Assembly: GCF_011745625.1 (NCBI RefSeq)
Contig: NW_027191466.1
Span: 248,001 to 312,000, forward strand
Direction: 5' to 3'
DNA: 64,000 bases
Source: Cladosporium halotolerans
Lineage: Eukaryota
In this document: positions 1-64,000 of the stretch, piece by piece
How the letters are laid out: each line of letters begins with the position of its first letter
How positions within the stretch are numbered: position 1 is the stretch's first letter
The notes under the pieces: model-generated
Seen by the model: the letters and a program-made list of their open reading frames with translations, nothing else
Told to the model about the DNA's origin: nothing
Database searches by the model: none
Program-made: the position numbers and the translations under genes

Positions 1-601
1 GGTTAGGGAGCGCTGGCGGCGCGATGGGCGAGCTTATTGCCTGCGCGCCGGCTGTTGCCCTGCAGCGACGGCCGTGGTGCTGGATCGCGGCGATGCGAGC
101 GCTGGCCCAAGGTCAATTTCGCTTGCCTTGGCGCCCGCCGCCGGGGCCAGACGCCCCACCGCGCGCGCATTAAACCTCGACGATGCGCCTAGCGGCCGGC
201 GCGCAGAGAGATTTGGGTGGGCTGGGAGTGGGCTGCTATTTGCGATGGCCGATGGCTTTGCGGGAGGTGTTGCTGGCCGCGATACGGGCAGGCAGCGCCC
301 TCGCGACCATATCATTATTGTTGGCGCTGGCTCTGGCACAGGCCCCGGACCATGGGGGAGCGGCGCGCACAGGCTCACTGCTGGCAGCATTGGAGGCTCG
401 CGATGACGCCCGGGCTGCACGGCCGCAAATCACGGCGCGAGTGGTACTGCAACGGCGACGACACCCGGCTGCTGAAGCGAGCGAGCGATCTCTGCGGCGC
501 CCACGTCATGACGGCGCCGGGGAGGTGAGGGTGTGCGCGTGGGCGGCGGCGATCACGCTGCGTAAGGCGGCCTCGCAGTCCACCACCCCAGGGCCAGCGC
601 C

Positions 602-636
602 CCAGCACCCAGCACCTAGCACCTAGCACCTGGCAC
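602..636. repeat. 7-bp tandem repeat (CYAGCAC)x5 upstream of PMA1
   Basis: ccagcac ccagcac ctagcac ctagcac ctggcac read directly. Confidence 0.8.
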
Positions 637-1322
637 GCAGCAGCCATCCGCGCAGTCAGCCAGGGTCAGCAGCGCAGGCAGAGGCAGATGCACGCCGGAC
701 GCCCACGCCTCGCCGGGCAGAGGTGCGACACTCATCACTCGCGCGATAAGGGCCCCCCCGCGCGCGCTCATTGGGGCCGGCGGCGCATGGGCGACGGGCT
801 ACGCGGCAATAGGGTTTGGCGGCGACGGCTGGCGGACACGACGGCACGCAGCAGGCGAATGGCAGTGCCGCTCGCGCCGGCCGGCGTGCTTTTCTTCGGG
901 CCTTTGCAGGCATCTCCACCCGCCCTCCCCAACCGGCGCGGGCGTGTCTTGCGTGAGGACCGCCCGCTCCCACGACTCGCGCCGCCAGCCGGGGCCGCGA
1001 CCAGAAAATCGCTCAGCCTAAGCAACGGCCAGGGCTCCATCGCGCCGTTAGCTAAGAAATTCTTCGCCGTGCCAGGCCGTTGCGCGAGCCCACAGCTGTC
1101 GGCTGCCCAGCGGTCGCTCCAAATTCCGCTAGCTCCATCCAGCATTAGGCTCGGTTGGGCCCGCTGCAACAGAGCTCGCTCCCGCTGCGCATCCGCTTCT
1201 TTTTCACCAGCTGCCCGTCCGCTTCAAAAGTGCCTCCTCTCCTCTCCTCATCGACAGCACCACGCCAACTCTCTCTGTCATCTCATCTGTAGCGACCATT
1301 CACTTGGGCATCGCTATCCAAG

Positions 1323-4300
1323 ATGGCTGCTCCCCGCGTTAGCTTCGGCGAAAAGGATATGGAGAACGGAGGTGACGGCGCGGCCGAGAGGTACACACCA
1401 CCCACAGCTCCCCGTCGCCCAGCGCCTGCTCGCATTCGACGCCGGTGCAACTCGCCCGCGATTCCCACGACGACTCCAGGCGATCGACCGACGACACCGG
1501 CTCAATGCAGCAGTGCGATGGCACGGCGGGGTTGAACGCGTCTCGCATCCCCTACTAACATCGGCGACAGATCTCGCAAGTGGTCTCAGGCTCCCGGCAA
1601 CATTGAGGATCTCGGTTAGTGGCTATCAACTTCTACTTTGACTGCAACAACTGCTAACGACCGACCAGACGAGTACACTGCTCTGCAGAAGTACATCTCT
1701 ACCTACAGAGATCCCAAGGCTGGCACCCCCGAGGGCCAGGCTGCCGACGCCGCCGACGCTGGCAAGGGCAAGGCCTGGTGGCAGTTCTGGCGCTCTGGCA
1801 ACTCTTCCAAGGCTGCCAGCGGCGACCCCGGTGTCGTCCCCGAGGAGTGGCTCGAGGCCGACATCAAGCAGGGTATCTCCAACAGCGATGTCGAGTCCCG
1901 CCGCAAGCGCTTCGGCTGGAACGAGATCACCACCGAGAAGGAGAACCTGTTCATCAAGTTCCTCGGTTTCTTCACTGGCCCTGTCCTCTATGGTAAGTCT
2001 TATCTTTGCTGCGATGGTCGTGGTGGACCATGTTGGCGACCAATGGCTAGTGGCGTCGTTTGTTTTGCTTTTGCAAGCTTTGTCGCGACGTCGAGCTATG
2101 ACCACACCATGCACCCCGCCCGACCCGCTAGCAGCTGCAATCTCCTCCGAACGATAGCGCTAACCATGCACAGTTATGGAAATTGCTGTCCTCCTCGCTG
2201 CCGGTCTCCGTGACTGGATCGACTTTGGTGTGATTATCGGTATTCTTCTTCTCAACGCCGTCGTCGGTTGGTACCAGGAAAAGCAGGCTGCCGATGTCGT
2301 CGCTTCTCTGAAGGGTGACATTGCCATGAAGGCTACTGTCGTCCGTGAGGGCCAGGAACTTGACATCAAGGCTCGCGAGCTCGTCCCCGGTGACATCGTC
2401 ATCATCGAGGAGGGTGAGTCCGTCCCCGCCGATGCCCGCCTTATCTGCGACTACGATGCCCCCGAGGACTTTGCCAAGTACAAGGAGCTCCGCGAGCAGC
2501 ACGCCCTCAACCCCGAGGAGGACCCCGCTGGCTCTGAGGACGCTGAGGACGATGGTGAGGGTGTCGCCCACCAGGGCCACTCCATTGTCGCCACTGACCA
2601 GTCTGCCATCACTGGTGAGTCGCTCGCTGTTGACAAGTTCATGGGCGACATCGTCTACTACACCACCGGTTGCAAGCGCGGCAAGGCCTACGCTGTCTGC
2701 CAGACCTCTGCCAAGTTCTCTTTCGTCGGTCGCACTGCCACCCTTGTCCAGGGCGCTAAGGACCAGGGTCACTTCAAGGCCATCATGAACCACATCGGTA
2801 CCACTCTTCTCGTCCTCGTCATGTTCTGGATCCTGCTCGCCTGGATCGGTGGTTTCTTCCGTCACTTGAAGATCGCTACCCCCGAGGAGTCCTCCAACAC
2901 CCTCCTCCACTACGCTCTGATTCTGTTCATCATCGGTGTCCCCGTCGGTCTTCCCGTCGTCACCACCACCACCCTCGCTGTCGGCGCTGCCTACCTCGCC
3001 AAGCAGCAGGCTATTGTTCAGAAGCTCACTGCCATTGAGTCCCTCGCTGGTGTTGACGTCCTCTGCTCTGACAAGACCGGTACTCTCACTGCCAACCAGC
3101 TCTCTATCCGCGAGCCCTACGTCGCTGAGGGTGAGGATGTCAACTGGATGATGGCTTGCGCCGCCCTTGCCTCTTCCCACAACATCAAGAACCTCGACCC
3201 CATCGACAAGGTCACCATCCTGACCCTCAAGCGCTACCCCAAGGCCCGTGACATCCTCAAGGACGACTGGAAGACCGAGAAATTCACTCCCTTCGACCCC
3301 GTCTCCAAGCGTATCACCACTGTCTGCACTCTCCGCGGCGACCGCTTCACCTGCGCCAAGGGTGCTCCCAAGGCTGTCCTCAACCTGACCGACTGCTCCA
3401 AGGAGACTGCCGACCTCTTCCGTGACAAGGCCACTGAGTTCGCTCGTCGTGGTTTCCGCTCTCTCGGTGTCGCTTACCAGAAGAACAACGACCCGTGGGT
3501 CCTCCTCGGTATGCTTTCTATGTTCGACCCTCCCCGTGAGGACACTGCCCAGACCATCATCGAGGCCCAGCAGCTTGGTGTTCCCGTCAAGATGCTTACT
3601 GGTGACGCCATTGCCATCGCTAAGGAGACTTGCAAGATGCTTGCCCTTGGTACCAAGGTCTACAACTCTCACAAGCTCATCCACGGCGGTCTTACCGGCA
3701 CCACCCAGCACGACCTTGTTGAGCGTGCCGACGGTTTCGCTGAGGTCTTCCCCGAGCACAAGTACCAGGTCGTCGAGATGCTCCAGCAGCGTGGTCACTT
3801 GACTGCCATGACTGGTGACGGTGTCAACGATGCTCCCTCTCTCAAGAAGTCTGACTGTGGTATTGCCGTCGAGGGTTCCTCCGAGGCTGCCCAGGCCGCC
3901 GCCGATATTGTCTTCCTCGCCCCTGGTCTGTCCACCATCGTTCTTGCCATCAAGCAGGCTCGCCAGATTTTCCAGCGCATGAAGGCCTACATCCAGTACC
4001 GTATCGCCCTCTGTCTTCACTTGGAGATCTACCTCGTCACAACCATGATCATCCTCAACGAGACCATCCGCTCTCAGCTTATTGTCTTCATCGCCCTCTT
4101 CGCTGACTTGGCCACCGTCGCCGTCGCCTACGACAACGCCCACTCCGAGCAGCGCCCCGTCGAGTGGCAGCTTCCTAAGATCTGGATCATCTCCACCGTC
4201 CTCGGTGTGTTGCTCGCCATTGCCACCTGGGTTGTCCGTGCCTCCATGTACGTCCCCAACGGTGGTATCGTCCAGAACTGGGGTAACACCCAGGAGATCA

Positions 4301-4767
4301 TCTTCCTCGAGGTCGCCCTTACTGAGAACTGGCTCATCTTCGTCACCCGTGGCGGTGAGACTTTCCCCTCCTGGCAGCTCATCGGTGCCATTGGTGTTGT
4401 CGACGCCATTGCCACCCTCTTCTGTATCTTCGGTTGGCTCGCCGGCAACCCCTACCAGGTTCCCCTCAACAACCCGATGTCTCAGTTCACCGAGACCCTC
4501 AACGGCCACACCGACGTCGTCACCGCCGTCGTTGTCTGGGGTTACTCCATCGGTGTTACCATCGTCATCGCCATCGTCTACTACCTCCTCAACTCCATCC
4601 CTGCCCTTGCCGACATTGGCCGCAAGAGCCGCAGCCACCACGACACCCAGATGGAGAACATCATCGGCCACCTCACCAAGCTCACTCTGCAGCACGAGAC
4701 CACCCCTGACGGCGAGGGTCGCTACCTCCTGCAGCAGAAGGCCAGCGACGAGGCCGACGAGGAGTAG
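1323..4767 (+). CDS. PMA1: Plasma-membrane H+-ATPase (P3A-type), 1009 aa; join(1323..1390,1571..1614,1669..1992,2174..4767)
   Basis: P-type ATPase motifs TGES, CSDKTGTLT (phospho-Asp), KGAP, DPPR, MLTGD, TGDGVNDAPSLKK; three GT-AG introns with CTAAC branch sites restore one frame (MAAPRVSF...RSRKWS...DEYTALQKYI...GPVLYVMEIA); very strong codon bias. Confidence 0.97.
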
Positions 4768-5365
4768 ACTCCCATTTCCACTTGTCTTGCCTAAACTGGT
4801 CTCGTATAGCATGATACCTTATGCGTTTTTCCTATTCTCGTATTAGTGGAGACAGTACTGTGTTACTACTCTATTTTTCTATACCGCTTTGCTGTGGGAA
4901 AAGGAGGTGGAGGTAGCGCAGCTGTTGTACATAATTCGACAGTCATAGCTGGCGATCTTTGAAATAATTTTACTATACCTTCTTGCGCATAACATGCTGA
5001 GTCTCATCGTGTCCCTTTTCTATTCATCCAGTCTGCTGCAAAATCTCTCCTTCGACGGTGTCTTGTTGCCTTGTCTTGATCTCATCCACCAAGTCACCAA
5101 GTCCTCTTGTCACGTGATTAGACTTGGACGGCCTGTACTGGGTTCTCTGACCTTGTCTCTTCTTACTACATGCTATCACATTGGCTTCTCCAACCGCAAT
5201 CGATTTTCAGTTCTTGCTTAACATGCTCTGCAACTCTCAACACATAGTAACAAATCCCTCACTTCAACCCTCAACCCCTTCCCCCACCCCTGCTTCCTCT
5301 TCCCTCGTACCATCCCTATCTTCTCCTTCCCACCCGGCAAACCAGTCACTCTCTCCTCAGGCAAT

Positions 5366-6434
5366 TCAGTTAATCGTGTACCCCCCGTCGACAACCATCG
5401 CCGCCCCCTGCACGAAACTCGCTTTGCTGCTCGCCAGGAACAGTACGCAATCCGCGACTTCCTGCGCCGTCCCCATGCGCTCCATCGGCGCGATGCTGAT
5501 GGCCGGTTCTAAGACGGAGGCGTTGGGCTGCGTCATGGGAGTGTCGATTACGCCGGGGCAGACGCTGTTGATGCGGATGGCGTCGCGGGAGTACTGTGGA
5601 GGGTCAGTCGGGAGGAAGGGGAGATGGGGTAGGGGACGGGAGATGGGGATGGGGCGTACATCGATCGCGTCGCACTTGGTCATGTTGATGACTGCTGCTT
5701 TGCTGCCGCAGTAGGCCGCTGTCGGTTTGGAACAAGAAAACATCAGCGTCCGCGTCCTCGCCTTCCGTCATAATAGCTCAGTGGGAGGTAGGGTTGCAAC
5801 TTACGCGCCGCCGGCCGCCCAACGATCCCCAGCTGGCTGGCAATGTTGACAACACTCCCCCTGACGCCCGGCCGGCCATCGTGCGTCGGCAGCGGGTCTT
5901 GCGAGAGCATCTGCTTGATCGCCGCGCGCGACGTCAGCCAGCAGCCGCGGTAGTTGATGACGTTGATGCGGTCGAACTCGTCGGGGGTGGTGTCGTGCGA
6001 GCGCTTGTTGTTGCTCAGGACGCCTTTTGCACGTCAGTAAAGCACTCATTGGCCAATGTGACTTGGCGATGGGGATACTCACCAGCTCCATTGACAGCGT
6101 AGTCGACCCTCCCGAACTCCGCCACGGCGCGCAGGAACAGCGCCTCGACTTGCTCGGCGCTGGTGACGTCTGTTTTGACGGCGATGGCGGCCGCTTTGCC
6201 TTCGCCGGCGACTTGGACGATGAGCTGCTGGGTTCTGGCGAGGCCTGCTTCGTCGCGGTCGGCGAGGACGAGTTTCGTGCAGCCTTCGCGGGCGAAGGAG
6301 ACGGCGGTTGCTTGGCTGATGCCTGGGGAGTGGAGGTTAAGGTGGGTTTGACGGGAGGGGGAAGGGATGGTGGGAGAGAGCAGCTTACCGGAGGCTGCGC
6401 CTGTGATGAGGGCAACGCCTGGGTAGAGGGACAT
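5366..6434 (-). CDS. Classical short-chain dehydrogenase/reductase, 263 aa; exons 6434-6389, 6322-6083, 6023-5805, 5718-5660, 5593-5366
   Basis: TGAASGI Rossmann motif, VNGAG, NIAS, catalytic YCGSK, IRINSVCPG, VDGG; four GT-AG introns give a continuous frame. Confidence 0.92.
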
Positions 6435-7079
6435 TTTGGCAGTTGTGAGGTTGGTGTTGTGGTTGGAGAGTCGATAAGCTGGGTGAGGATGCTTAGAGGG
6501 GTGGTCGCGGGGGAGGTGAGATGTTTTTCTATCGAATCGATAGAAGTGAGTACATTTCAATCGATGAAGAGGCCTGTCAGCTATCTGCAGTCGTTCGGCT
6601 TAGCCGATGATGCTGGATCGATGGATGGGTCGCCATAACATAATCGAGCTGTTTTCCTTACGCAACGCGAGGTCTCCGCTGATGAGGCCCGCTTTGTGAC
6701 GATCAAAAGACGGCAGCACTTTCGCGAGTACATATAGACTCATGACCTTTTTGTCTGTACAATGTCAACTAACAAAGTAAGACATGCTTCTTACATCCAA
6801 TAGATCGTTTGACCTGTTGATCAATGCCGCGTCAAGAGCACTTGAGGAACTGTCTCGCCTCATAAATTGCTTCCTTGCCAACATGGATAGATAGGTAACA
6901 TAGTACTTTTTGGAATTCTAAGGATGTTGATGAGTTCATAAGATCTATCAGTGTAAATGTAAATGCAATCAATTCTTCGCCGAAAACCACCACCTGCCCA
7001 GCGCCCGAACTCCACGCAAAAAAAAATTATCCCATCAAGCACTTTCCCATCAATTCAAACCTCCAGAAATCGGCTACGC

Positions 7080-7964
7080 TTAAGCCCAGCCAGTGTGGCC
7101 ACCGTCGATGGTAAGGTCGGCGGCAGTCATCCAAGCGCTGCCAGAAGCAAGCAGGAAGATAGCCGGGGCTTTGAAGTCCTGCGGCGCACCGAGGCGGTCA
7201 AGCATGGCACCCCTCATCCAGGTCTCGTGGACCTCAGGCTCGTCGTGGAGGAGCTTGTCGGTCATAGCAGTGCGGATGTAGCCAGGAGAAAGCGTGTTGA
7301 CGCGGATGCCGTGCTGAGGACCCCACTCGGCGGCGAGCGAGCGGCTGAGCTGGAGCACGGCGGCCTTGGAGGAGTTGTAGGCGGAGCACTTGAGGGAGCG
7401 GTTGGTGATGCGTCCGGACATGGAGGCGATCATGACAATGGAGCCCTTGGTGCCGGTGGCGATGAACTCGCGTGCGGCGTGCTTGGCCGTCAGGAAGGCG
7501 CCGGTCACGTTGACGTTGAACATGCGGTTGAAGTCAGGCACGTTGTAGTCAACAGCCTCGGTGATCTGCTGGATGCCAGCGCAGGCGATGACGCCCTGCA
7601 GGGGCTTGCGCTGCTCCTTTGCGGCGGAGATGACGGAGGCGTAGACGGCCTCGAGCTCGGGTTCATTGGTAATGTCGACGCGGTCGTAGGACGCGTAGAG
7701 GCCGGCGAGCTTGGCCTTGGACTTGAGGGCAGCGATGTCCTTCTCGACGACCTCGTGAGGGAGGATGTCGACGCAAGCAACGCAGCCACCGGCTTCGATG
7801 ACGGCGTGTGCGAGCTCAAGACCGAGGCCACGGCCGCCACCGGTGACCAAGGTGGTTCCGCCGCGAAGTGAGAAGAGGTTAGGGACGGTCTGGTTTGCCT
7901 CGGTCTCCTTGACCTCAGGGATCTCGTTGGGAAGAGCGAGATCGGCGAGAGCTGCGGGAGCCAT
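7080..7964 (-). CDS. SDR of the polyol dehydrogenase/ketose reductase group (D-arabinitol 2-dehydrogenase / sorbose reductase-like), 294 aa, intronless
   Basis: LFSL...TGGGRGLG, IASMSG, YNSSKAA, IRVNTLSPGYI, IDGG; strong codon bias; exact substrate is inference. Confidence 0.88.
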   Translation of the reverse strand: MAPAALADLALPNEIPEVKETEANQTVPNLFSLRGGTTLVTGGGRGLGLELAHAVIEAGGCVACVDILPHEVVEKDIAALKSKAKLAGLYASYDRVDITNEPELEAVYASVISAAKEQRKPLQGVIACAGIQQITEAVDYNVPDFNRMFNVNVTGAFLTAKHAAREFIATGTKGSIVMIASMSGRITNRSLKCSAYNSSKAAVLQLSRSLAAEWGPQHGIRVNTLSPGYIRTAMTDKLLHDEPEVHETWMRGAMLDRLGAPQDFKAPAIFLLASGSAWMTAADLTIDGGHTGWA

Positions 7965-9322
7965 TGTGATGGAGAAGGAAGATTAAGCTTGAGTTGAAGA
8001 TGCGAAGCGAAAGTGATAGATGCTGCGAGAACGACTGGCTGGGAGGAGAAGAATGCTGGAGACGGAGAGTGATGAAGATGATGAAGGTGAAGGGAGGCGT
8101 CTCAAGCCCGACTTCACCTACTCATATACCTACCGCGCAGTGGATCATCGTGAAAACACGTACGACTAGTTTCAAGCGTTGACAGTGCAGTCTCTGCTCC
8201 AGAAGCACTGACTGACAGGTATGCAAAGAGATTGCGAGTTCGTCTTTCCACGACCCGTTGTAACCGACCGTGTATGGAAAGCCGACAGGGTCCTCTGGTC
8301 AAAGAACGGTTCAGCCTTACGAAGACCCTTCAACATGCCGGCCCGGCGTATGTGGAAACCGGATGAACAGTGGCGGAAGGAGTAAGACTGAAAATGCTTA
8401 CTGTAGCGCCGGGTAGTATGAAGATTCCGCAGAGCCAAAGTCATGTCCCGTCTGATGGACTTTCCGCATTGGGTAATCCGATCTCTCTGTGAGAGGCTTT
8501 CGTCCAGCGTCGCGTGGTGGGCACGACACGTACCAGATTTGAGTCGCTCTGTTCGCTCGGCCTACCATACCGATCGTTATCCGGAACCCTGATGCCGCTG
8601 TCGTGGGTATCTCAGTCTGATATTTGTGGGTAGGACATGGCCGTTGGAGGCCCCTGGCGAGGAGCATCCGTTCTGGACTGCCACGAACCCTTCACCGACA
8701 TTGCTAGGAAGCGCTGGAATTCCACACGGAGCGATTCGACGCGGTCCAGTATCAACGGAGCTAGCCAACGCGTCAGCTTAGAAAGGCACCGTGGGCTGGA
8801 GGAGGACCAAGACGACGCCACGTAGCACAGCGCTCCCGTTCAGTCCACAACACTTTGCATGCCCGAGGTTATCAGAATGACTTCCCCACAGCTGTCAAAT
8901 TGGAGCCAAGTGTATAGGATGTGAGTTCAAGCAGTGGAAATGGCCGTAGTCGCGTCGTTGTTTGCAGGCGTCAAACGAGTTGTGTAGGAGTTGTGCTGCT
9001 GCGGGCCTCGCTCGTGGCATCCTCGGCTTTTGCCGGCCCGATGCAGACGCCGAGACCGACGTGGCGCTTGCTCTGGTCTCTCAAAACCCCTCACTTTCTG
9101 ATCATCCCATGTCCATTCCAGAGCTTGCCGGCGACTCTGACCATGCGTCTCGTGCTCGCTTACTGCTGCATACTTACCGCTGGCCACGCGGACGCTGCCA
9201 GAAGTACCACCCTTAATGTGACACATGCTGATATCGTATTGCAAACTACCGCTGAACGCTCGTAACTACTTGGACCATAGCAGTCCCGCCCGATTCCAGG
9301 CTACAGATCACTCACAGGAGCC

Positions 9323-9844
9323 ATGTCGCGCTTCTTCCCACATACGGACTACGCTGAAGACCAGCCCATGTCGCATACAGTCCTCACCACACACGTTCTG
9401 TACCGCGGGTTTCAGACCGGCGCCGTAGTCGGCCATGCTCTTGAGCTCGCGCGAATTACACTCAAAAAGGGACGATCACCCAGCGCCGAGCCCATACTCG
9501 CTTCTACCCTGCGCTCAGCCGGCATCGGTGCGGTCGCCGGCACGGCACTCATGGTTCCAGGTCTATATATGCGCATGCGTGATCGCGAGGAGATCGAATG
9601 GAAAGATCGAAGTTGGCGATTGCTAGAGAACAAAGGACAAAAAGCTGTAGATGACTGCAGCGGCATCGGTACGGTTTTGGGAGCTTTGGTGGGCGCGAGA
9701 CAGACATTACCGCGTGAAACCGCTGGCGTGAAAACGCTCAAGATTGCCGGTGGAGCTGGCGTAGGAAGTATTGTCGGTGTTGTGGTTTACCTGGGATGGC
9801 GATATGGGCTGATGAGAGGTGAGCAGCCTACAGTCAAAAGGTGA
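9323..9844 (+). CDS. Small conserved hypothetical membrane protein (possibly DUF1757-like), 173 aa
   Basis: ATG in ccATG context, Gly-rich hydrophobic segments, motif WKDRSWRLLENKGQ; family label from memory and uncertain. Confidence 0.7.
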   Translation: MSRFFPHTDYAEDQPMSHTVLTTHVLYRGFQTGAVVGHALELARITLKKGRSPSAEPILASTLRSAGIGAVAGTALMVPGLYMRMRDREEIEWKDRSWRLLENKGQKAVDDCSGIGTVLGALVGARQTLPRETAGVKTLKIAGGAGVGSIVGVVVYLGWRYGLMRGEQPTVKR

Positions 9845-10738
9845 GTCGGCGCAAAGATCTGTCTGCTAGGGGGTAAATGCTGAGGACATGATCTTGTGCT
9901 TTGCAATCCCCTCAACTTCGAGGCCACCTCTTTGGCATTGCGGATCTTGCTGACACCAGGCGAAAAGTTCTACCTGACATACCAAACCAATGCCCGTAGA
10001 ACCACCAAAGAGAAAGCAGGCATCAGAATGACGACGCGTCCCGTTTGCCTACACATTTCGGCTCGTTATTCCAATGACAGAGCTCAAATTCAACCTTTCC
10101 AATAGTGAATCAGGATGCTGTAGTCCACGGGCTTTTCCCGCAACTTCACCATTTTGCATACGTTCTTGGGCTCTGAATTGTAGAGTCTCGGCTTTCACGT
10201 CTTTGCCCTTTGATTGATCGTAGCAAGTGGCGCATGCAGGTTGCCATTTACGTTTGACAGGACGGAGAAAGTGGCGTTTCAAGGCTACCCGTGAAGACCA
10301 CTTCAGTCACCTTTACGTATCACTCATAAGCTACCGCGGACGAGCATTAGTGGTCTTGGTGAAGCGAATGAATGGTACGGTACCTCATATTAAGCTTCCG
10401 TCTAGGCCCTCCCTCCGCTCGAAGGTGGAGAAAGCCCAGGCGAAATTGTGCCTCTTCACCAACTCCACGCTACATACACTGATTGCCAGACTGGTATTGT
10501 CCTGCTACTCCCATCTCGCTCTAACATAAGTAATTCTCGCTGTATCGGTGCTGCGAGGTGATTGCCACATCATTTCCAAGCAGTGAAGGTAGTGACGCTC
10601 TTGGCTGGCCCAACGGACGGCGTGCCTCCAGCGAGTTCGCGACCAAGCTTCCTCGGGTCTCCGATCGCGGGCAACGTTGCTTGCCCACTTCAAAGGCCTC
10701 TGAGTGGCGACCACAGAACGCAAAAGTACAAAGTGCCG

Positions 10739-12637
10739 ATGGCGACACCGGGAGAGAAAGAAAACGAGAATAGCTCCGACAACCGCGGGTCCTCACCTCC
10801 CCCTCCGACCAACACCGGCAAACTGCAGTCCGCCGGCAAGAAACGCAGCAGAAACGGCTGTCTGAACTGCCGCCGAAAACGAAGAAAATGTTCCGAAACG
10901 AAACCGACTTGCGAAGGGTGCCAAACACGCGGTGAGGCCTGCGAATGGGGCGTTAAGGTATCCTTCAGGCCTGAAAACGCGCAGACCGTTGGCAAAGAGC
11001 ACCACTCGCTGTTCCGCAACGCCAACGCGCCCAGTCGCACCTACCAGATTGTCGATGTCACCTCTGAGATCGCTCGCGACTACATAGTGGACGGGCCGGA
11101 GCCGTCTGGCCGGTACGAGAATGGGTGCGATGAACCTCCGCCAGATCAGCCGCTCGTCCCAGGAATCATAGAGGAGCCGGCTCTCGAGCCTACGATTCCA
11201 CTCTTCTCGCTACCTATGCAGACTCCGAGATCCTCTATTGCCGAAGGCATGCCTGCGATCGGTGGAAACCCTTTCGCCAATACTGCATCGCCTCATGTCA
11301 GCGACACCAGCTTCGAGGACGGCATCTTCTTGCCCGGGTCGCAGTACCTGGAGCTGCACGCTGAACTGAGGTCCAAGCTATTCGACACTGCTCAGTCAGT
11401 CGAACCTTCAAGGCGAGGATCATTCGACGCTGCTGCTCAGTCATTCCAGACGCCACCATCCATAGGAAATGGCGTCGTGGAAGAAGATCCTCGCCGGCTG
11501 GCTCACCTATCAGCCGAGCAGGAGTACACCCTGTGGCAGAATTATATCACAGAAGTCGCGCCCTGGATAGACAAGTTCGACATCAATCGGCATTTCGAGC
11601 TCGTTCTGCCTATGCTTGCAAAGGACGCCGAGCACCTTAAGTACTCCATACTCGCACTATCTGCACGACAAATCGAGCTGAAAGAGCGAAAATCCGAGCT
11701 GAACACAAGTTTGGCACTCTACCAGCTCGCCATCCACCTGCTATCGCCACAACTAGAAACACGCTCCACCATCGTCCTCGCATCTTCAGCAGTCTTGTGT
11801 GTCCTAGAAATGCTCAGCTGCTCGCCCAAAGCATGGCGACGACACCTAGACGGCTGCGCAGCACTCATCCAAGCACTCGGCATCACGGGCACATGCGGCG
11901 GGCTAGAGCAGGCCATCTTCTGGTGCTTCGCCCGCATGGACGTATGCGGTGGTCTCATCTCCCTCGAGCGCACGCTCATCCCCATCGAGAAGTGGGTCAG
12001 CTGCGGCTCGCTGGTGGACGACTCGCGCTCACTCAGCTCGCACGCCACCTTCGACATGTGCGCGAACTCCATGATCTATCTCACGGGACGCGTAGTGGAC
12101 CTCCTCTGCAACTTCGGCCGCTGGGAGCAGCGACACACCGGGCCCGGCGTCATCTACACCAACAGCCAGTACGTCGCCGAGTGGCTGAAACTCTTCGACC
12201 TCATCGAGACCTGGCACCGCGGACGGCCGCAGGAGATGAAGTCCATCCTCGTCATCCCCTCGCAGCAGTACGACCCGCCGAGACCTTTCCCGACAGTCCT
12301 CTACCCCAACCCGCCCGCCATCGCCGGCAACCAGATGTACCACACGGCTGCGCTGCTGATGCTCAAGCACAAGCCGGCGTCGTTGCACTTGACGCACAAG
12401 CCGCGGTCGATGCTGTGGCATGCGAGGCAGATCTGCGCGATCTCGATATCGAACGGCAACCATGCGTGCTGGACGAACAGCACACAGCCGATATGGATTG
12501 CCGGCCAGCTCATGAGCCATTCGAGCGAGCATAAGGCGATCTTGGAGCTGTATGAGCGAGTGGAGCGCGAGACGGGCTGGTCGACGAAGTGGAGGGCGCA
12601 CGATCTGGTGGAGTATTGGGGCGATCTTGAGACATGA
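10739..12637 (+). CDS. Zn(II)2Cys6 transcription factor with fungal-specific TF domain, 632 aa, intronless
   Basis: RSRNGCLNCRRKRRKCSETKPTCEGCQTRGEACEW binuclear cluster; C-terminal WRRHLDG, FWCFARMD; first in-frame ATG at 10739. Confidence 0.93.
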   Translation: MATPGEKENENSSDNRGSSPPPPTNTGKLQSAGKKRSRNGCLNCRRKRRKCSETKPTCEGCQTRGEACEWGVKVSFRPENAQTVGKEHHSLFRNANAPSRTYQIVDVTSEIARDYIVDGPEPSGRYENGCDEPPPDQPLVPGIIEEPALEPTIPLFSLPMQTPRSSIAEGMPAIGGNPFANTASPHVSDTSFEDGIFLPGSQYLELHAELRSKLFDTAQSVEPSRRGSFDAAAQSFQTPPSIGNGVVEEDPRRLAHLSAEQEYTLWQNYITEVAPWIDKFDINRHFELVLPMLAKDAEHLKYSILALSARQIELKERKSELNTSLALYQLAIHLLSPQLETRSTIVLASSAVLCVLEMLSCSPKAWRRHLDGCAALIQALGITGTCGGLEQAIFWCFARMDVCGGLISLERTLIPIEKWVSCGSLVDDSRSLSSHATFDMCANSMIYLTGRVVDLLCNFGRWEQRHTGPGVIYTNSQYVAEWLKLFDLIETWHRGRPQEMKSILVIPSQQYDPPRPFPTVLYPNPPAIAGNQMYHTAALLMLKHKPASLHLTHKPRSMLWHARQICAISISNGNHACWTNSTQPIWIAGQLMSHSSEHKAILELYERVERETGWSTKWRAHDLVEYWGDLET

Positions 12638-12780
12638 AAATGTTCGCTTTCATTTCTGAGTTTGTAAATAACGATCAGCACATCATGTGAAGTTTGAGCT
12701 TGCGCCACGAGTTACGAGCATGTATATTCCTTCAGTTCAAATTCTTCCAAAAGCACGGCTTTTACTATTCTCTCGTCAAT

Positions 12781-14043
12781 CTACCTGGAAGCGAAGTTGA
12801 ATTGCTGCAGCGCAGCCGCCGCCATAGGGCAAGGATACTTGATCTCCGCACACTTCTGCACTGCCTCTGCGAGCTTCGCCCTAACCTCCTCGGCGTGCGA
12901 GCAATCAGCCAGCGACCAAGAGTCCTTAGCAAGCATGTCGGGAATGCACTTGGTGAACATGGCGTTCCAGCCCGCCGCCTTCGCGATAATCTCGTACATG
13001 GTCTTGGAGTCGACGCCCAGCTTCTTGCAGAAAGCCATGCCCTCCACGCTTGCGGCGAGGTGGATGCCGCACAGCAGATCCTTGACCGTCTCCTTGCTGA
13101 TCTGGAAATTCGAGTTGAGCTTGACGTCCGCCTCGGCGCACTTCGCCACGGCATCGCCCTTGTCCTTCGGCAAGAACATCTGCACCAGGCGCGCGTCGTC
13201 ATCGCGCAGGAAACCCGCCTGCACGCCGCGCAGGTACTCCTGCTCGGCGGTCGACGCGAGCGGCGTCGGAAAGCTCTCCTTGCGCGCGGCCTCGGTGACG
13301 ATGCCGGCGTCCTTGAGGATGATGCCGAGCGCGGAGAAGGGGTGCCAGTCGTTCTTGAGCATGTGAGGGGCGCGGTTCTCGAACATGAAGCTGGCGGCGT
13401 CGGAGGCGTTGACGTGCTCGACGACGGCGCGAGTGTTGAGGCCGACGGTCGCGGCGAGGCCCATGGCCTCGGACGCCGAGATGATGTTCGTCGCCGCCAG
13501 CAGCTGGTGGATCGTCTTGGTCTTGGTGCCGTTGCTGATCTCGCCCATGCGGTAGAGGTTGCCGGACATGCATTCGAGGACTTCCTTGGCGTTGTCGAGG
13601 TCTGCGTCGGGGCCCGAGGAGAAGATGGAGAGGGTTCCGTCGCCGGCGCGGATGGTGCCGCCGGAGACGGGGCAGTCGAGGAGCTTGATGTCGGGGCGCT
13701 GGGCGTCGTCGAGGCGTTTTCTCAGTTCGGGGAGGAAGGCGGGAGGGCAGGTCGAGCAGAGGATGAAGGTTGTGTTCTTGCCCATGCCGTGGATGAGGGC
13801 GTCGGGTCCGTCGAACAGGAGGCTTGCGTTCTGTGCTGCGTTGGCGACCATGGAGACGAAGAACTCGGCGTTTGCTGCTGCTTCTTTGGGAGACTTTGCG
13901 GCCTTGCCACCAGCTTCCACGAAGCTGTCTACTAGGGGCTGGAACACGTCGTATCCTGTGACTGGGAATCCGTTCTTGACGAGGTTCTTCGCCATGCCGC
14001 CGCCCATGGCTCCGAGGCCCGCGAAGCCAACGTTGGGTGCCAT
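12781..14043 (-). CDS. beta-hydroxyacid dehydrogenase (3-hydroxyisobutyrate DH / L-threonate DH LtnD-like) with duplicated C-terminal helical domain, 420 aa
   Basis: GFAGLGAMGGGMA, DCPVSGG, catalytic-Lys region TKTKTIHQLLAA, SFMFENRAPHML; second helical module LLCGIHLAASVEGMAF. Confidence 0.9.
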   Translation of the reverse strand: MAPNVGFAGLGAMGGGMAKNLVKNGFPVTGYDVFQPLVDSFVEAGGKAAKSPKEAAANAEFFVSMVANAAQNASLLFDGPDALIHGMGKNTTFILCSTCPPAFLPELRKRLDDAQRPDIKLLDCPVSGGTIRAGDGTLSIFSSGPDADLDNAKEVLECMSGNLYRMGEISNGTKTKTIHQLLAATNIISASEAMGLAATVGLNTRAVVEHVNASDAASFMFENRAPHMLKNDWHPFSALGIILKDAGIVTEAARKESFPTPLASTAEQEYLRGVQAGFLRDDDARLVQMFLPKDKGDAVAKCAEADVKLNSNFQISKETVKDLLCGIHLAASVEGMAFCKKLGVDSKTMYEIIAKAAGWNAMFTKCIPDMLAKDSWSLADCSHAEEVRAKLAEAVQKCAEIKYPCPMAAAALQQFNFASR

Positions 14044-14755
14044 ATCTGAGATTCCTGATTTGAAGGTAGCTGTTGGACGTTCGGCGATAGGCTCAATTAG
14101 TATCACTGCTAGCCGTCAATTTCTTGCAGATGGAAGTGGTTGAAATAGAGTAAGGTGGCCGAAAAATGATCAACGGCGATTCTGCTGAGGTTTGTGGTAC
14201 TTCACCATCAGGCTAAACATACGCCTGCCCACAGTTGCCGATGGAGTCCGTTGCCGTCACTCGGGCCCGGGCGACGTCGGAGGAATGTCACGACGGTCGA
14301 ATGTCACGCCAGCTCTCCGCTTTCGAGCTGGTCCCTTGTGGAGCGCTGGACGTCTCGTCGCTGTTGCATCACGAGGTACCGGTGGGAAAGCCGAGGTGAC
14401 ATGGCAAAAGGATTCGACGGACGCAGAAGCAAACGCCGAGGCGATCGAGCATTGTGTTATATGGCAAAGGAGACGGGTGCACAAAGACGCCTAGACGTCG
14501 AAGGCCGCAACGTGCCTGGCTCATGCTTCGGCGTCAGCTGAGCCGAGAATACCGACACATCCCACCATTGACCCCGCCTCCACTTGGCTGAGGGGCAGAC
14601 GTGGTGGGTGTTCGACGATCGGCCAACTGTGCCTGGAAAATATGTCAAAGGTCTCAACGATACGAAGCTAGACGACCCCCATTCAGCAGCACTAAAAGCT
14701 TCTGCAAACCCTCCAACCTCACCAAAGAATACCACTTCCTGCGAAACAACCAAAA

Positions 14756-15115
14756 ATGTCCCCCACCCAACCCCTCCGCCTCGCGCAAATCGTCCGCCTT
14801 CGCCGAGACTCCCTGCAAGCCTACAAAGACTGCCACGCGACCGTGTGGCCCGCGGTCCTCCAGCAGATCAAAGACTGTCACATCGCGGACTACTCGATCT
14901 TCCTGGACGAGGCGAGCATGACGCTGTACGCGACGATGAAATACACGGGCGAGGACTTCGAGGCCGACATGGCGGCGATGCGGGCGAACACGGAGGTGCA
15001 GCGGTGGTGGAAGATGACGGACGGGATGCAGGAGTCGTTTGTGGAGGGGAGCAGCGGGAGCATGGATCCGAACGGGTGGTGGAGGCCGTTGGAGGAAGTG
15101 TTTAGGGTTGAGTGA
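14756..15115 (+). CDS. L-rhamnose mutarotase-like protein (DUF718/RhaM family), 119 aa
   Basis: AYKDCHATVWP, IKDCHIADYSIF, QRWWKMTDGMQ, WWRPLEEVF are typical of RhaM/YiiL-family proteins. Confidence 0.88.
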   Translation: MSPTQPLRLAQIVRLRRDSLQAYKDCHATVWPAVLQQIKDCHIADYSIFLDEASMTLYATMKYTGEDFEADMAAMRANTEVQRWWKMTDGMQESFVEGSSGSMDPNGWWRPLEEVFRVE

Positions 15116-15211
15116 AGGAGTGAAAAGGGAAGACGGTTGTATTAGAGAAATGCCTAGGCTATGAGAGAGGTTCTTGACGCGTGAGATCTGTTTCGTTCGT
15201 GCTTGCTCTTT

Positions 15212-16397
15212 CTACTGTCGCCATGCGATAACGTCGACGGGCGTGTCCCAGAGCTTCAGCGCCTGCTCGCGCTCGAGCGTCTCGCCGCTGGTGGGTGGGA
15301 GACGCCAGATTGTGATTCCAACGCCGCTCATCTTCAGACTCGTCACGAGCGGGCCGAGAGTCGCTCTCTTGACTGTAAATCCACGCTTCTTCAGCTCCAC
15401 AGTTGCCAGTTCGGCGAATCGTGCCAGGACTTCGTCTGATGTGCTTCCGAGCGAGTTCAGCAGGAGGACCACCTCGTTGTCGGTCGTCGGGTTGGTGGAT
15501 CTCGAGAACGGAACGAAAGCCCTGTCACTATCTGAAACATCGAGCAGCAGGTCGAGCATCTGCGATGTGAGGGCCTCAGGAGTCGGAATCGGAGAAATCT
15601 GCCTCAGACCAGGCTCGCCATGCGCGCCCATTCCAAGCTCAATCGTAGCAGGCGGCAGCACCTGAAGGTCTGTCAATGTAGCATTGGGCAGAGCGACCCT
15701 GCGACATCAATCAGCAACCGCGCCATCTTTACCCTTGCGTAGAAGTCACTCACCGATCAAAAGCAACCCCAATCGTCCCCACATTCGCACAAACATACTC
15801 CATCACCTCCGCGACCCTCTCCAGCCCCTCCCCGGCCGCCGCAAGCGCACAAGCGCTCTTCAAGGCAACCAAATGCCCGCTAAGGCCCCTCCTCCCCACC
15901 TTCCCGCCCTTCTTCCTCCCCACCGCCACATCGTCGCCCACCGGCTTGAAATGCACCTTGTACCCGGCCGCCTGCGCGCGCGTGATCGCCAGCCCCGCAT
16001 TGAGGATGTCGCCCGTGTAGTTGCCGCAGACGACGAGCGTGCCCTTGCTGCGCTGCCCGCCGTGCGGCTGGCAGAGCTTGATGGCGTGGAAGATCTGGGC
16101 GGCGGTCGGGGACGCGAAGACGTTGCCGGAGACGTAGGCGGAGAGGTAGTTGGCGCCGACGAAGCCGCCGAACATGGGCTCGTGGCCGCCGCCGGCGAAG
16201 CCGATGGTCGTGACGTGGTCTTGCGCGAAGGTGGAGAGGTCGCTGCGGTAGATGGTTTTGAACTCGGTGTTGTAGGTTAGGTTGGGGTTGAGGTGGGTTA
16301 GGCCGGTGAGGGCGTCGTTGATGGCGTCGGAGGGGGAGTTGATGAAGTGGAAGGTTTCTTTGGCTGGAGGAGCTTTGGTTTGGGTTGCGGTGGCCAT
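15212..16397 (-). CDS. Stand-alone dihydroxyacetone-kinase K (Dak1) domain protein lacking DhaL/Dak2, 376 aa; exons 16397-15754, 15698-15212
   Basis: GGGHEP, GNVFASP, NYTGD, VGDDVAVGRKKGGKVGRRGLSG, ELGMGAHGEPG, LLNSLGS, TSLKMSGVGIT; one GTGAGT..CAG intron; stop right after the domain end. Confidence 0.9.
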
Positions 16398-17082
16398 GGT
16401 GGCGGTTTGGGGTTGGGGTGTGAGGTTGGCAATGGATTATGAAGCTGATTGAGAAAGCAATGGCAGTAGTAATCAAAAGGACAGTCGAAGGAGAAGCAGT
16501 GCTCAGAGCCTGAAGGAAAAGAGGAACAAAAGAGATATACCTACCTTACCGACCTCGAACCTTGGCCCTGTTGACGGCCTACTACAAACAGTGATGCGCG
16601 TGCTGCGGGGTATCCGGACGCGCTCTGCTGGATGGATGTCCGGAAGACGAGCTTCGTAGGCCGACAGCCAGCAGTGAAAGGCGAAAGAGGGTCTGGAAGA
16701 GGTGTGGAGACGTAGATCGCGATTCCCAAAGAGGAAATCCGATGGCACCGCGTCGCGAGAACCATCGGCTTGCGCTGGCGACGCACGTGAGGCTGCATCA
16801 ATCGTCCTATGAATAGTCCTTAGGACTTGTCTAGACCATATTCTGCGCCAAGGGCCGTAGTCGTCGTGGTCATTATCAGCTGGTGCTCTGCATAGGTTGT
16901 ACTTGAAAATGCATTTTCATTGCGAACTTTTGGGCAGTTGACCTGCATGCGAAAAACATTGACGCGCTTGCGCAGCAAAATCTGAACAAAATCAAAATGC
17001 TACTGCGGATATCAAGCTCGCTCAAATGACAAAAACCAGCCACCGCCTGAGAACAAAATCGTGAAACGTCCCCCGACACCCC

Positions 17083-19094
17083 TCACGACTTGCTCTCCTC
17101 CTGCTTCCCGTGGATCCGCTCCCACTCAGCCGCATCAGCAGCATCATCGAGCTCGTTAGCCGTAAGCTCCGGTGTCTCCTCATCCTCGATCTCCTCAGGA
17201 AGGATCAGATTGAGGATCAAGGACACGAAAGCAGTGACGGCGAAACCCGTCTCAAGCACGAGCTCGATGGCGTTGAAAAAACCGGTCAAGCCGCCGTTGT
17301 TGCCGGAGTAAGTGAAGACGTAGCTGTGTGATGTCAGTGAGTCTGAGCCCTCTAGCTGTGTCAGTGGAGATGCTGGTCAACGAACCTAAACCAAGTCGGC
17401 ACCATCGTAGCGCCAAAGCCCAACGCCAGCGCCGCCGTGAGCACGAACCGATTGCGCCTCGTAAACGGCATCGTCGCAATGATCCTAATTCCCGACGCGA
17501 CGACCGCGGCAAACAAGAAAGTCGTCATGCCGCCCAGCACAGCCGACGGGATCGCGACGAGCGCCGCGGCGAACTTCGCGAAAATCCCCATGACCAGCAG
17601 CCAGAAGCAGGCGGCGTAGCCGGCCTTGCGGTTGGCGCAGCGCGTAAGTGCGATCACGCCGTTGTTCTGCGCGAAGACGGACATGGGCGTGATGGTGCAG
17701 AGGCCCGCGATGAAGCCGCCGATGCCGTCGGCCAGCACGCCGCCTTGGATGCGGGAGTCGAAGAGGGGGCCGTCGACTTGGAGGCGGGAGACGTCGCAGG
17801 TGGCGGTTACGTCGCCGATGCTGTGAATGGGATGTTAGTATGGTGGGCTGTGTAGGATGGCTTGGGGTGGGCTCTGGGGATGGTCGGATTCCATGATCTC
17901 TGTCATCGACAAAGCGGACGGACGGTGTGAACGGGCAAATTGACATACTATCACGCAGTTAGCATCTTTCCAAGCCTCGAAGACATTCAGAAGAGTACTC
18001 ACCCATTCCATAGCAAGCACGATATAAACCGCTAACAACGGCAACACCAGCGGCCCATACAGACTCAGCGGGAACGTATGCACCCAGATGAAACTCGCGA
18101 CGGGCGCCGCATCAATCCCCGAACGATCGAAATACCCACACGCCGCGGCAACGATACAACCAACAAGCAGACCTACAACAACAGCCGTGCTCTTCATGAT
18201 CGGCGAGCCGAAGCGCTCGCACAGGATGATCGTGACGAAGACGAGGAAGCCGAGCCCGATGAACTCCGCGCTTCCCCAGGGCAGGGGCCGGGGAGCGTTG
18301 ATGTTGGGGCAGAGGGCGAAGAGGCCGCTCTCAGGTCTGCCTTTGCAGTCGTTCGAGCCGCCGGCCCAGTTCGCGAAGCCGGTTCCGATGAGCTTGACGC
18401 CGATGAGGAGGACGGTGGGGCCCGTGACGAGGGGAGGGAAGATGCGCTTGAGGAGCTTGGGCGGGGTGAACGACATGAGGATTTCGAGCAAGGCGCAGAT
18501 GCATTGAGTGCCGAGGATGGCGCCGTAGCCCTTGGGGCAGGGCAGGGCGTCGCCGTTGGCGTCAGACGGGCAATAGCCGTTGGCGTACATTTGGCCAAGG
18601 GCGCCGGTGGCGACGGGAATGGTGGCGAAGGAGGTGCCGACGACGGAGATCAGGCCAGTGCCTAGATAGTAAGGCGTGCGGTAGATGTGCAGGCGAGTGA
18701 TTTGCACGATGGAGAGGATGGCGCTGACGATGAGGGAGGTGCTGACTAGGTAGGCCTGCATTTCGCCGGTGAGGTTGGCGGCGGAAGAGAGGATGATTGG
18801 AGGCGTGATTATGCCTGCCAGCATTGCAAGGGAGTGCTGGAATCCCAAGAGAAGGGCGAGGAGTACGGGCATACTTTGGTGGAGTCCAAAGAATGGCGCT
18901 GCCCGGCGTTCCTTCTTGATGAATGGAAGGTTGGGCTTGAAGAGGAACGCATAGTCGTAGTTTCCAATGAGGCCATCCTTTGTGGTGAACTTCCGTACTC
19001 CGAGGCGAAGTTTGTCACCAAAAGATAACTTTGGTGTGGTGTCCGGTCCTATGCGATCCGGAGAGTCGTCTTTGACGTCGTGCGTGGAAGACAT
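17083..19094 (-). CDS. Uric acid/xanthine permease (NAT/NCS2 family, UapA/UapC-like), 588 aa; exons 19094-18004, 17820-17386, 17323-17083
   Basis: LGFQHSLAMLAG, VVGTSF, MECIGDVTATCDVS, NAT signature SVFAQNNGVIALTRCANR; the first intervening sequence is a stwintron (see findings). Confidence 0.95.
17821..18003 (-). other. [D1,2] spliceosomal twin intron (stwintron): internal intron 18002-17948 (55 nt) inside the donor of a 128-nt external intron
   Basis: Minus strand reads ATG GAA TG | G [GTGAGT...GCTAAC tgcgtga TAG] TATGT...TACTAAC atcccattca CAG | C ATC GGC GAC; two-step excision restores M-E-C-I-G-D. Confidence 0.88.
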
Positions 19095-19518
19095 GGTTCC
19101 AATATTGTTCAAGCGGTAATTCAAGTGCTTTCAGGTAGTCCAATGGCGGATGTTCAATGTTGCAAACAAATCTCCAATGTCGGCCTCTAGTTAAAGACCA
19201 GGTCCACTCTCCAATCGTGAGGCTGGTTGTATTGCCACCGCATGCGAAATCGCTTCAGAAGCAGATGCTACGAGCGCACCAGCAAAATAGCACACGAAGC
19301 GATGTTGACAATGAAAAGCCTGCCCCGGTGACTCGCTTTTTGCAAGGTGGTCAGCGGAAATGGTTCAGATGCCCTGAGGTTGACGCGAGGATCGACGCTG
19401 GGTATGGCGAGGCCAATGCTGCGTTCGAGCCCTGGTCGGGATGTGTAGCGAGGAGAATCCTGGTAACAATTTTGAAGTCGCGTGAGAAGGCGGGCAAGGC
19501 CAGAAATATAGCAGCGAG

Positions 19519-20130
19519 AGATAGAAAGCTTCTTGATCGCGTGCAGAAGAAGTCTGGGACCGAGATCAACGGCGACGGCCTGATATCATTATATAGAAAA
19601 GCAAAACCACACCTCGCCACGCGAGAAAACGACATCTACCCCGCGAGAGCAGATCAGATCAATCTAGAGTTTGTCCCCTCGCCTACTTGCAGACGTCCAT
19701 ATCTGGAGTGCAGACAGCGATATCTCCAGGTCGCTGGCAGGAGTTCGCCGACGCAGCGATGGGCCAGCGATAACGGGGCTCGGCGCATCCAGTCGGAAGG
19801 CGTAGCGGGCAGAGATAAAGCGACTGGACTCGAGGTGACTGGAGGTGGAGAGGGCTCGATCGACGCCCGGAGCGGGCGGCAGTTGTGAGGGTGCGGGAGG
19901 GACTGTGCGCCGAGCCCGGGAGGCTTGTGCTGATAAGTACGCAATGTGTTAGGGCTCAGGCGCCGCTCGGCTATCAATGCTGTTTGACAGGAGGGTGTTA
20001 GTCGTGGGATCTAGATGCGTTTGCTTCTTGTGTGCCGGGCCAGACGTCCCTGTTGCATTTGCATGTGAGCCTCATGTTCCGTTATCCGGAAAGGGTGGGT
20101 TGAACCTCACGTGCGTGTTGCGACTGATAG
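19519..20130. promoter_or_regulatory. Cluster of HGATAR (GATA-factor/AreA-type) sites upstream of the purine permease
   Basis: AGATAG 19519, CGATAA 19768, AGATAA 19813, TGATAA 19931, CTATCA 19971, TGATAG 20125; TATATAA-like element on the minus strand near 19590. Confidence 0.5.
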
Positions 20131-20655
20131 TGCATTTCAGGTGATGATATTAGAAAGCAAGGTCATGGCCGATCGAATTATGAATATCTCTTATTTCGTA
20201 CGGAGCTTTGATGTGATACGATTCATTCGTAAGTCCAATTCTTTTAAGCCCTCTCATGAACTTTGGGACGTGATCGAAACACCTACTGACAGTTGAGCTT
20301 AAAAATCATGGTTGTGACCAAACGCAACGGCGCTGCGAATCGATACAATACCACTAGGGTGATTCCAAAGCGATTCTGACAGAAGAACGAAAATGAGGTC
20401 AAAATATGTTCGTATCGATACCTAATCATCAACAAATAACGTTTCAACCATGCAAGCCATGCAATGGACGACCCGATTCGCTGCACTCAACAAAAGAGAT
20501 TAGCAAAAAGGAAGAAATAATGTCCGGTCCCGAAATTAGGCCTCAAAGACGCCGTCGCTGTCGTGTCGAATGGAAGCAAAGAGAAGAAGCAGCCCTGGTC
20601 CCTGGAACGATCCTCGGGCACGTCACCTGCCAACGAAACCATGCCCCGTCTTTTT

Positions 20656-20690
20656 CCAATCCCAATCCCAATCCCAATCCCAACCCAACC
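20656..20690. repeat. (CCCAAT)n microsatellite
   Basis: ccaatcccaatcccaatcccaatcccaacccaacc. Confidence 0.8.
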
Positions 20691-20775
20691 AGACCTTCAA
20701 TCTTGCAAGTATGCACTCTCCCCTAACCCACCCAATCCAACCCCACCACCGCCCAGAACCAAAAACTCCCTCAAC

Positions 20776-21380
20776 CTAACTCCCCACACCTCCCAACCCC
20801 CTCTCCCTAACCATCCTCAAGTGCTGCATCTGCGGGCCCTGCGGCGTGGGCAGTTGGCCGAAAGCCTGCAGGGCGCGCTCGGCGGCGTCCTCGCGCGCGT
20901 TGTTGACGTACTGCCCGTCGTACCAGAAGCGCGCCTGGATCGTCTGCGCGCCGACCGTCACGGTGCAGGACCAGGCTGTGCGGCCGCCTTGTTGTTGTTA
21001 GATGGGTTGGGAGGGGGGGAATGATTGGAGGAGGGGGCTCGAGACGTACCGCGGCGGTCGGAGATGATTTGGTAGTTTGGAGCGAGGGGGGTGCGGGGGG
21101 AGAGTTGGCGGCAGTAGGCTGGGAGGGAGGGATTGTTAGTTTGGGTTGGCTTGGGTGGTATGGAAAGAGGAGGAGGAGGAGGTTGGAGGAGTTCGAGCTT
21201 CTTCCGATCCTGCTTAGGGAACACGTGGGGTTTCTTCCGAGAGGAACTCAAGAAGGGAAGGACATGAACGAGAAAGGAGAGGAGAAAGCAAAACGTACTA
21301 GTCAGCCTATCCTGATACAGCGACTGGCCCTGCTGCGAGCCCGTGGAAGCGGAGCCGGAAGAAGCGGCGGGCGACGACAT
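20776..21380 (-). CDS. Small fungal protein with a double-stranded-RNA-binding-motif-like fold, ~120 aa; exons 21380-21299, 21118-21050, 20987-20776
   Basis: Spliced product ...YQDRLTTYCRQ...PNYQIISDRRGGRTAWSCTVTV...ARFWYDGQYVNNAREDAAERALQ fits an alpha-beta-beta-beta-alpha dsRBD-like pattern; GTACGT donors and CTAAC branch sites; exact C-terminus uncertain. Confidence 0.8.
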
Positions 21381-22371
21381 TCTGTTGTTCTGTCGTCGGG
21401 AGGGGAAGGTCGAGAGGAAGAGGCGGGCGCGAGTTAAGGTCCGGTCCGGGCCCTGAGGATAGTGCGGTGCGTGGGAGGGAGGGAGGGAAGGATTCGGGGT
21501 CGGGAAGGAGGGTTGGCGCGGGCACCTGGGGCTACGGTACCGTAGCTAGGCCGCGTGACTGGAGAGTGGTGTGCAGAGCAGAGTGGTGATCTGCGAGCGG
21601 GCGGAGTCTTTCTTGGGGCTAGAGATGCCGCGAGCAGGTGGAGACGCGGTAGCGTTGGCGAGACGGGGAGACGCTATGTCGTGCAGGGCCGAGGGAGGCG
21701 AGACGATATGTGTGGAGTTCGGAGAGGGTGGAGAGAGAGGGGAGGGGCTGCTTTCGACGAATGGGACAAGAGGTGGTGTTTTTACTGTCCAAGAAGGAAA
21801 AAAGTTCAGCCGCAAAGGAAGAAGGCAGCGGTGGAACGAGCAGTACAGGGCAGTATCAGATGGGCGGTGCAGGAGGAGGGCGAGGAGAGACTGTGTTGCT
21901 TAGCTCAAGGTTGCCTTGCCCTTCGCCGGCGCTGCGTTCTTATAAACCCCGGCGTTTTGCATGGACGGGGGTGGGCAGAAGGGGGACTACGGAGGGTCGG
22001 TGGTTCGTTTGCTTGCAGCGTCGCGCTCGCGTCGCCCACACGTTACCCGTCGACTTCGCTGTTCGTCCTGCCCAACTCGCCACGTCAACGGCAGACGGCA
22101 GAGTGCCTGCCGGCACGTCAGCTGGCCGCTGGGGTGTCGCGGTGCCGGGCGAGTACATGGCATGATGCAGTCGGCCACTTCGCGATGGCAAGCGCAAGCA
22201 GGAACAAGAAGACCGGCCGGACGGTGCCGAGACGATGGGTCAGGAAGGTTTTGGGGGACCGGCGAGGGAGGGTGGAGGGTGTGTGCTGTGCTGTGCTGGC
22301 CGCGGCCGGCGGGGTGTGCTGGGCTGGCGCTGGCGCTGGCGCTGGAAGTGGGCAAGGCAGGGCAGGGCAGA

Positions 22372-22380
22372 GCATGGGCG

Positions 22381-22418
<38 letters not shown>
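22372..22418. repeat. (GGCATG)n microsatellite; neighbouring (GGCGCT)n near 22325, (GGCAGT)4 at 22701-22724 and (GAGCGT)n at 23143-23170
   Basis: Hexanucleotide runs read directly. Confidence 0.85.
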
Positions 22419-22772
22419 ACGGGACAAACAAACTTCGCTCGCCTCAGCCAGCCCGGCGCGGCGACCGCGTGCGTGCACACCGACCTGACCGGCTCCTGGA
22501 CGAGGGCGGGCTGGCGGGTTTGCTGCGGCGGGCTCTGTCTTGCGTTGCGTTGCGGGCGGGCGGCGGAGATGGACATGCGAGTGATGCAGCGCTGTACAGC
22601 CTCGACAGCTCCCAGCAGCGGGGCTACGATCAAGGCCCGGCTCGAGGGATTGGGCCGCCTGGCCGCCCGCAGGTGCCAAACACGCCTAGGAGCGGGTGCT
22701 GGCAGTGGCAGTGGCAGTGGCAGTGGCCGTGGGCCGTGGCAGTGAGCGGCAGCATGCGGGCAGGGCAAGGGT

Positions 22773-22887
22773 GCATGGTGGATGATGGCTTGGATGCGTG
22801 GTGGATGATGGCGTGGATGCATGGTGGACGATGCCCTGGACGCATGGTGGACGATGTCTTGGATGCGTGGTGGACGAAGCCCTGCGT
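22773..22887. repeat. 23-bp minisatellite, 5 degenerate copies (consensus GCRTGGTGGAYGATGNCNTGGAY)
   Basis: Units start at 22773, 22796, 22819, 22842, 22865. Confidence 0.85.
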
Positions 22888-25492
22888 GCTCCATCGCGAC
22901 GCAGCAGCGCACCCAGCCGGCCCAGGCCCTCCACCACTCAGCTGTCAAAGGCAGCAACCGCGACACGTTCGCGCCCTTTTGCGCCATGCGGCCACCCACC
23001 ACGCTCCACCGCACTCCACCCCACCATCCGTGCCCTGCCAGCTTGACTCGGGAGCGCCGTCTCGTCTTGTCTGCATCCATCCATGAACGACCGGCCTCAG
23101 GCGCGGGCGATCTGTTCGAGCGATGTGATCATCGCGCGCGCGCGTGAGCGTGAGCGTGAGCGTGAGCGTGGGGCCTTTCTCTCTACCCACGCCTACAGCA
23201 GCGCCAGTAGCAAGTACGCCTTATGCACGCCCTCACGTCAGTCAAGGCAGTTGCCGGCAGGCGAGCGGGTCATAGGTATTTTTTTTCCCCCTTCTTTCTT
23301 CTCAGCGCCAGCAGCCGTTCATGCACGTCGCAAACGAACCGCCCAAGCAAGTCATCGTCACTCCCTTCCTTTCGTTTTTGCCCGACACCACACTCATGCA
23401 AGCAAGCAAGCAAGCCATCCGCGCTCCGCGCCGCCGCAATGCACGCAAGCAGCCGGGAGTGACAGCGCGCCGGGCTGGGCTGACCACGTAAGTATGTATG
23501 TAACGAGCGCCGGCAGCACGCATGCGTGCCCAGCGTCTGGCTGGCATAGGAAAGAGGACAGAAAAAAAAAGAAAAAAAAAAAAATAAACCGGCAAGGTCG
23601 CTCGTTTGCCGTTTGTCTGATCTGGTCGTTTCGTACGCGATCGGGTCCTGCTGGCGGTCAAAGCTGTTGCTGTTTGTTTGCGATGCGGCGACGGAGCCGA
23701 GGGAAAGAAAGGCTCGAGGATTTGTTCCTTTTTCTCCTCCTTTAGGCCTTGTGCAATGCTCGGCGCTGGAAGACCAGATCAGAGCACAGCAGAGCGGTCA
23801 TCTCTCGTCACGTCACCTACCGTACTGTAAGTGTAAGCGATCAAACGCCTCCATCTCAATCCGACACGACACGCGCGCGATCGCTCTCCTCAGGTTGCTC
23901 GGCCCCGCGCACGTACGCGACCCATCACGTCCCCCTCAGCTCGGGACAGATCAGATCAGATCAGTCCAGAGCCTCAACCCACCTCACCAAGCCAAAAGAA
24001 GAAAAACAGCAGCCTCGAAAACCCACCTCACGCGCCCACCGCATTGACCGCCCGCCCGCCCGCACAGCATCCCCATCCTGCCCTGCCATCCCAATCACAT
24101 CTCGAGAGCCGCAGACGCAACGCAGCGCATCACAATCCCAGAACCCGCACCGCGCACCGCGCAGCCCGCCGCCCCCTCAGCAACCGGAAGCAAAGCGAGG
24201 CTCCCACCGTCCTTTCGGCCCCGTCCACAGCCAACGTAAACGTAGCTTACTGCGTGTCGAGCCTGCGGCGACGCGAAGCGAAGCGACGTCGTACACCCAA
24301 GGGCACCGGTCCCAACCTAAGCAACGCTGCCGTCCGTCCGTCCGTCCGTCCGCCCGTCCGCCCCGTCCCAGACAAAACGTCCCGCGGGGAAGGAAAGGGA
24401 TCGGGTAGGGCGCTCGCTCCCTTCCTTCCGCTCGGCGCGGGCGGACGGGGGGGGCGGGGACGGCGAAGTTACAGCTTGATGGGGTTGGGGTCCACGGCGG
24501 GGGGTCCCTGGTGTGGAGCAAGCGAACAGAGTTTGATGGAGGAAGGGGGTCTTGCAAACGGACAAGAAGGGCGGTGAAGGGCGTTGTTTGCTTTTTGGGA
24601 TTGGATGCGTTGCATCGCTGGAGGGGCGGGGAGGGAGTGGTAGGTGGTAAGGTGATACGGTGGGGATTGGGCGTGTTGACAGGTTGGTTCTGCTTTCGCT
24701 TTGGCTTTGACGCGGTCAGGGGTGAGTTTCACGCCTACTGTAGGTCAGGCATGGAGCTGATAGAACGAGCCGTGTGATTTTTGTTGTTCGTACCCACCAG
24801 CTGGCTAGCAGCGTGGAAGTGAAATTCATCCCAAGGTAGCTGAAGATAGCCTAGGGTTGTGCCAACAAATCGATACATAACAGCAGCCGGGCAAAGAGCC
24901 ATCAGTCCCTCCAAGTATGCCTTGCCTGCCTGCCTTACCTTACCTTTCCAGGACGCGACTGTGACCGTGCCTTCCCAAAAAAACCTATCCCAGGTCCTCT
25001 CCACCCATCTCGTCCGCGGCCGCGCGAGCACCACAGCACGATAAAAAGTAACAATACAAAACCCAAGAAGAAAAACAAAAACCAAAGCACGATGCCAATC
25101 TGTACGATGCAGTAGCTCAAAGACTCGATCGCGAAGAAACCCACTGGGGTCGATGATTGCTCGATTGATTGATTGATTGATTGGAGAGAGTCGTGAAATC
25201 CGCCGCCGCCGCCGCCGACGACGACGAAGAAAAACCGTCACTGTGAATCCGGCCATGACGTGCGTTGTGCGTGCTGAAAGTAGGGAAGAAAGAACCAAGA
25301 AACCGGAGTGGTGGCCGCCAACTGGACCGGGAGCAGAGCGGCAGTCAGGTTTGCACCTGAGCTGAGAGCGTCGGTGAGCGCGCAGAGTCGCACCGCGAGA
25401 AAAGGACACCACATCAAGTGCTACCCGAGAGTAGCACCGGTGACGTCCGTTACGACCGCGTAGTCTTGGTCTTGAGGGAATGAAGAGAATCG

Positions 25493-26961
25493 TCAAGAGT
25501 CGTAGCTGTTCTGCCTCACCGCCTCGGAGTGCATCCGAGAGCCGGTGGGACAGCCGTGCGCGGTCGAAGGGCGGCTCGTGTAGCTATGCGAGCGGCCGGA
25601 GCGGAGCATTTCGCTGAGGAGCCGCTTGGGGCCGACGTACTCGACTTTGGGGAGGGAGAATTGCTTGGGTTGCTTGGTGTGGAAGCGGTCGCGGATTGTG
25701 TTGTCGACGAGTGCCATGAGGCCGGCGGAGACGATGACGCTGGGCAGGTGTTAGCGGGAATGTTTGAGTTGTGGATGCATCGATGTTGAACTCACTCTGA
25801 CACGTCCTTCTGGCTCCTCACGATTCTTTCGTCGGCAATCCACATGGAACAAGGTGCGATCCATCCACCTTTGTCCTCCTCTTCGAGAGCTTCCGCTCGT
25901 GACAGAGTCATAGGCATGATGTACGCAAGGACTTGCTCGCTCCCAGCTCTGACGAGGTGGAACGAGACTTCATCACGATCATGCTTCTTCTGGACAACGC
26001 GCTTCCAAGCATAATTCACACCCCAATAATCAAACTCATAGCGCTTGCCTGCCTTTGCGCCAACGCGCTTGACCTCGACTTGTGCATAATTTGAAAACTC
26101 CATCTTGATGGTATGCGACATGTGTTGCTCGGGCCTGGGCTCTTCATGGATCGAGATTGGCTCATCATCAGAGACGACAGAGTGCATCGATCCATAGCCA
26201 GAATCGTTGCGCTCCAGACTGGACATGGTAGGTGTCCTTGAATCCGATCTGGGCAGCATGCTGTTGAACGCATTGCTAAGGGAACGCTGAAAGCCAGGTC
26301 GCTTCTCCGCAGCGGGCTTCTGCGACTTCAACACTGAGTGGCACACCTCCCTGCCGGAATCCCTGCAATATCTGCGCAGTGAGAACTCACGCTCTTTCAA
26401 GTCGTGCATGCGCAGGTGGAACAATGTCATGTCGCACGCCCTCCTGCTGGTGTGCACCTCGGTGTCCACGCGCAGATTCATGTTTCCGTCAAGAGTGGAG
26501 TCGTCATGTCGGATGGCCAATCTCCGATGTGAAGGGAAGAGTTCTGAAAAATCCGAGGGCGTCGCAGGGATGACGGCGTCGTACTGCCGCGCGGTATACT
26601 CGGGCAATTCGAACTCATCCAGGTCATCGGCAAGGGCCTCCTCGCTGGGTCGCGTGGAGGCATATGTCTCCACCGACGTCTGCGGGCTCGCCAACGGCTC
26701 TTTCTCCGGGAAGAAGCGCACGGGATGTCTTTCTATCCTGCCATGACAGGTCTCATGGTGGCGGAGGACAGGCCTTGTCGGCGGTACCTCTTCCGAGTCG
26801 GCGGTGGTTGCAGTTTGATATGAGCGGTCGCTGTCGGAAGCGCGCTGTCGGTAGGAGGTGGAGCCTTCGCTGCTGGTGTTGGAGAGATGCGAGCGGTCGC
26901 TCTCATAAGCGTTGCGCATGTTCGCGTACTCTGCACGCTGGCGGAGTACGTGTGACGCCAT
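25493..26961 (-). CDS. Conserved fungal hypothetical protein, 470 aa; exons 26961-25796, 25739-25493
   Basis: Ser-rich N-terminus, then conserved-looking blocks IRHDDSTLDGNMNLRVDT, LFHLRMHDLKEREFSLRRYCRDSGREVC, EFSNYAQV, GGWIAPCSMWI, DVIVSAGLMALVD; canonical intron. Confidence 0.85.
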
Positions 26962-29900
26962 GCCTGTTCCTGCGGCACAGGTCGAGAGGGCCGGCGGGGA
27001 TAAAAAAGATGGGTCTCGCTGCAGAGGTGAGGCCGCTAATGTAGACAATGGACGTCGTAGCACCTGCGCTACCCAGTGGCGTGTGTCTGTGCCGATCGGC
27101 GCTGTGGTCCGCGGTGGTGCTCGCAATCGAGCGCGTAGGAGGCACGCGGTGGGTGTTGCAAGTGGTTCAAGATACTGTCGGCGGCGTCGCGTGTGCCCCT
27201 TGAGGCTCGGCGGTTTAGACTTTAGAGGGTAAGCATGGCTGTCTGGGGTGAGGATGGCGCGTCGGCAGATGGGCAGATGTAGTGAGCAGCAGTGAAAGAA
27301 AGTGAGAGCACGAGGCACGGGGAGAGCGAGCGGGTGGTGGCACAGAGGGAGAGGGCGGCGATGGGGGCGGTTATGGGCGGAGAGCGAGGCGCGACGAGGA
27401 GAGGGCGAGGGCGAGGGTGAGTAGTGATGCGCTGCGTCTGCTCGGGTGCAGGCAGGCGGCGCACGCGAGCCAGTGATGGCGCGCAGAGGAGTGACTGGCG
27501 GAGTGACTGGCTGAGTGGCCGCGGGATGATACGGGAGAGGGAGCGGGTGCCGCCTGGGGAGGATGCGCCGCGTGGGTGGGTGGATGGATGGATGGCCACG
27601 TTCGCAGTCTGGCTGAGCGGCCTCTGCCTGGCCGTGCCGCTGGTCTCGCCTGGGGCGGCGCGAAGGAGCGAACACGCTGGGGATGCTGGTGCTGCCTGCA
27701 GTCAATCAGTCCCCCCCCCGAGCCCCACCAACGCCCGCGCAGCGAATCCTCGGCCAACGCACCGCACCGACGCCTGCTGCCATGCCACCCTCGCCACGCC
27801 GGCCACCCTGGCCTAACTCACAAGCTACATACATACCCGGACCACCACCACGCTACATCCTGCACGCCCGCCGTCTCTTCACACGCCGCCCTGCCGCCGC
27901 CCAGCACACCTCCCTCGTGACGCTCTCCCTCACTCATCGCCCTAGGTATGCTCTGCTCTGCTCCAAGCTCGTGCGGACAGTCACGACTTGAGGGCGTGAC
28001 TTGCGTGGAGCTGGCCTATACCGTGTCCTGCCCTATGTCGCATCGTCTCGCCTGTAGCATCGGCCGGCGGCAGGCAGTCATGCGCTCCTTCACATCCTCC
28101 TGTCCACAATCACCTCCCTCTGACAGCCACCTCCCTCGGAACTGTAGCAGCTGTCACCAATAGTCCCGCGAAAAGCAATCCCATCCATCCAGTACCATCC
28201 TTCGGCCGATCTCGCACATCGCCAAAATCGCCTCCCACCTGTGAGTGCGAGCGAAATGCGGCCGCGCCATGTGCGTGGCGCGGGTGCGACAGATATGCAG
28301 CTACGCGCAGCTCTATCAGCGCCTTCTCGCTTCTTCTCACCACCACCTCGCCCGTTCGCAGTGTTAGCGCTGCCTCGCTCACTGTCGGTCTTCGCCATGC
28401 ACAGTAATCGCACGAAGGAGCAGAAGCCGATCGTAGTTCGCCCTTTCCTAGAAGGCTCTTCGGATCGTTCAGTCTCGTGGTCTCGGCCAGGTACACGTTG
28501 ATCAACTCCACCGCGCCACAAACCCCCAATCCCATCATTACCCGAAGCGTGGCATCCGCGGCCGCGTCGTTCAACACGCTTCGAATCACCGATGCGTCTT
28601 TCCCCGCTCGCGCCAGCATTCTATACTTCATGCCTGCCTATAGCGCTATACTACCACAGAGCTCTCTGCATGACCTGCTAAGGCTGCACCTTGCGCGACT
28701 ATGCATAATCTTGTTTCCCCTCCACCCGCGAATGAGAAAAGAACCTGCGCGGTCGCGGCCTCCGCATGCCTGTCAGGAGTACCTGTCACGAGATGTGCAT
28801 CGCACAAGATCGCACGATATCCATCGGCCAAACGACCATGCGACAGCGAGCGCGCAACAAGACGAATCTCGATTCCCATCGCTACCGTCCGCTCTAACAA
28901 AGTCTACAGCCGAGCAGTGGCGGAGACAAGACAGCACATCGTGCGAGGAGGCGAGCTGCGCTGCCCGTGACGAACTCGGCCCTTCCGGCCAACACTTCAC
29001 CACCACCCGCTGTCAAGTCTGATACTCGCCGCCCTACCTATGAAAAAGAGTTGACAGCAGCACGACAACGTCACGTCTCACACTTCCGGTACCGGCCTTG
29101 CCTCTCGCTTCCACGGCGCGGAAACCTCGTCGGACTGCCTATAGGACCATGCGAGCCCTGCAGCTGCTCGGCTGCCCGAAGAAGGTCCTTTTTCGTGTCT
29201 GTTCCTGTGGCGGTCAGCTGGAGGATTCGCTCGGATGGGCGCGGGTTGTGGCTGGACGGTAAGGTAACGTTCGGATGGTGTCCGATGTCTGGGCTGAGTG
29301 AGATTGGGGCCGACGGTGGTGCTGCCTCAGGAGCGAAGTGTTGGAGCGGGTTATTTCCCTCCTTCCGTAGACATAGTTGGCCCAGACGACGGACGGATAT
29401 CATCCATCGGGATTCAAATACGATGTTTGAGACGTCAAATCCAGCGCCAACACTCCCAGTACCGTTTCTTCGATATTAGCCTGGCCAGTCGTAGGAAGAG
29501 GGAGCTGTTCGAAATGCCCGCTTGCTAAATAACACGGGGATTCCATCCCGCTTGCACGAGACTTCACGGCTCGAGACTGGGGAGAGTGAGCCCCTTCTGT
29601 GGTCGATGTATGCTTCGCTCTGCGTCATGCTGTGCTCCCATCCATCGTTCTCCATGACGACGATCGCGAGCCGAACACTTGAGCGTAGGACTGGCTGCTG
29701 GAAGGCAAGCAACTTCCCACTCTCTTCTCCACCACTTTCCTTCCTCTCTAGGTCCCTGTTCAAGGCGCTTGTTGGAATCCGACGTGTCATAACACGTGAA
29801 CGGATGAACGAACGGACACGCCGGCGCGAAACCTACGCTGTACTGTGCCCGCATCGAACCACCCCCCAGCACCCACCACGCCCTCTCCGCTCAACACCAC

Positions 29901-30800
29901 ACCTCATATCCTACAACACCCAACCCTCGCCTTCCCGACTCCTCAAAACCCCGCCCATACATTGTTTCTTCAGCCCTATCCAACCCCCCTCCCCACCCCC
30001 AGATCGCCCAAGCCGCTCGCTCCCCGGCGCGAGCGTTTCAAGCAGAGTACATAGACAGCTACCGGACGCTGAGTCGAGCGCGCCGGTGCAGTTCCCACGC
30101 GACGAGAGGAGCCAACAGCCCGGAAAACGGATGGAAGAGGGGCGGGCGGCGCGGGGGGCTGAAACGACGGTGGGAGGGGTGGGTGTTGCGAGGGGCTGGA
30201 CTTCACTTGTTACTTAACTCTACTTTACTTCTCGTCGGATGGATTGGGCGACGAAGGGAAGGGCCGACGAGGGACAATTGCGAGATTGAAATGGCCACGA
30301 GCCACTGGGAAGTCTGCTGAAAATGAAAGCGGAGGTATGTAATGTGGTGGTCACGCTATGCTTTTCCTCGCTATGTATGTATACACGCACGACAGTACGT
30401 ACATAAAACTCGGGCATGAAAACCAAAAACCGGCGTCAGACAGAACCAGCCGGCTGCGCAGAGACGGCGCCGCCGTCTTACCGGAGTCGCCCACCACTTT
30501 GCTTTGCTAAGAAGCGAAGTATAGAAACATGAACATTGGCGAAATGCCATGCGTAGACACGCTAGACAAAGAAGCTAGATTCGCCGCGGTACATGTATTG
30601 AAGCCCTGCCCCAAAAAGTTCGGATTTTTTGAACCCCAAAAAAAAGAATCCAAGCCGCTAGAAAGATGGGAAGAAAATGGTAGTGTATCCGAAGAAGAAG
30701 AAAGTACGAAAAGTTCGTGGCCGTCGTGGCATGATTTGCTTGACGAGAGAGAAAAAAAAAAAAGCCCTCTCTCGATCACGAGCTAGTGCAATACTTTCGC

Positions 30801-32228
30801 TTACACGTGGCGGGCGTGCCTGGGGTGGGCGTGGCGGCGGTAGGCCTGGACGGTCTCGGTGGCGTACGCCATGTCGGTGACGGTGGCGTAGGCGTTGACG
30901 GTCTCGTAGACGGTCTCGTAGACGACGTTGGGGTTGCCCTGGTCCGCGGCGGCCTTGGTCACGAGGGTCGTGGCCTGGGCCTGGGGAGCGGGGGCGGAGT
31001 AGGCCGGGGGAGCAGAGGTGTACTGCGGGGCGGGGGCGGCCTCCTCGGAGGAAGGAGCGGGGGCGGCCATCTCCTTCTTCTTGTAGGAGTCGGGGGACGG
31101 GGCGGGGGCGGAGGAGGAAGAAGCCTGGTCGTTGCTCTGGGAGTCGGAGGAGCCGCCGGTGGAGCCGTAAGAGGTCATGCCGTTGACGGCGGCGGGGGTC
31201 TGGATGTGGTCGAACTGCTGGGAGAGGTGCTTGCCAGCGTTCTGGGGGCCGGAGCCGCCAGACTTGCAGGTGGCCTGGTTACCCTTGCAGTAGTCCTGGA
31301 AGATCTTGCAGCCCTCGAGGCCGGTGGCGCCGGCGGTGTCGTAGCACTCGTCGAGCTGGGCCCAGCAGTCCTTGTCGGCGTCCCAGCAGCTGTCCTCGTC
31401 GTTCCAGCTGGGGACCTCAACACCGCACCAGTTGCGGTTGGAGACGATGGTGCCCTCCTTGGGGAGGCCGGTGGTCTGCTTCAGGTCGTTCATGGCGGAG
31501 CCCTTGTTGACGGACTTGTAGACGTCAGGGCCGGGGACGGTGTAGGGCTTGAGGGGCTTCTCGAAGGGGTTGTAGGTGGTGCCGGGGTCCTCGCCGGTGA
31601 CGTGACCGGGGATGGAGACGGTCTCGGCGGGGCCCTCGGAGCCAGAAGACTGGAGGAAGACCTGGGCGCAGCCGATGTAGAACTCGGGCTGGTGCTTCTC
31701 GGGGATGTTGTGGAGGGCGAGGAGCTCGGGCCTGACGAGGTAGTCGCCACCCTGGAGGGACTCGGGGATCTTGACGGTGATGCGGCCGTTGTTGTCGATC
31801 ATGTTCCAGGTGCACCACTGGCCGGAGGACTCGACGTAGCCCTCGTCCCAGAGCTTGAACCAGCCGTCGCCGGTGGCGGAGTCCTGGGTGGCGTCCTCGA
31901 CCTTCTTCAGGTAGACGGAGCAGGGACCCATGTGGCCCTTGGCGAGAGACTGCCTGGAGGGGTCATCGGGCCACTGGCGGTACTCGAAGGTGAGCTCCTG
32001 GCCGGCGTTCATGCCGCAAGTGCGGGCAACACCCATGGTGCCGTCCTGGCCGCAAGCCATGTCGCTGGAGCCCAGGTCGATGATGGGGTCGACGGCACCG
32101 TCGGCGTTGTTGGGAGAACGGATGCAGGTGCCGGAGCCCTGGCCCTCGCCGTCGACGTAGATCTCGGACATGAGGGTGTGGGCGGTCGCGCCGGCCGCCA
32201 GGGCCAGAGTCGCTGCGGTGTACTTCAT
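30801..32228 (-). CDS. Secreted AA9 (GH61) lytic polysaccharide monooxygenase with C-terminal Cys-rich module and low-complexity tail, 475 aa, intronless
   Basis: Signal peptide ending ATA|H (His1), GHMGPC, GWFKLW, YLVRPELLALH, EFYIGCAQ, Y-x-VPGP. Confidence 0.93.
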   Translation of the reverse strand: MKYTAATLALAAGATAHTLMSEIYVDGEGQGSGTCIRSPNNADGAVDPIIDLGSSDMACGQDGTMGVARTCGMNAGQELTFEYRQWPDDPSRQSLAKGHMGPCSVYLKKVEDATQDSATGDGWFKLWDEGYVESSGQWCTWNMIDNNGRITVKIPESLQGGDYLVRPELLALHNIPEKHQPEFYIGCAQVFLQSSGSEGPAETVSIPGHVTGEDPGTTYNPFEKPLKPYTVPGPDVYKSVNKGSAMNDLKQTTGLPKEGTIVSNRNWCGVEVPSWNDEDSCWDADKDCWAQLDECYDTAGATGLEGCKIFQDYCKGNQATCKSGGSGPQNAGKHLSQQFDHIQTPAAVNGMTSYGSTGGSSDSQSNDQASSSSAPAPSPDSYKKKEMAAPAPSSEEAAPAPQYTSAPPAYSAPAPQAQATTLVTKAAADQGNPNVVYETVYETVNAYATVTDMAYATETVQAYRRHAHPRHARHV

Positions 32229-34373
32229 GATGCTGGTGTTGATATGTGTCGTGGATTGGGGGGGGATTGGTCGTAACGGAAACGGTCTTCACAACGCTGC
32301 GCAGAAATGAATGGATGCGGTGAGTCGCGGACTGTGAAAAGAGAGTGGGCGCAAAGAGCTGCGAAAGACTGGACGTTGCGATGGAGCAAGCAACAAGTAG
32401 GCGCGGTGGGCAGAAGGAAACGATATAAATCAGGAGAGGGAGGGCGAAGTCTAATCGGCGCGGAGGCAGTTGATGTGCAGATCGTGAAACACGGCGGAGA
32501 GCTTGGCGGCGCGGGCGGGCCAGGAACGCGGTGGGCAAGCGCGCGGGCGCGCGAACCTTGTCTGCGGCTGCTGGCGGGCTCAGGCACGCAGGCCCCGTGA
32601 CTGGCTGGCGGCAGCAGTCCGAGGGCCCTGCGCGGTGTTCAGCAGGCGCCGGCAGCGGTGGGCGGCAGGCGGCGGCCCCACCGCAATCTTACCACCGCCC
32701 GCGAGCGAAGCTTGGCTCACGACTGCGGCTGCGCGCCTCGTGTTGTGAGGCGACACCGCAGATTGGGGGGCCCACCGCAGCATTCTGGCCCAGCGATCAG
32801 CGGTGGTGATGACCCGGCCGCGGAGCGTGTGAGCGTGTGCGAGTGTGAGCCTCGACGATGGCAGGCCGTCATCGCCCACCCGCGGACTATTGCTCGGCGA
32901 TGCGTGTCGATCTGTTGACAAGCAATGCTTGTGGCTGAGATTGATCGTGAGCTAGCAGCCGGTGCTCGACCTGGCGTCTGCAGAAGAGCAGAACGCCGGC
33001 AACGCTCTAGCAGTTATACCCTCGCGGCCGAGCAAGAATCATCGCAGCAGCACTCAAATCTGCTCAAACACCCTCTCTGCAACTCTTCCAACGCGTGCCT
33101 CAGTACACGCTCCCCTCACCACGCGCCGTCCGAAGGCATCAGGTACCCACAAACTTCGGCCAGCACCCCGGGAGCGACAGGGATGAACCGCTCCCTCCCT
33201 GCTCCCTGCAAGAGCCCCATGCCTGCCGCCTCGGACCCGCGAGCAGCAAGGCAGGCAGCACAACCGCGGTCAAGCACTCATCGCGCGCGCGCGCACAAGC
33301 GCCCACGGCGCCATGGTAAGGCATGTCTCAACTCCCGCCAGCCACACGCTCCCCTTCGATGCATCCCCTCTGAGACGCGTCTCGTCCAGCACGAAACACG
33401 TCAGATTCGGCGCCCCGCGCAGAACAGAGACCTCTGACTCGGGGGTGCCAGGCGCCTCGAACAGTGACGACAGACAGCCAGAAAAACCACCCGCCCGTCC
33501 GTCTGTCTGTCCGTCCCCACGCACGAGAGAGAGAGAAAAGGACGCACGAGCGATTTCCGGCCAGCCAGTGTATCAGCCCTACAAATTTCCCTCCATCCCG
33601 GTCGCGCGCGCGCGCGTGTGGAGCGGAGCAAGTCCCACCGCCCAGCAGCGGCGATTCCGCAATCACGTCTGCGACGCCGAAACGCGCCGAGTCTTTGCTT
33701 GATTCTTGAGCCAATGTTGGCACACGGACTGCGAAGGGAGACCCGCGCTCTCGTCAGCCCGGGGACCCGCTGCAGAGGGTGCGCGCGAATGTTCTAGGCT
33801 TTTTTTTGGGGGAGTGAGATTTGGTGTCTTCTGGGAGGATGCGGCCTGAGGCCTGGCGTCGACTTCGGATTTTAGAGTAGGTAATCTCGCGCCGGAGCGG
33901 CCGGGATTGGGCTGGTTGATTGCTGCGCTGGCCTGGCGGGCGGGACGAGGAATCTCGCTTGTTTTGTTTGCTGCGATGGATATGACGGGCGTCGTCAGCC
34001 CGTTTTATTTTCAACGGTCGGTGCTCGCTGTTAGAAGGTTGACGTCGACGTTGGTCGGGATGATGAAGATGTCACTGGGCCAGACATGCATGGCCTGGTG
34101 ACAACAGTCTTGCTTCGTCCTGTCTGAGGCTGGACGGCTGTGTCGACCAACGCGGACAATGTCGTCCGTCTCGACTGGCGCGATCCGCACGCTGGCTGTC
34201 TTCCATTCACCACCCTCACTCACAGATTTGACGACGCTTGAGAATCATCCATCAGGAACATTCATCAATCATACGGGCTTTCTGCTTTCAAGCCCTGTCA
34301 TTACTAACACTCAGAGCCCTCAATCGCCGTCCCTCCCGTCCTCAAACGCCTAATCGCAAACAACAACACCCAC

Positions 34374-37007
34374 CTAATACGGCCAAGTCCAATCCGTAAA
34401 CTCCTCGACGTCCATGCCCGTCTCATACGCATGGTTCTTCGCCCTAATCCTCTGCTCGACCAACTTCTCCCGCGCTCCCGCGCCCCTATTCCCCAGCCTA
34501 TCCTTCATGTTGTCAATCGCCAAAATCGCCAGCGAGAACCGATCTGTCTCGTTCCTGATCGCCAGCTCCAGCGGCGTGTTGATGTTGCCCTTCTCCTTGT
34601 ACCCGCGCACATGCATGAGGTGCTGGCCGGGCCGGTTGTACGTCAGGCGGTGGACGAGCCAGGGGTAGGAGTGGAAGGCGAAGACGATGGGCTTGTCGGC
34701 GGTGAAGAGCGCGGTGTACTCGCGGTCCGTGAGGCCGTGCGGGTGGTAGCCATGCGGGATGAGCTTGAACAGGTCGACGACGTTGACGAAGCGCACCTTG
34801 ACGTCGACGTCGGCGAAGTGCTGGCGCAGCAGCGCCGTCGCCGCCAGCGCTTCCTGCGTCATGACGTCGCCCGCGCTGGCGATCACGACGTCCGGCTCGG
34901 CGCCGGCGTCGTTCGACGCCCAGTCCCAGATGCCGATGCCTTTGGTGCAGTGCGCGACGGCGGCCTCCATGGGGAGGAATTGCAGGTGGTTTTGCTTGTC
35001 GGCGACGATGACGTTGACGTAGTTGGTCGAGCGGAAGCAGTGGTCCATTGTGCTGAGGAGGCAGTTGGCGTCGGGCGGGAGGTAGATGCGGACGACTTGA
35101 GGGGACTTGTCGACGATGACGGAGAGGAAGCCTGGGTCTTGGTGCGTGAAGCCGTTGTGGTCTGGTGGGTTTGTCAGTGATGTTCTTGATGCTTTTGGGA
35201 GATTGGGGGAGAACGAACCTTGACGCCAGACGGTGCTGGTCAGCAGGATGTTGAGCGACGACACGGCCTGTCGCCACGCTACCTCCAGGGACTTCTCGAT
35301 CCACTTGGAGTGCTGGTTGACCATCGAGTCGATGATGTGCACAAATGGCTCGTACGAGTTGAGCAAACCGTGGCGACCGCTGAGGATGTAGCCCTCGAGC
35401 CAGCCCTCGACCGTGTGCTCGGACAACATCTCCATGACACGGCCGTCGGGGCTCAGGTTTCCACCATCCTCGTCTTCAGGCAGGTAGCCGTTGACCCAGA
35501 CCTTCTTGCCGGCGTCGTAGATCTTGCTGAGCTTGTTGCTCTCCGTCTCGTCGGGGCCCATGACGCGGAAAGTCTCCTGGTTGTCGCGAACGATCGTGTA
35601 CAGGAACTGCGCGAAAGTGCTCATGGTCGGGGCCATGGTCACGCCGGGCTTGTCGACCTTGAGCCCGAATTCGCGGAAGTTCTGCAGGCGCAGCGGCTGG
35701 CGCAGCAAGCCGCCGTTCGTGATCGGGTTCTCGGACATGCGCTGGCCCTTCGTGGGCGCCAGCTCCCTGAGCTCAGGAATGAGCTTGCCCTCCTTGCCGA
35801 ACAGCTTCTCCGGCTCGTATCCGTGCATCCACGACTCGAGCGTCTTGAGCTCCTCCGGGTTCGTCAGGACCTTGGTGAGCGGGACCTGGTGGGCGCGCCA
35901 GAAGCCCTCGAGGTAGTGGCCGTCGTTGTTCTTGCGCGGGGCCGTCCAGCCCTTGGGCGAGCGCAGGATGATCATGGGCCACTTGGGGCGGAAGGCCTTG
36001 CCGGAGTCGCGGGCTTCTTTCTGGAACTTCAGAATCTCCTTCACGCACGTCTCCATCGTCGCCGCCATGGCCTGGTGCATGCTCTCGAGGTCGTGGCCGG
36101 CCACGACGTAGGGAGTCCAGCCGTAGCCGCGCATGAGCGAGATGAGCTCTTCCTCGTCGATGCGAGCGAGCACTGTCGGGTTGTTGATCTTGTAGCCGTT
36201 CAGGTGCAAGATAGGCAGCACGCAGCCGTCGCGGATCGGGTTGAGGAACTTGTTGCTGTGCCAGGATGTTGCGAGCGGGCCCGTCTCGCTCTCGCCGTCA
36301 CCGACGATTGTGAGGGCGATGGTCTTTGGGTTGTCGAAGACGGCGCCGAAGGCGTGCGAGAGCGAGTAGCCGAGCTCGCCGCCCTCGTGGATGCTGCCTA
36401 CTACCTGTTGCCAGTTGTGATCAGTAAATTGTGCCTGTGAGTGTCTGTAAAGGCGATGTGCTTACCTCGGGGGTCATGTGGCTGCCGTGTCCGCCAGGGA
36501 AAGAGAATTGCTTGAAGAATCGCTGCATGCCCTCCTTGTTCTCGGAGACATTGGGGTAAGTCTCACTCCAGACACCCTCGAGGTAGAAGTTCGAGATGAG
36601 ACCAGGAGCACCGTGGCCGGGACCAGAAACGACGAACGCATCAAGACCGTACTTCTTGATCATACGGTTGAAGTGAATGTATCTGCGATTGGTCAGTGCC
36701 TTGCAATCGTCAATGTGAGCCCAAAGGTGGAACCAACTCACGTGAATGACTGCCCAGCATCACTTCCCCAGTGTCCGAGCAATCTTGGCTTGATGTGGTC
36801 TTTCTTCAGCTCTTCTTGGAGGAGAGGGTTCTCCTTAAGATACAGCATGCCCAGGCAGAGGTACATGGTGGCGTGGAAGTAGCGGGTGAGCTTGTCGAGC
36901 TCATCTTTGCTCAATGGCTCGCCGCTGACGGTCGAGCGAGTCTTGTTGTAAACGGACCATTCGCCCTGGCCTTCGGTGAGGGTGCGCTGGGCCACTTCGG
37001 ACGCCAT
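34374..37007 (-). CDS. Xylulose-5-P/fructose-6-P phosphoketolase (XFP), 818 aa; exons 37007-36742, 36682-36466, 36404-35219, 35161-34374
   Basis: KPRLLGHWG, GPGHGAP, GSIHEGGELGYSL, TPP-binding VGDGE, LHLNGYKI, GPDETESN, WRQDHNGFTHQDPG. Confidence 0.96.
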
Positions 37008-40000
37008 TGCGCTGGTGTTTGAGGTTGTATTTTACTGGGTGTAGGTAGGTATGTGGGTGAGGTGGGGGAGGGAGAAATGTGCTTCGGTGAGGTACAGAGA
37101 ACGGTTTTGGGAGGGTAAGGTATCTAAAGCTCACTTGCCTGGTTCACGTACCTTTTCCGTCTAGGTGCTTTCACGGACATCGCCTGATGACGGCTTGCCG
37201 TAGACGCGGTACGCGGAAGCTTCGGATGCGCGTGCAATGGTTGCGTGGTTGCGCGGTTGGGAAGCTTCGGAGCTGTCTGGTCCCACGTTGGCCCTGACAT
37301 CACTGCCGGCCAAATAGCAGAGGCGATCCCCACGGCGCGTGCATTATTCTGACCGCGTCCCGCCCTCCTCGCGAGACGGAGCTGCAAGCATGTGCCGCCG
37401 GATGCTGCAAACAGAGCTGCCTTGTCGCTTCGAGGCGAGCCGGTGGTTGGCCGCGGTTTTGCAGAAGCTATTCACATGTTTGCAGCACGTCCGCAATTGG
37501 CCTACTTGTGGCAATCAGGGACAGGAACGAAGAGCTGCACGCCCCGGGCGAGTCAACCATAGCTGGAAATAAAGGATCTCGACCATGAGCGTTACGTCTA
37601 GTTAGCCGCCGGATGCCATCATATCAAAACTCTGTTCGCCTCCACTTTGACGTCGCCGGAGCAGTCTCCCCCGCCGAGACTTATTACACATTGCGTTGCT
37701 GCCACGTGTTGACCTTCATATTGCGCAAACGAAGCTTGAGGCGAGCTTCACGCGACTCGTCTGATGTCCTGATTCTGTCTCAAGTGCACATTCCTACTTT
37801 CAATCGGGGAATACTGAGGTCGACATGCAGTTCGGTGACACCGCGTTAGGGCAGAAATGATCGCTGGATCGGCGACCACGCCGCAGCCCGCCGCCGCCCG
37901 AAGCTTGCTGTGGCTTGCTTGCTGTTGCCGGCTGCCGAGCGGCCAGACGAGAATTCCACCACGAGTTGAGAAACCCACACAGCGATGACAAAGCGTTGCG
38001 TGTCCTTCCGAACATCACAGCAAGGGAAATACAGGCATTGCAATGACAGCGCTCTCGAGCACGCAGAGCAACATGAACATGAGGGGAATCGACGCACGAT
38101 GCTGACTGTGCATCAGACGAAACTTTCAACGTGTTCTTGCAGCTCGAGACGCCGAACCCCGCTGGTGATTGCGGACATCGCCTGTCTTTGGCGAACAGAC
38201 AAGACAAATGAACATGCCGCCTGCCGTTGTTGTCCTATACCAAGGGCTGGGCGTCGCCACGATGCTGGTATTCCTTTTCGCCCTTCTCTCGGCAGACGCA
38301 GCTCCTGTCTGGTAGAGTGTGCGGCCAACTGCGGGCTCAGCAACCATGTACGGTCGGTTGCATAAACTGGCCGAAATCTGTGCAGAAAGCACGGGCATAG
38401 CTGGGCATTGATTATCTCACCGCACGTTCGAATGCGTGCTCAGGCTTGAAGCCTGCAAGGGTGGCAATGCTGGATTTTTCATGTTCGCCATCATTCCCTT
38501 TCCGTTGCGGTCTATCCGGATGCGATGACCGCTGAGGAAACTGTGGCCAGCAGGTCTCGCAAAAGAGTCGTGTCTATTGTCTCTCGCCCCTGCTATAGCT
38601 CGGCGATACCCAGCACCAAGGGGGACTCCCTGGGCGAGATTATGTTCTCATGTCTGCTTCGTATGCAGGGTTTGGGTCTTCTTTGGTCTCACAATACCGG
38701 CGGCAGTTTTGGCGAGGTTGTTGACAGTGCTGGCCCGGTAACGACACCTCTTTCCGACAGTCACGCGAACAATGTTCTTCTGCCTTTTCGGATACCGTGC
38801 TTGTGAGCTCGGAAGGCTAATACCATTCGCGACTGAACAATAGGCCAGCAGGAACGTAAGCAGCTGAAGTAGCTCTCCGGTCAACGTAGGAGGCAATGCG
38901 AAGACCAAGGAAGAACATTCTCAACGGGTCAAATTCTGCTGACCGCATCCTCTCACAGCGCCTGTGCCAACGCAGCAAACGTATCGCTGAGCGCGCGGCG
39001 GCTTGACTACAGACAGCGGCGTAACGGTCCTGGCCACTAGCTCGATCGTTGATCTCGAAGTGGCTGTAGGTGGGATACTGGCAAAGCGTTCACATACTTC
39101 AGCCTTTCCACGTTCCCCAGCGGCCACGCAATCTAAAACGGACATCATCATCGCTACGTACACGTATCAGTCACGCATACCACCACGTTTTCCGGCGAGC
39201 ATGCAGACGTGCAGACGAAGTCAAAGGAGTATCTGGTCGTGCCGGTGGAGCGCGAGGCTAAGATCTAACGGCTGGGTGCACGGACCATGGAGGGCTGGCT
39301 AGATCTGTTTACCAGGTAATGGGGATGGCTGGACGAACTCCTCTCCTCGCTCCCACCAACGCCACGCTGTCGCTCTGCTATGCCTTTCGTCGCAAGCCAA
39401 GGGCCAAGCAAGCGACAATGTGTTCGAGTCAGTAAGAGCATGGCGCCACATCTCGCCAAATCTCCGTGCCCTCGAGCGCATTGCAGTCTACAATGCCTGG
39501 TCTCGATCTATACACGCCTCAACAGCCTTTTACCGGCACTCGCTCCATGACGGGGGGGTTTCATCACAAGTGCAACTCGACTTTCTAGAAGGTGAGCGCC
39601 TCACGCAGAGATGGCAACCGTTGGACGTTGTTCGTCACGGACGCGCGTCTGAACATGAGGTCTCAGACACCCCATTGCGAAGAAACAACCTCTCGGCACT
39701 CATCCCCAGCACTGGCGCAACTAGTATTTTCTCTTACCCGCCACTTTCGCGGGTTCGGAGAGATAGAGGTTTGTTTAGAGACTCGTTTCGGAATAGTGGC
39801 CTTGAGGCTGCCGGCCATCGATTTAGACTCTGGATGCGGCTGGACAACGCTCAGCGGCCGTTGCCAAGGAATGGTATAGGCGAACGCAATGCCTCGCTCG
39901 TCGCATTAATGAAAACACTCACAAGTCATGGAGAGCTGATTATGCGAGTACATAGAGGTGAACTGGCTGCACACTTATCTTACGGAAAGCAGATGCAGTT

Positions 40001-40314
40001 CCATGATGTGTACTGCAGCACTGGCCGTACTCAGGCCTCGAGCACTTCACTGCCGCGGGTGGGTGAGGTCAATGCGTTCACGATACTTCGATACTGTACG
40101 TGCACTCGTCCTAGCCTCATTCAGGTCTTGCGCCCCAACCTTACGGTCTTACAGTCCCGCAGTGGGCCTTTCACTACAGCCCACTGCGTTTTTACAACCA
40201 GCCTCTGTATACAGCCACTCGACACCGCGACTATGCATTTTGGCTCTGTATATAGCATGATGGAGAAACCGTGTGATCCTTGTCGTCTCCATCCAGCATC
40301 ACCCAGCCAGCATC

Positions 40315-41767
40315 ATGCATCTCATCTCGACCATCGCCCTATCCGCAACACTTCTGGCACAGCTGGGTTCTTCACTCCCAGTTGGATCATCATGGAACTC
40401 TACGGCCAACGCAACTCAGACACTTGACCAAGATGACAATGCAGTCAACTCCACTGCTGCGAACTCTACTATGTTAGCCGCCGAAGGTGCAAACAACATT
40501 ACCGGCGGCAAGCTTCCTTTGGAGCTCATCAACCACCTGCCTAGTGACAACATTTACGCATACGTCACCGGTCAAGATGCATCAGGCCAACTCATCCTTT
40601 TGGACTCGAACAACGAATGGTTCTACCCCAAGGCGGAGGGTGGAGAGGGAGAAAAGACACCTTTGCCTGACCATGTGAAGCACAAGCTTGGCCCACAATT
40701 CAGCACGACCAAATTCACCCTGCCCCATTACATCTACAGCTCTCGCATTTGGTTCGGTGACGGAGGCCTTGACATGTTTGTCGTCAAGACGCCGGATGGT
40801 CAAGGTCTTGCTGAGCCTTCAGCTCTGAACCGCATGGATCCAAACAACGTCACCAACTGGGGATTTGTCGAGTTGACGAACTCCAAGGACTGGGGTCTTT
40901 ACGCTAACTTGAGCTTCGTCGACTTCGTTGGTATGGCGCTTGGCATCAAGCTTCGCCGTTCTGGAAACGACACACAGGAGGCAAAAGGCGTGCCCACAGC
41001 CGGCAAGTACAAAATCTGCGACGACCTTAAAGCTCAAGCTGCGAAGGATGGCCAGCCCTGGGGCGAGCTTTGTGTCTACGACGACAAGGGCGATCTGATG
41101 CGTGTCGTCTCCCCGGCAGGCTTCCTGTCCACCAACTTGACCGCGTTTGAAAACTACTGGTACCCTTACACCAACGAGACTGCCGACAGATACGAGAGCG
41201 ACGTCCTGACCATTGACACCCAATCCCCTGCCGGCAAGGTCGACTGCAGGTGGCAAGCATCTACCAATGCTAGTGCCAACGGCAACATGGAGCTCGTGTG
41301 CGACGGCGACACCCGTCCCTTCCCGCCTCCTACCTCCGAGGATGTCTTTGGATGCAACACTGGTCCTTTCGCCATCCAAGAGGGCGACAGCGACGTTCAC
41401 AAGGCTATCGTTCCCCGTCTTTGCGCAGCCTACAACCGTGGCACATTGCTCATCAACGGTGGCGATGTCCAGCCGGGTGTTGACCCTGCACAGTACTACC
41501 CTGGTAAGCAGAATCGGAAGTTTTCTCAGCCTGCACCTTATTGACTTTTACACAGCTTCTTCATCCTCCCTCAACTGGTACTCTAAGATTACCCACGACG
41601 TGCAAATCGATCACCGCGGCTACGCCTTCTCGTACGACGATGTGACAATCGACCCGAAGCACGATGCTGCCGGCGTTGTGACAGGCACCAACCCAGAGCT
41701 TTTGACCATCGTCGTCGGTGGCTACGAGGACAAGGCCGCTGCTATCCTCCAATCCGCGCTCTACTAA
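40315..41767 (+). CDS. Secreted GH64 beta-1,3-glucanase-like protein, 466 aa; join(40315..41503,41556..41767)
   Basis: Signal peptide; WGFVELT, LYANLSFVDFVG, VPRLCAAYNR, NWYSKITH, GYAFSYDDV. Confidence 0.9.
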
Positions 41768-42232
41768 TCGGACGAATTCGCATGAAGCGAAAGATGATAC
41801 ACATACACGACACTTACTAATGATTTGCATGATTGACCGGAGTTTTGGACATTGCATTATTTGGCATTATTTGGCATTGGGCTGGTTTGGCATCAAAAAA
41901 TTACGCGATACCCACGGGAGGCATTTTTTGTACGAGAGTTTGCATGAGTCGAGATATTTCTAATGACGCTTTAACTTCATTTTCTATTTTCGCAGTCCTT
42001 GTTCATTCCGTTTGACTTTTGGACGCAGCACTGTTTGGTCGCTTTTCCTCCCCTCTTCTCCGCACGCTGATCATCAACCTTGTGTGACCAACCTTCGGTA
42101 ATCGCGTTTTATCCTTGGACGCTCTGCCGAATTATTTACGTCACTTCGGAGGCCTGACAGATCCGCAGTATAAATCTACAACCGATCAATGACTTGCTTC
42201 GCATTGACTAACAATACTCACTTTTCCGACAG

Positions 42233-43400
42233 ATGAGCATGGCTTTCTTCGGCCTCAAGGCTGCCGTCTGCGCAGCAGTCCTCTTCTATTGTGTCGGCGC
42301 ACAGCAAGATCCTCGCGTGAACACCGCCATTGTCACCGAGACGCCAGTCAACGCCGTCAGCACAACTCCCGACGGCCGGACGTTCCTGCTGTATGCTCGC
42401 GTCGATGGATCAACTGGCCCAACAGTGGTCGAGTACCAGAATGGCTCGGTCACGCCTTACCCGAACCTCGAATGGAACTCCTACAATGCATCAAAGGACC
42501 CCTCGACCCACTTCGTACGCATCAACAGCCAGCGCATCGGTCCCGACGGCAAACTCTGGATCGTCGACGTCGGAAGCCCTTCTTTCGGCGAGCCGGTGAT
42601 TCTGCCTCAAGGCCCTAAACTTGTGGTCATTGACCTCGACACGAACGAAGTCTCGAAAGTCTACCCAATGGGCAATGTCACCCTCGCAAACAGCTTACTG
42701 GACGACGTCCGCTTCAACCCAGCTGCAGGCAAAGCGTACCTCACCGATGCCGGCGTGCCGGCATTGATCGTGCTCGACATCGCTTCTGGTACGGCTAGAC
42801 GGTTCCTGGAAGACGACATCTCGACGCGCGGCAACATGCCTGTCTCCGGCGAGGGCAAGCTCATGCGTGGTCCCGATGGAGACTTTCAGTACATCTACGC
42901 CGATCAACTGGAAGTATCACCGGATGCGAAATGGTTCTACTACCAACCTGCCTCGGGCGGCATGTACCGGATCGAGACGAAATACCTGGATCAAGCTTTC
43001 TACAACTCTTCCATGGCGAGCGTACTGTCGCAGTACACGGAGCCGTACGCTTTGACTCCGTCGACAGGTAACGTTCCCAAAAGCTGGACAATCACAAGTA
43101 CTGACATCCATCCCAGGCGGCACCGCTATCGATGCAGAAGGTAATATCTACGTAAGCGACACTGACCGCCAGAACATCCTCAAGGTCTTCCCAAACGGCA
43201 CGATGACCGTTTTCATCCGCGACGAACGACTGCTCTGGGTCGACGCCATGTGGGTCGACACACAGCAGCGGCTCTGGATGCCGGCGGCGCAGTTGAACCG
43301 TGGCACTCCGTTTAACAATGGCTCGAGTTTTGTGCAGAAGCCTCTGTACATTTACACTGTCGATATTGGTTCTGGGCCGCCGGCTATTGATCATGCTTGA
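42233..43400 (+). CDS. Secreted major royal jelly protein/yellow-like beta-propeller, 372 aa; join(42233..43067,43117..43400)
   Basis: Signal peptide; PYPNLEWN, LWIVDVG, GPKLVVIDL, DDVRF, AYLTD, GGTAIDAEGNIYVSD, DERLLWVDAMW. Confidence 0.88.
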
Positions 43401-43528
43401 TGGAATGTCGACTCGATCTATATGTAGAAAGAAACTTTGTGCAACGTCTATGCAAAGAGATAATGAAATTACAAAGAGACTTGCCGCATACTCTTCGTTA
43501 ACCAAATCGTAAAACACGTCTCGGGAGA

Positions 43529-45182
43529 CTACCTTCGTTGTTCCGCATCGTCCTCTCCTTCTTCCAGACTGACATCGCTCGCCCGGCGGCTGTCAATCAC
43601 AACTTCCGCAGGCGGCACAGTTTCATGCTGATGCAGCTTCATGTTTACGAATAGCGCGTACAGTCCGAAGTCATAAGCCAGCCGCAACGCACCAGCGACC
43701 AGGAACGCAATCCAGAATCGGTCGCCAGCCGCCAGAACGCCGGTAATAGACGGACCAACCATAGCAGCCAGCGTCCGCAGCGTGCTCGTGATGCCCATCA
43801 CGGCCGTGCGTTCCTCCGGCCTGACGACTGCGGCAATGAACGCGGCACGCGGCGCCTGATCCATATTGTTCAGCCCGGCACGAACAAAGAGTAGAATAAC
43901 GGACATCCAGAAGTGCGACGGCAAACCGAACAGAAACACGGCTGCGGAGGACGGCACGTGGGTGAAGACCATAGTGTTGATCAGACCAATTCTGCGAGCC
44001 AGTGGGCCAGCGAAGACACCTCCGACGGCTGCCAGGAGGTAGCTGACGGCCGTCACGTCGCCGAGCGTTGCTTTGGAGGGCTTGAACTCTCGTTCCAGCC
44101 ACAAATTGCACAAGGCGAAGGGGACCATGCCGTCAGCCACGCTGTCTGCCATGAGCAGGAGCCAGAGCTTGTACATGATGTGGCGGGTGGGTCGCGAGAT
44201 GTTCGACAGCCAGCTGCCGGCCCATGCCAACCATGAATTGCTTCCAGAACTCAATGGCTCGCTGGCTTTCCGTGGTGGTTGCGTTGATGAAGGCTGTTCA
44301 TCCATTTCGACATCGTCGTTTTCGTTCTGTGGCACTTGCTCGTATTTGTCGGACGTTTCGCTAGCTTCACAGGCGCTAGTCATAAGTGAGACCAGTGCCG
44401 CATTCACCAATCCCATAACTGCGTAACCGATGAAAATCGAGTGGTAGGCATTGGCTAAAGTCCAGCCTTTCTCGTCGCGCAGGAAGTCGACGATTCGCCC
44501 TGCGGCTTCGCTACCGACGGACAAGCCCCATGTTGAGATCGTCACGTACCATGCTAGGACATCCGAGCGACTTGTCGGTGTCGTGAGCTGAGAAATTATG
44601 GACCTAGGGATGTTATTAGCCGCGTATGGGTGGAACGATTAGTGGTGGAATATTTTAGTACTCTTCAATGGCTCGGAATGGACCAAAATCTCCGCCAGTC
44701 GTGCTGACAACGCCTATGAAGTGTCAGAATGGTTGAATCCCCAAAATGTCTTCTTGGATACTCACCGACAATGGCCGCGATAAGCAAGATCCAGAAATTC
44801 TCAAAGTACGCAAAAACAAGACCGCTGACGATCATCAGGGCCGAGCCTGCGAAGAGGATCTTCCGCCGCCCAACTCGGTCAGCGATCATCGTTAAAAGAA
44901 TCCCCAGAAAAACATCACCGAGTAGTGTGAGTGTCATGAACAGGCCGATCCGAAAATCCGAAAACTTCAGCTCAGCAAAGAACAAAGCTATGTTGGAATC
45001 AGCACAAGCTCAAGACCATTCGAAGCTACACAGATACCTAGCATCACCTGTGTCATGCCAAAAGACACCATCCTCATTGTCCTCGCAGTGATAATGAGAT
45101 AGGCATTGCGGCCAGTGGCCTGGATCGACACAAGGCCGAACTCATTGTAAAACCAGCGAAGCGAACCAGCAATTGACGCCAT
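43529..45182 (-). CDS. MFS transporter, 497 aa; exons 45182-45038, 44987-44766, 44713-44662, 44603-43529
   Basis: MFS motif A ADRVGRRK, GGDFGPFRAIEES, ARRIGLINTMVFTH, MDQAPRAAF; multiple hydrophobic segments. Confidence 0.9.
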
Positions 45183-45750
45183 GCAGCAGTTTGTTCAGAA
45201 GATGAATCTCACACTGCAAGCAGCGCAACCTTGTAAGCGGTCAAGTATAAACTGAAGTTACTGAATTATGCCCGGGTTCGCTCAGCTCTCTTTCGGAGTC
45301 ATCAGATTGGCTGGTCATTCGGATGTACGAGGCCGACTTCGCTCGCTCAACGGGGCAGGTGCCGTGCCGCCCTTTTCGGGCTTTCTTTGCTCCGAAACAT
45401 CTTACCAACCACCTACTTGACTTCATGATCTGATTTCTGAAGTGTTAAATCCATCAACCCTTGATCGGATTTCAGTCACAGGATCTAATCGAAAACATTC
45501 TTGTGATGCATCGCAAGATCTTCGGTTGCACTGCATAGGTCTGACGTGGTCGGCAGCGTTGCAAGATGATTTGCTCTCTAAGCGAGGGCTTTCGTCGACC
45601 ACGCACAGTCCAGCTGCAACCTGTATCGCAAGGATTATCCGACTGCATGTACGTGCGGCTGAGTGTGAAAGGTAAGAGAGCTGAAGATATTTGAAGCTGG
45701 TCAAAGATACTGCAAAAACAAAGGCATGAAAAATCCAGCATTTGACAAGC

Positions 45751-47727
45751 ATGAGTTTCGAGGGCAACGTCGCAGTCGTCGCTCTTATTGTTTCGTTGAT
45801 AGCACTGCTCATAGCACTCACACAGGCTTCGGTTCAGCTCTTCAGCACGGCAGTAGGTTATAGCAAGTGTGCTGAGTCTATCATCGGGCCTTGGTCTTCG
45901 AAACGACATCGCAGATGGCTCTGGTCCGAATTCCGGTTTGAAACACAGTTCGTGACACCGCACATTGTTCTGTTCACTCCACTGGAGTTAGTGGCTGCTG
46001 GAGACAATGCATGCTTGTTGTCTTTGCAGCGCGGAGATCGCAAGGACTTCCCTGAAGTGGAATTATCGCTACACCCAAACAGCGATACCACCCGCGTGAG
46101 AAGGACAGATTCGTCAGGCCGCAAGCTCAGCAACTTGCAGAGTCAGGCCGACTTGGAAACGCGGATGATATTTACGCATGTTCGCATTGCCAACAGGCAG
46201 CAAGTATGGAGTGGGTCCATGGTGACCTGGCTCACGTTGCTGCGCGAGGCGCACAGCGTGTACGTTAAGTACTGGCCTGACGAACATTGCTTCGAGCACG
46301 AGTTTTCGGATAAGATCTTCCACCGTAATCGGCCAGATCGACCTTCTCGGATCACAAGCGGATCAATGGCGCTCAAGTCTTCCATCAGGAAAGCCCGGCC
46401 CGCAGTCGGTCACCAGAACGAACAGAGATCCGATGTGGGTGTCATCTATCGAACCTGGAGTTGGGACCTGATGCCAGACATGGTCCGACCATTGGCCACT
46501 TCCACCGTTGGTGACATCGTAGTGCTTGCGCTCCGGCTGGGTATGGAGTGGACAGAACTTGATCTCGGTCAAGGCAAAATGCAAGCCTCTGGCAACGGCT
46601 GCAGTCTGACATCGACCGAGGTTCGGGGCCTGGGGATTCTCGCCAGCTTCAGTGCTGCAGGAGGACAAGGAGCCTCGCCGTATCTTGTTCCCAGCCGTGC
46701 TGTCGATGTCAGTGTTGTCCTTCTCACCCTCGTTCTTAAGCATTCTCTAACATCGATATAGAAACTCATGTGCGGTGTTCTTCCCGGATGTCCGTACCTG
46801 GTCCATCGAGACTACAACCTCATCGGACGAGATCGCGAGCTACTCAAAGACGAGATCCTGGGAGCGCTGGAGATCAGCGACGACATCCGGTCAAGCATAA
46901 TGAAGCGCGACCGTCGTCTGACGCACAACGATATCCTGACATTGCCGTGCACTTTCCTCCCGCAGAAAGACTCGTCAGCCGCAAACCATTACTGCTGGTA
47001 CTGGCGTGAAGCAAGCCCGTTCTCAGTCTTTCACTGGTGGGAGGGCCGATATGCTCTTCTGCGCAGTCTACGGAAGCGTGTGTCGCACCTTGCGGAAAGT
47101 GAGAGCAAGGTACTCCGAGATGCTCTGGTTCGCTTCGAGGCTTTGTCTTCCGGCGAATATGAAGAAGACTTCTTCTCCCGATGGCAGGATTCAAATCTGT
47201 CTAACAGCGGGGATAAACCAGTGAAATCCAGAGCTTACCTGATAGGCATTCGCGACATTTTCGACTGGACGACCGAGTACTTAGAATCAATGAGATTTGG
47301 CAGTTGGGAGATCAACGGCATGACACCCTACACTCGACTCGTTGCAGCACACTTGTCTATGATCCACGACGCGATCGAGGTCGTCAACGAGATGCTGAGA
47401 AAACAGAAAGATGCGAAGGCGGACGTCGGCCAAGAAGCACTGAAGAGGAAGTACGACCTCGACGGCGTTCACTCGTACTTTTTCGGACAGAACATGTACG
47501 AGTACGGTATCGCGTACGCGGAACACGTTGATCATCCAGACTTCGGCGTCGTGAAATATTTCCGGGACCGAGACAACAGCCTACCGGAGGCTACTATTGT
47601 AGATGCCTGGTGGGTCTTGATGTTGCGCGGCGTCGCTTGGGATATGGGTACCGTTGGACGCGCAGGACCCGGCCAGGCAGTACCGTCTTATCTTTTCAAT
47701 AACCAGACGCCTGTGTGGATCACCTGA
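45751..47727 (+). CDS. Modin-like hypothetical protein with N-terminal hydrophobic helix, 640 aa; join(45751..46707,46762..47727)
   Basis: VALIVSLIAL..Q..STAVGYSKC..IGPW...EFRFETQF.TP and SWDLMP..VRPLAT...LALRLGMEW patterns resemble fungal proteins annotated as modin; canonical intron; family call from memory. Confidence 0.75.
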
Positions 47728-47835
47728 GATTTGGGTAGTAAGATAGCGTGTCTCTCCGATAAAGAGTCGCCAATCTTGATTAACTTTTATTACAGCCGTG
47801 TCACCTTTTTTCGAACCATCCGCATCCTACATCAT

Positions 47836-49960
47836 CTAGTCCGAACGCTCCGGCCAAGCATCGACCAGTCCTTCGTAGACGGTGACATTGCCGAAGCTGA
47901 TTTCCTCAGATCCCTCGACAATGAAACCAAGCTTGTTTGAGGCGCTGTACCAGGACCTGTTGAGATATTAGCAAACCGACTTGCGGAACAAGTATTGCAA
48001 CATGACTTACCAAACCCAGGTGCTCATGACGAAGCGGTCGTTGGCCCAAACCTCGACCACGGCATTGTCGACGATGATGGTCAGTTCGAGAGTCTCGACC
48101 TTGGAGCTGCCGGAGGGCTCACGAATGTCGAAAAGCCTGAGCTTGCCAGCTTCGACAGTCGTGAAAATGCCGGGCGTCAGAGCGGCGGCGGCACTGGAGT
48201 TGGCGCGGTCGATGATCATACTCTCGTTGTTGAATTCTACGGTGCATTGTTAGCAAGTTGTTCCCGCGTAATTGTTGGAGCTTATACGCACGATAGTAGA
48301 TGCTCGTCGACTCCTGCTCGGACTCAAGGATCCTGAAGCCAGCCTTGACATCACTGTCGTTGCCACGAGCGGACTTGGGGAAATCGATGCTAGCCTTCAT
48401 GACGTAGAACTTGGACTTGGGAGCGATGTCCAGGTCCGCGTTTGAGCTGAGATTGCGTGCAGGCTGGTGGTATGTCTCCTGCGCGTCGTCGGTGATAGCG
48501 CTGTAAAGCTCACGCACGATGCACTGGCGGAGGGTAGTGAGTTCGACGGTGCCGGTGCTGTTGTCGTGGCCAGTGACGAGCCAAGAAGCCTTCTCGTGAA
48601 CAAGGCTGTTGTCGACGACGTTCGGGATGGTTCCCTTGCTCAGCTCACGGGCGGTCAGAAGCGAGCCATCCCAGCCCTGTTGCGCCTTGGGGAAGTTGCT
48701 CTGGCCATAGTTGTCGTTGGTGAGCCAAACGTAGGACAGGTAACGGTCAACGGTAGTTCCGCTCTTCTTGGATGCTTGCGAAGAAGCAGGTACCAGCTTG
48801 CCAGCAGCGGCGTACGCCTCACTTCCCCAATCCAGGACACCAGCCATCGTAGGCTCAAACTGGATGGTGCCGTTCTCAGACAGGGATACATTGCCGTTGA
48901 TCCAGAGCATGTCGTGGTCCGGCGACTTCTGAAGAGGGACGGGGAAATCTCCTCCCTCAGTACCAATGGTAGTGAAGAAGTCGCTGGACTTGCCCTCGTT
49001 GCCATAGCCGGTCTCGGACAGGGTGAAAACGTTCGCAACTTCGAAATTCTGTTGATCTTGATGTCAGCTCACGTTGTTGTTGTTGTAAAGCCAGAAGTAC
49101 TCACGAATCCCCAACGACCGGCCCAGGTACCATCGCCCCAGGTCGTGTTCGAAGGCTCCGTCCACCACTCGCCCAGGTACTCCCAATCCCTGAACTCAGG
49201 ATCCACTTGGCGGTACAGGAATTGCGAGCATCGCGAGTCGTGCACGCCACCGGAGATGACATTGTACCAGGTACCATTGTTGCTGCCAAGCACTTCGTCG
49301 AAGTACTGGTTCTGAAAGACGAAGGGATCGCGGAAGGCGGTCACATTGAGCTGGTTAGAGCCTTGGGGCGCACCAGGGATGACGGGACCTTGATTGACCT
49401 TGGTGAAGTTACGTCCGCCGTCGGATGTCACCGCAAGAGATGCAGTCTCTGCGCCCTTGGTGTAAGGGATGGTCCAGTGGATCGGCAGATACGAGACGGA
49501 GGTGTATAGCAGGGTTGCTGAGCCATTGATGCCGTCAGGAATCACCGAACCGTCGAACACGGCAAGTGGGTCGTTCTTTCCGCCGGGCTCAATGAAGAGC
49601 GGGACATCGGGGTTGACGTCGCGGTAAGTCACAAGATCGTTGGTAATACCAGCAGCTGCACCAGAAGAGTTGTCCGAGCTGTACAGATATCCAACGTGGA
49701 ACGTTCCGGTTTTGGGGTCGGTGTAGTGCACTTGAGATTGGGATCAGCTACTACGTTACCCGCCCCCGGCTGCGATGTAACTCACTGCATGGATCACCAA
49801 TGTGCTCGGAGGGAGGCAAAACGTGAGCTTTCGGCCTCCATGTCTCAAAAATGCTGTTGTTTGCAAGAATAGAGAGATTAGGCGGTGCAGAGTTGTAATC
49901 AAGTCCGCCGTCCTGACGCTTAGCGTGCAGGCTCAAAAGGCCGGATACGAGGCTTGCCAT
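47836..49960 (-). CDS. GH32 beta-fructofuranosidase/fructosyltransferase (Aspergillus SucA/FopA type), 634 aa; exons 49960-49786, 49730-49105, 49048-48292, 48236-48011, 47956-47836
   Basis: WRPKAHVLP, IGDPC (nucleophile), AVFDGSV, FRDP, RWGFNFEV (acid/base), YAAAGK, IVDNAVVEV. Confidence 0.93.
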
Positions 49961-50589
49961 GGTGATGTTTTATCGAGTGGGAGTCGTGTGAAATCGTAGC
50001 CATTGTAGGAAAACCGCCTGCTATTATATGTTATGTCCATGTCTTCATCGATGCCATTGGGACTGGCCCGAAAGTCTTCCCGGAGGCCCTGGAGAACGGC
50101 GTCATCGCGGGCGTACTGACTTCGGCGTTTGAGGTACACTACGGTCGCTGTCGGCACGCTATGGAAGACGATCGTCGTCGCAATTGCAGTATGTAGCTTG
50201 GAGAAGATGGGAGATGTGGGCCGTACGGCTTGAATTGCCCGGGGAAGTGGAGAAGAAACTTTTCGGCCTCTTTGCGGCGTCATTGAGCCAAGGACCGACG
50301 ATGTCAACTCTTTCTTCTCACCAGCGTGTCGAAACAATGCTTTTAAATTGCGCGACAGTGACATCGGGATCGCAGACTAGGGCCGGTCTGAGTCGCTTAA
50401 ACGGCATGTGGACGACAAAAATGAACCGTCGCCCTCCGCATTGCCGTGTGAGGGGAAGCATGTGTAATCGACCTCGGGCATTGACAGAGCTCCAGTGCTC
50501 CCAATGAGCGGGGTGCTGCGCAGGTATATAGAACATTCTTCACCATCCTTCGTGCGTTCCATGCAGCTCCACAAACTCTAGGACCAAGT

Positions 50590-51751
50590 ATGGCCGACGG
50601 CAAGGAACGCACGGTCTTCCAAAAGGCTCAGGACCGCATATCCTCAATCGCTAGCTCGCTCACGGGAACATCCACCCACCACTTTCCAGAATTTGACCAG
50701 CTCCCAAAGGTGGAAGGCCAACCGCAAGGGTGCCTGTGGGGCTTTTTCGACAAGAACGGCGTTCGTGATGAAGTAGGCACGCTCAACTTGCTAAGCCCCG
50801 ATGTCGTCCGCCGCGCCGCGAGCGAGATCCGAACGGGCGAACACGTGCAGCTCGACTGGTGCTTGGAGAACGTCGAGTTCCCAGGCTTTGGTAGGAAGAA
50901 ATTTGAGCAGAAGGTGGTTGATCTGGCGTCACTAGGGTTCGCGGCGTTGGACGATGAAGTCTACATCAACACGCAGTCGGGTTCGCAATGGGATAGTCTG
51001 AAACACTTCGCTCACCAGAAGTCGCGGATGTACTACAACGGCCTCTCGCATGAGGAAGCTGCCCAGACTACCAAGAATGGTATCCACAACTGGTGCGAAA
51101 GAGGAGGCATAGTCGGGCGAGGCGTGTTGGTCGATTGGCTTAGCTGGGTATAGCTATCTTGCAGCTTGTCTTGCCTTCGAATATACTGACGAAGACAGTA
51201 CGAGAAAAAGCACGGCGACCCGCCATCCGCTGTCTCCCGCCATGAGATACCCGTATCCGAGATCGATGAATGCCTCAAGTGGCAAGGCACTGCTACTCGA
51301 CCAGGTGACATTCTCATGATTCGATCGGGCTACGTCCGCTGGCACAACTACGCTCCGCCGGAAGAGCGCCGCAACGGCACGGAGAAATCCAGCAAAGCGA
51401 TCGGGCTGCAGAACAACGAGACGACAGTCCGCTGGTTGTACGGCCATCACTTTGCTGCCTTGGCGGGTGACACTGTCGCCTTTGAGGCTTGGCCGCCGCC
51501 AATGGAGACAGGATGGTACGCACCTCGTGGCTTTAGCAATAGGTTTCTAGAGAACTGACCAGTATCGTCACAGGTGCCTGCATGAATGGCTCTTGACGGA
51601 ATGGGGTACTCCGATCGGCGAGATGTGGGATCTTGAGACTTTGAGCAAGGTCTGCGAGAAGGAAGGAAGGTGGACATTCTTCCTAACCAGCGCGCCCTTA
51701 CATGTCAAGGGTGGCGTTGGCAGCCCGCCAGGCGCCATAGCGATCTTCTGA
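50590..51751 (+). CDS. Putative cyclase family (kynurenine-formamidase-like metal hydrolase), 350 aa; join(50590..51147,51199..51515,51574..51751)
   Basis: DEVGTLNLL, NTQSGSQWDSLKH, GGIVGRGVLVD, GDILMIRSG, GDTVAFEAWP, LHEWLL..WGTPIGEMWDL, GGVGSPP. Confidence 0.9.
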
Positions 51752-52093
51752 GCGCATACTCGAAATCGGTGGCGGAACAACAAGCATGCTTTCCGCGCAT
51801 GTCCGTAGCTTAGTTGAACGAGTAATTCAGTTCTGTAATTAATCTAAATAGTAATCCAATAAGTCGTGACTCTCGGAGTTCATAGCCAGCGCAGCCAGCC
51901 TTCTAAAGAAATGGAAGATTCGCCGCTACTTCGTTAAATCGACGTAATCAACCTCATGATACCAACCCTAGTGGTGACGGCCAGTGCCTCTTGAACGAAT
52001 GGCCACCCACGTCAGGTGACGGACGCCAAACGCTCGCTCCCATGCCAAACAATCAATTCAAAATAACCCCAATGCGGAGTATCTACACACCCT

Positions 52094-53349
52094 TCAGCCC
52101 CTCCTTCTGCTCCTAGTAGCACGCTGAGAAGTAGTTGAGCCGGTCACCTCAACTCCTTTGTGTCCGTCATTATACAGAGCACGTTGGACGGTGGGCTCGT
52201 TCGAGTATCCATCGGCCGCCGGCGCCTGCTCCGGGTGGGTTTCCATGATCGCCTCCGCCTTCTCTCTTGCTGCGCGCACGCTGCCCTGCTTCTTGATGGG
52301 CTTCTTCTCTTGTGGGTGGTAGTGGACCTCTTTGCCCAAGCCCTTGGTGCCGTAAGGCGGAGGGAAGCGGGTGCGGATCGTCTGAATCATCTTAGAAAAC
52401 CAGAAGACGTTGAGGAGGTTCAGAGTGATGTTGGAGGCAAGATATGCGGCACCGAGCCAAAGCGGCAGGTAGCGCAGCTCCATAAAGGCCGTGGTCTGGC
52501 CAACGGGGTGTGAGAGGTCACCGTGGTGCGGAAACTCGGCGGCAAGATCCATGAACTTCTTCGGCACAGTGTATCCCTCGTTGATTGCGCGGTAGACGTC
52601 TTTGAAGACCAGGTAGCTGCTGTAGTTGCCCCAGAGGATGCGGCAGCAGAAGAAAGTGGTGGTGAGGAAAGCGCCGTTGACAGCCTGGTAGATGGAACCG
52701 GTGAGGTCAAGCTTGTCGCAGAACCAGTGAATGTTGAGGAACGGGCTCGAAAGCTCGTAAAGAAGGAACACGGGGCAATAGTAGTAGACGAACGGACGCT
52801 GCCACTCAGTGATTAGCATGTCAAACTGAAGACTAGATCAAGGAGAGAACTCACGAATCCGAAGGAGAAGACTGTCACAGCTGAGACAGCATGCGCGAGC
52901 ATTCCCACACCGAAGACCTTGACATACCGCGCGCACATGTACAAGTCCCAAAGGAAGTATCCCAGTGCAAAGCTTTGCAGCAGTCCGGTCATGCCATCGT
53001 AGCCCCAAATTCTCTTCTCCCAGTTGTTGGGATCGCGCCAAGTCTTGCGCTCCTCATCGAAGAAGATCACGTACAAGCTGAGAGTGTTGATGAGGCAACT
53101 CTGCACGAACGAGACGACGTGCACATCCCAGCTGATCCTGGTGCGGCGGTTGAGCTTCTGGTAAGTCTGCGGGCAGAAACGGTTGGAGATGAGCGGCGAG
53201 ACGACGTTGGCGATGAAGGTGTAGAGGCCAAGAGCGAAGAGAACCTCGTGGGCGTGCAGAGGAAGGGTGGGCAGAGCGCACAAGTCGGCGATGTACTGGA
53301 AGGCAGATCGCACGGCGACGGGCGCCTGAATTGGGTTGGGATCGAGCAT
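52094..53349 (-). CDS. TLC (TRAM/LAG1/CLN8) domain membrane protein, TMEM56/DUF887-like, 399 aa; exons 53349-52855, 52798-52094
   Basis: WDVHVVS, GYFLWDL, FLLYELSSPFLNIHWF, FFCCRILWG, LNVFWFSKMI. Confidence 0.9.
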
Positions 53350-53798
53350 GGCGCAGGTCTACCTGACGGCGACGGTAGGCAAAGGAGAGGAGGCGGGATG
53401 GTATGAGCTGGGGCGAGGTGGCACTTATGATCCCATGGCAGCCAGCGGGCGGTATCACGAGTCGTGGGCAGCGTGAGAAAGTCACGATGGAGAATTGCGC
53501 GCCTCGAGTTGTGTTGTTGGACGCATGCCTCAGCCTCGGCCCGCTACGGCCGACCGTCTTCAGGGTCTTTGGTTGTCCCTCCCTCGGATTGGCTTTCAGC
53601 CAGCCCCCATGAACCGCGGTGGCTTGCCCCATGCATCCTCCTTTTACACAAACGGACGGCAACACGTTGCTAACTACTTTTCCATACAGCTGTGGTGTTA
53701 TGAACACTGCGAAGCTCTTGCTATGCTGTGATCTACGTAACGGACCTCGCTTGATACAGATCCACACCATGCAGACACCAATACAGGAAGTCTAGTGG

Positions 53799-55795
53799 TT
53801 AAAGAGAGCTCATCAGCCAATCCATATCGAGGAAATCATCAAGAAGCGGTAACTCCGCCACGCCTATTTCTCCAACTGAGTCCGGTGTCATTGTGAAGGT
53901 GGCTCTTTGACTGTCCGTCTGCTGGATTCTCACTGCCCACGTTGAGCGCATCACCTGCAGATGGCCCGTTATTCGTCTCAGAGAATCTTCTCCATAGGCA
54001 TCACTTTCTCTGGAAGCTTCTTGGAATCTGTCGATTGTCTTGTCGATGATCGCAAGGATATCGATTTGTCGGCGCACCTCTCCAGTATCCCAACCGGGAC
54101 ATTCCATGGTTGAGAGGTGGTACAGAAGACCGAGGCAAAGGCGTAGCTGTGTGAAAATAGCAAAAGGGATGCCAATCACGTCACTCGTCTTGATCTCGAA
54201 GAAGTTGTCAAACACCGTCTGGATCAAATCAAGGCAAGCGGTCAAGTTCGTGAGCTGCATTGGGTTCTGGTTGCAGTCCACCGTCAATGATTTCCATGAC
54301 ACTGCCATGCATCGAATCTGGAGTTTTGCGGCGTGGTGCCAACCACGCAAAGTCACTATGAACTAATCAGCCTGCAGCTCTATGAAAGTGACAGCACAAC
54401 ATTCGCCCTACCGTTGTCTTGCATGTTGGCGGACAGATCATTTCTGAGCTTGTCCAACTCTACTTGCATGGATTGCATGTAAATCATCGGCAGCGACTCA
54501 TTCTCTTGTGTTGCTTCAAACGTGGTGTGATAATGCTGAAATCACACATTGTCAGTCTGATGAAGCTTCAGTCTGCACGCTACACTCACCAGAGACAGAT
54601 TCGCCTTCTCGACAATGCGGCTGATCTTCACTTGTTGCACGAGAACAGCGTCGAGCGGAGACTCTGGGTTCCGTTCCAGAGCGCGAAGGCAATCCTCCAT
54701 GTGAGCTGTCCAGCGCAGGGCGTCGGACCTCACCAGCCTGTGTACGTTAGCTAAGGACCTTGTGAGTGAGGGTTGAGACCTGACTGTGTGGCAACTTCAA
54801 ACGATCCATCTAGTCCTACCACTCACCCTGATGATATTACAAACCAAGCTAAAACGGCTCTTCGCTCCTCCATTGTTCGCTCGATACTCAAGTCCGCTTT
54901 CGGATTCAGTAAGTGGAAGCAGCGCATATGAGGCGGATCATTTTGCATCGAGTGGTTGAGCCCAAGATCGGTTATCATAGATAACGCTAGTCGGCTATAG
55001 ATGGAAGCAGCAGTTTTGATTGTGTCGATCGATGGCCTGGGTGTGCAGGAAAGCCTATGGCGAAGTAGCTAAGTCAGATCTACAACAAGCCACATGATGT
55101 CAATCGGACTTACCATCCAAGGAATGTGAGCAAGCCGAGAAGCAGGTCGATAGACGGCTCAGGCTTGACGATGAGCTTCTGGGCCAACGTTTCACGCATG
55201 ATCTCGAAAAGCTGTAGCTGCCGGGCTACATGTCTCGTCGATATCGCGCACATGCAAAGCATCAAGAAAGGTCTGTGCGCCAACAGTTGTATTGCGGTGG
55301 TGTCGGGTGGGATGAATATGTAGGGCAAGAACTTGAGCATGTGAGCATCAAAGTCGGCAAGGCTGGCTTCTGTCTCCTCCAGAGTAACTCCAGGATAGTC
55401 GATGCCCGACGATGCTACGGCTTCAGGTGCAGGTGTCTTGATCGCATTCGTGGTTGAAAGCATGGAAACAAGATCATCCAGTTTTCGCTCGAGACGAGAT
55501 GTGTCTGACGCAGCAGGCGATTTTGCGACTCGTCCAGATCGAACATTATCAGACTTCAGCTTGCGTTTACTGGTGGAGGATAGGCACGTCTTTCTGAGAC
55601 GATAGCAGCTGAGCTGGTGTTAGCGATCAACGCCTTCTTATACGCTTGATCATCATCCGCCTTATGCAATCAAGTAATATCATGGGCGTACCGCTCGCAT
55701 GCTTCGCCCTGTTCGCCCACGACGCACTTGCACTTGGCTCGAACGCATTCCTGACAGGCTAGTCCGTAAGCTGCAGGTGTCCCCGTTGTCTCCAT
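53799..55795 (-). CDS. Zn(II)2Cys6 transcription factor, ~551 aa; exons 55795-55692, 55608-55114, 55054-54827, 54737-54590, 54535-54412, 54355-53799
   Basis: ACQECVRAKCKC...CERCYRLRKTC cluster split by an intron; RPFL, SIDLLLGLL, TMEERRAVL, DALRWT; one acceptor ambiguous. Confidence 0.85.
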
Positions 55796-57026
55796 GATTT
55801 CGGATACGCCGGCTTGAGCCTCAAGAGGCGTCTTCAACGCAGCCTTCTCCGCTGTTGAATCCCGGGCTGCCAAAAGCTGGTCGGTCACGATGTGTAGCCT
55901 GCAGAAGGCCTTGACGGTTGCGCGCGATGATGCTGACGGGATTTGGTATGAGAAAGATCATTCATGAGCACTGTCTTTTTCTTATTTCAGAGTATAGAAG
56001 GCCGTGGGCTGCTTCAACGAGCATCACAGCTGAGGTTCAACGAGCGGACATGGATCGGATTTAAGCTCGAAATCCGTCTCGCCTAAATAGGTACCTTGCA
56101 GGATCAAGTGATTCCAATCAAAAAACATGCGTTTCGGTGTATAAGTACCTGAATGTAGCATCATCTGATATGCGAGCCGGTCTCAGTCGTACCCATCTGT
56201 GTTCGTTTCGTTCGGATCTTATTCGCTCTATTACCAGTAGGTTCATCGACCACGCACATCTGAAGGCTCGCGGCGCGTTGCCTGTGACTCTCTCGGAAGA
56301 GGTGTCATTTCCGACTGGCATGAAGATGATAAGACCACTGCTCGACCACATATCTTGAAAATCTCGGTGAAAGTGAAGGTCGCATCCGTCATGGTCGGTC
56401 ATGTTCTGTCGGCGCGAACGACCCAAGTGTTGACCCCGCTGCTGGGTTTGATGAGGTGGGTGGTGCGACAGACTTTTGAATGCGTGGGGTGAAAATGTGC
56501 CCTGTTTCAACAGCTGGAATAGAATCGGTACCCCATCGCATGCGTGATTCACACGTTCTACTGTGAGAATCGGCAAATGGAAGTATTGTATCGCAAAGCC
56601 AATCGAATCCACACTATCATCTTGTGCATAAAGGGTGGAGTGGAATAAAGTTCATCGCGCGAGCGGCCGCACGTGCCCACGCGATGCGATCCGCGTTCGT
56701 AAGGGGCATCTCGAACGTGCCCGCAACGGTGCCCTCCTGATCGATGTCTTAGGCTGGGGAAGACAAGACTCTCTGCGCGGCCGGTGCTGCTTGTCTCTGC
56801 TATTCAAGCTATTACTTTCTCTTTTCCTATGCTGCACTAACCATTCGTTCTTTACCGCCAGTTACGACCACGACGCTCTCTGGACAGCGGTTCTCGCTAG
56901 CGTGCAACAGGACGCCATTGGCGAAATTGCTAAGAACAGACCAGACAAGGATACATGGCTTTCCCTAGGGCATAGTTCCGGGGTCCTGCTGGCTTGGACC
57001 GGTCCATTGTGAACCGCTTTCCAACG

Positions 57027-60000
57027 ATGCACGAGGAGGAAAGCAAAATGTTAGCCGACCAGCCGGCCATGTCCACCGCTGCGGGTAAAGAGCAGGTCGT
57101 TGAAGAAGGAGTGCATGATAATAGTGAGGGACAACGGCAAAGCATGGAAAAGACAGTTGGTTCAGTGGAGCAAAGGTCTGAGGTTGGCGATCACAAAACA
57201 GAAGCGAAAGAGCAAGAGAGCTTGGTGGAAGAACAGGCGCTCGATAAGGACGTCGACAAGCAGGACGAGAAAGCGATCGAAAGGAAGCCGCTCGAGGAGG
57301 CTTTGGACAAACAGGGCAACAGTGCGGTCGGAAGAAAGTCCCTGGATGATGATTTGCACCAGCAGGACGATGTCGTGGTCAAGGGCGAGTCACTAGATGA
57401 GGATTTGGACAAGGAGGACGATGTCGTGGTCAAGAGAGAGTCACTAGACGAGGTTTCGGACAAGCAGGACGAGAGCAGTATCGAGAGGAAATCGCTTGAT
57501 GAGGAGCCAGACAAGCCGGACGCTGTGAGAGATTCATCGCCTGAATCCGACGTTGTTAATCGCCCTTCTCTCGACACCAGTGAAGGGTCGGACGACCCCA
57601 CTGAAAAGGCGCTGTCTGACGACGGATCGTCACAGGATAAGAAGCTTTCTCTGGACACAAGCAACACCACAAATGAGGGCGAGACCACCCCAGAAGTGTC
57701 AGACGGAGAGAGCACAGATTCATTAGCATCAGAGCTTGTCGAATCACCCAATCCACAAACGCCGACCACACCAGAAGGGATCCGCATTTCGAATGCTAGC
57801 ATGACATCGGTCCCACTCTCCGAAACCGACATGTCCTACGATCACCTCTCGGCCGAGCAAGTCGAAGATTTTCTCGCAACTCCTCGAAACAATGGAAGCA
57901 AGCACATTCGAAGGCCTAGCAGTCTCGAGATCCTTCAGGGCGGTTGGGAGCCAGCAAGACAGAGTACGCTATTTGATGCGAACAAACCCTCAGCTCCAGT
58001 GACCCCGGAGCTTCTCCAAGGAGAAACTATGGGTGCTGCGCAAGGTGTTACTTCCGCGGCTAAAGGGCATGAATCATCTCGCGCTCAAAGCATAGCGAGC
58101 AGCAATGTCACTCCTACGCGTGGATCACAATCCTCCGAAGATGAGGCTAACGAGGTAGACTGGAAACAACTGGAACGTCACGAATGGCAAGAAAAATCAG
58201 ACAAGGAGATTCCCGAAGGCGCCGAGGATGATTCTACGGCATTTCTGCTGGCCCGTCTGGAACAGGAAAACGCGATCCTCAACTCAGATCCAAAGGCTGC
58301 TACGCACAAGCACGTCAAGAAAAGGGGACGAGGACAGAGCCGGCCACCCAGCATGGCCCATCTCAGGAAGCTTGTCACGCAGACCGATGCACCCTCAATT
58401 CGGTACAGCATGGCTCCTGAGATGCTGCCCGAGGAGCCACCGCCCATGACTGAGCTTGAGTTCTGGACCGCGCTTGTTCAGGATTATCCATCTACAGCTG
58501 CTCGATTGCCGACATTAACGACATCAAAGATCCGAGCCGGTATTCCGCCGCCGCTGCGTGGTGTCGTCTGGGCAAGCATGGCCGGTGCTAGAGACAGATC
58601 GCTGGAGGACGCCTTCGATCGCCTACTGGACGAGAAGAGCCCGTATGAGGGCATTATCAATAAGGACGTCGGTCGCTCATTCCCTGGCGTTGATTTGTTC
58701 CGCGACGCTGGGGGTGACGGCCAGAAGATGCTGGGCCGAGTGCTGAAATGTTTCTCTCTTCACGACAAGGACATCGGATATTGTCAAGGATTGGGCTTCT
58801 TGGTGGGACCGCTTTTGATGAACATGGGCGAGAGGGAGGCATTCTGCACCCTCGTCCGTCTGATGGATCACTATTCGCTCCAGCCATCATTCCTCCCATC
58901 GTTATCCGGCCTTCACATGAGGATCTACCAATTCAGTGCGCTTCTGAAGCAGCTCTGCCCGGATCTCTCCAATCACTTGAACGAAATGGGTGTCGAGCCG
59001 GCGTATCTCAGCCAGTGGTTCTTGTCTTGCTTTGCTGTGACATGCCCGCTGCCGATGCTTTTCCGCATGTACGACGTGATCTTCGCCGAAGGAGCAAACG
59101 AGACCGTCATGCGCGTGGCTCTCGCAATCATGCGAAGAAACGAGCAGAAACTTCTCGCGAGCTCAGAGTTCGAAGAGGTGATGCACTTACTGCTCGGCCG
59201 AACGGTCTTTGACAGCTATGGCTGCAACGCAGACGAGCTGGTAGACGACTTTACAAGCCTCGATGACGTTATCACACACGCGCGGCTTGCTGAGCTTGAA
59301 AAGGAGTTCGAGATGCAGTCCAAGGAGGCTGTGGGCGAAAAGGCTGGCTTCTTGCCCGACGTGCAAGCGGCTGCAAGCAGATTCCTGGGGCGGCTTTGGG
59401 CGCCATCACACTCTTCTACCAAATCCACCAGTACTCTCTCACCCAACTCTGCAGAAAAGGACCGCAATTCTAGACTGCGCAGGAGCGCCAGCAAGCAAAG
59501 CATCAGCACCATCAACGACAGCAATGATGGCAGTAGCAGTGGCGTAGTTAGTCTCGCTAGCACAGCACCCACGGAGACTGACGCGGACATGGCACGAGAG
59601 AGCATGGCAGAGACGATGAGCTTCAAATCCAAGGCGGACTCGGTACGCACGCAGTCCGCTACGCCCGTACCGGGTCTAAGCAAAGAGGACAGGGACATGC
59701 ACAGCCAGATCGAGGATCTGCTCACTGCTCTTAGCGAGATGCAGAGGGAACATGCTCAGCTGGCTGCGATGTTGCAAAAGGAACGCGAAGACCGAAATGA
59801 TGACCACCGTGTCGTGCGCCAACTCGTGAATCGCATCCAGAACGGCGAGGAGGAATCAAGTACGACTCCCGAGGAGCGAAGGCGCACAATGCAGCCACCG
59901 CCTCGCAATCATACTCACCATCGCCAACTGAGCCAGCCAGTCAAGCCGCAGAATGGTCCCAAGCAAGAATTGAACGACATTCTGGAAAGAGTGAACGACA

Positions 60001-60986
60001 GGCTTCAGATCAACGCGCGTTTCTCGACCAGTCTGGAGACCAAGGCACAGCTCCGTAACACAATCTCGCGCCTGAGAGACCAATTAGCCGGGGAAGAAGG
60101 CAGGTCGAGAGAACTCATAGCCAATCTCGCAACATTCCAGGCCGAGAACGAAGACATACGGAGTGAAGTCAGCGAGCTCCGCACACGCGTCAGCGACGAG
60201 TTCAAAGAGCGCCAAAGACTCGAGCACACGATTCGCGAGCTGCAAGCGCAGGCTCGTGTGATCGAGCGTCGAGAATTACTCTTGCGAACAGAGAGCGGCA
60301 ACGACGTCAATGCGCTCGGACGCGGTGACATGTCGAACGACAATCGCCGCGTGTCCATGCATTCACCCATCGCAGCGCCGTCTGGCTTGCGTGAGCTCAA
60401 ACTTGGCCGGCGCGAGAGCAGCTCATCCGTGCAGTCTCTGCGTGCTGCGAGATCGGTTTCTACTAACCGCAACCCGTCCCCTTCGCAGCCCGTTGTCACC
60501 TCACCGACGCCCCTCAGCGGAGGGTTCGGCGATAGAACCTCTTCCCTGCAGGCACAGACGCCACCTGAGCCTGAACCTGCAGCCGATGAAAACCTCCTCC
60601 TCGAGCTCGTCAATGCGAAGACATCTGAAGCGCAGGCGCGACAAGAAGTCGACGAGCTCCGCCGCAGTCTGGCCGTGCAAAGGCGGAAGCAGGAGGAGGA
60701 GAAGCGAAACCAGGAAGAAGCCCTTCGTCGCATTACCGCGGAGCTGGAGACGGCGAAGGCCGAGACTCAGGCTTGGAAGGCTGCAGAGAGCAAGGCTGTC
60801 GCGGAGAAGAGCCAGGACAGTCTCCCTGGGACTCCTGGAGATGACGGCGGTGTTAGTCTGAACGGATCAGAAACACCGGATAAGGAGGCGAAGCCGGCTG
60901 TCGCGTCTGCTGCGAGCACGGTTGGAGGATGGTTCTGGGGAAGGAGGACTGCCAGTACCAACCAGGCGAAGGTGATGACGCCTTGA
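57027..60986 (+). CDS. GYP5: Rab GTPase-activating protein, TBC domain plus coiled coils (Gyp5/EVI5-like), ~1319 aa; start uncertain
   Basis: GIPPPLRGVVW, IxxDxxR (INKDVGRSFP), YxQ (IGYCQGLGF), SQWFLSCFA, long C-terminal coiled coil. Confidence 0.88.
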   Translation: MHEEESKMLADQPAMSTAAGKEQVVEEGVHDNSEGQRQSMEKTVGSVEQRSEVGDHKTEAKEQESLVEEQALDKDVDKQDEKAIERKPLEEALDKQGNSAVGRKSLDDDLHQQDDVVVKGESLDEDLDKEDDVVVKRESLDEVSDKQDESSIERKSLDEEPDKPDAVRDSSPESDVVNRPSLDTSEGSDDPTEKALSDDGSSQDKKLSLDTSNTTNEGETTPEVSDGESTDSLASELVESPNPQTPTTPEGIRISNASMTSVPLSETDMSYDHLSAEQVEDFLATPRNNGSKHIRRPSSLEILQGGWEPARQSTLFDANKPSAPVTPELLQGETMGAAQGVTSAAKGHESSRAQSIASSNVTPTRGSQSSEDEANEVDWKQLERHEWQEKSDKEIPEGAEDDSTAFLLARLEQENAILNSDPKAATHKHVKKRGRGQSRPPSMAHLRKLVTQTDAPSIRYSMAPEMLPEEPPPMTELEFWTALVQDYPSTAARLPTLTTSKIRAGIPPPLRGVVWASMAGARDRSLEDAFDRLLDEKSPYEGIINKDVGRSFPGVDLFRDAGGDGQKMLGRVLKCFSLHDKDIGYCQGLGFLVGPLLMNMGEREAFCTLVRLMDHYSLQPSFLPSLSGLHMRIYQFSALLKQLCPDLSNHLNEMGVEPAYLSQWFLSCFAVTCPLPMLFRMYDVIFAEGANETVMRVALAIMRRNEQKLLASSEFEEVMHLLLGRTVFDSYGCNADELVDDFTSLDDVITHARLAELEKEFEMQSKEAVGEKAGFLPDVQAAASRFLGRLWAPSHSSTKSTSTLSPNSAEKDRNSRLRRSASKQSISTINDSNDGSSSGVVSLASTAPTETDADMARESMAETMSFKSKADSVRTQSATPVPGLSKEDRDMHSQIEDLLTALSEMQREHAQLAAMLQKEREDRNDDHRVVRQLVNRIQNGEEESSTTPEERRRTMQPPPRNHTHHRQLSQPVKPQNGPKQELNDILERVNDRLQINARFSTSLETKAQLRNTISRLRDQLAGEEGRSRELIANLATFQAENEDIRSEVSELRTRVSDEFKERQRLEHTIRELQAQARVIERRELLLRTESGNDVNALGRGDMSNDNRRVSMHSPIAAPSGLRELKLGRRESSSSVQSLRAARSVSTNRNPSPSQPVVTSPTPLSGGFGDRTSSLQAQTPPEPEPAADENLLLELVNAKTSEAQARQEVDELRRSLAVQRRKQEEEKRNQEEALRRITAELETAKAETQAWKAAESKAVAEKSQDSLPGTPGDDGGVSLNGSETPDKEAKPAVASAASTVGGWFWGRRTASTNQAKVMTP
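57237..57515 (+). repeat. In-frame 51-bp (17-aa) tandem repeat, ~5.5 copies, in the acidic N-terminus of the Rab-GAP
   Basis: ALDKDVDKQDEKAIERK / PLEEALDKQGNSAVGRK / SLDDDLHQQDDVVVKGE / SLDEDLDKEDDVVVKRE / SLDEVSDKQDESSIERK / SLDEEPDK. Confidence 0.85.
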
Positions 60987-61549
60987 CGGAAGAGCGGAGG
61001 GATTGTGGATATGATGTCGAGCCTTTTTCTTTCTCATCCCATGCGTTCGCAGCGTGCTCTCGTGTTTGGCAGGTTCTGGTTCTTAGCTGGGAGGCGCTTA
61101 ATGTTTGATAATCGTTCGGGCTGCGGCCAGTGCCGTCACCAGTGCAGTTGCTGGATGCCCAGGTTCTTACTGTAGATTAAATATGTCATGCAGTGGTGCC
61201 TTGTTCATAACTTTCGGCTCGCATCAATCATTTTGCTCATCACCAGTCAAGTGTTCAGTCGCTATGTGTTGAGCTTGCCTGTATTATCATTGAACATTGT
61301 CATTGACGAAGAATTATATCGCAAGTCTTTACGCCTCTGTACTACAGGATGTGGGCGTGTACATGTCAACATGATCACAAGTTGACGGCTGCTTGTGACG
61401 AAGAGAAATCGAGCCACATCAATCAAAGCATGGGACGCGGTCGAGTTGGCATTAGCATGCATTGAACCGGCTTAAGACTGACTTTGCATTGATTGAAACT
61501 GTCAATAATTGGATTGAATTGCATCGGATCGTATAATGTGTTGGTGTTG

Positions 61550-61567
61550 CTAGGGTCAGGGTTAGGG
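61550..61567. promoter_or_regulatory. Short telomere-like (TTAGGG-type) array ~100 bp upstream of the SNU23-like ATG
   Basis: ctaggg tcaggg ttaggg. Confidence 0.4.
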
Positions 61568-61662
61568 TAAGTCTCGCAATCGGCAGGTCGGCTTCAAGCT
61601 CAAGCACCTGACGCCTTGAAAGATCCAGCTGCCACAAACACTTACCACAACGCAACGAAACC

Positions 61663-62307
61663 ATGGGTGACCGCAAAGCAGGCGCATACGGCACTTCAAC
61701 AGGCGGCGACACCGCCTTTCGCAAAACATGGGACCGCGACGAGTATGCCGCCAAAGCGGTCGAACGCGACCAGCGCATCAAAGAAGAAGGCAAAGCGCGC
61801 CACGAAGCCGCCGCAGCTGGAAAGAAATACGTTCGCCGCGCCTCGACACCGCCTGACGCGCGAGATACAGAAGCGCGCAAGGCTCGCCTCAATGTGGCCG
61901 ACCAGGTGGGCAAGACGTCAATTGTGCCGGCGGGCGCAGGACAAGGGAAACGAGGCAAGGGCGCGGGCTTTTACTGCGATGCTTGCGACTTGACGTTCAA
62001 GGACAATCTGCAGTTTGTGGAGCATCTGAACAGCAAGCAGCATCTTGTTGCTACTGGAGAGAGTGGCGAGGTGCGGAGAGCGACGCTCGAGGAGGTGAAG
62101 GATCGGTTCGAGTGGTTGAAAAGGAAGCGAGACGAGGAGACCGCGAAAGATGCGGTGGATCTTGGGACGAGGATTGAGAATGCGAGGGAGATCGAGGAGA
62201 AGGAAAGAGAGGAGAAGAGGCGGAAGAGGAATGAGAAGAGACGCAAGACCAAAGATGGCATGGGTGTGCCCGAGGTGAAAGTCGAGAATGACGGGAACAT
62301 CTTCTAA
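61663..62307 (+). CDS. SNU23: U4/U6.U5 tri-snRNP zinc-finger protein Snu23/ZMAT2, 214 aa
   Basis: FRKTWDRDEY, GFYCDACDLTFKDNLQFVEHLNSKQH matrin-type finger, RATLEEV, basic C-terminal helix. Confidence 0.9.
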   Translation: MGDRKAGAYGTSTGGDTAFRKTWDRDEYAAKAVERDQRIKEEGKARHEAAAAGKKYVRRASTPPDARDTEARKARLNVADQVGKTSIVPAGAGQGKRGKGAGFYCDACDLTFKDNLQFVEHLNSKQHLVATGESGEVRRATLEEVKDRFEWLKRKRDEETAKDAVDLGTRIENAREIEEKEREEKRRKRNEKRRKTKDGMGVPEVKVENDGNIF

Positions 62308-62746
62308 GCAGGCGAGAGTCACCGCGGAATGAAGAAGACGAGCTTGCTTGGGATAATTACTTTGCTATGGGTTAGCGAGGCGTTGGGAGACTTTGAATGT
62401 GTGCAAGGCTGCACAGTCATGATTGTATCAATGAATAAGAAACGCGAATGACAATAAACCATGAATTTGGCATAGACATCGCATCTTCTTCGCGACGGCC
62501 GCAAATTGGGACGTATCACGGCACGGCGAACTGATTATCTGTGTCATTGTATGTATTTGAGCGCATGGCAATCGGGAAACGACGGTCCTGGGGATCGAAA
62601 GATCTCTTATATCGATAGCTCCCATGTGCCGGTCGTACATGTGACAATCATCGCACTACTCACTTGCCTTTCATATGTCATTAGCCATTTCACTTATCGT
62701 CACGTGCTTCTATGAGGCTCTGCGGGTAATCATTCCCTGCATGAAG

Positions 62747-62808
62747 CGCGTCCAGGACGTGCTTCCCGCGCGCCAAAACGCCGATCGCCGAGCGCTTCAA
62801 GGTAAACA
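62747..62808 (+). promoter_or_regulatory. CGCG-core (MCB/SCB-like) elements and a forkhead-type GTAAACA site upstream of TOP2
   Basis: cgcgt 62747-62751, ttcccgcgcgccaaaa 62763-62778, gtaaaca 62802-62808. Confidence 0.4.
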
Positions 62809-62978
62809 GAAACAAACTTAGCTGCAACAGTACAACAACAAGCGCCCTTCCGCGCAGTTTAGCGCTCACTCCTTGACAATTTCTGCTTTACTTTCTCTTC
62901 GCAGCGCATGACGAGGCTTCGGTGATTCGTTCAGCGCAAGTCTACTAATCATACAGCTCAAAACCCCTCATCAGCAGG

Positions 62979-64000
62979 ATGGACTCGGACGAATCCGCGT
63001 TCGAGATGGACGCCAGCAGTGACTTCGAGCCTGCGCCCAAGGCTGTGAGTGGAGTGTTCCACTCACATGATTGTAGAGTCACATGCTGACACGTGAATAG
63101 AAGGCGAAGGCTCCAGCTAAAGCACCCGCGAAGAAAGCAGCAGCACCAAAGCCCAAGGCAACGAAGCAGACGACCCTTAAGACCACCAAAGCTCCCGCAA
63201 AGGCTGCGCCCAAGAAGCGCGCAAAACCTGATTCAGATATCGAGAACTCCGACGAGGACATGGATGACTCGATGCACGACGACACCCTTCTCTCAAATAC
63301 ACCCCCTTCCGCCAAGAAGCAGAAAAAGGCGCCCGCAGCGAAGAAGGCAGCCAGCCAGCCCCTTGCAGAGATGGAGAACGAGAGCTATGCTGTCGATGGG
63401 GCTGCAGAGGGCAAGCCTAAGGCCACGAAGAAGGGGGCGACGGATCAGTACCAGAAGCTCACTCAGCTGGAGCACATCTTGAAGCGTCCCGATACCTACA
63501 TTGGCTCAGTCGAGAGCACAACGGAGCAGATGTGGGTCTTCAACTCGGAAACTGTTGCCATGGAAAACCGCAAAGTCTCTTTCGTGCCTGGTCTGTACAA
63601 GATCTTCGACGAAATCTTGGTCAACGCTGCGGATAACAAGCAGAGGGACAAGAACATGAACGAAATGCGTGTGGAAGTGAACCGCGAGGAGGGCATGATA
63701 TCCGTGCGCAACAATGGTCGTGGTATCCCTATTGAGATGCACGAGAAAGAGGGCATCTGGATTCCCGAAATGATTTTCGGTCACCTTCTCACGTCTTCAA
63801 ACTACGACGACGAAGAAGCCAAAGTCACCGGTGGTCGCAACGGTTACGGTGCCAAGCTCACCAACATCTACAGTACGGAATTCTCTCTGGACACAGTGGA
63901 CTCGAAATCGAAGCAGAGGTACCGTCAAACATGGCGCAACAACATGGGCAACATGGAGAAAGCGCGTATCGACAAGGCGAAGGGCGATGACTACACAAAA
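62979..64000 (+). CDS. TOP2: DNA topoisomerase II, 5' part (runs off the window); join(62979..63044,63101..>64000)
   Basis: YQKLTQLEHILKRPDTYIGS, PGLYKIFDEILVNAADNK, NNGRGIP, IFGHLLTSSNYDD, GGRNGYGAKL (GHKL ATPase domain). Confidence 0.97.

Follow-up and report, generated by a model that had tools for sequence, protein, structure and literature searches.

The minus strand of the window (the whole 64-kb stretch of DNA that was analysed) carries a permease gene of three exons with a product of 588 aa. Exon 1 (19094-18004) opens with an ATG at 19094-19092 and closes with ...ATG GAA TG, the final TG being the first two bases of a Cys codon; its 3' end reads GCTTGCTATGGAATG at 18004. Exon 2 (17820-17386) starts with CATCGGCGACGTAAC at 17820, read in frame as C ATC GGC GAC, holds the segments IGDVTATCDVS and QNNGVIALTR, and has RNA joints at both ends. 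It is followed by an ordinary second intron of 62 nt (17385-17324; GTTCGT...CAG) and by exon 3 (17323-17083), which ends in the stop codon TGA at 17085-17083. The donor of this second intron, GTTCGT, is of a less common type, and its splicing is confirmed by a joint from 17323 to 17386 in the RNA contigs of two sequencing runs, X15 and X8. Downstream of the permease, two adjacent minus-strand ORFs (15750-16436 and 15212-15706) look like exons of one neighbouring gene (15212-16436).

When 18004 is joined directly to 17820, the translation reads ...LAMECIGDVTATCDVS... and the frame stays open through QNNGVIALTR, which we take to be the NAT signature motif. Exon 1 aligns with the structure of Aspergillus nidulans UapA, 5i6c (5i6c_A; UapA residues 8-356), with an E value of 2e-154, and its last Glu aligns to UapA E356. 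On the Pfam profile PF00860, exon 1 covers positions 4-247 and exon 2 positions 249-387, leaving exactly one position between them. The 588-aa product is 87% identical to the 598-aa homologue P0007 over 587 residues with 0 gaps. Its closest named homologues are Dothideomycete purine permeases (~75-81% identity), and homologues from metagenomes and transcripts reach 86-99% identity. These similarities identify the gene as a NAT/NCS2 permease of the UapA/UapC uric acid/xanthine type. The first-pass annotation had proposed that TG and C join into a Cys codon that keeps MECIGD in frame, a reading that agrees both with the gapless alignment to P0007 and with the wider family: of 199 homologues retrieved, the segment is [MCT]E-x-[IM]GD in 189, where x is A (180), C (5), or T (4), and never W. 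Three of the 199 read MEWV, and the other 7 are incomplete, show T in place of I, or have an intron at another position.

Between exons 1 and 2 lies a nested element of 183 nt (18003-17821, minus strand), which directly follows the exon end ...ATGGAATG at 18004. Its first letter is a lone G at 18003, the G1 of a split external donor, which is absent from mature RNA (183 nt are skipped, not 182). A complete internal intron of 55 nt (18002-17948) comes next, with donor GTGAGT at 18002-17997, branch site GCTAAC at 17963-17958, and acceptor TAG at 17950-17948, the spacing from GCTAAC to TAG being 7 nt. The remaining 127 nt of the external intron (17947-17821) begin with TATGT at 17947-17943 and contain TACTAAC at 17840-17834 and CAG at 17823-17821, with 10 nt between ACTAAC and CAG. 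Re-checked against the window, the coordinates and motifs of the first-pass annotation were all correct, as was its central claim that removal of the inner intron builds a canonical external donor, GTATGT, out of G 18003 and TATGT. The base after the last CAG is C (17820), and the G needed by the alternative [D1,2]/[A2,3] class is thus absent, which closes the [A2,3] route as had been claimed.

This architecture was compared with the published definition of [D1,2] spliceosomal twin introns (stwintrons) by using the search pattern of Fekete and co-workers (PMC9024468 section 2.1) as model A, in which the internal intron has at least 42 nt and a branch site DYTRAY 4-20 nt before an HAG acceptor (PMC9024468). 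The element shows hybrid motif 1 (a G directly 5' of a complete internal donor; 18003 followed by GTGAGT), an internal intron of 55 nt (GCTAAC, 7 nt, TAG), and hybrid motif 3 (the internal acceptor followed by U2-RWGY; TAG/TATGT, where a slash here and below marks a splice site). Model A found one match on both strands of the 64-kb window, at 18003 and of length 183, while 52 of 60 block-shuffled windows held none (mean 0.13 matches), and there was no match in 72 related loci with a total of 289088 bases. A blastn-short search of the 64-kb window for sister copies of the 183 nt gave only chance matches of 10-15 nt. The 183 nt fold no better than shuffled versions (z -0.04; an equal or better fold in 98 of 200 shuffles), and Rfam returned no match at E up to 1 for the region 16500-19600.

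Evidence for the mature junction comes from four aligned sequencing runs, X15 (an RNA-Seq library), X8 (library type unrecorded), X17 (RNA), and X2 (DNA), all of them in the form of assembled contigs, which drop rare forms. A joint from 17820 to 18004 that skips 183 nt is present in a 103-nt contig of X15, which differs from the window at 3 of 103 letters, and in a 539-nt contig of X8, which differs at 8 of 533; the two runs belong to separate studies. Both contigs read the mature junction forecast from the genomic sequence, ATGGAATG/CATCGGC, and on the gene strand the skipped 183 nt end in GG..AG, with one letter ambiguous. The X8 contig contains neither intron, and because it lacks the 62-nt intron it derives from spliced RNA. 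At 97-98.5% identity to the window (1.5-3% different), the RNA contigs come from very close relatives and not demonstrably from the same strain, and the mature junction alone is the same for GG+182 and GGG+183. The listed X17 and X2 contigs do not cross the joint, and the X2 pieces omit 17954-18020; one X2 DNA contig spans 17766-17953, including the junction between the internal acceptor and TATGT, with 0 differences. In published work an exon-fusion read, plus an intermediate read where available, is accepted as validation of a stwintron, and the RNA is sometimes taken from a closely related strain (PMC12403724). The X15 and X8 contigs provide such an exon fusion, with 183 nt precisely removed, in RNA of close relatives.

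We then listed exhaustively the single deletions, one-step introns, and two-step routes that yield the observed RNA. Only two single deletions do so, with ends GG..AG or GG..CA. The RNA reveals the final junction only, and one alternative is a one-step removal of 183 nt through an unusual GG (or shifted-register) 5' end, with the nested signals being incidental. However, GG..AG is not among the donor classes in the fungal intron statistics on which stwintron studies rely, the donor being 5'-GU and occasionally GC (PMC5587772), and interior-only shuffles recreate a complete internal intron followed by TATGT in just 0.3-0.4% of cases (61 of 20000 mononucleotide and 19 of 5000 dinucleotide shuffles). 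We consider this explanation very unlikely. A one-step splice that keeps the frame, named at the outset as the observation that would speak against nesting, was also looked for: there are 11 in-frame GT/GC..AG introns, none of which yields the observed RNA, with nine deleting the conserved LAME segment and two keeping ~30 intron-encoded residues.

Under the bare GT/GC..AG rule, three two-step routes lead to the observed RNA, and in only one of them, that of 55+128 nt, do the donors, branch sites, and acceptors all conform to consensus. The remaining two would first remove 131 or 142 nt from GTGAGT and then 52 or 41 nt with a GC donor. Although both give the observed mature RNA under this rule, they depend on second donors (GCCCAC or GCCATC) without the conserved G5 and on first acceptors GAG and AAG, and the 41-nt intron falls below the 42-nt minimum for fungal U2 introns (PMC9024468), so that we rate them as the least probable of all the alternatives weighed here. 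The first-pass annotation had further held that a single 182-nt splice loses the frame and the QNNG motif and that outer-first splicing would destroy the inner acceptor. On computation, the 182-nt splice gives MEWHRRRNRH..., a +1 frameshift with a stop after 475 residues that misses QNNG, and removal of GTATGT..CAG first gives MEWVSTLL...HRRRN..., again a frameshift that misses QNNG.

The frameshifted 182-nt product is also what would be expected of a pseudogene or mis-spliced gene, in which 1 nt was inserted into a plain phase-2 donor, the usual GTGAGT..CAG splice of 182 nt was thrown out of frame, and the RNA derives from relatives without the insertion. The RNA contigs do differ from the window by the 1.5-3% given above, and [D1,2] stwintrons have been documented to be missplice-prone on occasion, in one step through the distal sites (PMC9024468, PMC12403724). 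Against this, four sequences from three lineages, whose proteins diverge by as much as 11%, have the G/GT arrangement in common; the exons show no damage and align gaplessly with relatives at 87% identity; and every one of the nested signals conforms to consensus. We find a broken gene, too, very hard to credit.

The first-pass annotation had also raised the possibility that the extra G is an error, in which case the third G would be a homopolymer artefact of assembly and the locus would hold one ordinary 182-nt intron. Such a reading draws on the identity of the mature junction for GG+182 and GGG+183, and on the gap at 17954-18020 in the listed X2 DNA pieces, which leaves the GGG run uncovered. 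With GG only, MEW would be followed in these frames by a stop or by a different residue, yet three proteins from other assemblies read MEW-V. P0001 (99% identical in exon 1) reads MEWVSTLLNVFEAWKDANCVIV (MEWVSTLL...), the same as the window through the internal intron with all 18 read-through codons identical, and has a diverged outer intron with several substitutions and a net length 2 nt shorter. P0002 and P0004 (89% identical, from other samples) read MEWVC and may share the nested structure, to judge from their 4-15 read-through codons. Moreover, none of the four runs shows an insertion or deletion relative to the window. As three further assemblies also contain the extra G, it is no artefact of assembly, and we would assign such an error a lower probability still than a GG-ended intron or a broken gene. 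All three proteins are read-through products of ORF callers, and they illustrate that callers blind to nesting report truncated or chimeric proteins at such loci. They are the evidence obtained for the first-pass expectation that standard gene predictors may mis-model the locus.

With the architecture, the exact mature junction in the RNA of close relatives, a single consensus route, and the extra G in independent assemblies all observed, we regard the element as very probably a genuine phase-2 [D1,2] stwintron in a Dothideomycete UapA/UapC-type permease gene. From the architecture we infer which cut comes first and that there is an intermediate. In the proposed mechanism, the 55-nt U2 intron GTGAGT..GCTAAC..TAG would interrupt the donor of a second intron after its first base, and the spliceosome, acting by intron definition, would cut it out in a first step. 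G 18003 would then meet TATGT to form the new donor GTATGT, and the predicted intermediate without the 55 nt would read GAATGG/TATGTCAAT. In a second step, the new 128-nt intron would be cut out by way of TACTAAC and CAG. The net removal of 183 nt would join TG and C into the Cys codon of the protein ...LAMECIGDVTAT..., with the protein-level junction one residue past the Glu aligned to UapA E356. Two-step splicing would then be the sole way for the gene to make a working permease, as one-step models shift the frame before QNNG.

To place the stwintron among its relatives, 72 metagenome loci were fetched, 66 of which include the stwintron site. The first-pass annotation had asked whether the nested arrangement is conserved among orthologues. 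G/GT is read in P0001, P0002, and P0004. None of the 66 loci has an intron at the site (0/66 in the x codon), and 62 of them run through the whole segment without interruption. In L001 and L008, the nearest relatives without an intron, the sequence is ATG GAG TGT ATC GGC.

Several neighbouring positions are occupied by other introns. In L002 (3565-3650) and L003, which have the same sequence and match exon 1 at 89% identity, a canonical 70-nt intron in phase 2 lies 12 nt upstream of where the stwintron is (CT/GTAAGT...GACTGAC...CTAG/G GCG ATG GAG). The transcript-derived P0003 equals L002/L003 in exon 1 and reads LAMEAIGD, confirming that their -12 intron is spliced. At the same -12 place, L004 (2076-2129; 88% identical) has a 54-nt insert, GTAAGT...GCTGAC...TTGG, without an AG acceptor, which is in frame and without stops (VSEYSTSVLLRNMLTTPW). 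This insert may represent an exonised intron, an intron whose acceptor is dead, or an error of sequencing. The read-through protein P0006 (...LAVFIVL/VCIT-stop) implies a GTNTGY donor right after the Leu codon, in phase 0; the phase-2 intron of L002/L003 lies just 1 nt away, and discordant introns with such a spacing are the subject of the stwintron-mediated intron-shift model (PMC5587772). Farther from the window in sequence, L016 (1805-1867; P0170; 69% identical) has a 61-nt intron in the Gly codon of I-G-D, ATCG/GTAGGA...TTTCTAG/GC GAC, two codons downstream of the stwintron site; a few codons upstream of that site, additional lineage-specific introns occur in L064 and L067. The read-throughs P0012 and P0014 lose homology just before or within SVFA-QNNG (...SVFA/SVSLTPQ... 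and ...TPMS/SKSPTD...), which suggests a putative intron adjoining the NAT signature motif that would be absent from the window gene.

Comparison of these introns in sequence gave a local score of 25 for the internal intron against the 54-nt insert of L004, versus 14.8 +/- 2.5 for shuffled sequences (3 of 2000 shuffles reach it), and for the whole element against the L002 intron a score that 97 of 2000 shuffles reach. As shared splice signals inflate such scores and five comparisons were made, we treat intron homology as only a weak lead.

A tree was determined from 30 rows comprising the window, P0001-P0013 (all matches of at least 86% identity), L001-L008, L019, and seven more distant proteins. 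A clade of 23 rows has support of 100/98, and the four MEW-V rows fall in three lineages that form its base without a resolved order. A group of 19 rows (support 91/90) holds the intronless and -12 intron states. Because the base of the 23-row clade is poorly split, the tree fits either gain in one lineage or loss in the sister group. Among close relatives this region is met in four states: without an intron, with a canonical phase-2 intron 12 nt upstream, with an implied phase-0 version of that intron 1 nt off, and with the [D1,2] stwintron. We tentatively speculate, while thinking it rather doubtful, that in one Dothideomycete clade the 15 bases for L-A-M-E-C, which belong to transmembrane segment 8, form a hot spot at which introns have turned over recently, the stwintron having been either gained as a unit at an empty site or precisely lost in the sister clade. 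If this were true, the relatives would form a natural series for testing stwintron origin and intron shift. Relatives with an empty site and neighbouring discordant introns are in any case useful for work on intron gain, loss, and shift.

As to novelty, no stwintron in a uric acid/xanthine (UapA/UapC-type) gene was found in the main texts of three studies (PMC5639578, PMC9024468, PMC12403724), and the matches listed for the supplements of two of them (PMC9024468, PMC12403724) include AzgA and NCS1 cases but no xanthine or uric acid permease. Within this scope, the suggestion that such an element was unreported in a NAT/uap gene stands for the UapA/UapC type, but it is weakened by HCOc378A, a stwintron already listed in an AzgA permease with the same PF00860 domain (PMC9024468). 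Similarly, the class had been called described but rare. Described it is, but the novelty is less than implied, as [D1,2] is the commonest stwintron type, with more than 100 in the genome of Hypoxylon sp. CO27-5 (PMC9024468). The present stwintron is of a kind already described and reveals no new mechanism; what it adds is a [D1,2] case from a Dothideomycete lineage, within a transporter family that has been studied in depth. Its importance lies chiefly in gene annotation and in research on the turnover of introns.

Work on [D1,2] stwintrons of Pezizomycotina is that of Flipphi, Fekete, Karaffa, Scazzocchio and co-workers. Uniquely occurring examples are found in a DHA1 antiporter gene of A. 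nidulans (PMC5587772) and, numbering 81, in Hypoxylon sp. CO27-5 (PMC9024468). The present element resembles these unique [D1,2] stwintrons in having a G before a full internal donor and an internal acceptor followed by T-RWGY, in its predicted removal by two consecutive U2 splices, and in the +1 frameshift that one-step use of the distal site produces. At 183 nt, of which the internal intron makes up 55 and the external one 128, it falls inside the range of 114-313 nt given in print. It differs in its host lineage (Dothideomycete) and gene (UapA/UapC-type NAT), and in that its intermediate is a prediction.

Among the Dothideomycetes is also Helminthosporium solani. Stwintrons known from this class include that of H. 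solani (PMC5587772) and a [D2,3] stwintron in bioDA of Botryosphaeriales. Alternatively spliced [D1,2]/[A2,3] stwintrons have been described (Helminthosporium solani; Trichoderma reesei DHA1 gene) (PMC5587772), and the [D1,2] half of these elements has the same layout as the one reported here. Their [A2,3] path, however, uses a G after the last acceptor, where the present gene has C 17820.

Within the same protein family, the closest counterpart is HCOc378A, a sister [D1,2] stwintron in an AzgA-family nucleobase permease (pfam00860) of Hypoxylon sp. CO27-5 (PMC9024468 table S1; also PMC12403724 table S1), and stwintrons in NCS1-type permeases are listed in a table of PMC12403724. HCOc378A shares with the present element its [D1,2] type and PF00860 host gene, and its internal donor reads ggtgagt. 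In contrast, it belongs to the AzgA subfamily, lies in phase one rather than two, measures 205 nt, and is part of a propagating family of similar sequences in Xylariales. The propagating sister stwintrons of Xylariales have near-terminal repeats (PMC12403724). Unlike them, the present 183 nt have no fold above chance, no NTIRE-10, and no pronounced symmetry.

A further parallel is the recursive (ratchet-point) splicing of long animal introns, which proceeds in consecutive steps, the first of which has to take place before a further 5' splice site can be used. The splicing predicted here would likewise be stepwise, with a 5' splice site usable only after step 1. In recursive splicing, however, no signal is interrupted by another intron (PMC5587772), whereas in the present permease gene the external donor is itself split, between G1 and U2.
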